Source: Octopus vulgaris (lineage: Eukaryota). From it: a DNA stretch of 64,000 nucleotides. Below are positions 1 through 64,000 of this stretch, piece after piece. Numbering within the stretch: position 1 is the stretch's first letter; every line of letters begins with the position of its first letter. The notes under the pieces are model-generated. The model saw only the letters and a program-made list of their open reading frames with translations, did not search any database and was not told where the DNA came from. Made by a program: the position numbers and the translations under genes. The stretch spans positions 4,278,001 through 4,342,000 of the forward strand of contig OX597821.1 of the NCBI GenBank assembly GCA_951406725.2. Direction: 5' to 3'.

Positions 1-9
1 ATAATAACT

Positions 10-205
10 TTTTCCACTGTAGGCACAAGGCATTTTAATCTTTAGTTAAGGGGGCTAGTTGATTACATCTGCCCCAGTGCGTTACTGGTATTATTTCATC
101 AACCCCGAAAGGATAAACGGTTTGGTCAACCTCGGCAGAATTTGAAACCTGTGGGCAGCGACAGACAAAATACTTCCCAGCGTGCTAACGATTCTACCAG
201 CTCGA
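10..205 (-). mobile_element. tRNA-derived SINE, family A (degenerate)
   Basis: Reverse complement resembles the family A head GAGCTGGCAGAATCGTTAGCACG and body CTTTCATCCTTTCGGGGTCGAT...ACTGGGG seen intact at 32405-32635. Confidence 0.8.
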
Positions 206-649
206 TATCTTAACACACCCATTAATAATACACAGTTTCTGGTTGAGAACACACGAAAATTGGCAATGGTTATTTGATCGACAACACCGCCAAATAATTC
301 CTTATAAACTTGATTTCGGTAAAATAAGGTAAAATATCTGAAATATATTAGATAAACCGTTTTCGCTTGTAGCCAAGTTTCCTGGTTTAGATGTTAATAG
401 TGTGGCATGCATGGTTGTACGATTGTGATTTCGATTCATGGGACAGACGATCCGTTGTATTCTTGAACAAATCACTTTGAGTCCACTTACTTGGCAAATC
501 GAACAATCCTACTTTCGTCTCTCTTTCAGTGAGACGGGGAATATATATGCCACGGAGTACGGGGAAATCTAATATATGAGACCTAATATATAGCTTGGGA
601 AGAATCTTTCATATCTTTTTTATTTTTCGTTTATTTGCTATCCATCATA

Positions 650-1260
650 CATGACAATGCGAAGCTGGGGATATTCAGTATATCTGTAGTTCATGCTTTG
701 ATGTCACTAGTATATCTTTTCCTTGGTCTGCCTTGCTTTCTATTGTTCCCTGCAGTATTGTCTTTGCTGGGACGTAGCTTCTTACCAAGGCAGTCCCGTT
801 TCTTTACCTTTACAATTATCATCACATCCTCGTGTGTTACTATAGACCGAGTCACGAAAAAACCCAGGCTATCTAAAATATAACCCCTTATCAAGTTATA
901 CAGGGTAGGATACATTAGGTTTTGAAATCTAGGGTAATCAGCACTCTGCAGCAACATTATAGATGCAGAAAGATAAAAAACATTGAATCAGAAATCACTA
1001 CAATTATCGTTGAACATAAGTTTAAAAATAACACAACCAAAATATACCCCAAAGATTCTGGCCCAAAATAAGATAATATTCAATCTATTGAAGCACCCAG
1101 GAGTTGATCATAAATTTGGTTTCAGTAAAATATAAAAACACTTCTTTAGAATAAAATGAGATGTAACACTTCTTTTATTACCTGTGTTATACTGATATAG
1201 TCAGCAAATACGAAATACCGAAAAGAATAAGACGGTATGTATCTTCGTAGCATTTGCACT
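650..1260 (-). pseudogene. Highly decayed RTE-type LINE reverse transcriptase C-terminal remnant
   Basis: Minus-strand fragments read AKTILQGTI and RKQGRPRKRYTSDIKA (RTE-like GRPRKRWxDxIK motif), with FVFADYI resembling the FADD box upstream; frameshifted. Confidence 0.5.
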
Positions 1261-1554
1261 TCTTCATCTTCACAGGAATCCTAGGCAACGGTGCAGAAGT
1301 AACAGAACATCATATCTTGCGTTAGTTTCCGTTTATCGACGCCTTCCAGAAATATGTGTCTTTACTCACATACAAAAGTTTGCCTGTATATGCTTAATAA
1401 AATTTGCATGCTGATGCAAGTTTGATAACTGTTAAAAGTTTATGTTACAAACATACATAGGCAAGTGCATTTTGCGATCAGCTCTCCAGCCCATCCGAAG
1501 TACATATGCGTGTACGCCTAAGTATTTGTGTGTTTATGTGTATGCACACACACA

Positions 1555-1601
<47 letters not shown>

Positions 1602-1780
1602 ATGCAAATAGATAGATATAAATACTAGAGTGTGTGTGCTTTGGTGCGCGCGCTTGTGTATCCATATACCCATCTATCTGTCTATCTATCTATCCATATA
1701 TATATATACATATATAAATATACATATATATATGCACACATATATATATATGTATATATATGTATATATATATATATGTT

Positions 1781-1839
<59 letters not shown>

Positions 1840-1880
1840 GTATATATATATACATGTATATATATACATGTATACATATA

Positions 1881-1925
<45 letters not shown>

Positions 1926-2399
1926 GTATATATATCCGTATATCTATGTTTGTGTGTGTATGTGTGTGTATAGTTACATAAATACATGCATATGAGCACA
2001 TAAACGCATCCATTCTTACACACACATGTATTTATATATACGCATATATAGCGTATATATAAATGTATGGAATTATGTGTTTGTTTTGTGCATATAAAAA
2101 TACTTCTTAGCGTATTTACTTGTTTGATCACATGCTGCGTTTAGGGAATATATAGTGTTTTATTTTTTTGTAACATTTATCAAATTAGCACGAATACGTA
2201 AATTAGTTCGCTCATGTGTAAGGGAAGATGCATTTTCTCTATTGCTATCAGCTGTTATTTCAAAGCAGAACATTGAAGATAAATAGAATCTGAAGAAAGA
2301 TAGCAATCTCGAACGCGCTCTTTATATTACTTATGTTGTTTTATCAAGGGTTTATACTATACCCAGAAGATTCTTTCACCGTAAAGGACATATGCGCTC

Positions 2400-2479
<80 letters not shown>

Positions 2480-4507
2480 ATACATATAGACAAACACACG
2501 CCTATATGTATTTCTGTGTGTATGTTTACATATGCGTGTGTATGCGTGTGTGTGTATGTATATAGATATGCGTATAAACTACGGCATATTTTATCTAAGT
2601 TTCTTAGTTCACATCCAGTGCGTCATGCGAGCGGAATTTCCATACTTCATTTCGTAGAAATAATACACGCAACTTACAAAAGTATTACGACACTATAACA
2701 ATTTCTGACGCTTGCACAATAACACAAATTCACATGAGAACTTTTCTTTTCATTGGAAAATACGTTATATTATTGTTCCTAGCTTAGCTTACGAATAGTT
2801 CGCTTTGTAAGTCACTGGTAACTGAAATATCTCAAGCTACAACGAGGAATCCATTATACAAAATATATCTTCGCCTAATGGCAAATCATTATCTGGGGCG
2901 TTATTCTATGGAGTAATAATCATCCAGTATGGCTGTGTCTGGCTTAGGATACATGCACCAAGACTCTATTTCGGGTTAATTTTCCGAAATCGATCTCCAT
3001 ATTTAATGGGAGTATACACTGATTAGCTAAAATTTTGTCAGATCTATTCTCAAAGCAATTCGCTATCATCGAATACTGTCTCCTATATCTAATTTAGTAA
3101 TAATTTCGATAGCTAATCTGTAGATCAAACTGAATTATAACTATGTTAACTTTTGATTACAGCATGACATCAGGTGATGCTAAGTTACGTTGAGGGGTTT
3201 GAGTATTGAGTATAGTAATTCTAAACAGAATTATCTTTACACATAGATTTATATATAATAGTATATTGTGTTTCTTTCATTCTTAATATTTCCTGTTGCT
3301 TTTATATTTGAGACCTTACCCTTGAATCTAAGTGATTTGGAATAAACTTTAGGCGGATTTCTTCATTTAAATCATCCGTCAAATATCTGTTATGGTCACC
3401 ATGTTAAAGAAGATGAAGAGGAAAAAGGTGAAGAAGAAAAAGAAGAAAAAGCGGAAGATGATGATGATGACGAAGAAGAAGAAAAAGAAGAAGAAGAAGA
3501 CGAAGGATAAGAGTAATATTGGCACTAATATTCGTTTTTCATATAAGCATAGCATACTTTGGACTAAAATTTCATTTGACTGATTTCTCAAATGAGCATC
3601 TACTATGTAGCGAGACCTGCTCGATGTGATAGCTAAAAGACCAGATTGAATTTGGAGTGGATATGAGGACTATTCTTATTTGTCTTTTTTTTATTTTAAT
3701 GCTAGAAATATGGAGAAAAAATGCAGAAATTGTCGATAGACCTCTACATTATGTCATTAAGTTAAAAAAAAAAGCTAATTGTAAATTCAGCGACACTTAT
3801 CAAAGTCTAATTGATATTTTTGGAACTCAAAACTCAGGAATATGGTAAAATAAGCTACCGAACATATTAGAAAACGCCGATGTTCTCACTTTAAAATGTC
3901 CACAGCATAAACAAAGCCATTACTAAATTCGCAAATTCCAAACGAATAAAGAGGAAATAATATCTGTTATTTTTCCTCGGGGAGTTATCAACACAATAAC
4001 ATTTTCTTTCTATATATCTGTTGATGACCTTATATTTGCGAAAACCAGCTGTGTCTCCCGTTGTTAATCAATAGAGTTTTGTCTTCAAATATGTGCTTCA
4101 AGACATTTTATTCATCCAGCATCATAATCATATACAATCCATAAAATCCGAATAGATATATAGCAGTCATTTCGTTGTGTCCAAATAATTTTATAGTTTT
4201 TTTTTATTTCTTTGGTTTCCAGATTGTTTTATTATTTCAAGTTTCTTCAAGCTGAGCTTCTGACAATGACGACCGACATCGCACCTGAAATAACAATACA
4301 TTTTGTTAAGTACAAAATACAATACTTAAAAAAAAAAAGAAGAAAATCTAAGAATTTGCTGTTGATTGTCATTCGTATATTTCAAACATAAGTATTTATA
4401 CATGCATACAGACACAGATATATTAATTCATGTCTATCTCTGAATCGCTTTCTCCACCCAACCCTCTCTCTCTCTCCTCATATATATATATATAGTTATA
4501 TGTATAC

Positions 4508-4549
<42 letters not shown>

Positions 4550-4592
4550 CAATGATAAATCTCAGAGTGAGTTATAAACAGTAGCGTCACTA

Positions 4593-4623
<31 letters not shown>

Positions 4624-4644
4624 ATATATATATAGGTGTGTGTG

Positions 4645-5115
4645 TGGAAGCACAATGGCCCAGTGGTTAGGGCAGCGGACACGCGGTCGTAGGATCGCGA
4701 TTTCAATTGTGAGTGTTTATTGAGCAAAAAAACCTAAATCTCCACGAGGCTCCGGCAGGGGTTGGTGGTGAACCCTGCTGTACTCTTTCAGGACACTTTC
4801 CCTCACTCTTTCTTCCTGTTCCTGTTGCGCATGTATTTTAATGGGCCAGCTGAATCTTCCCGAGAGCTACGTTAAGGGTGCACGTGTCTGTGGAGAGCTC
4901 AGCCACTTGCAAGTTAATAAATGATCTGCGGTGTCACTGGCGCCAAGCTGTATCGGCATTTGCCTTTCCCTTGGATAACATCGGTGGCGTGGAGAGGGGA
5001 AGCTGGTATGCGTGGGCGACTGATGGTCTTCTATAAACAACCTTGTCCAGACTTGTGCCTCGGAGGGTAACTTTCTAGGTGCAATCCCATGGTCTTTCAT
5101 GATCGAAGGGGGTCA
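4645..5115 (+). mobile_element. tRNA-headed SINE, family B-related
   Basis: A-box-like TGGCCCAGTGGTTAG; 3' half (GCCAAGCTGTATCGG...CTTTCCCTTGGATAACA...CCCATGGTC...GAAGGGGGTC) shared with 39504-39838. Confidence 0.8.
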
Positions 5116-5222
5116 CAATATACATGTGTATATATGTATTTATATACATGTATATATGTAAATATACATATATATATATATATATGTGTGTGTGTGTCTG
5201 CGTTTTTGTTTGCTTGTGTGTG

Positions 5223-5266
<44 letters not shown>

Positions 5267-5272
5267 TGTTGT

Positions 5273-5480
5273 GGAGGCACATGGCCTAGTGGCTAGAGCA
5301 GTGGACTCGCGGGTTCCAATCTCAGACTGGGTGATGTGTGTGTTTATGAGCGAGACACCTAAGCTCCACACGGCTCCGGCAGGAGGTAATGGCGAACTTC
5401 TGGTGAATCTTTCGCGTCCCATCAAGGTGAGGAACTTATGCGCCAAGGAAACCGGAAAACCGGCCCTGGGAACAAAACAA
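5273..5480 (+). mobile_element. Partial tRNA-headed SINE (same head as 4645)
   Basis: TGGCCTAGTGGCTAGAGC A-box and ACCTAAGCTCCAC-GGCTCCGGCAGG shared with the 4645 copy. Confidence 0.7.
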
Positions 5481-5544
<64 letters not shown>

Positions 5545-5593
5545 ACACAACCACACAGTACATATAAATACATACATACATGCATACACACAC

Positions 5594-5631
<38 letters not shown>

Positions 5632-6003
5632 GAGTGGTTTTCAGTGTGCGTGTCTGTGGGTTGGACTGTGTGAAGGAAGGTGTCATATAATTTTAATATG
5701 CTGCGCTCAAGATCACTAACTGCGTCATTGCTTCACTTTGTAGATAGTGCAGCCTGTGCTCTCTGTAGTATGCCTAATTCCACGCCGATGTTAATTCATT
5801 ATTCTGAAAAAAGTGCAGCAGTGACACTTTGTTTAACAGTGTGAGTGTATAGCGTTCCATTCTCGATTCGTTTTGTATGATCTGTTGCTAAAAGATTCTG
5901 GAGTCCTGGAGAAATTTCGTATCGTAACCCAATTGTTTGGAATTGTTTCTTCAGGACGTAAGTTAATTTTGCCGAGGTCGACTTTCACAGCCGATAGAAT
6001 AAG

Positions 6004-6485
<482 letters not shown>

Positions 6486-6486
6486 A

Positions 6487-7037
6487 ATGCCCTGATACAT
6501 ACCAGGCAGTGGCTCTCATGGCTTCTGATCTTAACTGACTGGAAGGGTTATCCTGAATATTGTTTTGTCTTGGTATAAATGATGGGCTACACCAAATATT
6601 CAGCTCAATACCATAGATTTGCTTGTTAATTGTTTGACCTTAACTAGTTGTGCATGTCCCTTCGTGGCTGATCACAAGCTCGGATCACAAGCAGAAGTAG
6701 TTGGGGAGCACCATAGCCAGGCGTTGAGAGAAATTCTTTGGGATTTGGAGAATTCACATCTGGAAATATCTACGTTTCGTTACTCCTCTTTCTACACGCC
6801 ACATTCAGGGAACTTTTGAGCGGGATAGGCTACTTGACGTAAAGAAAATTCTAACTTCGGCCAACTTGCAAGGTCATTTGCTGTTTATCTTGATATGGAG
6901 ATCACCATGTCGCTCACATATGGGTGTGATGCATGTACCTAGTGTACCCTTGTCAGAGGGGTTATCATGATGGGTATACTGGGCTTCGTATATTTTACCC
7001 CAGTATCACTTTGATGGTATGCTCTGCTTCGTCACTC
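6487..7037 (+). mobile_element. ~550-bp interspersed repeat embedded in (AAT)n, copy 1
   Basis: End-to-end reverse-complement match to 9504-10059; both ends flanked by AAT-type repeats; strand arbitrary. Confidence 0.85.
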
Positions 7038-7062
7038 AATAATAATGATGATGATAATAATA

Positions 7063-7138
<76 letters not shown>

Positions 7139-7234
7139 CACCTACTCTCACTTTAGCACACATACATGTCATATGCATATCATATCTGTACCTACGTACT
7201 CATGTATGTGTGTATATATATATATATATGTATG

Positions 7235-7316
<82 letters not shown>

Positions 7317-7981
7317 CACATTCACTCATTTATTGATCTTTATATTATAGGACATTAACATATCGTATGATAACATCTAACGTCATTTTACAGACTATAG
7401 ACCGAAGACATTTCAACATCATAAACTCTAACAATATTACAGAACCCGCATATTATCTAGTCAGTATACAAGAGTGACTTGTAATATGGTAAAACTCGTC
7501 AGCATTTTCGTACGTTATGAGAGGAGATAAAATGAACAATACGCAGGATCGAATATCATTTTTTTGAAACGATTAAAACATACGTGCATGCACAAAAGTT
7601 CCCAGGCATTCGAAAAGTGATACCATGAAAACAATATAAAAACAAAGAAGCGTTCTTAAACTTCTGTTTCTGAAGGCTGCCTACCTATTCTCTATATCTT
7701 CTCTTTTTTCTTTTTTCTTTTGTGTCGCTCTCCCAATTTTTGTCGTAAAACGCACACACTCACACACACTAACACATATACTTATATGTATGTATTAGTG
7801 CGTGTTTGTGTCTATGTTATATGCATATATGTATATGTTAAGCTTGCTTCCAAACCACGTGGTTCCAGTTTCCAGGTTCAGTCCTACTGCGTGGCACCTT
7901 CAGTAAGTGTCTTCTACTTTAGCCTCGGGCCGACCAAAGACACGTCAGTGGATTTGGTAGACGGATAATGAGAGAACACCG

Positions 7982-8078
<97 letters not shown>

Positions 8079-8079
8079 A

Positions 8080-8996
8080 CAATTCATAAATAAGGGCAAA
8101 CGAAAAAATTTCTAATGCCAAATATGCCGAAAAATTGGACATATTGTCCATTAACCATATAATTTTTTCACAATACGCACGCTACTCGAAAAAAGGTCGA
8201 CAGACACTTCTAAAAAATTCCATCATTACCATATCGGACCGATTTCAGGGTTAGCTCATAACAGCCCACACTTCGTCAGTGATACATGTAGCAAAAGAAA
8301 TAAATGAGATACTTACTCATACCCATGGAAGATGCAAACACTGAGTCATGAGCACAATTAAGTACCCCAAATACATCCAAAATAGAAATACTCCAGCCCA
8401 TTCGAGACACGTGCGATTTGAACTGAGGCCCTCACAGAGTGAGAGAGTTCGGAAGTGTACGCTTAAATTTATATCTAATGTACGATAAAATTTTTTTCAA
8501 AAAAAAATTCTTTTCGAAAAAAATTTTAGCAATGGCCAGCATATTGAAAAATACCTTTAAAGGTTAAATTTATAAACAATTCATAAATAAGGGCAAACGA
8601 AAGAATGTGGACTGCCAAATATGCCGAAAAATTGGACATATTGTCCATTAACCATATAATTTTTTCACAATACGCACGCTACTCGAAAAAAGGTCAACAG
8701 AAATTTCTAAAAAATTCCATTATTACCATATAGGACCGATTTCAGGGTTAGCTCATAACAGCCCTCCCTTCGTCAGTGATACATGTGGCAAAAGAAATAA
8801 ATGAGTTACTTACTCATACCCATCGAAGAAGCAAACACTAAGTCATGAGCTCAATTAAGTACCCCAAATATATCCACAATAGAAAAACTCCAGCGCATTC
8901 GAGACACGCGTGATTTGAACTGAGGCCCTCACAGAGTGAGAGAGTCCGGAATTGAACGCTTAAATTTATATCTAAAGTAGGATAAAATTTTTTTTT
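8080..8996 (-). mobile_element. Tandem ~497-bp direct repeat (about 1.85 units), Penelope-like pseudo-LTR type
   Basis: CAATTCATAAATAAGGGCAAACG at 8080 and 8577; each unit has a minus-strand HHR-like motif; flanked by (TA)n. Confidence 0.7.
8231..8285 (-). ncRNA. Minimal type I hammerhead ribozyme motif (second copy about 8728-8782)
   Basis: GUAUCA-CUGACGA-AG...CU-GAAA-UCGG-UC/CGAUAU; stem I GUAUC:GAUAU; copy 2 has stem II AGGG:CCCU. Confidence 0.55.
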
Positions 8997-9025
8997 ATAT
9001 ATACTATTATATTTATATATGTTAA

Positions 9026-9071
<46 letters not shown>

Positions 9072-9135
9072 TTATTTATGTATTGGTTTATGTTTATCAC
9101 TGTTTGAGTTGCATAATAGTGGTTTTATCTCTAAT

Positions 9136-9199
<64 letters not shown>

Positions 9200-9416
9200 A
9201 TTTAGAGAAAAATTACTATTAAACAATTCAATAAAGAAAGATGTTATTCACAGCATATAGAAAACATATACTATAAAAAACCTTATTTTAAATCAATAAT
9301 GTAAAATAAATAGTAATTATTAGTAAAAAGACTACACGTGTTTCATGGCTATATTTTCAAATAAATAATAGTTATTTTGGAATTATGTTCCCTACTACTA
9401 CTGCTACTACCACGAC

Positions 9417-9452
<36 letters not shown>

Positions 9453-9454
9453 CA

Positions 9455-9503
<49 letters not shown>

Positions 9504-10059
9504 GAGTGAGAGAGCAGTGCATGCCATCAAAGTGACACTGGGGTAAAATATACGAAGCCCAGTATACCCATCATGACTACCCGTCTGATAAAGGTACATC
9601 AGGCACATGCATCACAACCGTATGTGCGCGACATGGTGATCTCATATCAAGATAAACAGCACATGACCTTGCAGGTGGGGCCCAGTTAGAATTTGCTTCT
9701 GGTTGAGTAGACCATTCCGCTCAAAAGGTCTCTGAATAAGGGTTGTTTAAGGATGTTGAAAGAACCACCCATGTTTCCAGAGGTGAATTATTCAAACCCC
9801 AAAGAATCCCCCCCAACACATGGCCATGATGCTCCCCCACTACTTCTACTCGTGATCAGAGATGCACATATCGTCAGCCACTAAGGGACATGCTCAACTG
9901 GTTAAGGTCAAACAACTGACAAGCAAATCTGTGGTATTGAGCAGAATATTTGCTGTAGCCCATCTTTTATACCAAGACAAAACAATGTACATGATAACAC
10001 TTCCAATCAGTTAAGATCAGAAGCCATGAGAGCCACTGCCTGGTACTGCATCAGGGCAT
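9504..10059 (-). mobile_element. ~555-bp interspersed repeat embedded in (ATT)n, copy 2 (inverted)
   Basis: Reverse complement of 6487-7037, with (ATT)n on both sides. Confidence 0.85.
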
Positions 10060-10635
10060 ATTATTATTATTATTATTATATATCATCCCAAGAAAATGTT
10101 CTTAAGAAATGAACATTCATGTATAAATATATAAATACTTATGTATTAACGGAGCAGATTTATAAATATGCAAAATAGTAAGATTCTAAGGACTTGAGTC
10201 TTCTCGCCCTACGTCGAGACTCTGTTCTTTCCTCTTCCCACTTCCCTTCTATTATTTTATGTATTTATATTCAATCTGATGAAGCTGCGCGTATCGCATC
10301 GAATGTGCTATAAATATGACGAATATTATTTTCGGAATTTTGATTGGAGGCACCGATTGACATTGGTTGCTGAAACAGCCGTACGCAATTTTAAGATTTC
10401 TATTTTTAAAAATTTCGTCAATTTGTTTGTTTATTGATCAAAAGTCGTCTCCATTTTCTGCTCGTTTTATATTTGATTCCTGATAAACACTTGCTTATTC
10501 CGCCATTACCTGTACCCTATGAGCATATTGAGCTTGCACATCCATGCCCAGGATCAACATGGGTAATTTATAAAGGTCGTAAGAATGGATGTTCTTATCC
10601 CTGAGATAGCTTTCCAAACGCTAACTCTGCTTACC

Positions 10636-10670
<35 letters not shown>

Positions 10671-10674
<4 letters not shown>

Positions 10675-10890
10675 GGAATTTACAAAAAAGGACGAAGATG
10701 GGTGTGTAAACAACAAATAGAAGTGTGTTTGTACGTGTATGTATATGTGGGTTACATAGACTTAGGGACTAAACAACAAATGGGAACTGAGAAAGTCTTT
10801 TACGTTTCGAGCTTACGTCCTTCGACAGAAAGGGACACAGAAATAAACAGAGAGAGACAATAGGATATGTTATAGTGGCTAGCGATAGAC
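10671..10890 (-). mobile_element. Short repeat carrying a minimal HHR-like motif, related to 43486-43685
   Basis: Shared blocks GTGG-ATTTAC-AAAAA, TTTCGAGC-TACG...CAGAAAGGGACACAGAAA and TAGTG-CTA-CGAT; abuts (TA)n. Confidence 0.6.
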
Positions 10891-11844
10891 GCAATTTAAG
10901 CATCCCAAATGTAAGCATCCCTAAAGAACCCTCATTGTTTTTTTTCATTTTCGGGGAATTTCAAGTTTTCGCGAATTTGTGTTCTACGTACGTAAGGGAA
11001 TTCATACGATTATGGGTTATATTTTGATGTGTGTTTATGCGATTTGAGGGCAGTTTACCTGTTATTTTGGGGCTATCTCAGAACCAGGTGATACCTTTCT
11101 TCTTCCCTTCTCATTCTGATATGTATTGATGATTTTTCAATATTTTCTTCTCCATACACTCATTTAATGGATTGTGGATCATTGATGGAGTTTAAGTAAA
11201 AAAAATTGGACCATCTGTATATTTGCTTTTAAAGAAAGAATTCACAAAAATATTAACTTTTACGATTTATTGGTTTGGGGTGCTAAGAATATTTATAATT
11301 TCGTAATCGTTCGCATTCCAAACTCAAATTTGCAAACGTTTTCTGACGAAATAAAAAAATGAATAAAATAAATAATGAGTTACCATAGGTTACATGTGGT
11401 GCTTATATATGGGTATCTGGCGTTGTAACTGCGTGCAGGTTCAAAAGTTGTCGTAAGGAAAACCGGTGTTACGAATCTTCTTCAAATTACACAATGAAAT
11501 GCCATGTGACCTCAGTTGGTATGCATCAAAATATACATATATACACGTGACTCTGTATGGGCATGCGCGTGTATATAGGGGGATGCATGTTTGCACAGTG
11601 TATGTGTCTGTTTAACTGTATGTGATAATAAAATACAAATATTGTCTTGTAAATTATTATGCGCATTTTCTTTACATATTACGTAATTTTGTGCGTGATA
11701 TTTACCTACAAATCACAGAGCAACATTCATCTCACACGCACAGGCACTCCTGCGTGCATGCGCGTACATTTATGAATATAAATATATTTATCAATATATG
11801 CCTGCGACACACACACGCACACATGCGTACATATATATATATAC

Positions 11845-11946
<102 letters not shown>

Positions 11947-11964
11947 GTATACACGCACACATAC

Positions 11965-12093
<129 letters not shown>

Positions 12094-12707
12094 ATAAGTA
12101 CACATGTTCTATTCGAATGTACGTCTTGTATTTCGCATACGATATAAATAAACGAATATATGCATTTATATACGTATGTGTACCTGTGTTTGTGTTTGTT
12201 TGTGTGATTTGTAAGTTCATATGCACATTTATTGTAATTCAATTGATATGTTAAAACAGATAATAAAAGAAAGAGGGGAGACGAACTACGGAATTTTGAA
12301 ATTCCATTCAATTACGTTGTATTCCAAGGTGGACACTTCAAAGTACACGTTGTGTCACACACACATAGACAAATGGGGGGATAAATGCACACAGGTGAAC
12401 ACCATGCACACGCTTACATATACCTTTGCATGTAACTGCGAGGGAGTGTGTGCGCGTGTGTGTGTACGTGTATGTATGTGTATGTACGTACGTGTTTGCA
12501 TGTGTATGTACGTCTATGTATATGTATATAAGTGTATATATGTGTATGTGCGTGCATGTACGTGCATGTATGTGAGATTGTGAATAGTGGTTACATACAC
12601 ATAGGGACTGAATAATGGTTACATATACACACAGAATGATAAATAGATAATTCTATCGGTAAACGAATAGTGAAGCCAAAATAAATCCATGTTTATATGT
12701 AACTGAA

Positions 12708-12790
<83 letters not shown>

Positions 12791-13539
12791 AGAGAGAGAG
12801 AGAAACAGAGCGCCAGTTAGACAGTGAAGCAGACATATACATACATCCGTACATACGTACATACGATCGTGTGCGCAAAAGGTTATTTTTATGTGTGTTT
12901 CAATGTGCGTGTGCGGGTGAGTGAGTGTTAGTGTAGGTAGGTATGAACACATACATAACATTCTATCGATACAGGAAGATGCAGTCTCTCATATATAATC
13001 ATATGCACATAGCAACAGAGAATGATGTACACAATTTTTCGAAATGCTCTGACACAAACAAATTCAAATACTCCTACATATATACGCACCAATAACAAAA
13101 ATGAAAATAAATACAGTAATAAAAAAATGAACCAAACAAGCAAAATATATATAAATCAGTAAATAAATGCAAGAAGCAAAAGCATATCTTCATTGGAATT
13201 TAACGGATATTCGCTTAATTCACGTAGATAATTAGGTATAACGTAATCTTCTCTGAATTGAATGTCTATCCCGCTAATAGACAAGCCTGACCCCACTGCT
13301 AACCTTTCTATGGAATATATAGGTATTGTATGTAATGAGATGTCCTGTTGTTCATGTCGGCCTTCTACATCTCTTTACGCTTATGTTGTTGTTGGTGTTG
13401 CTGTTGTTGTTATTGTTATTGTTGTTTGTGGATGTCGCTCCTGTTTCTCTGCAGTATACGTTTTGTACAGTGAAAAATATGTGTTCGGGAACAATGGAAT
13501 TTCGTAGAGATATTATGAGATTATATGTGTATATATAAA

Positions 13540-13565
13540 TTTATATATATATAAATATCTATATC

Positions 13566-13622
<57 letters not shown>

Positions 13623-13959
13623 GAAAATATGCATATATGTATATATTTATATATGCAAAGAAATATATATACAAATATATATGTATACATGTGTGTATAT
13701 ATATATATTTATATATACATATATATATACATATAAATATATATATATATATAAGAAAATATGCATATATGTATATATTTATATATGCAAAGAAATATAT
13801 ATACAAATATATATGTATACATGTGTGTATATATATATATATTTATATATACATATATATACATATATATATATATATAAATATACATAGATATATAGAT
13901 ATATATATATATATATATACATGCATATATATACATATATATCTATATATATACATATA

Positions 13960-13999
<40 letters not shown>

Positions 14000-14098
14000 A
14001 TATATATATATATATGTATATACATATATGTATATATACATATATATATATGTATATACATATATGTATATATACATATATATATGTATATATATATG

Positions 14099-14129
<31 letters not shown>

Positions 14130-14134
14130 GTATA

Positions 14135-14217
<83 letters not shown>

Positions 14218-14242
14218 ACATATATATATATATGTATATAAA

Positions 14243-14279
<37 letters not shown>

Positions 14280-14281
14280 AC

Positions 14282-14345
<64 letters not shown>

Positions 14346-14384
14346 GTATATATATGTATATATATGTATATATATGTATGTATA

Positions 14385-14423
<39 letters not shown>

Positions 14424-14464
14424 TTATATATGTATATATATGTATATATATATATATATATATG

Positions 14465-14542
<78 letters not shown>
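13540..14542. repeat. ~1-kb degenerate (TA)n array with an internal ~132-bp direct duplication
   Basis: Visible; ATAAGAAAATATGCATATATG occurs at 13619 and 13751. Confidence 0.95.
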
Positions 14543-14653
14543 CTGAAAATATCTTTGCATTTATGGAACGTTGACAATTTTGAGTAGTTCAATTTAAGTT
14601 TAGCATGAATTTAAGTTTAGCATGAAGCGTTTCAAATATTCTCAACTTTTAGA

Positions 14654-15072
14654 ATACTCTTTACTCTTTTACTCTTTCACTTGTTTCAGTCATTTGACTG
14701 CGGCCATGCTGGAGCACCGCCTTTAGTCGAGGAAATCAACCCCAGGACTTATTCTTTGTAAGCCCAGTACTTATTCTATCGGTCTCTTTTTTGCCGAACC
14801 GCTAAGTGACGGGGACGTAAACACACCAGCATCGGTTGTCAAGCAATGGTAGGGGGACAAACACAGACACACAAACACACACACTTATATATATATATAC
14901 ATATATACGACAGGCTTCTTTCAGTTTCCGTCTACCAAATCCACTCACAAGGCATTAGTCGGCCCGGGGCTATAGCAGAAGACACTTGCTCAAGATGCCA
15001 AGCAGTGGGACTGAACCCGGAACCATGTGGTTGGTTAGCAAGCTACTTACCACACAGCCACTCCTGCACCTA
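14654..15072 (-). mobile_element. Full-length tRNA/CORE-like SINE, family C
   Basis: Minus strand starts GGTGCAGGAGTGGCTGTGTGGTAAG (A box), GGTTCAGTCCC (B box), CTTGAGCAAGTGTCTT (CORE-like), has an internal TG/TA tract and a (GAGTAAA)n-like tail; near-identical to 24641-25059. Confidence 0.9.
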
Positions 15073-16000
15073 TGGAGATATATTTAATTTACTTTGAGTT
15101 TCAATTGTTTATATAAATTTGGAAGGTCTTCGGTTTTGGACGTAAATAGAACTAAACCCTTTTGAGTGCAATGGTGAGTATTGAACCGGAGTTATTTAAA
15201 ATAAAACTATTTTGCAGGCTTGCCAAATATATTTTCTGCTTATAAAAGGAGTGTATATGTATAATTAATTGTGAAAATATGTAAACAACCAGTGTTTGAT
15301 AGACTCATAAAGGCACGACGCGCAGTGTTAACTAAAAAAATATATACAACGCAGATTCGGAAACGCTGTTTCCCATCAAAATAGTCTCATCTTAGAAACT
15401 AGGACCAGATGAATATGTAGATTTTACCTATATCCAAAAATTATAGGATGCAATGTGGATCTAGAATGTAAGTAAACGTTGGTGGGTTATAAGACATACG
15501 AAATTAGATAATGGCGACTCAAATAAAATTATAATCTGAAATTATAATTGGCTTTCACTTCAAATATAAAAGAATAGCCTGAATAGGTATCCTTATGAAA
15601 ATAATCAGTTTTATAAAGATAATTGAAAAGGAAAGGAAAACCCAAACACCACTACCACCACCGAAAAGCACGCTCTCAGATATTATAATAATATCTACGG
15701 ACAGGGAAAATATGATAATCGTATTAAAACCATTACAAAAACTATTACGGAATATATAATGACATGCACTAAGAATTGAACCATACGCCTTGCAGCTAGA
15801 TTGAATAATTAGGGACGACTTTCTGATTACACTTTACAAACTGACAAAAAATTTGAGCAGGAAATAGATAGATGTACATATACGTAATTATTTATATACC
15901 TGTCTTTCTATCTACACATACGCATACACACACACTCACAATAAAACACACACATACACATATATATATGAATATATATATATATATATATGCATACATA

Positions 16001-16071
<71 letters not shown>

Positions 16072-16077
<6 letters not shown>

Positions 16078-16655
16078 ATATTGGAGGGTGGCCTGCTAGG
16101 TAGCCGGCCAGAATGCTAGAAGAAGATCATCAACGATCAAACTACCCGCAGTGAATTATTCACTGCAGCCCTTCGCTTCAGGAGTCTCTTAGCGCGCCAG
16201 AACCAAGACATTTGAAATTTTTTTCCCGACGTAATCAGTAAGACTAAGCACGTGTCTGTCTTGACACAGAGAGCTGGGGTTAGTCTTTCAGTTTGAATCT
16301 CGAGGACCGAATGTACTGATGAAGTCACGGACACTTGAATTATGCAAGTAATTCTTTTGTTAAGACCGAAACCGAGGTATACATTTAAGTCTGTTTTTTA
16401 TTTAATTTTTCATATGTCCTGCCCGCCAAAGTAGGTTCTGGTGTTCGCTGAATTCTTCCTCTAGAGAATTTCCTTGTAGTTTGATCGTTGATGATCTTCT
16501 TCTAGCATTCTGGCCGGCTACCTAGCAGGCCAGCCCTGCCAATATACACATATATTTGAATTTTCTCTCACTCCTCAGATTTTTTGAATGCTGGACTACT
16601 GGTTTTAAATTGATATTAAAATTAATATTAATTTATCTCCCTCAATATTTAAATA
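16072..16655 (+). mobile_element. HHR-bearing element with ~72-bp inverted repeat (16072-16144 / 16477-16549), Penelope-like pseudo-LTR type
   Basis: GGCCTGCTAGGTAGCCGGCCAGAATGCTAGAAGAAGATCATCAACGATCAAACTAC and its exact reverse complement; both ends in (TA)n. Confidence 0.7.
16310..16385 (+). ncRNA. Type I hammerhead ribozyme motif
   Basis: AAUGUA-CUGAUGA-AGUC...GACC-GAAA-CCGAGG-UA/UACAUU: perfect 6-bp stem I, canonical core, GUA cleavage triplet ending at 16379. Confidence 0.75.
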
Positions 16656-16669
16656 TATATATATATATA

Positions 16670-16895
16670 TATAAAATAATATGTACAATTACTCAATAGT
16701 CAAGATAAAACTCTGGGTTTCAGATGCCGAAGTGGAAATCCACAACACCATATCTTCGGTTATCTGGCCATCTGAAAAAACGCGTTTTTTCAGATGGCCA
16801 GATAACCGAAGATATGGTGTTGTGGATTTCCACTTCGGCATCTGAAACCCAGAGTTTTATCTTGACTATTGAGTAATTGTACATATTATTTTATA
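16670..16895. repeat. 226-bp perfect spacerless palindrome
   Basis: Centre AAAAAACGCGTTTTTT at 16775-16790; arms are reverse complements as read by eye. Confidence 0.9.
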
Positions 16896-16987
16896 GATAA
16901 ATTTCCTCTATTTACATAATATTGAGGTCTCTTTCTTTCTTTTGTTATCTTACCGTTTTTAACAATATATATATATATATATATATA

Positions 16988-18353
16988 CTAGTATTATGAC
17001 CTATCGTTGCCGGGTCATAGTGCTAGTGCATGTATATATGTGTATACATATGTGTACATATTACATGTACATCTATATATATGCATCTTCACATAAAATA
17101 CAAAATACAGTTATATCTTGATATCGCTAGTGATAACAATACTCAAAATATATAACAGACTGGAATTGTAGGCCCGTCTCTTGCAATTTCGATCAATTGT
17201 ATCTTGTCCTCCCTCTTGTATAGAAGTGTGGCTACAATCCAGCCTACCTCTACTTCTGGGGGTACATTTTTAATTTTTATCCGGGACGTCCTACGTCCCA
17301 GATATAAAGGTAAAAATAAAATATTTCCAGTTTGCAAGGTTCGAGTCGAGTACTCCCTTGCACGCTTGAACCTTGCTTCTATTGTGGCGACTTTACCGCC
17401 TCTGGTTAGATATCTTTCATAGTCGCACTAAGACACTTTTCGATGGTGCTTTCCTCCAGGTGTTCAAATCTTGTTTTTCTCTACAGTGTATACTTTAAAG
17501 ACAATAGTCTTTCCTTTAATTTAAATTTTTATTTAGTTGGGTGGTGTTATCCTAGATTCACCGTCTTTGTCGGTGATCAATCCGAAATAGGTTTGTACTT
17601 CTTCCATTTTAATTTTAATGAGTTCGCGCCCGCCGACGGCTGCAGCGAAATTCATTTTTGGACTTCCTTCTATCGAAGGTAATCTAACAAAAATGCTTCC
17701 GTGTAAACGGTGAAAATATTGTCGATTTCACCAAACAGGGACACAATTTAGTTTTTAAACAATAACCAAAGCTCTTTCTCCCAAAGGGGTACTGTTACAG
17801 TTTACAATTATTTAACAAATGCAACACAACAACGTTTCCCTTGCGAGGAACCAACAAACGTGATAACAATAGTTAAACAGTAATAATAATAACACCAAAA
17901 CTTACGGTGAATCAAAAAGTAGTATGCAGTTGATTTAATTTAATCTATTCCCATTCATGTGAAACCACTTATTCAAGTTCAAGTCATTGATGCAGATTTA
18001 TACCAATTGCTATTTTTACTTTTGTTATGTTACGATTAGTTTGATTTTAATTATTACTTACTACATATAATTCAATTGTTATCATTATCTCTAATTTTTA
18101 TCGTTAAAGTGATAGTATCTGGCATAAAATAGAGAAATGTTTTTGTTTCACTTTTAACACGTAATACTGAAATATTGGAGAAGATATGATATTGCTCTGA
18201 GCAAAATATAACACTCCGATGACACTCCCCGGACCTTAAGTAAGGCATGTGTAAAATTTGAATGAAATTGGTTGTGTAGTTCTCAAGTTTTAAGCAAAAC
18301 ACACAGACAGACAGACAGACAGACACACATTCTCAGTTTTATATATAGAGAGA
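16988..18353 (-). mobile_element. Non-autonomous Helitron
   Basis: Minus strand: A|TCTCTCTATATATAAAA 5' end followed by (TCTG)n; 3' hairpin TATGACC...GGTCATA then CTAG|T; A-T target site without TSD. Confidence 0.7.
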
Positions 18354-19226
18354 TGACAAACTTCTTACTAGCTAAATATGCTTGAGGCATATTCGAACCC
18401 GTAAAGCCATTCAATATATTTTGTCACACCGTATGTCTCTATGCTAACATATATACATATATATACTTGCATTGAGTTGTATGTAACATGTATATTGTGT
18501 TTAAGAATGTCTATCAGAACAAGTTTAAATTTTTTTAGTAAGTTATTTATGTCTAAATATTATATTCAACAAAGTTGTTATCACGTGTCTAATACGTCTC
18601 TAAAAACTAACTTTGTTAAATGAAATGAAAGGAATACGCTAATATAATAAAACAACATATAATAAAATTACAAAATTTATTTGTCGTCGTAAATATCTTT
18701 GAAGTTTTCAAATTATTTTTAGAGGTCAGTTGAAGGACATTAATAAAATACAGAAGAAGAAAGATATACTCGAACACGAATACAGAAACAAAATCACACA
18801 TAAAATTACAAAATTTATTTGTCGTCGTAAATATCTTTGTTTTCCACTTTTTTTAGAACCAGATTCCGTTTGCCACTTTAGAGCAATGTTACTTTTTTCC
18901 TACTTCATACTGAATCTAGTTGCGTATTTTGCTGATCTTAGCCTACACATTTCATAATCCTACATAATATATGATTGCACCATGGCGCAACAAACTGCTA
19001 AGACAAGATGAACACTAACGGGAATGTCGTCTTATACGACCAAGAATATAGGGCAAACCGTATATAGTGATCTCATATTTCACGTTAGACAATGTCCATG
19101 TACTATGCACTAAACCCGAAAGAGAGAGGGGGTATTTTGCGTAGGTGTGCACTTTCCATATGTACGCGACTTGTAGGTCCACAACATGGTAACTTATATA
19201 CATACATTTCATCATCATCATCATCA

Positions 19227-19315
<89 letters not shown>

Positions 19316-19318
<3 letters not shown>

Positions 19319-19528
19319 TGAGCTGGAAGAATCGTTATCACGTCGTGCAAGGTGCTTAGTAACATTTCGACCGTCTTGACGTTCTGAGTTCAAATCCCAC
19401 AGAGGCCGATAATGCCTCTCATCCCGACGGGGTCGATGCATTAAGTACCAGTTAAAACTGGGGTCGATATAATCAACTAGTCTCCTCCCTCCAAATGTCC
19501 ATCCTTGTGCCTTTAGTAGATAGTATTA

Positions 19529-19623
<95 letters not shown>

Positions 19624-19845
19624 TGAGCTGGAAGAATCGTTATCACGTCGTGCAAGGTGCTACGTGAAATAGCTATTAAGTAGAGATCTTAAAACTTCTG
19701 AGTTCAAATCCCACAGAGGCCGATAATGCCTCTCATCCCGACGGGGTCGATGCATTAAGTACCAGTTAAAACTGGGGTCGATATAATCAACTAGTCTCCT
19801 CCCTCCAAATGTCCGGCCTTGTGCCTTTAGTAGATAGTATTATTA
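19316..19845 (+). mobile_element. Two tandem family A SINE copies (19316-19530, 19621-19845) separated by (ATT)n
   Basis: Both start CAGTGAGCTGGAAGAATCGTTATCACGTCGTGC and share private variants; period 305 bp. Confidence 0.85.
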
Positions 19846-19898
19846 TGCTATCAATATGAGTTTTATTCTAACATATATGTATTATAGCTTTGAAGAAA

Positions 19899-19950
<52 letters not shown>

Positions 19951-20246
19951 TTAACAATTGAGGATAAAATCTTTAATAGAAATTATCAGTAGTCAGCGTG
20001 AAAAACCTCGTAAGAGAAAAAATCCGTAAATTCCTCCTCTTTGAAAATATTCATTTATATTATATTGAGGGTACTACTATTCGTAGATACTAACACGCTA
20101 AGAGGGACCAATGCGGTAAAAACTACTAAAAATAAACAAAATTTTACCGAATGCAAAACTTCAAAACACATCATTTTAAAAAAGAATTCAGTTACATACC
20201 ACATGTATGAAGTACATGTTACATACCACAGTATGAAGTATGAAAA

Positions 20247-20303
<57 letters not shown>

Positions 20304-20358
20304 ATACATATGTGTATATACACACCTACATACACACACACTCACACGCAAACACACA

Positions 20359-20421
<63 letters not shown>

Positions 20422-21036
20422 TATAAAGGTATCCATCTTAGCGTATTCGCATGAAAACACACCAAGATTCTTGCACTCACATACATATCTGTGTGGCAAT
20501 CAGTGTCAATCGATTTCTTGTTATATTATTGTCCTTCTTGTCTTCCGTAAACATAGCACTATAATTATCTCGTTTATGCCCTACAAACTTGATAGACCAG
20601 GTGGTGTTGACAAGTAAATACGTTATTAGCGCGTAGACAGCGGTGGAGACAGAATTACATTCCCTCGCTAGAAAAGAGAAAATAAAATGATGAAAAGCAC
20701 TGAAAAGCAAGCAAAGATACAAGAAACGGTTGACATTTGTGGCAATCACATTATTATCTGCAGGACAGCTTTCTCTATTTGTTCGTGATGCATTCAACAA
20801 GAAAGTAATGTACACAAACTTATCTGCTCACTTAAGCTGTTCTATCGATACTGGCTATAAAATCCCAGCAGTTTTCTTCAACCACTAGAGATTTCATTGC
20901 TTGGGCAACCTCAGACTCTCAACGTTTGGACGCCATCACATTAAAACATTGTCACCTCCAGCTGAGTAAAGTAAAGACAAGATTGTTAACTGCCATTTGT
21001 TCACGTGTAACTTTTTTCCTTCCGTTTACTTTATTA

Positions 21037-21109
<73 letters not shown>

Positions 21110-21244
21110 CATTATTATCGTTGTTATTATTATTATTATTATTACTTGCTCATATTCCTTCACACTTATACAAACCATTTATCAGCTCCATTCTTGTAGG
21201 TTTATTTATTTATTGCTTTAATTTATAGTCTTATTATTTACACA

Positions 21245-21640
21245 GACGCAGGCACGGTTATGTGGATAACACATTAGCTTTCTAAGTACGTAATTTTGGG
21301 TTCAATCACACTGTGTACCAACTGGTGTACACTATAATTTACTGAGTCCTAGATCACACGATGATTTGTGAGTGAAGGTGGCAAATGGAAGCTATGTGGA
21401 AGATCTTTGTGTATATATGTGTGTATATTTATATGTAGGCTTTTTTAAAATTTGTATTTGTTCCCCGACCGTTTGATAACCGGTGTTGGTTTGTTTAAGT
21501 TTCTGTAACTTAACGGCTCTGTAAGAAAAGAATCATAGAATAGGTACCAAACTTTAAGAAATAAGTACGGATTACTATTTCAAGGGCTGCTCCAGCATGG
21601 CTGTAGTCCCATAGCTGGGAAACAAAAGAAGCATAAAATG
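21245..21640 (+). mobile_element. Degenerate family C SINE
   Basis: GCAGGCACGGTTATGTGG head, CCGGTGTTGGTTTGTTTA and GCTCCAGCATGGCTG 3' blocks. Confidence 0.65.
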
Positions 21641-22278
21641 ATGTAGGATTGATACGTTTATCCTTTCTGTTATTTTGTTTTTCCTCTTTCTAAATACTTT
21701 TTTTTTTCATTTTCATTCTAGTACTTTATCACAAATACGTCAACCTAATATAGACAGAAGATGAAGCAGGCAATATCATCCACTGCTCGCGTCATGTCAG
21801 TGTTTGCTTACACATTCTAACGTATGTGAGCTGCAGTACATTCACTTACCAATATAACTGAGTTACACACAAATTAACAATGGTGCTTACATAGTTGTCT
21901 GTCAATGACATTGAGTGAGACGTGTCACTGGCAAAAATGCTTTCAAATACGTAACATTTTTTAATATATTTTTTTATATATATTCACGCATCCATACATT
22001 CATTTATTTGTTTATTTCTTTTGCTTCGCAGCGAAACACAGTGAGTTCAACTCACCACGCCAAGTAGAACCATCGACATGGAATTTGATTATTCTGTCGT
22101 CATATAAAATTGAATCTGTGCTATTGAGTAATATTATGTTGATGAAAGCGGTGTAGAAACCCAACAGAACATTCACAGAACAGATAAAAACCTTTAAATG
22201 TTGTTTCCAAGGATAGTAAAGCAGACAAAACACAATAAGGAAGCAGCTGTCTTTGGTTTGAAGATTTATCCTTAGTAA

Positions 22279-22490
22279 GGGCGGCGAGTGGGGAGAATCG
22301 TTAGCACCAAGGGCAAAATGCTTAGCGGCATTTCGTCCGTCTTCACGTTCTGTGTCAAATTCCGCCAAGGTTTTCTTTGCCCTTCATCATTTCGGAGGCG
22401 ATAAAATAAACGCCAGTTGAATACTGGGATCAATGTAATCGACTTACCCTCTACCTCGAAATTGCTGTATTTGTTTCAACTTTTGAAATC
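22279..22490 (+). mobile_element. Family A SINE
   Basis: GGCGGCGAG...GAATCGTTAGC...GCTTAGCGGCATTTCGTCCGTC...CAAATTCCGCC. Confidence 0.8.
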
Positions 22491-22593
22491 AATGTTCATA
22501 CTTACAGCAAATTATTCCAGAGTTAAAACATTTTTAGTAAGATACAAAATGCATCAGCCTATATATCAGCATAGAAAATACATCAGCATCAGC

Positions 22594-22900
<307 letters not shown>

Positions 22901-23806
22901 TAAACAAATACATAGATATTTAGTTAGATAGATAGAATTTGGAAATCCATTGCTCATTCTAGCGACGTAATGGAGCGTATAAAACTGATTACAGTTTCAT
23001 GAAACAACACAATACGAGAGGTAGAGAGCCAGAGAAAGGAGAGATTGAAAGAGAGATTGAGGCTGGGAGATAGAGAGGGAGGAAGAGAGATTGAGAGAGA
23101 GAGAGAGAAAGGGTGATACCATAACTTGGTTGGTAATCATACAAGCAGGGTACCTGGAGCTATATGAAATGAAGTTTCTTGTTGAAGGTAACAATGCTGC
23201 CGATTCTGTTCCAGAAATCGATCTTTAATAATCGTATATCCAACACCGTATACGACTGGCTACTCAGCATTCCGCTCATATAATGCAAATTAAATAAAAA
23301 ATAGTTTTCAAAAATGAACGTTAAATAAACAAATATTTCAATTTCATTTTTTTATGTTGCAATTCATGATTACATAAAAAGAAATGCAATGTATTCTGGG
23401 AATTTATTTTTCCATAATAGACACATATTTATTTTTCAACATCTCGTTAACAATCTCTGAAACATAATGCAGTATTATTGATGACGAAAGAAAAAAAACT
23501 GAAGTCATTTAACATAATAATGTGACTGCTTAACAAACATGAAGTTGTAAGAAAGGATTTTAATTGAAAAAATGTTGGTAAATGATACATTTTTTTTAAC
23601 AATGAAGAAAACTTTATAGAAATTTACACTGGCGTATTTAATGCTGGTTAATGTATAGCTTAGAGACTTCAATTACTGGATATAGTATATGTAGTATGAT
23701 GTATTGTGAAGCAATACGAAAGATATCTATACAAAGATACAGAGACAGGCACACTTAGAGGCAAACGCATATACATGTATGTATGTATATATATATATAT
23801 ATATAG

Positions 23807-23846
<40 letters not shown>

Positions 23847-23951
23847 ATATATGTCTATATATATATATATGTATATATGTATATATATATGTATATATGT
23901 CTATATATATGTATATATATATATATGTATATATGTATATATGTCTATATA

Positions 23952-24033
<82 letters not shown>

Positions 24034-24322
24034 GCGAGATAGACATATTCATGTATGTACGTTTGTACGTATATTTGTATGCATACATGCATGCATGTAT
24101 GTATATATGTATGTATGTATGCGTTAAGTAATATATGGAAGAATGCGAGTTCAGTATCATAATAAGCTATAACAATATATTTCGGTTGAAAGAGGCAGCT
24201 GCCACTCTAGCAGTTAGCCGAGCGTATAGTTTATTAAAGCGATGAACAACCGGTTCAATATACATACTTGCATACAAGTATTAACGTGTCATATATAAAT
24301 ACAGATTATAAACTTAGATACG

Positions 24323-24407
<85 letters not shown>

Positions 24408-24640
24408 GTATGTGTGCGTTTCTCTGTGTGTGTGTGTGTCTGTTTGTGTTTGTGTGTGTGTGTGTGCGTGTGTGTGTGTGTGTGTGTGCGTGTGTGTGTG
24501 TGTGTGTATTTATACAACAAGAAATAATATTTGTCCCCTTTCACAGAAAGAAAAAGGTTTATAGAACTGCGGAATTGCTCAAATATAAATGAGACGAAGA
24601 TAAATTTGATGTTTGTTCTATAACCGATGCCTTTATATAT

Positions 24641-25057
24641 ATACTCTTTTACTCTTTTACTTGTTTCAATCATGTGACTGCGGCCATGCTGGAGCACCAC
24701 CTTTAGTCGATCAAATCGACCCCGGGACTTATTCTTTGTAAGCCCAGTACTTATTCTTTCGGTCTCTTTTTGTCGAACCACTAAGTGATGGGTACGTAAA
24801 CACACCAGCATCTGTTGTCAAGCGATGGTGGGGGACAAACAGACACACAAACATGCACACACACACACATATATATATAAATATATACATATATACGACA
24901 GGCTTCTTTCAGTTTCCGTCTACCAAATCCACGCACAAGGCATTGGTTGGCCCGAGGCTATAGCATAAAACACTTGCCCAAGATGCCACGCAGTGGGACT
25001 GAACCCGGAACCATGTGATTGGTAAGCGAGCTACTTACCACACAGCCACTCCAGCGC

Positions 25058-25059
<2 letters not shown>
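24641..25059 (-). mobile_element. Full-length family C SINE
   Basis: Near-identical to 14654-15072; head GGCGCTGGAGTGGCTGTGTGGTAAG on the minus strand. Confidence 0.9.
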
Positions 25060-25150
<91 letters not shown>

Positions 25151-26010
25151 CAATGTATACATATATATATATATATATAGTGTGTGTGTATATGTGCAAT
25201 GTATATATATATATATATATACATTGCACATATACACACCTATTATTTATGTATCTATTTTTTACGTATATTTGAATGCGTTTTTGCGTTTGTATGTATG
25301 TTGTGTATACGTGCATGTGCCTATATGTTTTGACTACTATATTCACACATTTACGTAATAATATAATATTCAAATTTAGTTTAAAGGAATTATAATAGAC
25401 ATGAGAAATCTAATTGACAGGATGTCAAATACAAACGGAGCCAGCACATTAAGTTTACGATGGAGGCATAAAGAGAAACCAAAATGTTATTTAGTCTGTT
25501 TGGAATTTCAGAAATCCAGCGTATTTAATTTTTATAGACAGAGGTCATTTAGACAAAGGCTAATTGAAAGCGTATGCTAATTCTGCCCTGGCTTAGTTAA
25601 AATAGTTCTTCAATGTCATATAAGTTATATTTGCCATGTGCATTTCGGATTTACGCTATCATTTAAAAAGTCCATCTATCTTTCACACTTTGTATTTTGT
25701 TTATGTCTATATGCTATCGATTCTTTCTTCATAAATGAAAATGAGAGATATCTTTTTGATGATAGCTACCTCAAATTCGCGTGTGATGCGCTGTGTTCTT
25801 CAGTAAGAAGTTTCATTTCACGTTGCTCTGCGACCATTTCGGTATTTCTACATATCAAATACCGTGCACTAAACAACAGTGTTGATATGATTGAGGGATT
25901 TTACACATGCACAACATAAACATTTGTCCACCAAAATTATATGTCCCCAATAGGTTGGTCAGTATGATGGTTTGGAACAGTGAACTCTTGTTCACGTCGG
26001 GAGAGTCCAT

Positions 26011-26505
<495 letters not shown>

Positions 26506-26506
<1 letters not shown>

Positions 26507-27126
26507 TAAATCTCTGAACGAGGTATAAACAGTAACTGCACGACAATGTGAGGTATACTTGCCATCTCAATATGGTTAACCACTAAAGGTAGGTGTTACT
26601 GTAGCTTGTAGCCCCAGGCGAATATCGTCTCTAGTTGGCACACTTTCTGTACCCTTATGGTATTTGCAAAGGGAGGTCATCCTTCTCTCGTAAACCTAGG
26701 TGATACGCACGGACTGCAGTTTCTAGGTTTTGACCTGTCATCAGCGTACGACAATCACCGGTTTTCAATGAAAGGGGTCCCAATGCAAATACTTATATGG
26801 TTTTTCCAGTAACTTTTCGTCACTGATCTCGACAAAACTATATGCAAGCAATAATAAATCTCTGAACGTAGTATAAACAGTAACTGCAGGACAATGTAAG
26901 GTATACTTGCCATCTCAATATGGCTAACCACTAAGGGTGGGTGTTATTGTAGCTTGTAGCGTACGACAATCACCGGTTTTCGATGAAATGGGTCCCAATG
27001 CAAATACGTAAAGGCACAGAAAATGTGCCTAATGCCAGCTGGAGACGATGCTCTCCTGGGGCTACAAGCTACAGTAACACCCATACTTAGTGGTTTGCCA
27101 TATTGCGATGGCAAGTATACCTAACA
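26506..27126 (-). mobile_element. Retrozyme-like repeat: one full 348-bp unit, one internally deleted unit and an inverted segment
   Basis: TCTCTGAACG at 26511 and 26859; homologous to 51613-52188; contains an HHR. Confidence 0.75.
26699..26759 (-). ncRNA. Type I hammerhead ribozyme with canonical core
   Basis: GGUGAU-UGU-CGUACG-CUGAUGA-CAGG(UCAAAA)CCUA-GAAA-CUGCAG-UC/CGUGCG-U-AUCACC: two-part stem I, palindromic stem III, GUC site between 26712 and 26711. Confidence 0.85.
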
Positions 27127-27140
27127 TATATCTATCTATA

Positions 27141-27990
27141 TAATTTCAACAACATTAAGGAACGGCCCCGATAGGCCATTCGACCCACTAGAAAGAACAG
27201 CCAAGAATCAAACCGCTAAATAGTAGTAATTCAGAAATTAAAGGAAAATTAAAAAAACATTTACCCTATTTATCTTTAGACAATGATATTGTTTCGACGT
27301 ACTTCATGGCAAACCAGCCTAATTAAATCAAATTTAATTTAATCAAGTCAATCTACCAAAGGTAAAGAAGCCAGGAGGAAGGGCCGTTCCTCAATGTTTT
27401 TGAAATTATATACATAGTCTGTGACTATTTTCTCTTTCTCAATAGACCGCTGGTGGCGAAAAAATTTCTATTGAATTTTTTGCTACCCTTATATTGATTA
27501 ATTAATGATTTTCTGACTAATTCTGAAATTAAATCAGCAGTTTATATTTGCTGCTGATAAGTTGGCGCGATTACGGTGGTTTTGAAAATTTAGAGTATAT
27601 ATTCCCGAGGCACAAATGCTGCTGCCTCGTGTATATTTATTCCTCCTGGCTTCTTTACCGATGAGACGGGCCTTTGGTAGATTGACTTGATTAAATTAAA
27701 TTTAATTAATTTAATTAGGCTGGTTTGCCATAAAGTACGTCGAAACAATGCATTGTCTAAAGATAAATAGGGCAAATGTTTTTTAATTTTCCTTTGATTT
27801 CTGAATTACTACTATTTAGTGGTTTGAGTCTTGGCTACTCTTTCTAGTGGGTCGAATGGCCTATTGGGGCCGTTCCTTAATGTTGTTGAAATTATATACA
27901 TAGTCTGTGACTATTTTCTCTTTCTCACTAGACCGCTGGTGGCCAAAAAATGTCTATTGAATTTTTTGCTACCCTTATATTGATTAATTA
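27141..27990 (+). mobile_element. Penelope-like pseudo-LTR array (inverted piece, partial unit, full unit)
   Basis: 27141-27380 is the reverse complement of about 27640-27895; 27382-27506 repeats at 27867-27990; homologous to 47018-47640 and 49140-49610. Confidence 0.7.
27652..27763 (+). ncRNA. Type I hammerhead motif with U4C core and expanded stem II
   Basis: UCUUUA-CCGAUGA-GACG...CGUC-GAAA-CAAUGCAUUG-UC/UAAAGA: 6-bp stem I, 4-bp stem II base, 10-nt palindromic stem III. Confidence 0.75.
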
Positions 27991-28000
27991 TCTATCTATC

Positions 28001-28038
<38 letters not shown>

Positions 28039-28438
28039 AAGAGAGAGAAGGCAATAAGAAACTGGATGGGATCAATAGGTGGTTCACCAACTTTTAGACA
28101 TTATATTATGTTAACCAATTTATTTGTTTACAAGACTGACAATTACTGGTAAAAATATGTCTTTACCTTCACCCATTTAGTATAATAGGTAATGTAATTT
28201 CAATGCAATAAAAAACACTTGTGCATTAAGAATTGGGTGTTCTACCAGTAGTATATGGGATAGATATTATCCCTTAGTGGGATGGATTCACAACCTCTAA
28301 CTTTCTTGGGGTTATATATATATATTCATATATTTGTGTGCTGTGTAAATATGTGTGGGAGTGTTTGTTTGTGTGTGTGTGTGAGAGAGAGAGAGAGACA
28401 GACAAACAGGCAGACAGACACCGTTCAAAGATAAAAGT

Positions 28439-28551
28439 GGTCCCAATGCAAATACGTAAGAGCACAGAAAGTGTGCCTAATGCCAGCCGGAGACGATGAT
28501 CTCCTGGGGCTACAAGCTAGAGTAACACCCACCCTTAGTGGTTAGCCATAT
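28439..28551. mobile_element. Retrozyme-family fragment with inverted junction
   Basis: Matches about 26989-27103 including the GGTCCCAATGCAAATAC|GTAA junction. Confidence 0.75.
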
Positions 28552-29042
28552 TTGGCTCCACACACTCGCTCTGTCTTCATTGTGCACCATCATTGTCAAT
28601 GATTTATGTATTACTTTCTTATTCCTATGTATATATTATCGATGGTGACCAACTTTCAGTACGGTGCTGTCTAACTGAAGGAAATATGGGTGCCTTTTTT
28701 ATTAATATTTTATTATTGAATAATTATTGTATCTCCCGTTCACTCATATTAAAGTACATTCTGTCCTGAAGGGGGTTTAGAGAAGGAGAACGTTCCGCAG
28801 TCATTTCATCACTCCAATATCGATCGCCTTATATTCTGCTTTGTCTCCATGATTCATAGTGTGAAAAAAAGATACATTCTCAGAGTTTCATCTTATTAAC
28901 AGCTGGATATCTGATGATACTTAGAAGCGTACGATATGAATACCAGACGATTATGCAGCCCTCCTAATGACATACTAAACGGCTATTGAATAGGTACTTT
29001 AAGACACGAAACACCAGGCACGATAAGCATGCAACTACACAC

Positions 29043-29111
<69 letters not shown>

Positions 29112-29163
29112 GTATATATTAAACTTATATATACATATGTTTCCTACCTACACACATACATGC

Positions 29164-29199
<36 letters not shown>

Positions 29200-30280
29200 C
29201 CACGCGCACATAAATATACATATATATATATATATATACATATGTGTGTGTAGTATATGAGTATATGTACGTATATATATATATATATATATATAGATAT
29301 ATATATATATATGCATACATATATATATACATATATATATATATAGATACATATATATATATACATATATATATATACGTATATATATATGTACATACAT
29401 ACGTACATATATATATATATGTCCTTGTGAGTGTGTATGGTATATGTAAATGCATATGTTTCCATTTACAAAGGTACGAATGCCCGTTCATGTATACGAG
29501 CGCGTTAACGAGTTTATTAGACAAAGAGAAACAGTTGTATCTAAAGATGTATCTTAGGACCCATCAAATGAAGAACTGTGTGAAAACACCAACGCTCACG
29601 CAGAGTATACCCTATACATAACTACTTCCGAGATAACATTCACACACATAGAATATTGTGAAATCATTTGTTAAATTACAAAATACAAATTAAACGCTAG
29701 GTTATTTTTACAGATTGAGGTATTCACTATTACTGTTCCTCAATAAGGGAATCATTGCTGGAGTCACTGTTATTGTTTATTCTTGATTTCTGTGGCTATA
29801 GCTTCCGTCGTCTTTGCCTTCGCTCGTTATTTATTAGACGATGCTGCTCAAAATTATAATGTAATCACAACGAATCTATGATAAATAAATATAAAGTATA
29901 TATGACTTATGTTTTACTGTAAAGGCACATCAATGAGATTCATTTCGACAGTTAATGATGAGGATTTATTCATATTTTCGTTTCAAAACTCCGAGTTAAA
30001 ATATCGAAAAACAAAATTTTTAATGAATTTTAATGTTTACCAAAAATGTTATCAGCACACCATATCTGCTCCGTTTATCAGAGTCTACAAGCGAACAATA
30101 ATTCGCCAAGACCAGGGCTTATTTAGGTTTGTAGTAAATAAATATATGAAACCATCTCCGTATGTAGGCAATCGAGCCGTTAAATCAAGCCCCGAGTCAG
30201 TTGCTTTGATGCGGCGAGGATAGAACTAGTAAGTTTCTATATTTCGGCTCTTCCTATCACGCAGCCATCACGCTAAAGCA

Positions 30281-30665
30281 CACCTCAAAACTGGATCTCC
30301 GGTCATCCTGCTGAGGAACCTGGAGTCACCACGTGTGCGTAACGGAATGCGTTTAGTGGTAAAACATGTCCTGCCACATGTTATTGAAGTAACAATTCTT
30401 AGGGGTTGCGATATCAGAGACAACGTCTTTATACCCTGGATACCTCTTACTCCATCAGATAAACAATGCCCCTCTCTCTTGCGTCAACTTCAGTTCCCTC
30501 TTTGATTTTGCTTTGCCATATCCATCAACAAGTCCCAAGGCCACACACTAACAACAACAGGCCTCCATTTAGGCCAACCATACGTCGCGTGCTCAAGAGT
30601 CGGATGCAAAAAAATTGTTTTCGTGTTCGCCACGAAAGCCAAAACAGAAAGTGTCGTCTACTGTG
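30281..30665 (+). pseudogene. Helitron PIF1-family helicase C-terminal remnant
   Basis: Translates HLKTGSPVILLRNLESPRVRNGMRLVV...VFIPWIPLTPSD...QFPL*FCFAISINKSQGHTL...GQPYVACSRV, the PIF1/Helitron helicase motifs, with a stop and a deletion. Confidence 0.9.
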
Positions 30666-31134
30666 AGGTGTTGTAGGCCGTCCGACATTCTGCCGAAAAA
30701 GTTTATGGTGAGTGAGTACTATTGTTGCCATTCTTTCAAAATGACCTGATTTTCTTAACTTTTTTTAATATTTTGTCCGCTAGAGCTTCTCAATCTCCGA
30801 GCAGATGGCTTCAGTTTTGACATCACTGCATCTACTGATTTTCATATGAGCGAAAAAAGACGTTTATACATGCGAATGGTTACCACTTCTTTTCAGGGCT
30901 ATTATGATAGTGATAACACCGCCCTTTTCAGGGCTACTTTACATTCAATTGTTGCACCTCATCAGATGCACATGTGGCTTCTCCACACCGTGTTGTTACT
31001 ACTTTATTTATGGTCTATGGGGAAAAAATCACTTCTTCTTGAATGTCAATGTTTGCAACTTAATGCAAAAAATATTCAGAGATGTACAACAAAATAAATG
31101 GTAGAATCTAATAAGGCCATTTCCGGGTATTTAA

Positions 31135-31164
31135 TACCCGAGCAAAGTCGGGTACTCCTACTAG

Positions 31165-31165
<1 letters not shown>
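31135..31165 (+). mobile_element. Helitron 3' terminus (element spans about 30260-31164)
   Basis: Hairpin TACCCGA-GCAAAG-TCGGGTA followed by CTAG|T about 500 bp downstream of the helicase remnant. Confidence 0.8.
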
Positions 31166-31241
<76 letters not shown>

Positions 31242-31339
31242 TATGTGTGTGTGTGTGTTCCCATGCATATACATACACATACATGCGCACACACAAATAT
31301 ATATCTGTATATATATATGTGTGTGTGTGTATGCATATA

Positions 31340-31374
<35 letters not shown>

Positions 31375-31756
31375 ATCTATATGAAGCTGATTGTTTTACA
31401 GTAACATGTCGAATACAACGACTTCAAACACTGACTGAATGTCTGGCTACGCAATCATTTGGCATTTTTGAAAGAGCAATATCTGCTAACATTTGACTGT
31501 TCTAATGCCCAGCTGAGCTAAATATATCTTTTGTTGTACGTACAATATTTGTACCAATTCCCATTGTAAATAGAAATCAGGGGTTTATCATATTTACTAG
31601 CTTTCCTTTGATTCTAGTAAATATTTCACGCATTTATTAATATATTGGTTCTTCAACAGTCTAATCTAGAGATATCTTTCTTCCTTATCTGCATCTTTTT
31701 TACGTTTATGTCTGCATCTTGCTGTGTACTGGTGCAAAATAATAATAATAATAATG

Positions 31757-31816
<60 letters not shown>

Positions 31817-31853
31817 TATATATATCCAGCCACTCGTACGCATATATTCACAC

Positions 31854-31889
<36 letters not shown>

Positions 31890-31935
31890 CTGTTAATGTA
31901 TATATACATATACATACATACACACACACACACAC

Positions 31936-31994
<59 letters not shown>

Positions 31995-32404
31995 CATACA
32001 TACAGACACACACGTATATATATATATGCTAATGTATATGTGTGCGTTTTTATGCGTGGTATAGAATGTATATTTGTAAATTCTAATTATACATACATCA
32101 TTGAATGAGAAATTCTTAAAAATATATATATAATTAAACGATCAGAAATTGGCTAGTATACTAAACGGCTTCTATAAAATTACGTTTTGAGAGAACATGA
32201 CGAAAAATCTCACTTGGATGGGGTGAGGCACTATGTGTGGTAAAAAAGATGATTCCTCTATTAATTCTCTCTAAAAAACATGGGATAACATTAATCATGC
32301 GGCTGTATCTTTAATTTCAGTATATATCTGCGGTGGTAATGTTGTGGAAATTACGTCTCGTAGATCAGAATTTCTTTAATTGATTAGCGAAATATCTAGT
32401 TATA

Positions 32405-32635
32405 TATTTCTTTACTGCCCACAAGGGGCTAAACATAGAGGGGACAAACAAGGACAGACAAAGGGATTGAGTTGATTACATCAACCCCAGTGCATAACTG
32501 GTACTTAATTTATCGACCCCGAAAGGATGAAAAGCAAAGTAGACCTCGGCGGAATTTGAACTCAGAACGTAACGACAGACGAAATACCGCTAAGCATTTC
32601 GCCCAGCGCGCTAACACTTCTGCCAGCTCGCTGCC
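32405..32635 (-). mobile_element. Intact family A SINE with 12-bp target-site duplication
   Basis: tRNA-like head GGCAGCGAGCTGGCAGAAGTGTTAGC and B box GAGTTCAAATTCC; TSD TATCTAGTTATA at 32393-32404 and 32636-32647. Confidence 0.92.
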
Positions 32636-33940
32636 TATCTAGTTATAGTATATCTAACATCGCACGTGGAACAGTAGTATAATGGTTACATCTTTCCTTG
32701 AGGTGTTGTAGATGATGATGAGGAGGAGGAGGAGGAAGAGGGGGGGAAGAGGAGAAGGATGACTACGACGACGATGACGACGACAACGATCGTGATGATG
32801 ATGATGATGATGATGATCTGTAAACAATGATACAGGATAAACATGATGGAGTATACCAAATAATTTCTCTTTGACTAGTCATTGCTTCTCATATATGAAT
32901 AATGTCGTTTATAAACGCACTATCTATACGAAACACCAAAAGTCGATCAAATATACATAAGGTCTTCTAATGAGATGCTAATTAATGAGACGCTAATTAA
33001 CACATATTGTTTCTACATTATTGAGCGCAAATCCACTACTTCATTGGCAAATTACATCCAGCATCCCAAAGCATATAATAGTTCCTACTATCTCATCAGA
33101 ATTGAAAGGCTATACCAAGGCCTCTGTACAGCAGGCTGTGGCGATAGTACATGAGTATAAACAACATCGCTGCATACAGGGTGATTCAATAACGTTCTGC
33201 CTCTATATACTCTAATCGACCTAGCTAGCTGTAAGTTTGTATTTTGATTTGGGATTCTTGCTTATGTATTTATCTATTTCATATTTCATGCGCACATTTA
33301 TTTGCTTGACCGAGATCTTTCAAAGGGCGTTTTAAATCTTCCATTACATGTTTTCAAACAGGTAATTGATTTTTATTATTTTTGTTTCACAATCCTTAAT
33401 TATATAACTGCCTTGCTTTTTTATATCTTAACTGTTTTATATTGGTGACTTTCTTATCTACACATTTACACACTTATACTATATTACATTGCCAAAGAAT
33501 GCTATTGCCTCTTCTACGCAACAAGATGTTATTTTTCTCCGTCATTCACTCTTTATAAAGTTGTGTCCCTTTGATCCCTCTTCACTACATAAATCACGAA
33601 CAGTCATTTATAGTGTAGATACTCAAACCGACAGAACGGCCTTTCCAATTGTCTTCCATTTTTATTTATTTTCTAATCTGTTTTTCCTTTCGTCTTTTTC
33701 TTGCCATATTTCTCACCTTTGACCAACACACTTATGATCTTCACCTCACATGGCTCACCTCAACTCATCGTATTATTCTATCCATTAGTATACACTCTCA
33801 TCTTGCCTGTCTTTTTTTATTCGTGCTGCTTACACCATTTGCAAATGTCAGCTGTATTTCTGACGAAATGGTAAGCGTTTTCATTTGAAACAATCATGCA
33901 TCATACTTCTTGTGAGTTGGTAATATTTTCAGTATAATTC

Positions 33941-34045
33941 AGGCGGTCAGTTGGCAAAATATTTAGCATGCCGAGCAAAATCTTTAGCGGCATCTTGCCC
34001 GTTTTTACATTCTAAGTTCAAATTCGACCGAGATTGACTTCCCTT
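33941..34045 (+). mobile_element. 5' fragment of family A SINE
   Basis: GGCGG-CAGTTGGCAAAAT...TTAGCGGCAT...GTTCAAATTCG-CCGAG. Confidence 0.6.
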
Positions 34046-34111
34046 CTCCAACAAATCTCGCACATATACAAACATAGAGACACATAAATACATAAACACA
34101 CACACACACCC

Positions 34112-34229
<118 letters not shown>

Positions 34230-35162
34230 CATACATGCAAAAAATACGGAAATACATCCTACTTCGATGAGTAAAAATAAAAAGTATAATTTTCATATCT
34301 ATTAATGTGTTTTAGATCTATTAATTCAAGGAATATTTAATGTTAACAAAAATCAATTAATACATCAAGAAGATAGCTGCGAAACGGCCGTTAACCTAAT
34401 AATATCTAGTGTTTAAAGAAACACATTGAGCTCTCATACCTCCTGATTTTGTGATATATCTAATCATCAAGAAATAATTTCATCGACCGATTCTGGATTT
34501 CAGCCGCATGCGCATGCCACATTAGTCTTCTCCGCATTGGAATGCTACGCACACACGTGACTGAGACGGTAAAAGGAGATTTCTATGGTAGTCACGCAAT
34601 TCTCTGAATCAATATCACATATTACAAATACGCGCGTGTATGTGTTGTGAGTGTGCGTGTGTGAGTGTGCGTGTGTGAGTGTGCATGTGTGAGTGTGTAT
34701 GCGTGCGTGTGTGTGTGTGTGTGTGTGTGAGTTATGTTTCAATCATATTCTGCTCATTAGTACGTAAACTTTTATCTTAGTTTTCGCTTTATTTATTTCA
34801 TCATTGCTTAACAAGCATCATTTAACAAACATTATTTTTATAATATACATGAGCGTTACTCTGATATATTTCAAATTACTGCATGTGAAGGGTTTTCTTT
34901 GCATATATTTTCATTTACTCCAAGACACATCCCGAGCACCTCCCAACATTGCATACGTATCCTAATTTTGAGCAACGCGTGCCAACACTGGCACGAACGT
35001 GTATCGATATAATATCAAGAATGATGAGGACCGTGACACTCATGCCGAGAAGGCGGTGGAGTCGCTTTTATCTGCACTTTCTGCTAAATGTGTTAAAATA
35101 CATATTACGTAGGAAAAAAGTTATCATTAAATGTATATTTATATGTATGTGTGTGTGCATGT

Positions 35163-35232
<70 letters not shown>

Positions 35233-35235
35233 TTA

Positions 35236-35266
<31 letters not shown>

Positions 35267-36452
35267 CATAGAAATGGTTTTGTTCATTGTATTTGTTTTG
35301 TTATAATGAATAAGGAAATATGAGGAGTTGAATTCTAAAGCCGTCAGTCATATTGGAAATCATTCCAATTCCTACAGAATACCAGAAATACTAAAATAAA
35401 TATATAAATATCTAAATAAATCGATAAATGAACAATAATGCACAAAGAAATATAAATATAAATATAGAAATGCGTATTCCACAAAATACATTACTTGTTC
35501 GAACTCGAATCCGGGTCTCAGTGAATTTGCTCAACGGGAAAGAAGAACTTTAATAATATTTACGAAGCGTTTCTACGATATTTTTCATTGCTTCAAGTTC
35601 TTCGTATTTTTTTTTATATTTTATCGATATCTATTTATATTTTTTTCTTTATTTATATATATATATTTTTTGAGCCTTCTAATACTCTGTTTGTCATATC
35701 ACTTCTTTCCTTTTTTATTTTTTTACAGATTTTAACCATCTTTTATTTTTTTTACCTTCTTCTCACAACCAACCACTGCCGGTTGTAAAACTATAAAGAA
35801 ACTGTCATGAACTAGTCTGTTTCCTCTTGTCCTCATCTTTCTTTTTCTCTCTCCTCCTCCATCTCTCCCTACCCCGCCTCCACTTTCAATCATCTACATG
35901 GTTTATTGAACGTCTTTGACAAGTTATTATAAGGATTCGGAAACACTCCATCAGACCCGTATTAACGATCATGTCATCAACCCAATATTGCGTTTACCGA
36001 GCCCACTAAATTTACACTATCATCCAAAAATCTCTATTCGTTTGTCCTTTCATTTAAACATTCTTTCTCCAACAAATCCCGCACACGTACATATGCAATC
36101 ATATACACACAGCACCCCCAACCAGACACGCAGGCAAATATACATATACGCTCACACAAATTCATTATTTCCCACACATAAACACACACGTAAATAGACA
36201 TTCCGACTTTACACAGATTTAGACACATATAAACGCTTACCAAGTAGCTCACAGAATGATATACAGAACAAAATACACCATTCTAAACCACGACCAACCA
36301 CTACTGCATCCAAACACATATAATAACATTAATACTTTATGATATAGACCGGTTTATTTGGTTCACATTCAAATTTATGCAAATTTCGTATTGATTTGCT
36401 CTGTACATAGATTGTGATACACATTACCTCTGGATATCCTTGTTGCTTATTT

Positions 36453-36496
<44 letters not shown>

Positions 36497-36607
36497 GACT
36501 GACAAAGAAAGAGCACATTGTCGAAACCTCATACGCCGCAACCGACCTGACAGTCTATCATGTATATATATGTATGTGTGGTGTAAACGCATATACATAC
36601 AAACATA

Positions 36608-36642
<35 letters not shown>

Positions 36643-36678
36643 GTATGTTTGTATGTATATGTATATATATACATATAT

Positions 36679-36736
<58 letters not shown>

Positions 36737-36737
<1 letters not shown>

Positions 36738-38690
36738 AACTTAGATAAACTTAGATATGTTTCGACCAAAGATTGTTCCAAGCCATGTCTAACTTCATAG
36801 CACCACCTGATAGGATTACCTAAATCCTGTTTAAGTCAAGTTTTGTTTATGGTCCATTCAAGTAGTGAGTGTTTGTTGTGTGAGTTGTATCCAATTATGG
36901 GTGGCTTATCTCGTATTCCTTGAAGGAATCTATTCAGACTCCGTTTAAAGTTGATGGGATCATTTTCCTCTTTGATCTCTTTCGGGACAATGTTAAATAG
37001 GGCAGGGCCTGTTGAGGAAAACAAATTATATTGCAGTGTACATGTATGCTGTGATCTTGAATTGGGCAGGGGACGTATGGCCCGTGATCCCAGTCTTGGA
37101 TGAACCTTGAAGCTAATGTTTAGGTCGTTTGGGCAAAGTTGGCGGTATATTCTCCACATCGTGCAAATGATGTACCACTCACGGCGGCGCTGGAGAGAGT
37201 AGAATTTCAAGGCTTTAAGGCGATCCCAATAATCGAGAGCAGCCATGCCTTCAATTCGTTTAGTGAGCGCTCTCTTGGGTGATTCAATCCTCGAGATGTT
37301 TTGTCTTGTATGGGGAGACCACAGTGGGCAGCAGTATTCGAAGTGTGACCGTACAAAGGAGGAGATAAGTGGTATGATGACACCTTGTTCTCTGGACCGG
37401 AAGGTACTTAAGATCCAGGAACTCATCCTACGGGCTATATCGACCTGATTGTTGATGTGGGCACTCCCACTGAGATTGTCATCAACAATTACACCCAGGT
37501 CTCTGATATTGTTAGAGGCTGTGAGCGGTTCCCCTGAAGGAAGAGAGTATGGCTGTTTTAGTGTGGACTTTCTTCCAAAATGCATCAGCTCAAATTTTCC
37601 CTCGGTCAGTTGCATTTTGTTTCTGTCTGCCCATTGACTCACAGCATATAGATCAGACTGGAGTTGAGTTCGGTCTGCTTCTTCATTGATGATTTGCTGG
37701 AGCTTAGTGTCATCAGCAAATATTTTCACTTTGCAGTAATGTACGACACTGGAAAGGTCGTTTATATAAATTATAAAGAGGAGAGGGCCCAAGACAGTCC
37801 CCTGCGGGACACCGCTGGTGACTTTTTCTGGGCTTGAATGGATTCCATCGACACAACATGTTGTGTCCTATTTGCCAGGAAATACTTAATCCAGTGTAGA
37901 AGTATTCCACGGATTCCAACATTTGCCAATTTTGAGAGTAGGATATAATGGTCAACCCTGTCGAATGCTTTACTGAAATCAAGATATATGACATCAGAGT
38001 TCGAACCTATTCTCAAGGCTTTAAGTATATCTTCAATGTGGTGTAAGAGCTGTGTTAGACAGTCCCTGCCACAGCGAAAGCCATGCTGATTTGCATTTAG
38101 GAGTTTGTGGGTCTCCAGGAAGTCAGCTATCCTTGATCTTAACACTCTTTCAAACACTTTAATGATGTGCGAGGTGAGTGAGATTGGGCGATAGTTGACT
38201 GCAAGGGATCTGTTTCCCTGTTTGAAAACCGGGATGACAGACTGTGATAGAAGCTGTTTCGGTATATAACCTGAGTCTAATGAATTTCTTCAGAGGTTGG
38301 TCAGAGGGACTGCAAGTTGGTGTCTACATTCCTTCAGGAGGCTAGCGGGGAATCTATCAGGGCCTACAGCAGAATAGTATTTGACCTCATATATTGCTGC
38401 AATGATGTCAGAGTCAGTGAAGTTTATGTCCGAGATTTTATGTTGGGCATCAACTTCGTTCGCTTCTCTTACGCCAATATCAGTGGGAACACGAAAGACA
38501 GAGCAGTATTGTTTCTGCAGTATTTCTGCCATTTCTTTAGAATCGTGTTGGGGAATGCCGTTATCATTAATCAATGGCCCAGTGGGTGAGACAGTGGTTC
38601 TATGCTTATTTGCATAAGAACAGAACGCTTCTGGGTTCTGTTTGATGTTTTTGATTACCCACTGTTCCTCCGCAGCTCTTTGATTTTCAT
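36737..38690 (-). mobile_element. 5'-truncated CR1/L2-group LINE with frameshifted reverse transcriptase
   Basis: Motifs GPD, NYRPISLTS, QHGFR, YLDFSKAFDRVDH, PQGTVLGPLLFIIYINDL, FADDTK, DLGV and SLQRRR over three ORF pieces; 3' tail (ATCTAAGTTT)2; both ends in (TA)n. Confidence 0.93.
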
Positions 38691-38824
38691 ATATATATAT
38701 ATACCTATATATAAATACATGTATATATATACATATATAGATATATACATATATATATATATGTAAATACATATATAGATATATACATATATATATACAC
38801 ATATATAACTATATATATATAGAC

Positions 38825-38908
<84 letters not shown>

Positions 38909-38909
38909 T

Positions 38910-39483
38910 ACTAATATAGGATGAAAGTTTTGATGAAATGTGGCAGCATGTTAAAATACCTTTACGGTTAAAATTATAAACATCTTATAAGTAAGGGCTA
39001 AAGAAAATTATTTCAAAGCCAATATGCTGATAACAGACTATTAAATCGTCAATTTCCACATATAATCTACTCGCTACAACAAAAATCGAAGAACTGAAGT
39101 CGGGCAAGTTGGCCGTTTGAATTTTTAAAATTCGTTATCTCTATATTTAATCAATTTCGGAATTAATCTCATAAAAGACTTATTCCTCTTCAGTAGCGCT
39201 TACGAGAGAATATAAAAAAGATACTTACATGCGCCCATGGAAAAAGCCGAAGCAAAAAACATGAGTACATTTACGGTACATGAAGAGGAATAAGTCTTTT
39301 ATGAGATTAATTCCGAAATTGATTCAATATAGAGATAACGAATTTTAAAAATTCTAACGGCCAACTTGCCCGGCTTCAGTTCTTCGATTTTTGCTGTAGC
39401 GAGTAGATTATATGTGAAATTGACGATTTAATAGTCTGCATATTGGCTTTGAAATAATTTTCTTTAGCCCTTACTTATAAGAT
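38910..39483 (-). mobile_element. Penelope-like pseudo-LTR remnant with ~205-bp inverted arms (38982-39192 / 39281-39483)
   Basis: Arms are reverse complements; shares CAGCAT-TT-AAAATACCTTTA-GGTTAAA-TTATAAACA and GATACTTAC...CCCATGGAA with the 8080-8996 unit; HHR-like core CUGAAGA-GGAAU...AUUCC-GAAA. Confidence 0.7.
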
Positions 39484-39503
39484 TTATATATATATATATA
39501 TGA

Positions 39504-39838
39504 AGGCGCATGGCTCAGTGGTTAGAGCATCGAGCTTACGATCGTGCTGTTGTGAGCTCGAATCCCGGACCGGGCTGCGTGTTGTGTTCTTGAGCAAGAC
39601 ACTTTATTTCACGTTGCTCCAGTTCACTCAGCTGTAGAAATGAGTTGCAACGTCACAGGTGCCAAGCTGTATGGGCCCTTGCCTTTCCCTTGGATAACAC
39701 TGGTGGCGTGGAGAGGGGAGGTCGGTATGCATGGGCGACAGCTGGTCTTCCATAAACAATTTTGCCCAGACTTGTGCCTGGGAGGGTAACTTTCTAGGCG
39801 CAATCCCATGGTCTGTGTCGTGACCGAAGGGGGTCTCA
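39504..39838 (+). mobile_element. Full-length tRNA/CORE SINE, family B
   Basis: A box TGGCTCAGTGG, B-box-like GCTCGAATCCC, CORE-like GTGTTCTTGAGCAAGACACTTTA...CAGCTGTAGAAATGAG, RTE-like 3' tail; inserted in (TA)n. Confidence 0.9.
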
Positions 39839-39859
39839 GATATATATATATATATATAT

Positions 39860-40330
39860 ATGGCCTCCTTGTTTCACAATAGACTCTCTAATCTGGCCGT
39901 TAAGAAGCGAAAGTCTCTTTCTATCTGGATTACGAGAAAAGATTCATCTACATCCCCAATTGCAATCCGACACCAAAACGGGTATCCCAAGTTGTTTGTC
40001 AGCTTCTGTTGGATGTTGTTCACACGTAAGAGAGCCTGGTCATTTGTGAGTTCATTAAGTACTTCTGGACAGCGTCTATAGATAAGTCCTAGTTAAGAGA
40101 GGTGTAGATTAATGGTTTTTTTCTAAAGGACCAGATTCTGCCGTCACTTTACGATTGTGTATACGTGGCTGTTATTCAACCATTTCAAGCAAGACCTTAT
40201 CTTCCACAACAGACCATCTTCCTGGCCTTGGGTTGTCTCCGAGTCTTGTGTCATTGAAATACCTTCCAAATCACTACATTCTTTTGCTACTACGCTTCTG
40301 GTATTTTTTGAGTAAAATGGCTCTAAGTGT
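39860..40330 (-). pseudogene. Decayed mariner-type transposase (N-terminal half)
   Basis: Minus-strand fragments RLGDNPRPGRWSVVEDKVLLEMVE (cf. LEDxPRSGRP), ELTNDQALLRVN (cf. region after WVPHEL) and FWCRIAIGD (cf. FLxRIVTGDE). Confidence 0.65.
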
Positions 40331-40662
40331 AATTTTCCAACCACTCATTTTCAAACCTGGAAAATAACGAATGAAAAAAATCAACGTTTCTATGTTACAT
40401 ACCAAAATAAGAATAGACAATCCAGCAACGATTCGACTAAAAGTTGTGACAAATAAAATATATATCATTGATACATATGCTGCCAAACCTCATCAGCGAA
40501 AATCTGAAAACTATTTGACTCCACAGAGAACATAATGATGCCCACCATTTTCAGTAATTAATTTCCAATGTATTCCATAAGCTTCCCAGAAATTTCCATT
40601 TCCTTGGTCATTAATATAACGGTTTCATTTATTACTTTACTTCATCAGATATCCTAAATGTC

Positions 40663-40708
<46 letters not shown>

Positions 40709-40740
40709 CTCCCTCTATCTGTATATATATATATATATAT

Positions 40741-40780
<40 letters not shown>

Positions 40781-40784
<4 letters not shown>

Positions 40785-40896
40785 TTTACTCTTTTACTTG
40801 TTTCAGTCATTTGATTGTGGCCATGCTGGAACACCGACTCGGTTGTCAAGCGATGTTGGAGGAAAAACACAGGCACACAAATATATACACATATAC

Positions 40897-40966
<70 letters not shown>

Positions 40967-41051
40967 TTATTGGACACTCTGGAGAGAAGGATAGAAGGAG
41001 GGTTTAACGTTTCGAGCGGAGCTCTTCGTCAGATTCATAGGAGAAGGAAAG

Positions 41052-41084
<33 letters not shown>

Positions 41085-41235
41085 CGACAGGCTTCTTTCA
41101 GTTGCCGTCTACCAAATCCACTCACAATGCATTGATCGGCCCGAGGCTATAGCAGAAGAAACTTGCCCAAGTTGTCAGGCAGTGGGACTGAAGCCAGAAC
41201 CATGTGGTTGGTAAGCAACTTACTTAACACACAGT
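40781..41235 (-). mobile_element. Family C SINE, internally deleted and interrupted by an HHR-bearing fragment (about 40962-41050)
   Basis: SINE 3' block at 40781-40880 and 5' block at 41083-41235 flank a segment matching 47786-47860 in reverse. Confidence 0.8.
41002..41036 (-). ncRNA. Minimal hammerhead motif
   Basis: CUGACGA-A-GAGC(UCC)GCUC-GAAA-CGU-UA; palindromic AACGUU at stem III; stem I very weak. Confidence 0.5.
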
Positions 41236-41488
41236 AACCATATATATTTTTTTTTTTCTAGTTTCAGCTCAGAGCTGCGGCCATGCTAATGCACTGCCGT
41301 TTTGTGCTACTCTCTTATTGCGACGAACCTCGTCTAATATGTGACACTTGGTGAAGAATGGAGTTTGATACAGCTACTCTCATTTGCACCTCTTGCCGTG
41401 AGGTAGGTTCATCTGGGACTCTTGACAGGAAGATGTCTAGCTTTGATTTAAAAACCGCTACATCTACTTTGTGCAAGTTCCTCAGACT

Positions 41489-41589
<101 letters not shown>

Positions 41590-41632
41590 GCTATAGATGG
41601 ATCGATAGATATTATATGTTGCTTTCGCGACA

Positions 41633-42430
41633 ACACATGCCGCATAGAGAGGTATTAGCATCGTGACATCTTTGGAAGCTACTAATCACATGCGTAATAT
41701 TTCCACAGAAGTAAGACATATTCTACATTTACGGTTGCATCTTAGAACTGTCTCTTTTGTTGATTAGGTATTTAGTAACAATCTCCTGCTCTTGGTTTGC
41801 AAATGTGTAGCCTTCGAAGTGTAGTATGACTTAGCGGTCACAAGTCCAAGAAAGGCTTCGCTTCAAACAAATCTATCTGCTTCATATTTATGCATGGTCC
41901 TTTTTTTAGTATGCTGGGCGTTTCAATTCCAGGGCTTGTTTGACCTTGTCGAGTCCAACTGATTTGGTGTTGTATGGGAGGTCATCAGAAAGAAAGTACT
42001 TCATGAGCAATATTGTTTACTTCACTTTTCAGCACAAAGTTCATGCATTTATTTTTTTGCTGCTATTATCTAGCAAGTCCTGTCCGAGAGAGACTATGCG
42101 ACATTCGAAGGCCATCTGCACTGATTTCGAGTCCAAACTTCTTTTTTTCTTCTGAGGTAGGCAGCCTGTCGTGCTCCCTATTTTTGTGGCGGTTTTCAGT
42201 TGATGTTAGAATATTGCAGGTTTTAATGTCTATGGTGTGGATTTCTTCCATAGACGAGTCAGGCATCTCAAATGATAGAAGCAGCACTGGTACCGCAAAT
42301 GCATTGCGGGATATTGCCTTGATGTGCATGATGTATGCATGTAAACATGCAGCATGATTAAAACAAAGGTGAATAGAGTGAGAAATAGATTGAGCAATTT
42401 GTTGATTTCCAATTGTTTTATCGAAATTCG
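41633..42430 (-). pseudogene. Decayed R4/Dong-type (RLE) non-LTR retrotransposon remnant
   Basis: NAFAVPVLLLSF...EEIHTIDIKT...DRL and downstream HFEGYTFANQEQEIVTKY...KCRIC...ITHVISS, matching post-RT and zinc-knuckle motifs of R4-clade elements. Confidence 0.7.
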
Positions 42431-42629
42431 ATCTCCTGATCATTGCAATAATCTGAAAACCTATATGCAGCCATTGATATATGAGGCGGCATACAAACAA
42501 AATAGAAGATCGATTCTTCAAATCCATGTAGTATAGGTGTTGTATACTCACGCATGTGCTTCATATAACAAAATAACCTCATTGGATTGCCATCTGCATG
42601 ATAGTATGGATCTGTGGATGAAATTAATG

Positions 42630-42672
<43 letters not shown>

Positions 42673-42702
42673 CGAGTATCTATATATATATATATATATA
42701 TT

Positions 42703-42962
42703 ATTATATAGAGGGCATTACTATACATAAATGCCACACGCTAGGAAGGATTCCTAAAGCCAAAACTGCCAAAATTAATAATTTACTTGGGTAGTTTTGA
42801 GTTTAAGAGTCCCTCCTAGCGTGTGGCATTTATGTATAGTAATGCCCTCTATGTAATATAAATAAATATATTCAAAAGAAAAATTGTTGGATGTTTCTCG
42901 TATGAGGTTTCCCGCTAACTACTTGATAAATTCGTATAAAGATTTTATCCTACCTTTAATAA

Positions 42963-42965
<3 letters not shown>
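42703..42965 (+). repeat. ~70-bp-arm inverted repeat (42703-42857) plus pseudo-LTR-type terminus
   Basis: AGAGGGCATTACTATACATAAATGCCACACGCTAGGA and its reverse complement; ends AAAGATTTTATCCT before (TA)n like the terminus at 19950-20040 (minus). Confidence 0.7.
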
Positions 42966-43022
<57 letters not shown>

Positions 43023-43485
43023 GTTTTTATATATAAAGAACGTAAATACAGGAAGGGACGAACACGGAACACAGACAAATCATTCGAAGCCTTCAATCTT
43101 CAGTCAGACACCGAATCATCATAGCAAATTTCGGCTGTTCAATTCTGATATTTGCTCCAACTCGGCCAGCCCCAAGAAAAACTAAGCTGTAAGCATTAGA
43201 TTTCTTGGTAGAAGACAAGAATGTAAACGCAAGAGACGGATGTAAATACAAGAGACGAAAACGAAATTGAAAACAGTAATGGATAAACAAAATATAACGG
43301 TGGTTGTCTTACGACTTTAGACCAAATGAGACAAAAACAACAACAACATAGCAGCTGGCGTAGAAATAATTACCTTTTCGGTAGAGGGGACACATGGGGA
43401 TACGATCGCCAACAGAATGGTTAAGAAGCAGCAGGTTGCAGGAGAGAGAGAGAAAGAGAGACAGAGAGAGAGGGAATCAAAGAGG

Positions 43486-43683
43486 GTGGAGTTTACGAAA
43501 AAAACAAAAGACAAAGACAGTTGGTGTACAAAACAAACAGATGTATTAGTATAACGCTCAGGAATAGAAAAAGTATTTTAACTTTCGAGCCTACGCTCTT
43601 CTACAGAAAGGGACACAGAAAGAAACAAGGAGAGAAACAAGGAGAGAGAAAAAATGTGTGTAGTGACTAACGATCTATCATGG

Positions 43684-43685
<2 letters not shown>
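43486..43685 (-). mobile_element. Short repeat with minimal HHR-like motif, related to 10671-10890
   Basis: Minus strand CUUU-CUGUAGA-A-GAGC(GUAG)GCUC-GAAA-GUUA-AAA. Confidence 0.55.
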
Positions 43686-43754
<69 letters not shown>

Positions 43755-44592
43755 TTATGTATGTATGTATGTATGTATGTACGTATGTATGTATGTGTGC
43801 ATGTAAGACAGAAAATATAAATGAACAACGGTTGACTTACAGCAATTATAATTTCTTTGTAAATAAATTATACATATTCATTGATGTAAGCTATTTATTG
43901 TTCATTGATATTTCTCCATTTTCTGGCTTCTTTATATTCTTATTCTTGTTAAACTCATATTTATCTGTGTATTTACCTATAATGTATAAGCATAATATGC
44001 TTGCATATATATGCCCATGGTTAAACATAGGTGATATACCGGTAGTTTAATGGCAACTTAAATCACTTAGACTTTTATTTTAATCTCTAACTCAGCGAAC
44101 CTTGTATATATATATACATACATACATGCATACATAGACACACGCATGCTGGCATCCACACATGAAACGTACACTCTTGCGCACGCATATACATATAAGC
44201 GAATATGCATATGATGGTGTCCTTATTGACACATTTGTTTGTACCGGCAGCTGTGTGTCTGAGTCATGCATATCTATAATTTCCATTCTTAAAAGTTTCA
44301 AGTGTTACAATATTCCTGAATATTTTCAAGTTGATGTATGTAACATACAAGCAAGATTATAAGCTACCATATATACAGTGATCATAGTGCATCTCCACGC
44401 ATATTCATGTGTTAGTACGAGTGCGTGTAATGCATCTCCGTCCGCCAGTGTGCATTTTCTTTCTTTCTCATATCTAACAATCTCCGACTTCCCGGTTCCC
44501 TCTCTTTCTTTTTATCACTTTCACTTTCGCTTTCTCTCAATATATGTATACATATGTACATATGGTTTTCAATAAAAGTGCGTGTACCTGTT

Positions 44593-44728
<136 letters not shown>

Positions 44729-45839
44729 GAAGAGAGAGAAGGGAGAGGGGAGAGAGTGAAAATGAGAGACAAAGTGAGCATGAGAGAGAGAATATATATT
44801 TATTCTAATACCTATACACAAACATACATTCGAATACACACATGTATAGTTCTTTGCATGTATGTGTTGGGCGTGTGTGCGTGTATTCGAGAGAGTATGT
44901 ATATAAGAATTCCTCTACATGTATTTGTATGTTTCTCTGTTTGTTCTTCTTGTGTGTGTATGCGTGTGTGTCTGTATGTGTATGCGTGTATGTATGTGTG
45001 TGTGAATGTGCTGGGTTTTCTTTCATGTCATTTATCTTATTTCAGTAACACATTCAATATAATTCTACCCCTGGTGTTTTACTCAATCGTTAGAATATTC
45101 GACCTTCCTATCTCGGAGAAATTAATTCGTTAGTATAACTGTCATGGTGCGTTTTTCCCCCCATTGCATACATCATGTACTACGAAGATTACTTTGTCAG
45201 GTCGAATAGGAATTGAACTGACAACATGCCAAGCTCTGACTTCAAATAGCGTCCAATAAATGAAGGATGTTTTCTGGCTTCCGTCCGCGGTCAGTTCTTA
45301 ATTACGATTTACTGCCGTGTTTGTACGGAAAATGGAAACTCCGCGACAAACGGAAGGTCACACTGTATGACATATAAATACGAGGATTTCACGATGCCGT
45401 ATATATCAATATTTATACATTGAAGAATGCCAGCTGTATTTGGCATTAGTGAAATATCTTGGAGTTTTCATATTAACATCAGATAACAGTGGGAGGTTTC
45501 CTAAATATACATATGAAGAAATAAATAAATAACAAAAAGAAGTTGCTTTTATAGACTCTGTACAAATCTTCGATTTCGTCACATTTCGTATTTCCAAATT
45601 AGCACCAATAATTTTCAATTCGTATTTTATAATATTTAGTTAGCTCAACTCACACGCACACGTTCTCTTTCTCTCATTCTATTACTCTCTCTCTCTCTCT
45701 CTCTCTCTCTTTCTGACTCTCTGTCTCGTCCTTCAGAAGCTCACAAAGGAAATGAGAATATACTACTCTGTGTGTATATGTGTGTGTGTGTTTGTGTGTG
45801 TGTATGTGTGTGAGTGTATGTGTGAGTATGTGTGTGTGG

Positions 45840-45896
<57 letters not shown>

Positions 45897-46051
45897 TGTG
45901 TGTGTGATAAGAAGTATATATCCCAAAGTTTTCTGCTATTCCCACTGGGAGACCAAAGTCTTTTAGGCAAATTTGGTAAAAAAAAAGCCGAAAGAGACTC
46001 GGTGAATATATATGACCCTACTTTTATCGCTCAAATAGATGAAAGAACAAC

Positions 46052-46090
<39 letters not shown>

Positions 46091-46564
46091 TGCATACGTT
46101 ATATACACAGATGCACTCATACATACATACATACATACATACATACATACATACATACATACATACATACATACATACATACATACATACACACATAGGT
46201 ACATACATAGGTAACACACACAGACGCGCACACATATATGTTTGTATATCTATATATACTTATAACTATGTATATGTATCTGTTCATATATGTATGTACA
46301 TATATATGCCTCAGATTTTCTTTGGACACAGTCTCACACCCGGTGTTTCTATCTGTTTTGGCAGGACCTGGTAGACAGAAACACAAAAAATTGGAAATAT
46401 ATGTACTGCGATTGAATTGTTTGACTAAACCCATCAATGAGGTGTCCCAGCATGGCCGCAGTCATATGGCTGAAACATGTAACACTATTCATTCAATGGG
46501 TGGGTTGTTAACAGTACAGGGAGGGTTTTAAAAGTCCAAAAACATGTTAAATAAATAAGTATGG

Positions 46565-46642
46565 TGTCCCTGCTTCGTGGAAATTCAGTTATCGCGACCA
46601 GTCTCGGTACCAATCCCCCGCGATAAACGAGGGATCACTGTA
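46565..46642. mobile_element. Tigger/pogo-like MITE end
   Basis: CGCGATAAACGAGGGATCACTG|TA resembles a pogo/Tigger terminal repeat with TA target; partner end not found. Confidence 0.5.
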
Positions 46643-47017
46643 TGTGAAACTGGTTCATGAAGACCATTTCACAGCCCTTTTCAGTGATTGCACTTCAATG
46701 TGCTGGACGTTTCATAAGCTATGTCAATCTGCTTCTTGATGAGAACTACTTCCGGATTGTATATGTCTGAAGAATACACCGCCAACACAAAAGTAAATTC
46801 TACGAATAGACGTTTACACTACGCGAATAATTTGAATGTTTACGATGCAAAAGAACAAAGACTCATTTAGAATATCTTTAAATACATTCTTTCATAAACT
46901 ACTTAGTGTCGCACACATACATACGTATATGTATATATGATATATATATATATACACACACATATACGTACATACACACACACACACATATATGTATATC
47001 TATATGTAATAGTGCAT

Positions 47018-47640
47018 AAACAATTTATGTATTTATACACGAAAGTGGTGACCTTTGACAGGGCACCTTATATGCTAGAAAGAGCAGTTAAACCCAAAAC
47101 CGCGAATAACACCAATTTCCAAGGGAATGAAAATACAAAAAACATATCTTTGTAGCTACCCTCAAAATCCAGTTTCTGTATCAATGTGCAAAATAAATTA
47201 ATTTTCCAGCCGTACTAAAATTAATGCATATTTATGCAGCAAAAACCACCAGAAACACACGTGCTAGATACTTTTACGTCATAATTTTCAAATCCACCAC
47301 TCAAGCACAATTACCTTCGGGAGCAATTAATAATAAAAAAATTAAAACTGCTTATCAGAGAGGTTTTGACACTACGAAATTTTTTCTGCACAAATAAAAG
47401 GGGTAGAAATTTAGAAAAACGTTCAAACCGGTGGCTAGCATGTGTAATGATGTCAATAGACAACATATTTTCGTATAGACAATTTACACATTTATACACG
47501 AAAGAGCTCTCCTTTGAGCGAATACCTTATGTGCTAGAAAGAGCAGGTAAAGACCAAACCACGAATAAGTAATTTCAGAGGGAATGCAAATAAAAATATT
47601 TTTATAGTTACTCTCAAATTCGTGTTTGTGTATCAATTAT
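47018..47640 (-). mobile_element. Diverged tandem (~460-bp period) of the 27141/49140 pseudo-LTR family
   Basis: ACAATTTA...TTTATACACGAAAG and TGCTAGAAAGAGCAG-TAAA occur twice; TTTTCAAATCCACCACTC shared with 49410. Confidence 0.65.
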
Positions 47641-47662
47641 TTTCACATTGTATATATATATA

Positions 47663-47925
47663 TGTCCGGATGTTTTGCGTTTTTGTCCCATTTTGTAATC
47701 GGTTATCTCAATAAGGGACCGTGTGTGTCTCGTTGCCGATTTTCTGTCTCCGTCTTTCCTTCCTTGGACTTTTCCTTTTTACTCTATTTCTGACGGAGAG
47801 CTCCGCTCGAATCGTTAAATCCTCCTTCTTCTTTCATTTCCTGAGCGCCCAATAACACCATACTTGTTCCACGTCCTCACGTTGTTGCGTTTTCTATTTG
47901 TTCATGTCTGGATTACCTTTATATA
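47663..47925 (+). mobile_element. Short TA-embedded repeat with mutated minimal HHR motif
   Basis: CTGACGGAGAGCTCCGCTCGAATCGTTAAA at 47790-47819; homolog of 41002-41036. Confidence 0.6.
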
Positions 47926-47926
47926 A

Positions 47927-47969
<43 letters not shown>

Positions 47970-48691
47970 GTTTATATTACGTACTGTTAATTTGATATTA
48001 TATCTTGCATTGGTGATATATTAATGAATGTGTAGTGTTTTATTATTAGCTTTTCAATGATAAAATAATTTATTTCACTCATAAAAATATTATTAAATTA
48101 ATTGCAGTCGTGTTTTATTTGGGAAAATTTTTATAAGGCTTGAACATTCATTATAGTGGTATCTATGGAAGACCGGTGGGATTATTATATATATATGGAT
48201 TGATCGCAATTTACCAAATAATTTAGTTATTGCAGTTTACTATTACCACCGATAGAATGTACGTTGGTTTATGTATCTCTTTCTTGTAGTTATATTACAG
48301 TTTGTGTTTAATCCTGCCTATATATTGATTGATTAAAATAATGTGGTTAGTAAGCTTTTATTTTATATTTCACTACGAAAGACACAACAGACATTTCTGT
48401 TAAATTGTGTCGCTGTTTAGTTACGTATTTAGTGATTGCTGTAATTTACTTATTGTATTTATTTATCGATAGGGCTGTACATAGAGTAAATGTGTTTGAA
48501 AGTTGTGGATTTTTCGATTTGTTTTATCACGAATAACACTTACTTTAATGCTGTCGAAATCACCGGATTCAATGTTACTGGCTATGTGTCGAAAACATAA
48601 CGATCCTCGTGGGGCAGCTCATGATGGAGGTATGTTGGATTGTTGGTATGGCTGTAGAACATATATATATATATTGCACATGCATACAAGT

Positions 48692-48910
48692 GTGAAGGCG
48701 TTGCTCCTGTTCAATCAACTGTAGAAATGAGTTGCGACGTCACTGGTGTCAACTTGCGTCGGCTTTTGCATTTCCCTTGAATAACCTCGGTGATGTGGAT
48801 ATAGTATGCTTGAGCGACTGCTGTTCTTGCATAAACAAATTTGCCCGGATTCGTACCTCGGAGGGCAAATTTGTGGGAGCAACCCCATGGTCATTAATGA
48901 CCGGAAAGGA
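48692..48910 (+). mobile_element. Internally deleted family B SINE
   Basis: GTTGCTCC...CTGTAGAAATGAGTTGCGACGTCACTGGTG...CCCTTG-ATAAC...CCCATGGTC. Confidence 0.75.
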
Positions 48911-49089
48911 AACTTTACTGTTTTACACTTGGCATACATACAATACACACCCAAACACACATACACACTCACACACAGAAACACACACATACAGATGCAA
49001 AAATACGCACACATACAGGCATATGTATACGTATTCATACACATATATATAATATATACATATATATAATATATATAGATATATATAAT

Positions 49090-49139
<50 letters not shown>

Positions 49140-49147
<8 letters not shown>

Positions 49148-49607
49148 CATATAAAAGATGGCCATAATAGGACATCTGTCTCACTAGAAAGAGCAGTTAA
49201 ACTCCAAACCACTAATAGTTGTAATTCTGAAATGGAAAGATAAATAAAAACCTTTGCCCTATCTTTCCTGGACTGTGCATAGTTTCGTCAATCTTTTTGT
49301 AAATGAAATAAAGTTATTTACGATTGGCGTTGCCTCTTCAGCAGAAAGCCAAGGCTAGCATATAGGCACGAGGCGATAAGACCCATGCCTCGAGTCTCTA
49401 TGCTATAACTTTTCAAAATCCACCACTCTCGCGCTGTTTCTCAGCAGTAACTATAACTGCCGATTCAATTTCAAAATTAGCCAAAAAATCCTTTTATCAT
49501 TAATTAATAAAGTTTAGGGTAGCAAAAAATTTTTAGAAAAATTCTCCGCTACCAGCGGTCAAGTGAGAAGGAATAAATAGTCAATAGACTATGTAATTAA
49601 TGATAAA

Positions 49608-49610
<3 letters not shown>
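49140..49610 (-). mobile_element. Single pseudo-LTR unit of the 27141 family, flanked by (TA)n
   Basis: CTAGAAAGAGCAG, TTTGCCCTAT, AGGGTAGCAAAAAATT and CCAGCGGTC blocks match 27141-27990. Confidence 0.7.
49265..49347 (-). ncRNA. Type I hammerhead motif
   Basis: UUUCUG-CUGAAGA-GGCAA...UUGAC-GAAA-CUAUGCACAG-UC/CAGGAA: canonical core, 6-bp stem I, near-palindromic stem III. Confidence 0.7.
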
Positions 49611-49658
<48 letters not shown>

Positions 49659-50459
49659 CACACATAAATTCATACAGGACACATAGATTCATATATATAT
49701 ATATATATGTTTATATATTTATGTTACACGTGGACTTGCATAAATCAATGTGCGTATGTGCCTATGTATGTGTGTAAACACAAGCTGTTTTAAAAAGTAA
49801 CGCTGTTTCGATTGCCAACGGCTCTGATGTTTCAACAATCCATATATTCGAACTAGCACGTTATTATTATCATCATCTTCATCTTTATTATTATTATTAT
49901 CATGATTATTAATATCATTATTATTATTATCGTTGTTCTTTTTATGTTATCATTATTATTACTATTATTTACTATTATTACTTCTCCTGCTCCTAATACT
50001 AACACTAACAATACACTTAATGTTATTAGTACAATCGTAACTCTATTTTTAGTGCGCAGGCAAAATTTTGGCAACACTTAAACTTCCGGTTGACCACGGG
50101 AGCATTAACCCCCCTTCAACGAGAATTTATTAAAGAGAGTTCTGTATTTATCTAGTCATCAATAAAAATGTGTACTGAGTGAAAGCCACTTATAATCTCG
50201 AGTCGAGGAATTTACATCTGTTGGTGGATTTAGCATATATATTCAGGAAGTCAGCCAACAGTAAGATTTGTCTGTTTGCCCAGAAATACATTTTCGTATG
50301 GTTACGAGCCAAGCCAAGTCGAAGGATTCTTATCGCAAGATAATCAACTTGGGAGAAAATTGTGCTGCGCTTTATTGTCCGGCCTGCACAAGAATGACAT
50401 TCACATACGTATATATGTCTCTGTGTGTGAGTGTATGTGTATATATATATATTATACAT

Positions 50460-50494
<35 letters not shown>

Positions 50495-50551
50495 GACACA
50501 CATAAACATTGATACATAGATAGACAGATAGATAAATAGATAGATAGATAA

Positions 50552-50596
<45 letters not shown>

Positions 50597-50687
50597 CATA
50601 CAGATAGATAGATAATAGGTAGGTAGGCAGATAGTTAGATTGAGAGGTAGATAAAGGTGTCTGAATGTGTGTAGGTGTGTATCTGTG

Positions 50688-50753
<66 letters not shown>

Positions 50754-50863
50754 ATATATCTATGTAAATATATATACATATATATTTACATATATCTATG
50801 TATATATATATATTACACACAGTATACATACACACACATGTACACACACTCACACACACACAT

Positions 50864-50914
<51 letters not shown>

Positions 50915-51771
50915 CATTTACATATAAGAAAATGTCCTTATTGAGCAGGGGGGAGGGAAGCATAACTCAGTTTGTATATGCATGTACATATGTACCACTG
51001 CATCCTTGCATGTGTACCTTTCAAAATATATATGAAAGTATTTCTCATGTTGGCTCTAGTACATTGACCGTGTGTGATTCTCTCTATATATGTGTGTGTG
51101 CGTATTATATATGTACGTTTGTAAGCAAACAATCACATACACGCACCGACGTCTGCATATTAGTATATATGTATATATAAGATATGAATATCAATACAGA
51201 CCATTAAAATATCATCTGCATGACTCATTAGAATATCTATATTTGTCAAATATAGATAAGTGTACAGGAAAAGAGAAATTTTAATAACAAGCATAGATTT
51301 GAACAGAGGCGTACAAGAGCAGACTGATTTTTATGTGCATATACACTAACTCACGCTGCCTGACAGATGCACATCTATATGCAGACATTTCACATTAGCA
51401 TATACATGCACAATTGCATAATTATTTTGTGTATTGCTCTTCAAATGCGTTACTTCAATTTACTGCCAACGTGTTACTACTTGTTGACAACGTTATCGCA
51501 TTAGTAATTATCATCTGAAGCTTCCGTTAGTGTATGTATAGATTCGTATGTATATGAATATGTAAGTAATTTTTTTTAAAAATTTAGATGAAATACAATA
51601 ACAAAGTCAACGTAAAGTATACTAGCCATCTCAATATGGCTAAGCACTAAGGGTGGGTGTTACTGTAGCTTTTTAGCCCCAGGAGATCATCGTCTCCAGC
51701 TGGCTTTAGGCACACTTTCTGTGCCTTTATGGTATTTGGAAAGGGAGGTCATCCCTCTCTCGTAAACCTAA

Positions 51772-51830
51772 GTGACACGCACGGACTGCAGTTTCTAGGT
51801 ATTTGCCTGTCTTCGGCGTACGGCAGTCAC
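51772..51830 (-). ncRNA. Type I hammerhead ribozyme (U4C core variant)
   Basis: GUGAC-UGC-CGUACG-CCGAAGA-CAGG(CAAAUA)CCUA-GAAA-CUGCAG-UC/CGUGCG-U-GUCAC; site between 51784 and 51783. Confidence 0.75.
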
Positions 51831-52125
51831 CGGTTTACGATGAAAGGGAGACCTGTTTGCAAATACTTATAGGTTTTTCTAGTAACTTCCGTCACTGATT
51901 TCGAAAAACTTTCTGCAAGCAATAATAAATATCTGAACGAGATGTAAACAGTAACTGCTCGACAACATAAAGTATACTAGCCATCTCAATATGGGTAACC
52001 ACTAAGGGTGGGTGTTACTGTAGCTTTTAGCCCCAGGAGATCATCGTCTCCAGCTGGCTTTAGGCACACTCTCTGTGCCCTTATGGTATTTGCAAAGGGA
52101 GGTCATCCCTCTCTTTTAAACCTAA

Positions 52126-52184
52126 GTGACACGCACGGACTGCAGTTTCTAGGTATTTGCCTGTCTTCGGCGTACGGCAGTCAC
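52126..52184 (-). ncRNA. Type I hammerhead ribozyme (U4C core variant), second copy
   Basis: Identical to 51772-51830; site between 52138 and 52137. Confidence 0.75.
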
Positions 52185-52654
52185 CGGTTCGTTCAATTTC
52201 GCCAATATAAGATTTTTCTTGGCAACGGTGTTTATCATGAGGCAGAACGATATTAATGACTGTATACGAGAGAAAGATATAAAGACACGTTTCACATAAA
52301 TTTGTGCAAATTCTTTTCCCTGCATCTGAATTAGCGTTAACTATGAATAACGGAAGTCTTGATCTTGGACTTCATTACGCATGTTTTCTTTATTCGCCAC
52401 GAGATCTCAAAGGTATCTCATTATTTCTTTGACAAGCAGAATGTGCTTGGCATGGGATTTTTCATTGAGAAAGTCACCGTTGGTTTCAGTTGTCTTCTTT
52501 CGGATTTTTTTTACGAATCCCTATCTTCTCAGCTTCATACAGCGAAGCTCGCCACTTCCTAACTTAACAATCAAAATATAAACAAAAGGAAGAATGCAAT
52601 AAAGTGTTCTCTGCAACAGTTTATGATTCCACCAATTCGCAATACTCTATTGTA

Positions 52655-52865
52655 TTGGTTTCAAATTTTGGCACAAAGCAGCAATTTTGTGAATGAGGAT
52701 AAGTTGATTACATTGACGCCCCCGTGTTCAAGAGGAACTTATTTTTTCGATCCGAAAGAACGGACGCCAAATCGATCTCCACAGAATTTTATCTCAGAAT
52801 GTAAAGACGGACTAAATGCCGCTAAGTATTTTGCTTGGCCTGCTAACGATTTTGCGAGCGAGTCA
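52655..52865 (-). mobile_element. Degenerate family A SINE
   Basis: CCGCTAAGTATTTTGC...GCTAACGATT and GTTGATTACATTGAC blocks. Confidence 0.65.
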
Positions 52866-53372
52866 CGTTATCAAGAACTAGTATATTAATTATCCATTTG
52901 AGTTAGAGCGGATCTCCGTGGAATCCGGTTACTAAGCAGACGGAATGAATTCTACAATACAATTTGTCCGATGCGCTAGAAATATGTTAAACTCGCCACT
53001 CACCAGTTTTTATCGAATGGGTTTAGGTGGTTCTTTCTAACCCACTTCTAGAATGATACTGTATGTAAAAGTGAGTTTAGAAGGATATATTATCCAGGTG
53101 GATACCGTGTTAGCACTCAGTTAACGGCTAACTACAACGCTCAGTATCCAACATCTGTGTTTACAATTATTTGTTACTCATTCTGTAAATTCTTCCGTTG
53201 GGTAATTCTGTGTGTCCTACGCTGGACTGTAATTTTTTCCCAGGAGTATATATCATATTAGTATTAATAATAAGGAGTATGGATATTTTTATATTTAAAA
53301 ATTTTATTCTATATTCATATGTATATTATATTTAACATACAGCATATTAACATAATATGGCGTATATGAATG

Positions 53373-53428
<56 letters not shown>

Positions 53429-54810
53429 TACACACAGACATATCAGTGAGTGGATGGAGTACGTGCGTGTGTTGGACGGTATGTCTGGAGGTCATAAACA
53501 AACGTTGTTGTGTTTATGACCTCACAACTTGATAACAGGTATTGGATTCGTTACGTCCCAGTGACTGTCCGTTTCGGAGTTTGAGACCAATGAAATAAGT
53601 TCCGGGTCGATATGTGTGACCAAACGCTTCAAGGTAGTCCCGGAGCATGTCCGTAGTGCAAAGGCTGAAACGAGTTAAACATAAATGATGAAAATTCGAT
53701 ATACATGAAAGATGACATAGTTATTGCAGGAAAGCATTTGATAATACGTATTCATGATCAGAAGTTAGCTAACATCAAGGAATACAAATACTTCTTGTGC
53801 ATTTAGAATACCCATTATTCTTTATTTGCTTTATATATATGGTGCACTCCATATTGGCATCTAGTTATTTAGCCGCAAACATAAAAACATTAACTATAAC
53901 AATAAAATATTTTCAAGACTATATTGGTGATGAGGAAAAGTTTAAATCTCGATAATTTATATCAGCAAACGTAGAATAAATAAAGAATATCGCGTGTGAA
54001 TTTGAATACAGTACCTCGATAATGTGCAAGATTATATAATGTTATCTAAATAAAGAATCAATTTCTATGACTACTGTATTACAACAAATACGCCAACAGC
54101 CAGCATAACAGAAATTACAGATCATTGTGTGTCTCGTTAAACTAGGTTCCACTTCGAGCAAATTGTTTGTTAAGTCAGTTACATTGTTTGCGTGGAATAA
54201 CAATTTCATAAGTTTATATAGACTTGAAAGTGTTAAAATTTTCTTCTGCACTTTCACAAAGTTGTTATCACTACTTTACTGTACTCTGTTCACGAAAGCA
54301 TACTAAAATTTATCTACTTTTCTTCCAATAGAAGGGACAGATCTTAAGTTATTTCTAATACAATTCTGGCCATTATAAGAGGTTAAAGCCATTATAAATC
54401 GCATCAGAGAAGTTCAGTTCAGGACTTCATCTTCTGCCTACTTGCTCCTGCTTCAAACTCCTCAAGTTTCCATCCATCCACTCCCATCAGCGCTTTTTAC
54501 TTTAGCCACATTCAGCATCTATTTATTCTATATCATTTGTTATTATGTCTAAATATATTACACGGAAAACAAGCACAAACATTCCTATCTATATAATGCA
54601 GAAAGATCAGAAGGAAATTTAATTTCATTACAATTCTAAGTCTTTTCAAGCATGAACAATCACTTTTTCTTACTTCACTGCTTGTACAGACATCCGACCA
54701 TGCGTTCAACCGTTCTGCTGGCCATTTTGCCACACCTAAATTGATATACGTATTTCCAAACACATATAGGGAAATAGATATATAGGTAACATATTCATAA
54801 GTTGAAACAG

Positions 54811-54841
<31 letters not shown>

Positions 54842-55049
54842 CATTTGTATGTGTATATCTGTATGGATTGTGATGTGCGTGTGTATGCGATTTAAATATA
54901 TATATATATATATATGTCTGTGTGTGTGTATGTATTTGTGTATGTATGTATATATACTCACGCACACAAACACATACAAAGGTTTGTTGATAGGCGCGTA
55001 AGTAAATACATATCACATAGACAAACGTTCAAAGAGAAAATCACACACC

Positions 55050-55187
<138 letters not shown>

Positions 55188-56698
55188 CACATAATGCCCT
55201 TTACATAAGGATTTACATAGTGCATATGTGCATTCATAATACATCTGCTCTACAGGAGGAAGCACACAGTTATATATCCACAAACACACACACACACATG
55301 TATATATGTGTGTATAAGTACATATAAGTTTCTTCGTGTGTAGATGTGTGATCTCACACGTAGCCATCCAAAATAAATATGTATCTATGTATCTTCCTAA
55401 TAAGACTAAATTTGGACAACTATTTAGTAGCTGCCATTAAAATTCTCCGCTCTAGTTTATTTTTGGCTAAATCTGTACAAACATTAGTGTCTTCTGTCAT
55501 TATCATCTCGGCTCGACTGTCTGATGCAATGCTACAAAGATTCCAGAAAACTCCATTAAAATACCGAATGGAAAACGAATGGTTCCTAACAAAGTCTAAT
55601 AAAGAAATAGACGTTTTAATAGGTTTTGTTTTATTCTTCGTCTTGAAATAAATTAAACCGGCGTTCTTAGAACATTTTAAAATGATTGATTAATCATCTG
55701 CTTCCCTCTGCATTTATTTGTGTGGGTATTTATCTATTTTTTATGTTATTTTTCCCGTTCTTGAAGTTGTTGTTGTTGCTGTTGTGCTTGTGGTTGTTTG
55801 AATGAAAACGACTTACGTCATTCGAGAGAGAGAGAGAGAGAGAGAGAGAGACGGGGAGAGGAGAAGGGGAAAAAAATTAATGTGTGCTTTTATTGTGGCA
55901 CTTATGTGAGAAATCAAAATCTTCAAATTTAGGATAAAAAAAGACATATAAATACAAAGGAAAATGACTAAATATTAAAACATCTTAATCCCCTTTGATT
56001 TTTGGTCTGTTTTTTTTTCTCATTATTATTCGTTTATTTTTTGTTACTTTGATATCTCTCTTCTTTCTTCCCTTTCATCTCCAAATGGCATAATCTATAT
56101 TTAGTTCCATAAATAGAAATGTTATTGAAAGGGACTTAATTTATAATTTATATAAGTAGCTGAGTGTGTCTTTGTATTTTAATATTTTATACTGTGGCTG
56201 CAAAATAGGTTTGATATTTCATGTCTTCTATAATACTGAATCGGGTTGTATTTCCCATTTAAATAATTCCAGAGCAATCATATTGACAAATTCTATCACT
56301 TGGCGTTCAGAGAATAAGAGAAACCAACATTTCAGTATGTCATTAGAAAGCGTCTGACTTTCCAAACGTCGGAGAACACACTAATTGCAGTGTTCTTTAT
56401 GTTTAGTCTCTACTTTCAAGGACAAACTGCCTTTGGCCTAACATCCTTTATATCAGGCATTGCATCATTATATATATCAGACATTGCATTATAGAAAATA
56501 ATTATTCTAGTTATTGCAATACATCCATTTACCCCGAGATCTGGAAAAGACAATTTATTTTGCTCCCGGCCTACAAAGATTTAATAGTACTTCCCTAAAC
56601 TTCTTGTAAATTCTATATTAATAGAAAGCCTGAATAACTGAGCAGCATGACACGATCACAAAAGATCACTGTTATGAATAACTTATGTATACACACAC

Positions 56699-56760
<62 letters not shown>

Positions 56761-56780
56761 ATGTGTGTATATATATATCT

Positions 56781-57160
56781 TAGGCCCTCCTTCGGTCATG
56801 GCTGACCATGGATGATATCATCTATCCGTTGAATTGTCTATTCAGTTTTTGCAACGCCTCATGTGGCTGTAGAGACCGATGCAAGAGTGACAGTCTCGTT
56901 TGCAGAGGTCACAGCTATGCGTTGAATCCGGTCCATTTGGCTGTCATTTCTTTTCTGCGGGTTCGGTTTTCAGCTGCTGCCACCCTCAAATTCTCTTCGC
57001 CGGTCTGCAGCTGTTTGTGAAGGGTGCCTTCTCAGCTGGTTCGATCGGCTGCGAGATCTTCCTAGGCATTGGTGTTGATACCTAGTGCCTTCATATTCCT
57101 TCCGCACACGTCCAATTACCTCAGCTTCAGGCGGCCAATATTTCTCCGCCCAGGGATGTG
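56781..57160 (-). mobile_element. 3' end of an RTE/Bov-B-like LINE
   Basis: Minus translation GRLKLR*LDVCGRNMKALGINTNA*EDLAADR...LCKRDCHSCIGLYSHMRRC, typical of the RTE C-terminus and Zn motif; ends CCATGGTCAGCCATGACCGAAGGAGGGCCTA. Confidence 0.85.
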
Positions 57161-57204
57161 TGCGGAAGGGATATATATATATATATATATGTTTATATAT
57201 ATCA

Positions 57205-57370
57205 AACGACAGGGTTTTTTTAGTTTCCGTCTACCATATCCATTCACAAGGCTTTGTTCGGTCCGAGGCTATACTAGAAACACTTGCCCAAGGTGTCACA
57301 CGGTGGGGCTCAACCAGAAACCATACGAGTGCAAAGCAAGCTTCTTACCACACAGCCACAACTGCACCCA
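57205..57370 (-). mobile_element. 5' half of family C SINE
   Basis: ACGACAGG...TTTCCGTCTACCA...CACTTGCCCAAGG...CTTACCACACAGCCAC. Confidence 0.8.
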
Positions 57371-60189
57371 ATATGTATATATCAACTCTTTCTCTATTGA
57401 CAAGAAATCTTGAGACAAGAATGAACAATGGCATGCATGCATACTTACATACATGCATACATAACTACATACATACATACATACTTATGAGTGTTCGTAG
57501 ATATATATTCCTTTGTAAATAGATAATACGTACATGCAACGTGGCGCCGTCAACATCAATTCTACGCGATGTAAAGCACCATTAAAACGCATTTTTCAAA
57601 CATTTTCTTTGGCAATTACGTTCATTCCCCCCAGCGTAGATACGTTGCCAGTATTTTTATCCTTTTAAAAATCAGAGAAATACCATATACTTAATAAACC
57701 TTGGTTGTCCAGATCGAATAATGAAATATATCCTACTCCACGTGGAATTTTGCTTTCATGAAGAAGGTTGATATTGATAAGGTCGCTAATTCCATTACCA
57801 ACCCAAGCAGTAAAGTGATATCTGTTAATTAAGACAACACACATATGTTCCTCTCTGTTCTAGCTCTTTAAATCTAAACCGAGTTCTACTTGTGTGCTAC
57901 GAAAAAATCCCTATATGATCATTCACTTGGCTAATTGTATCAGTTTAAATAATACTGGGATGAAATTAATCCACACGTAAATTTTTTTACTATAGAACAT
58001 GAAAAGCACTTACTGCCGTAGAAAGAGATTGTTTTTGCAGCTTTTCTAATAGAACTTGATTTTCTAAGAACCAGCAAAAATCTGACATAAACACTAAGAA
58101 TCAGGCATAATCTACAGTAAGAAAGACCAATGATAATGTAAACAACCTGCTCTCGTCATCACTAATCTCTTGGACTTCTTCACACTTCGTTAACTCGATG
58201 TTTAGTAAAGCTCAGACCATTATGAAACCAGAGTTCGCAAATACTTCTTCGAGTTTTTCTTAGCTGTCGTTGAACGAAATGAAGTCCTTAACGAAATTTT
58301 AAAAGTTACCGATGGTGTTGCTGGACAACACATGGAAATATGCGATATTAATTATTAGATTACTAGTATCTTCCTAAACACAGCTGCTGTTAATCTTAAA
58401 GAATACTAAAGGGAAATCTGTAGCCCACGTGTTAACGAAATTACTAAACAGAAGCGATCTATTCAGAAAATAAAACTTAACGGAAACCATAGCAATTTGC
58501 GCGGCCTTATTAGATGAATAACTTCAATATTAAAATGAAAGTGTAATAATGAGTATCAATTAAATCTTAGTAGGAAAAAACAAAACGCTCAACATGTGTC
58601 TCTTTACGCAAAGTCCACGATGGACAGCTAATTAATTTAAAGCAAGACATGTTAATTAGAAGATGAAGAGAGGAAAACATTACATTTAAGAAGGAGGGTC
58701 AGCAATTATCTACTCTAAGATCTGGAACGAAAGGAAAGTATTCAAACAGAATCCAGCTTGGCTAAATGCAGATAAGAAAACCGACTGTATCAATAATAAA
58801 AGGAAAACGATTAACCCTGAAACTTTAACCGTACTAAAATAAAGGAGGGATCTAATAGTGGGACACTGGTACAAGGGAGTGAACTTCTAAAGAGATCCAT
58901 TAATATTCATAAAGACTATGGGCATACCAAGCTGGCTTGGCACTAGGAACTTATTTGCTATAACATAGTCAAAGACTGAAACCGATATGCTGGTAGAGAT
59001 CTATAGGCACATTTCTTGTATAAACACTATGTACAGAATTTGCACACGCTAACTCACATAATTCCTTCATTCTGAGATGTGACTGATGAGTATACAGGTC
59101 AAAAGACGAGAACTCTTATTGCAACGGTCCTTCCATTTTCCAAGTCCATGTAAAAGAACTCGAAACGTTGGGCTGCCAATCTGGCCTTAAAGCCAGGAAC
59201 TTTCAGAAACCTCTCCTGGTGTAGCACTGTCGATGTTATACAATGTTATATTTGTTTCTAAACGATTAAATGTGATTTGGATGAAATGAGGCCGTTATGC
59301 GTTATAGGCAACGTCAAAATCCCTCGCAGATAATCGTTCGCACATTCGTCTCTTGTCGTCACTGTTTTATTCTTCTTTAGCTACATGATAGATCTGAGCG
59401 AAAATAAATCTGTTGTGATTTTTTTTCCAGCAAAAAGGGCTGTGTCATTCTGACAAGCATTGGCCATTTAGTGCTACGTTCTTAAATAGGATCTTCTATT
59501 AAGAATGTAGTGTATAGATTGAAAGAGATTGACTGCCATATCGAAACGGTTGATGTGGTAATATAGATTCTCCTCCGATGTTTAGTAGCACCAGAGTGAT
59601 AATTATTGCCGGTTTGTTATTTAGCTCACTCTGTTATTTATGAAATTACTTTAGTGATTTTAATTAAGGAAGTTTCTAATTATACACTTCGTCTTATCAC
59701 ATGATCATTTCACATCGGGCAACAAGATACCTGCATTCATCATTTCCTGACGTTAAACAACGAGTCGGCATAAATTCAAAGAGCATCACACAGAAACACA
59801 GAAACACACACACACACACACACACATAAACGCACACATATATACAGACACCCATATCAATTAAATGTAAGAGATACAAAGGATAATGCAGTAATTTTGA
59901 ATAACTAGTCTTAATTTCGTAGTTATTCACAGGTCCATTATCTCGACGACGAATGTTACAGTCAACCAAATTATTGTGAATATATTACCTATGAAAATTT
60001 CTTAGATATTGATAATAGGGCTCGGCCGTAGGGAAGCCGACTAAACATCATTTCAGCAAAGATTTTTTTTCCTTAGAATATAAAAAATCCTTATTTCCCC
60101 ATGGCATGCAAACTTATTGAAATTTGCTCACAAGACCGACTACATTTGGCTGAGGCAAATCCTTGCTATTTTACTTGGATCTAATATAT

Positions 60190-60790
60190 ACCACCTCAAA
60201 ATCATTGGCCGCCGGAAATATATACCCCATGGTATTTGTTTCATCTTCTGTCTTGCGTTCAAATTCCATTCGGTCTGACTTACCTTTCCTGTTAAAAACT
60301 CCATCATTTTGTCTAAATTCGAAGCAATATATTTCTGTAGCAAGCTGGAAGGAACTTGGGTGTGCCAGAGAAAATATCCTTTCTACAATAGGGGCAAACC
60401 CAAAACTTTTTCAGGATACAATCGATCGCAGTACGCAACTGGTACCTTACATTATTGACACCGAAGAATGATATGCAAAGTCAACCTCGACAACTCAGAG
60501 CGTAAGGACGAACGAAATACCTGCCTTTACGTTCTGCGTTAATGAGTCTGCCAACTCGCTGTCTTAGTGCTACAAAAAATATTTGTTCTTGCACTACCTT
60601 ATCAATTCTCATCAAGGCGGCGTGCTGGCAAAAAACTTTAGCACGCCGGGCGAAATGCTTAGTGGTATTTCGTTTGTCTAATATTGCCTTTCCTCCTTTC
60701 GGGGTCGTTAAATTAAGTACCAGTTGCATACTGGGGTCGTTTTAATTAGCTGGCCCCCTCCCCCAAAATTTGGGACCTAGAGTAGAAAAG
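60190..60790. mobile_element. Cluster of three degenerate family A SINE pieces (+ 60190-60310, - 60375-60560, + 60616-60790)
   Basis: GGCGGCGTGCTGGC...CCTTTCGGGGTCG-TAAATTAAGTACCAG on +; CAACTGGTAC...GCAAAGTCAACCTCG...AACTCAGAGCGTAA in the opposite orientation. Confidence 0.65.
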
Positions 60791-62252
60791 AATATAAAAT
60801 CTTAGCGACTTTTGTGGTGCTTTTCATCCTTCTGAGTTTAACAAAACTCACATTTGAGCCCAGGGGATTTGACTGACACAATTATTAGAGTTTTTGACGA
60901 AACATCTTGCCTTAATTCTTCCAATTTTTGGTGTATGATTGTCTACGTGGATGTGAGAAACATGCCTGTATCCAGCCAAGACAAAAATGGCAACTCTTAT
61001 CAAAAGAAAAACCGAAGGATGACAACAGGTGTGCACCAACAGGTTGTCCTATGAAAGTATAAATTGCATGTCCTGCAGACCAACGAAGGCATCAGGATAT
61101 ACTTCAATGGTATTATGACGGAGAAATTAAAGGATACTACTGTTACCTATTGTAAAGAATATGGAAGGGTTCAAAAACAAATTCTCCATGGTAGTTGGAT
61201 TAAGACGTATACATTTACAACGCATGAAATATCGTATGTAGCTGTAAATAGATCTACCACGTTATTGTGACTGTTGCATCTTTTTCAGCCTTATTTTCAG
61301 ATTAATTCTACAATCGATAGCATCATTTCCTTCAGGAATTGTATAAAATATACTGTTTAATGACAAATATTATTCCTTGTTTAAGACGCTATCGTACATT
61401 TTAAGGAAAATATGCACATGATTCTAGAATAATAAGATTTTACAAACAAAACAGGGGGCAAACTGTGATGGGTTTACTCTCACAGTTGCCCTAGAATGTT
61501 GACTTAAATAAAATGAAATATTGGATGAATTAGTATCAAACAAACTGTTTGAAAGACTGGAAGCTGAGTTCTAGAATGACTTCCTTCGTGGGTCTCTTCA
61601 ATCATATACAGTGTGGCATTGAATAATAACAACTCCAACAATTAAACTACAATAACGAATGTGTTTTCCCCAGATCGCCAACATTGTATTTGATCTTCTG
61701 TTACTTACGTTTCAGCGCATACATCTGAGAAACAACCAATATTAATCTAATTTATAATTATATAAAATTATTTATCAATTAAAGATCTGTAATACATGAC
61801 GGAGTTACAAAGCTTATCTGTTACTCGGCATAATTAACAAAATATTAAATTTACACAAACATTTCTATCACAATTGATTAATCAAGAAAATATTTCAATT
61901 TTTTAGTTCGTTTCCATCAACAGATTTTCTTCTCTATATATGTTTTTATATATATATATATACATATATTTTTCAATGTAATTTGTTTTTATCGATCTCT
62001 GAGTGATTAAATTTTTTCATATTCTTATTTCGATATTTGTTTTTCTTTCATTTTATATAACATCCTACATATTTTCTTCGCCTATATTTCCTTAACTGTG
62101 AAATATCACACGCACGCATGCACGCACGCACACACAGACACACACACACACATACGTACACATATATAGAGAGAGATGTAGATGTATGTAACATATCTCA
62201 AAGTAAAGGAAATATTAACGAAGAACATGAATATATGTATACGTATATATTG

Positions 62253-62312
<60 letters not shown>

Positions 62313-62326
62313 GTATGTATGTATAC

Positions 62327-62357
<31 letters not shown>

Positions 62358-62486
62358 CGAATGTATATATATATATACATATATATATATGTATACATAC
62401 AGATATATATATATATATATATATATAAAGTATATATATATATATATGTATACATATATATGTGCACATATATACATATATATGTG

Positions 62487-62526
<40 letters not shown>

Positions 62527-62843
62527 CATTAACATGTATATGTGAGGTTTGCCTATGAGCGTGTGTATGGGTGTATGAGCGTATGTATATATGTGTAAGC
62601 ATTGCTACGGCATTTTTGTACCAGTGTTTGAATATCGGAATATTATGTTCAATACTATTCCATTCCATCTATAAGGTATATATTAGTCAAGGAAATTTGG
62701 AAATAACAATTGTTACTTTTCAAAGCATAGTAATAATGCACGTACATATATACCTACATACCTATATATACATATATAAAAATACACATATATCTCTATG
62801 CGTGCATACGTATGTATGAACCCATGTAAAATATGTATATAAC

Positions 62844-62890
<47 letters not shown>

Positions 62891-62905
62891 GTATGTATGT
62901 GTATA

Positions 62906-63018
<113 letters not shown>

Positions 63019-63070
63019 CACACATACATACCTATCATTTCCGTCACTCTCACAAGGTGAGTAATATATA

Positions 63071-64000
63071 CAAGGGTTGGAGAAAATAATGGAAGCACCT
63101 TAAAATTTGAATTGAATTTATTTTAATGTGGGGTACGGCCGCCTTTAGCAGTAATAACAGCTTAGATTCTGCGAGGTATGGACTTGTACAAAGTTTAAAT
63201 TGCTTCCAAATGAATTTTTGTTCATTCTTCAACTAATACAGTCTCCAGTTCTTATAGTGATGATGGTAGAGGATATCAAATCCTTACTTGTTTTTTTAAA
63301 ACGCACCATAAATGTTCAATAATATTGAGATTTGAGGAGTGTAGTGGACAGATAAGATGTTCAACTTCACTAGAACGTTTCTAGTGGCATTCAGTAACAA
63401 ACGTAGCCGTGTAAATTAGTGCATTATCATCCCGAGAGATTTCGTTTCCTTCTTTAAATAGTCTTGGCCATTAATTCTGCCATCATTGGGATCATTGGGC
63501 TGGTGGATTTCCAAGGTATAGCCCTGCCAGCTCATCACGATCCTCCTCCATGTTTAACATATGGAAAAAGGCTCTCTGGGTCAAATGCTCCTTTTGGCTT
63601 TCTCCACTCTAATACTCGGCAGGTGATCGGAAATACGGTAAAGGGTGACTCGTCTGTGAAAATAACTTTCTTCCACTGCTCTAGGGACCAATTCTGCAGA
63701 ATTTTACTCCACTCTAAACGCTTTGCAACGTTTGTTTTTGAAATTAGTGGTTTGGTTTTCTGAATGCAGCCCTCCAGTGAAATCGGATTTTGTGCAGCGT
63801 ACCGGAGAACAGTTTTTCTGGAAACTGGGTTCTCGAGGTAGTCATTGAGCTCTGCAGTAATTTTAGGAGCTGTACTTTTGTGATCCTTTCTAACAATTCG
63901 CGTAAGACTTCGATGCTTCCTATCTGAAAGTGTTCGTCTTCTTTCGGAGCTTTGTTTCGAAGAGTAGGCTTTTTCCTCTTTCTCAAACGCTGTCATTACT
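63071..64000 (-). mobile_element. Decayed Tc1-family transposon (transposase pseudogene plus one TIR), runs off the window
   Basis: KPLIS, VIFTDESPF, VKHGGG, DDNA and NLNIIEHLW (DDE motifs) with stops/frameshifts; TA|CAAGGGTTGGAGAAAATAATGGAAGCACC terminal repeat at 63071. Confidence 0.9.

Follow-up and report, generated by a model that had tools for sequence, protein, structure and literature searches.

The hammerhead motif at positions 26759-26699 on the minus strand of the window (the 64,000 nucleotides of Octopus vulgaris DNA analysed here, positions 4,278,001 to 4,342,000 of contig OX597821.1, assembly GCA_951406725.2) is very probably the type I ribozyme of a non-autonomous retrozyme of about 355 nt. 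This retrozyme is present in thousands of copies; its source elements are likely driven by an snRNA-type promoter, its ribozyme is predicted to be slow alone and better as a dimer, and its RNA is likely copied into TA-rich DNA by Penelope-like elements (PLEs). Transcription would start about 10 nt before helix I and cleavage would occur after C17, so that unit-length RNA could be released from multimers, circularised and then mobilised by a PLE reverse transcriptase/endonuclease. The copy in the window is most likely a single, rearranged, neutrally decaying insertion whose ribozyme is intact, and by itself it would be unable to form a circle.

Results

A type I hammerhead on the minus strand

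The ribozyme, as read from the sequence and its fold, has the following parts.

26759-26699, minus strand: predicted type I hammerhead
26759-26754 with 26704-26699, minus strand: distal helix I
26753-26751 and 26705, minus strand: helix I internal loop UGU/U
26750-26745 with 26711-26706, minus strand: proximal helix I, 6 bp
26744-26738, minus strand: core CUGAUGA (C3 is 26744)
26737-26734 with 26727-26724, minus strand: helix II AGG:CCU with a C·A base (26737/26724)
26733-26728, minus strand: loop II UCAAAA
26723-26720, minus strand: GAAA
26720-26713, minus strand: helix III, 2 bp, with the palindromic loop UGCA
Between 26712 and 26711, minus strand: predicted cleavage site, after C17 (26712) of a GUC triplet

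The original prediction of a full CUGAUGA...GAAA...UC core holds at this place, with a GUC and on the minus strand, which had been left unstated. Its comparison with the ribozymes at 51831-51772 and 52185-52126 was also accurate: the distal helix I is GUGAU:AUCAC here and GUGAC:GUCAC there, and loop II reads UCAAAA here against CAAAUA there while AGG:CCU is kept. The C·A that it placed at the base of helix II (10.1/11.1) is found in all three ribozymes of the window; both of the others carry U4C, and among the three the canonical core occurs only at 26759-26699. The description of this ribozyme as a second copy of the family was wrong, as it is one of more than 3,000 genomic copies.

All residues of the core definition that we used (C3 U4 G5 A6 N7 G8 A9, G12 A13 A14 A15.1, U16.1 H17; PMC3088659) are present, and there are three helices with helix I open, backed by covariation, as in a type I hammerhead. 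Position 10.1-11.1, usually a G-C pair, is C·A instead; a pair at this position is a filter rule with known active exceptions such as U·U (PMC3088659, PMC7229834). The fold and the pair table give six pairs in proximal helix I, leaving the UGU/U internal loop. The minus-strand ribozyme has a fold z of -2.5, with 4 of 200 shuffles as good. The predicted minimum-energy fold of the monomer keeps helix I and mis-pairs the core, and a co-fold of two copies extends helix III with helix II intact. The core has 88 exact matches in the genome, versus 0 for the reversed pattern, and an Rfam scan of 26505-27200 returned no hammerhead family even at E 10. We regard the stretch as confirmed, at the level of a prediction from sequence, to be a real type I hammerhead of a non-LTR retrozyme unit of about 355 nt.

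Retrozyme insertions and other motifs in the window

Family sequence occurs in the window as follows, unit positions being numbered on the reference 51789-52143, minus strand.

26503..26960, minus strand: main part of the retrozyme insertion, spanning about 1.3 units (unit positions 113-355 followed by 1-222)
26959..27014, minus strand: rearranged fragment (unit 271-328); at its end is the 5' arm of another helix I, which is truncated
26993..27127, plus strand: inverted 5'-side fragment (unit 44-172), resembling Penelope-like insertions (PMC8557442)
26011..26504, no strand: (TA)n microsatellite at the insertion site
28441..28552, plus strand: ribozyme-less family fragment (unit 44-156) in the opposite orientation to the main copy
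51608..52189, minus strand: second retrozyme insertion, about 1.6 units

The main insertion has one complete ribozyme only, and its 3' end abuts (TA)n. In the second, the two ribozymes already described, alike in U4C, C·A and GUGAC:GUCAC, lie 354 nt apart. The flank of the 26759-26699 copy differs from its subfamily majority by 7.9% over 140 bases; its ribozyme is the subfamily majority, and an identical ribozyme 60-mer is common to nine sampled copies.

CUGANGA...GAAA motifs number 11 in the window versus 2.2 by chance. Those unrelated to the retrozyme family are the following.

8243-8279, minus strand: CUGANGA...GAAA motif
8740-8776, minus strand: CUGANGA...GAAA motif
30926-30965, minus strand: CUGANGA...GAAA motif
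33860-33890, plus strand: CUGANGA...GAAA motif
38257-38293, minus strand: CUGANGA...GAAA motif
39155-39193, minus strand: CUGANGA...GAAA motif
40623-40648, minus strand: CUGANGA...GAAA motif
41010-41032, minus strand: CUGANGA...GAAA motif

The motifs at 8243-8279 and 8740-8776 are copies of one repeat, and some of these unrelated motifs may be Penelope-type minimal hammerheads. A perfect 78-nt palindrome at 16744-16821 narrowly exceeds the Rfam mir-9 threshold on each strand, which is likely an artefact of the inverted repeat. At about 36840-38810 and 63540-63999, both on the minus strand, there are what we take from their motifs to be broken LINE reverse-transcriptase frames and a Tc1-like transposase fragment.

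A family of tandem and dispersed units

The genome, 2.8 Gb in size and rich in AT microsatellites, contains 642 exact-anchor ribozyme matches of the class with loop UGCA (reversed control 0) and 2,565 of the class with other loop III sequences (reversed control 4), and it is the sum of these two non-overlapping classes that exceeds 3,000. Samples drawn with the exact-core and UGCA-anchored patterns are fixed for part of the core. The family has several of the properties by which retrozymes are recognised: tandem units of 353-357 nt (about 150-450 bp would be expected), each with a single type I hammerhead, non-coding sequence, no LTR, low GC, a highly self-paired circle (the circular unit folds 5-7 SD below rough shuffles) and co-occurring autonomous PLEs. 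The 26759-26699 copy itself has only one ribozyme. Dimers and trimers are numerous, and an array at C4:13.62 Mb holds about ten units. A second full ribozyme in tandem accompanies 15 of 140 C·A and 8 of 41 G-C sampled copies; most sampled copies are without one.

Short arrays are common in the youngest subfamily, which has 439 exact matches, a median divergence of 0.7% and G-C at 10.1/11.1; the subfamily of 26759-26699 is older (median 3.6%). A subfamily that combines U3-A8 and G-C has a 2-nt loop III, which is unable to close as a monomer; this subfamily has a median divergence of 1.4% (4 copies) and makes up 8 of the first 100 matches listed in the other-loop-III class. G5A on a U4C background occurs at three separate loci, probably through repeated CpG decay rather than as an amplified dead master.

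Insertions resemble those of Penelope-like elements

The 3' ends of family insertions pile up at unit positions 168-183 (112 ends) and 219-232 (108 ends), about 50 nt apart, and (TA)4 directly follows 85 of 220 insertion ends, against a background of 6-13%. The insertions are 5'-truncated, often with an inverted 5' piece. Fixed 3' ends, 5' truncation, inverted pieces and TA bias have been described for PLEs (PMC8557442), and the retrozyme insertions look Penelope-made; the 26759-26699 copy has all of these marks plus an internal jump. The genome also has a young PLE family whose open frames reach 778 aa and whose copies end in (TA)n; a first look gave 15,355 candidates. The 3' repeat of this family has a hammerhead-like motif of its own, often with U4C. 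No accumulation of 5' ends of retrozyme insertions was seen at the cleavage site, whose bin has 1, with 7 immediately before it.

A candidate promoter and a LINE at the proposed start site

Two features lie just upstream of the ribozyme.

26821..26827, minus strand: ATCAGT-type motif, candidate snRNA-type promoter element, 58 nt before the candidate start at 26769
26756..26769, minus strand: empty L1/Tx1-like LINE target and candidate transcription start, with one changed base

A 7-nt motif stands 57-61 nt upstream in 18 of 20 U2 loci of three promoter types, the other two having a LINE end there. The same motif stands 56-61 nt upstream of the pre-helix-I ATCG in 97 of 125 retrozyme copies, and anywhere within 100 nt in 99, with a chance expectation of 0.3%. 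Non-LINE 5' ends are enriched about threefold at the candidate start (12 in a 5-nt bin versus about 4 per bin nearby). The motif and its spacing suggest an snRNA-type promoter for the retrozyme. Among runs recorded as RNA, none had family sequence. It was present in contigs from four studies whose runs were guessed to be RNA, and these contigs show no strand, ends, circles or level; the young subfamily was present in contigs of three runs guessed to be RNA and one unlabelled run, again showing no strand, ends or level.

The LINE is 5.2 kb long, has RVT_1 and zf-RVT domains with human L1 ORF2p as the closest solved structure, and probably belongs to the Tx1 group. Its 3' ends directly precede the target just 5' of helix I in all 30 cases fetched of the 38 in the genome, and are followed by retrozyme sequence in 27 and by another LINE in 3. 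Two full copies have a target duplication of about 14 bases, and a second LINE family uses the same site. At this site 5' of the ribozyme, insertions of the two L1/Tx1-like families are stacked, and no poly(A) was seen at the junctions. Two of the 20 U2 loci are directly preceded by a 3' end resembling that of the second family, which implies that the first base of U2 is another target of related LINEs. The targeting of other repeats by Tx1 elements has precedent (PMC4494074), and in the literature searched we found no description of a Tx1 element that targets a hammerhead repeat. An escape of the young subfamily from the LINE through a changed target was considered and dropped, since a greater age of the LINE would give the same picture.

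Evidence for selection on source elements

The original prediction took a U-A to C-G difference in helix I as a sign that the structure had been selected. This stands for the source elements of the family, in which subfamily changes keep pairs; it fails for the cited pair itself and for the 26759-26699 copy. Of 191 copies, 173 have U-A at this pair and 13 have C-G; the change is a single event on one branch and is derived in the 51.8/52.1-kb subfamily. The 191 copies were what remained of 220 parsed ones after the exclusion of 6 that were off-register, 12 without homologous flank, and tandem-array and exact duplicates; their tree was built including the ribozyme columns, which favours paired changes on one branch. 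Other changes on both sides of a pair were C-G to U-A in helix I (11 copies), A-U to G-C (29 copies) and G-C to A-U (11 copies) in helix II, and C3-G8 to U3-A8 in the core on a 48-copy branch (135 and 43 of the 191 copies have the two states). On branches of this tree with at least 5 copies there were 5 both-side, 3 wobble and 1 pair-breaking change, versus 2, 56 and 77 on terminal branches (Fisher p 5e-6); at a threshold of 3 copies the counts were 5, 7 and 4. In 31 haplotypes hand-picked to span the subfamilies, both-side changes occurred in 11 of 20 pairs, and the covariation score lay above all 500 of 500 shuffles and all slid controls. The covariation is strong but not clean, because the tree used the ribozyme columns and some of the changed sites are CpG, where paired changes could come from deamination.

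The best single sign of structural selection is loop III. In the first 100 listed of the 2,565 non-UGCA matches, judged by eye, it was a perfect palindrome in 75 (UCGA 57, UA 8, CCGG 6, UAUA 4), UCGG in 10 and something else in 15; such palindromes are expected if dimers matter (PMC4209133). Private changes in 16 copies sampled without fixing the core were equally frequent in the core (4/128, 3.1%) and in the flank (72/2,400 cells, 3.0%), and in a similarity-chosen sample they were 1.1% versus 2.0%. The sequence comparisons support the view that selection would have acted on source elements, with single copies such as 26759-26699 decaying neutrally. G5, A6, A9 and G12-A15.1 are unchanged on internal branches, being partly fixed by the search patterns.

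The C·A pair, loop docking and expected speed

C·A is combined with a canonical core in 675 exact genome matches and is therefore not damage. A tree of 52 of the 189 rows, built from the sequence 3' of the cleavage site, has two supported clades with G-C at 10.1/11.1; they lie apart from each other among rows with C·A, within which they are nested, and C·U and G·A rows are their neighbours. We infer that C·A is the family-wide state and that G-C arose from it at least twice, a direction given by the midpoint root only. On the C·A background, U4C is frequent. Activity is known for a U·U mismatch at 10.1/11.1 (PMC3088659, PMC7229834), and we found no description of C·A there in the literature searched; the supplements of PMC7229834, PMC4209133, PMC3088659 and the 2026 preprint (bioRxiv 10.64898/2026.07.22.740005) may show such variants.

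The loop-1 U (188/191 copies), the 3' A of loop 2 (189/191) and the pyrimidine before helix I (186/191) are the nucleotides named for docking in PMC2632901, and by this invariance the proposed docking of loop I with loop II fits the published motif. Covariation between the loops was rejected as independent evidence of docking, since the change tracks one deep split. That the ribozyme should be fast, as was also proposed, is unsupported: the mismatch at 10.1/11.1 and the 2-bp helix III with its palindromic loop match a slow-monomer ribozyme (PMC7229834), the axolotl HHR_Amex2, which cleaves to 22% as a monomer and better as a dimer. From this likeness, a fast monomer appears less likely than a slow ribozyme helped by dimer formation.

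Alternative explanations

A rival that we consider unlikely, although the strongest of those weighed, is that the C·A subfamilies, including 26759-26699, have little or no catalytic activity and spread from primary transcripts that were never cleaved, only the G-C subfamilies being able to cut. G10.1-C11.1 is the most conserved pair of helix II, and mismatches there are a rejection rule in PMC3088659; the repeated origin of G-C, its presence in the youngest subfamily, the frequency of U4C on C·A backgrounds and the excess of non-LINE 5' ends in the candidate-start bin would all suit such a history. Compensatory changes and loop III palindromes, however, also occur within C·A lineages, the catalytic residues are constant on internal branches (in part through the search patterns), and the activity of U·U at the same position argues against a mismatch being fatal.

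The Penelope-like anatomy of the insertions would also be expected if the unit were a detached terminal repeat (pLTR) of an autonomous PLE, and its copies 5'-truncated PLE insertions rather than a self-standing retrozyme; a pLTR origin of retrozymes has been argued (bioRxiv 10.64898/2026.07.22.740005). We hold this to be improbable. The only long shared extension 5' of the unit in 210 family loci is the LINE with its target duplication, not a PLE ORF, and no RT/GIY-YIG ORF was contiguous with the unit in those loci or in 60 PLE loci. Full head-to-tail arrays are present, and the 3' ends of two PLE families (30 loci each) are unrelated to the unit, with no sequence shared bar nested insertions; one PLE locus has a 72% match of 90 nt to it. 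Maintenance of the 26759-26699 copy by host selection as a fast cis-acting ribozyme is more improbable still, to the point of being hardly credible. That its ribozyme equals the subfamily majority despite the divergence of its flank might seem to favour it, but the same 60-mer is found in the nine sampled copies, private core changes in the family run at the background rate, and the copy is rearranged and adjoins a microsatellite, with no link to a host gene found. The retrozyme with Penelope-type mobilisation is the reading that we carry forward.

Discussion

As a single copy, 26759-26699 is ordinary. The family is of wider use: its amplified natural variants (C·A, C·U, U·A and G-C; C3-G8/U3-A8; U4/C4; five loop III palindromes) form a ready-made set with which to ask how much cleavage is needed by a retrozyme. 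A possible, if doubtful, extension is that the family records, in its natural mutations, a hammerhead under selection for tuned, dimer-gated activity. The C·A backbone would have been amplified to hundreds of copies even with U4C. Single steps through C·U and through G·A would have led to G-C on at least two occasions, one of them together with U3-A8 and followed by a 2-nt loop III that could function only in dimers. Slow cutting could leave full-length or multimeric RNA for Penelope-type copying, in a system of three layers: an snRNA-type promoter, a Penelope mobiliser and a LINE parasitising the start site.

The family joins the metazoan non-LTR retrozymes as a fresh member of a kind already well known, and its closest relative in form is axolotl HHR_Amex2. 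The axolotl Rtz_353/HHR_Amex2 and Mytilus retrozymes are alike in their type I hammerhead, tandem units of 350-390 bp, low GC and highly paired predicted circle (PMC7229834). In HHR_Amex2, moreover, helix III has 2 bp and a tetraloop, the basal position of helix II is mismatched, and the slow monomer and better dimer are like the predicted form of the octopus family (PMC7229834); its mismatch is U·U, whereas that of the octopus is mostly C·A (also C·U, U·A and U·U). Unlike the axolotl and Mytilus retrozymes, the octopus copies, known here from genome sequence, are mostly dispersed, truncated and inverted in PLE fashion. We found no description of an octopus or cephalopod retrozyme in the literature searched, though the supplements of PMC7229834, PMC4209133 and the 2026 preprint may show such species; the giant squid paper gives only a count of 235 Rfam hammerhead matches.

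Several individual features also have known counterparts. Schistosoma mansoni Sm-alpha (Dufour et al., PMC2632901) shares the helix I internal loop facing a hexaloop II, and one octopus clade has a CAAAUA loop; the internal loop is 4+4 nt in Sm-alpha versus 3+1 here, and loop II at 26759-26699 is UCAAAA. The core variants U3-A8 and U4C, known in nature (Perreault et al. 2011, PMC3088659), characterise whole subfamilies in octopus; U10.1·U11.1 is among the variants given there, and the parts of that paper available to us make no mention of C·A at 10.1/11.1. Newt satellite 2 (cited in PMC2220036) is a hammerhead repeat with an snRNA-type promoter, which in octopus is suggested by the 7-nt motif and its spacing, and compensatory changes across copies of a hammerhead repeat have already been taken as evidence of selection in cricket pDo500 (PMC2837043). 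Finally, the pLTR hammerheads of PLEs (PMC4209133, PMC8557442, bioRxiv 10.64898/2026.07.22.740005) share the palindromic loop III, partial tandem and inverted copies, a tail at one end and a microsatellite bias. Unlike them, the octopus unit is without an ORF, and its short helix II is canonical, with predicted loop contacts, in contrast to the minimal form of PLEs. The anatomy of its insertions backs the open proposal that Penelope-like elements mobilise animal retrozymes.

Follow-up and report, generated by a model that had tools for sequence, protein, structure and literature searches.

The window, by which we mean the whole 64,000-nt stretch of octopus DNA that was analysed, carries on its minus strand a short insertion that we read, with moderate confidence, as a 5'-truncated copy of a protein-free 354-nt retrozyme, inserted by a Penelope-type enzyme and copied from a circle made at other, longer loci. 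The genomic evidence for a Penelope-type insertion is good; the ribozyme and the circle are predicted. The class concerned, the non-LTR retrozymes of animals, is already known, and the family described here, with its altered catalytic core, is a variant of that class.

The insertion and its hammerheads

The monomer was numbered from the base after the GUC of the predicted cut site (q1 = window position 52137; unit of 354 nt), and in this numbering the insertion (Table 1) consists of q303-354, followed by q1-354 and then q1-175. A previous reading made from the letters of the window (the sequence-only reading) had described the locus as a dimer. The two in-register hammerheads are indeed present, but the insertion amounts to 1.64 units and not to two, as positions 51836-51962 occur in it only once. 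Over q303-354 the two repeats (52189-52138 and 51835-51784) are 100% identical, in agreement with the two identical minus-strand type I hammerheads of that reading, and the spacing of the two GUC sites was confirmed as 354 nt. The window copy is one-armed, with the terminus E1, and no target-site duplication was seen at it by eye. The two units differ in 7 of the 209 columns compared, and none of these differences is diagnostic of a subfamily, a pattern that reads as for an insertion that has aged.

Table 1. Members of the retrozyme family in the window and the features recognised in them (q, position in the monomer).
Feature	Position	Strand	Details
Whole insertion	51608..52189	-	582 nt; one 5'-truncated arm, 1.64 units; ends at E1
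Monomer between the predicted cut sites	51784..52137	-	354 nt; 44% GC; MFE z = -4.41
Upstream type I hammerhead	52119..52189	-	core CCGAAGA 52170-52164; predicted cut 52138/52137
Downstream type I hammerhead	51765..51835	-	identical core 51816-51810; predicted cut 51784/51783
Stem III palindrome (CTGCAG), upstream hammerhead	52140..52145		twin at 51786-51791
Promoter-like (PSE-like) motif ATCAGTG (q239)	51885..51899	-	as at -57 to -61 of U1/U2 genes; putative internal promoter
Putative transcription start (q297)	51841..51841	-	58 nt past the motif; q294-310 duplicated where Tx1-like LINEs inserted in other copies
Internal copy of the ~50-nt 'tail' between E1 and E2 (q171-221)	51917..51967	-	
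Fixed 3' end of the family, E1 (q170-175)	51608..51613	-	terminus of the window copy
Second family copy	26503..27120		two-armed, older subfamily; canonical CUGAUGA core at 26744

The description of the element as a non-coding head-to-tail repeat also stands, since the longest open stretch in a trimer of the monomer is 75 aa and there is no long ORF. Between 40000 and 64000, inspection of the ORFs gave simple-repeat or unremarkable frames only, by a method that could miss short exons. The hairpin arms ATGGCTA and TGTGCCT, proposed earlier for the monomer, are exact in the terminal partial unit, but each carries one change in the excisable monomer.

The core of both hammerheads reads C3 C4 G5 A6 A7 G8 A9, and a C10.1·A11.1 mismatch closes the 3-bp stem II. 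With these two departures from the consensus (U4C and C10.1·A11.1), the window copy does not have the canonical catalytic core. U4C cores may already be among the hammerhead variants of Penelope-like elements (PLEs) treated by Lunse et al. in 2017. U4C lowers in vitro activity strongly, yet viroid variants that carry it are reported to remain infectious (PMC3088659), and a U3-A8 pair is a known active variant of the core (PMC3088659; PMC4209133). The Rfam hammerhead models, which the sequence-only reading had put forward as a check, found no match in the window at the gathering threshold and none even at E ≤ 10. A relaxed type I descriptor detected three motifs in the window, the two described here and one at 26744; none of 100 resampled windows held a type I motif with a stem I of at least 6 bp, which argues that the three motifs are not due to chance.

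Folding of the 354-nt monomer, likewise put forward as a check, gave an MFE z-score of -4.41. The long stem I is retained in the predicted fold, from which stems II and III are absent (pair probabilities of 0.16-0.17 and 0.00, respectively). The cross-pairing that had been proposed for the stem III palindrome CUGCAG is consistent with a predicted duplex of -11.1 kcal/mol between units, the palindrome being present at both sites. A weak helix III together with pairing of the palindrome between units is what defines a double hammerhead, and in the predicted structure both are found.

Four putative RNA runs gave short contigs only, made of mixed family copies; in contigs, the junction of a circular RNA would read just as a tandem junction does. 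The contigs of one run (X19, organism D) enter the element from either flank by 29-30 letters, where our rule required 31, which is a weak hint of the window insertion in another sample; an empty insertion site was not seen in the other-sample contigs. Read depth over 51608-51690 also includes a Helitron-like element in which this piece is present, and is confounded by it.

The retrozyme family in the octopus genome

The dispersed family proposed by the sequence-only reading was readily recovered. An exact 29-mer has 1,229 matches in the octopus genome and none in the control, so the element is multi-copy. Exact patterns of two core types gave 135 and 356 matches, and that of the window core 103 copies, again with none in the controls. 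Scoring of the best 40 of 2,852 candidates (own genome, 2.8 Gb, 227 contigs) yielded at least 73 family matches. The genome also holds an ORF-less array of ten units with the core UUGACAA (L031:3264-6880, at G000:C4:13.62 Mb), in which six scored sites differ among the units in a patchwork order; this array is a candidate source locus. Among the ORFs listed at family loci, simple-repeat frames make up the majority. The window itself contains a second copy of an older subfamily, whose minus arm terminates at E2 and whose plus arm (26993-27120) terminates at E1, and a short third fragment of the family lies at 28441-28552.

A sister family, B, is older and about 77% identical to the family of the window (A), and shares its circular unit and its ends. 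The stem III palindrome is CUGCAG in family A and CUCGAG in family B. We compared 158 loci, taking one copy from each, and found the type I fold with covariation in every unit. The 3-8 pair is C-G in 101, U-A in 45 and U·G in 8 (n = 157), and the central pair of the palindrome is G-C in 130 and C-G in 20, counts that reflect a few subfamily-founding events and not independent observations. Stems I and II show compensatory changes on both sides, and G12, A13, A14 and U16.1 are almost invariant. Position 4 is U in 113 loci and C in 44. At 10.1-11.1, 102 loci have C·A and 42 have G-C. The covariation whose absence was to have counted against the sequence-only reading is therefore found, at the level of subfamilies (C3-G8/U3-A8; CUGCAG/CUCGAG), and the compensatory changes at the 3-8 pair and in the palindrome would imply selection for dimeric cleavage.

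Ordered by distance to family B, the cores are CUGAUGA, CUGAAGA, CCGAAGA and UUGACAA. The CUGANGA core is found in the older subfamilies and in family B, which retain the C·A mismatch. A second U4C core, CCGACGA, is nearer to CUGAUGA, so that U4C probably arose twice. The median divergence from the own consensus is 2.2% for CCGAAGA (19 loci), 2.3-2.7% for UUGACAA, 3.2% for CUGAUGA and 4.9% for family B. UUGACAA is treated here as one group, in which the classifier labels CGTTGAC/AC and TTGACAA/GC are merged; its consensus differs from that of CCGAAGA at 7 positions in 225 nt, 6 of which are core positions.

The family resembles the metazoan non-LTR retrozymes of Cervera and de la Pena 2020 (PMC7229834), which are reported as non-coding units of the 350-nt class with a GC content under 45% and one type I hammerhead per unit, occurring as dimers to multimers, with a structured monomer and with PLEs in the same genome. 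The corresponding features are all found here: a non-coding unit of 354 nt, within the class range of 150-400 nt, 44% GC, head-to-tail arrays of up to 10 units, dispersed copies, and PLEs in the genome. The mussel units (350-390 bp) are the nearest in size. For the coral, mussel and axolotl retrozymes the same paper reports cleavage and circles as demonstrated and PLE helpers as proposed, whereas the octopus family is known from its genome sequence. Most octopus copies are dispersed and truncated on the 5' side, and many have two arms with fixed ends, a layout that we did not find described in PMC7229834; their cores include U4C/C·A and U3-A8 variants, unlike the retrozymes reported there. Neither octopus nor cephalopods are mentioned in its main text. 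In the literature searched, which was mostly open access and did not include Repbase or Dfam, we found no description of the octopus family or of its insertion footprint. A plant-type LTR retrozyme was considered and rejected, on the basis of the type I topology, where plant retrozymes have a type III hammerhead and LTRs with PBS/PPT, of arms that are circularly permuted and not arranged as LTR-internal-LTR, and of duplications of 11-14 nt as against a TSD of 4 bp.

Insertion footprint and a probable Penelope-type helper

The footprint was determined at the 85 loci that contain the first 100 of the 29-mer matches listed. Here, 89 of 98 anchored arms terminate at one of two points about 50 nt apart, E1 (q164-177) or E2 (q212-228). 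Back-to-back pairs of arms are present at 52 of these loci, with the ends E1+E2 in 43, E1+E1 in one and an ambiguous combination in eight. Two other samples, which partly overlap, have E1+E2 at 26 of 43 and 15 of 18, none being same-ended and the remainder ambiguous. At 14 of 80 loci the insertion lies between direct repeats of 11-14 nt, and many further loci are in (TA)n. No upstream body common to the 5' flanks of 56 one-strand loci was found, and LINE ends are among the few matches between them.

The family therefore shows a fixed 3' end, 5' truncation, an inverted upstream arm, a tail on one side, short duplications and AT-rich or microsatellite targets, which are the marks of PLE insertion. 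EN+ PLEs are reported to form partial tandems with an inverted arm that is truncated on its 5' side, to have a tail at only one of their ends and to be flanked by short duplications (10.1101/2021.04.23.441226; PMC3846280), and the octopus family shares with them also the microsatellite bias, the palindromic helix III and the U3-A8 core variant (PMC4209133; PMC3846280; 10.1101/2021.04.23.441226). It differs from these elements in its tail of about 50 nt, against 30-40 nt in PLEs, in its long and bulged stem I, against the minimal hammerhead of PLE pLTRs (PMC4209133), and in the lack of an ORF: the RT + GIY-YIG ORF between pLTRs that characterises an autonomous PLE is missing, and neither units nor arrays have any ORF. 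The octopus genome does encode RT + GIY-YIG ORFs, of 781 and 775 aa, and the family with the 775-aa ORF has the same arm layout as the retrozyme, with a tail of about 30 nt. A sensitive BLAST comparison revealed no sequence common to the retrozyme and these two PLE families; the search for a partner covered the best 150 of 6,136 GIY-YIG candidates, which were scored, and a comparison at 50 loci. It is the insertion footprint that makes a Penelope helper likely, and the question of which enzyme moves animal retrozymes would here find its record in the DNA itself, as Penelope-type ends, tail, inversions and duplications.

A PLE helper is also the proposal of Li, Clavereau and Pollet 2026 (bioRxiv 10.64898/2026.07.22.740005), who present vertebrate retrozymes as non-autonomous PLE derivatives. 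Their basis is co-occurrence and pLTR kinship in 35 species, with no mollusc among them, whereas ours is the insertion footprint; unlike for the vertebrate retrozymes of that preprint, comparison with the two young PLE families gave no sign of pLTR kinship for the octopus family. In the same preprint, eight of nine Xenopus retrozyme dimers are reported to show no in vitro cleavage and one to be active.

Several observations were made on the PLEs themselves. The 775-aa family (L087:2582-5010; L307-L314) is very young, with 99-100% identity among 40 scored copies, and ends in (TA)n. It has a U4C hammerhead of its own in the 3' region, with the core CCGAAGA and the stem III palindrome GUAC. The second young family (L081-L086) includes many intact 781-aa RT/GIY-YIG ORFs, and our hammerhead descriptor found no shared hammerhead in it. 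A 76% match near the PLE at L087 was considered as evidence for a partner and rejected, as it is a separate neighbouring insertion. In a single case (L139 / L316:3390-4210), the 5' end of a family-B copy directly abuts a fragment of an old PLE RT, whose identity to the young PLE families is about 70%; a template switch between the two RNAs may have produced the junction.

Putative promoter, template and proposed life cycle

A promoter-like motif was identified within the monomer. ATCAGT(G/C) is found at -57 to -61 in 23 of the 24 U1/U2 loci of the genome; 80 of 81 copies of family A carry it 56-62 nt ahead of q297, as do 8 of 10 copies of family B. The promoter matrix by itself is weak, with 82 equal or better sites in the window, and a search for an snRNA 3' box near E2 gave no convincing match. 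Taken together, the motif, its spacing and the target site of a LINE suggest a U1/U2-type promoter that would start the RNA just before the ribozyme. The LINE is Tx1-like, with RT and zf-RVT domains, and sits at q294-295 in five of the six loci fetched (L347, L348, L349, L350 and L352), with a 16-17-nt duplication; both copies of the duplicated q294/295-310 are visible in three LINE-bearing loci. In the single U2 gene without the ATCAGT(G/C) motif, a similar LINE 3' end (L358) is located at +1. This LINE is a parasite of the retrozyme family and is absent from the window copy.

Two known systems are comparable. Tx1 LINEs such as Keno are reported to be specific for a target in U2 genes (PMC4494074); the octopus LINE likewise inserts at a fixed site, but its target is the putative start of the retrozyme. 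In newt satellite 2 (cited in PMC2220036), a hammerhead with a weak, palindromic helix III is combined with a promoter of the snRNA type inside the repeat; unlike the promoter of newt satellite 2, that of the octopus element is deduced from motif, spacing and LINE target site.

The ends of the arms carry information on the template. Of the arms that reach the cut site, 39 of 41 pass through it and two stop within -9 to +5, so there is no pile-up of cDNA 5' ends at this site and the template must have been continuous there, either as a ligated circle or as an uncut multimer. Thirteen of 89 arms are longer than one unit, and about 30 of the 33 that reach q297 extend past it. The circle and the uncut multimer leave identical read-through patterns, and it is to these two that the question of circles is now narrowed. 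Independent arms at L187, L194, L199 and L284 start at one base, q348, within the stem III palindrome and 7 nt upstream of the cut, and six more of the 294 ends fall between q350 and q2; these starts are not clearly above background.

Diagnostic differences per column amount to 0.008 between units and 0.006 between arms within a locus, compared with 0.033 between loci. Subfamily mosaics were found in 11 of 55 tandem pairs and 5 of 65 inverted pairs, and such pairs are not explained by one circle. Three two-armed loci (L229, L193 and L034) have UCGAAGA in one arm and CCGAAGA in the other, a non-CpG difference, which suggests that two different RNA templates may have been used in some insertions. 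The 5' ends of long arms appear enriched at q290-303, where five long arms stop, including the window copy (q303). The excess at q292-298 (14 vs 45; p = 0.001) is weak once the 5 of the 14 that are LINE insertion points are left out.

On our preferred reading, the internal U1/U2-type promoter would start an RNA just before the hammerhead, and multimers would arise only from rare loci in which the promoter lies ahead of two hammerheads. In such multimers, two hammerheads would pair through the stem III palindrome into a double hammerhead and cleave at a slow rate, and the cut monomer would be ligated to a circle. A Penelope enzyme would then nick AT-rich or (TA)n DNA, and cDNA primed from two fixed points about 50 nt apart would give one- or two-armed copies, possibly longer than one unit. 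A cycle that used linear RNA only would lose one promoter in each round and a circle would not, which favours circles.

Loci with the promoter ahead of two hammerheads are indeed few (0 of 85, 1 of 80 and, in a set chosen for length, 7 of 38); they are L015, L018, L024, L029, L031, L032, L039 and L204. In the window copy no promoter-like motif precedes the upstream hammerhead, and the sole motif lies between the two hammerheads. As the copy starts at q303, its own promoter would start at 51841 and give an RNA with one hammerhead, so that a two-hammerhead RNA from this locus requires host read-through. The position of the promoter and the weakened U4C core make it likely that the window locus is a product rather than a source of circles, and the earlier proposal that it could excise its own monomer is not supported. 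This suggests that a copy with two hammerheads is not automatically a circle source and that the position of the promoter matters.

The main rival retains the same element and the Penelope helper, but takes as template a linear RNA that reads through long master loci, such as the ten-unit array, and stays uncut; the hammerhead would then be weak or tuned down, and copies longer than a unit would come from read-through and template switching, without circles. This rival is a serious one, if less likely than the circle. Weak cores are widespread (U4C in 44 of the 158 loci, and the 103 exact copies of the window core), a young autonomous PLE has the CCGAAGA core too, mosaic units exist, the predicted monomer fold lacks stems II and III, and the window copy with four other long arms stops near the putative start, all of which would be consistent with a linear template. 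However, about 30 of 33 arms pass q297 although loci able to template such arms are rare, one promoter would be lost each round, the compensatory changes at the 3-8 pair and in the palindrome would imply selection for dimeric cleavage, and related elements are reported to yield abundant circles in coral, mussel and axolotl (PMC7229834).

It is improbable that the window locus itself acts as a dimer from which the 354-nt monomer is excised and made circular. Its hammerheads are identical and in register, with stem I and the palindrome intact, minus-strand host read-through could supply an RNA with both of them, and U4C variants of viroids are reported to be infectious (PMC3088659). Yet the copy begins at q303, which leaves its only promoter-like motif downstream of the first hammerhead, the core combines U4C with C·A, the 7 differences in 209 columns are those of an aged insertion, and the frames seen at 40000-64000 are simple-repeat or unremarkable, short exons being possible. 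Least probable of all, and by now largely refuted, is that the copies are only pLTR debris of an autonomous Penelope, a LINE-mobilised SINE or a plain satellite, and do not propagate by a cycle of their own: the layout does match that of PLE pLTRs, retrozymes derive from pLTRs in the 2026 preprint (bioRxiv 10.64898/2026.07.22.740005) and one family-B copy adjoins an old PLE RT fragment, but the arms stay in register through the full 354-nt period for up to 10 units with no ORF, the 56 one-strand loci have no common upstream body, the L087 match beside a PLE is a separate insertion, and two fixed ends with a tail are not features of LINEs, SINEs or satellites.

The preferred reading, a truncated copy of a circle made elsewhere, can be extended, tentatively, to a self-propagating 354-nt circle with its own U1/U2-type promoter, copied repeatedly by a Penelope enzyme from two points, whose core would have been retuned under selection from CUGAUGA through CCGAAGA to UUGACAA. 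If this were true, attenuated cleavage would be adaptive in that it preserves the template, and the subfamilies would form a natural series for how the cleavage rate sets the spread of a retrozyme. In either form, a few possible source loci can be named, and natural core variants of similar age are at hand for a side-by-side comparison.

Other elements were noticed in the course of the analysis. The element that confounds the read depth at the window copy is about 400 bp long (L317-L346; L203:100-490), and we take it to be Helitron-like from its 5' TC and its 3' hairpin and CTAG. It carries a miniature two-armed retrozyme insertion, in which an inverted E2 arm of about 21 nt and a 61-nt E1 arm lie between direct repeats of about 11 nt, and with 3,791 exact 25-mer matches in the octopus genome (G000) it has amplified this retrozyme fragment thousands of times. 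A perfect 78-nt palindrome at 16744-16821 of the window scores just above the Rfam mir-9 threshold equally on both strands; a MITE-like inverted repeat is a likelier reading of it than a microRNA. A two-copy 314-bp tandem, which starts with (ATT)n, is found at 19229-19844.
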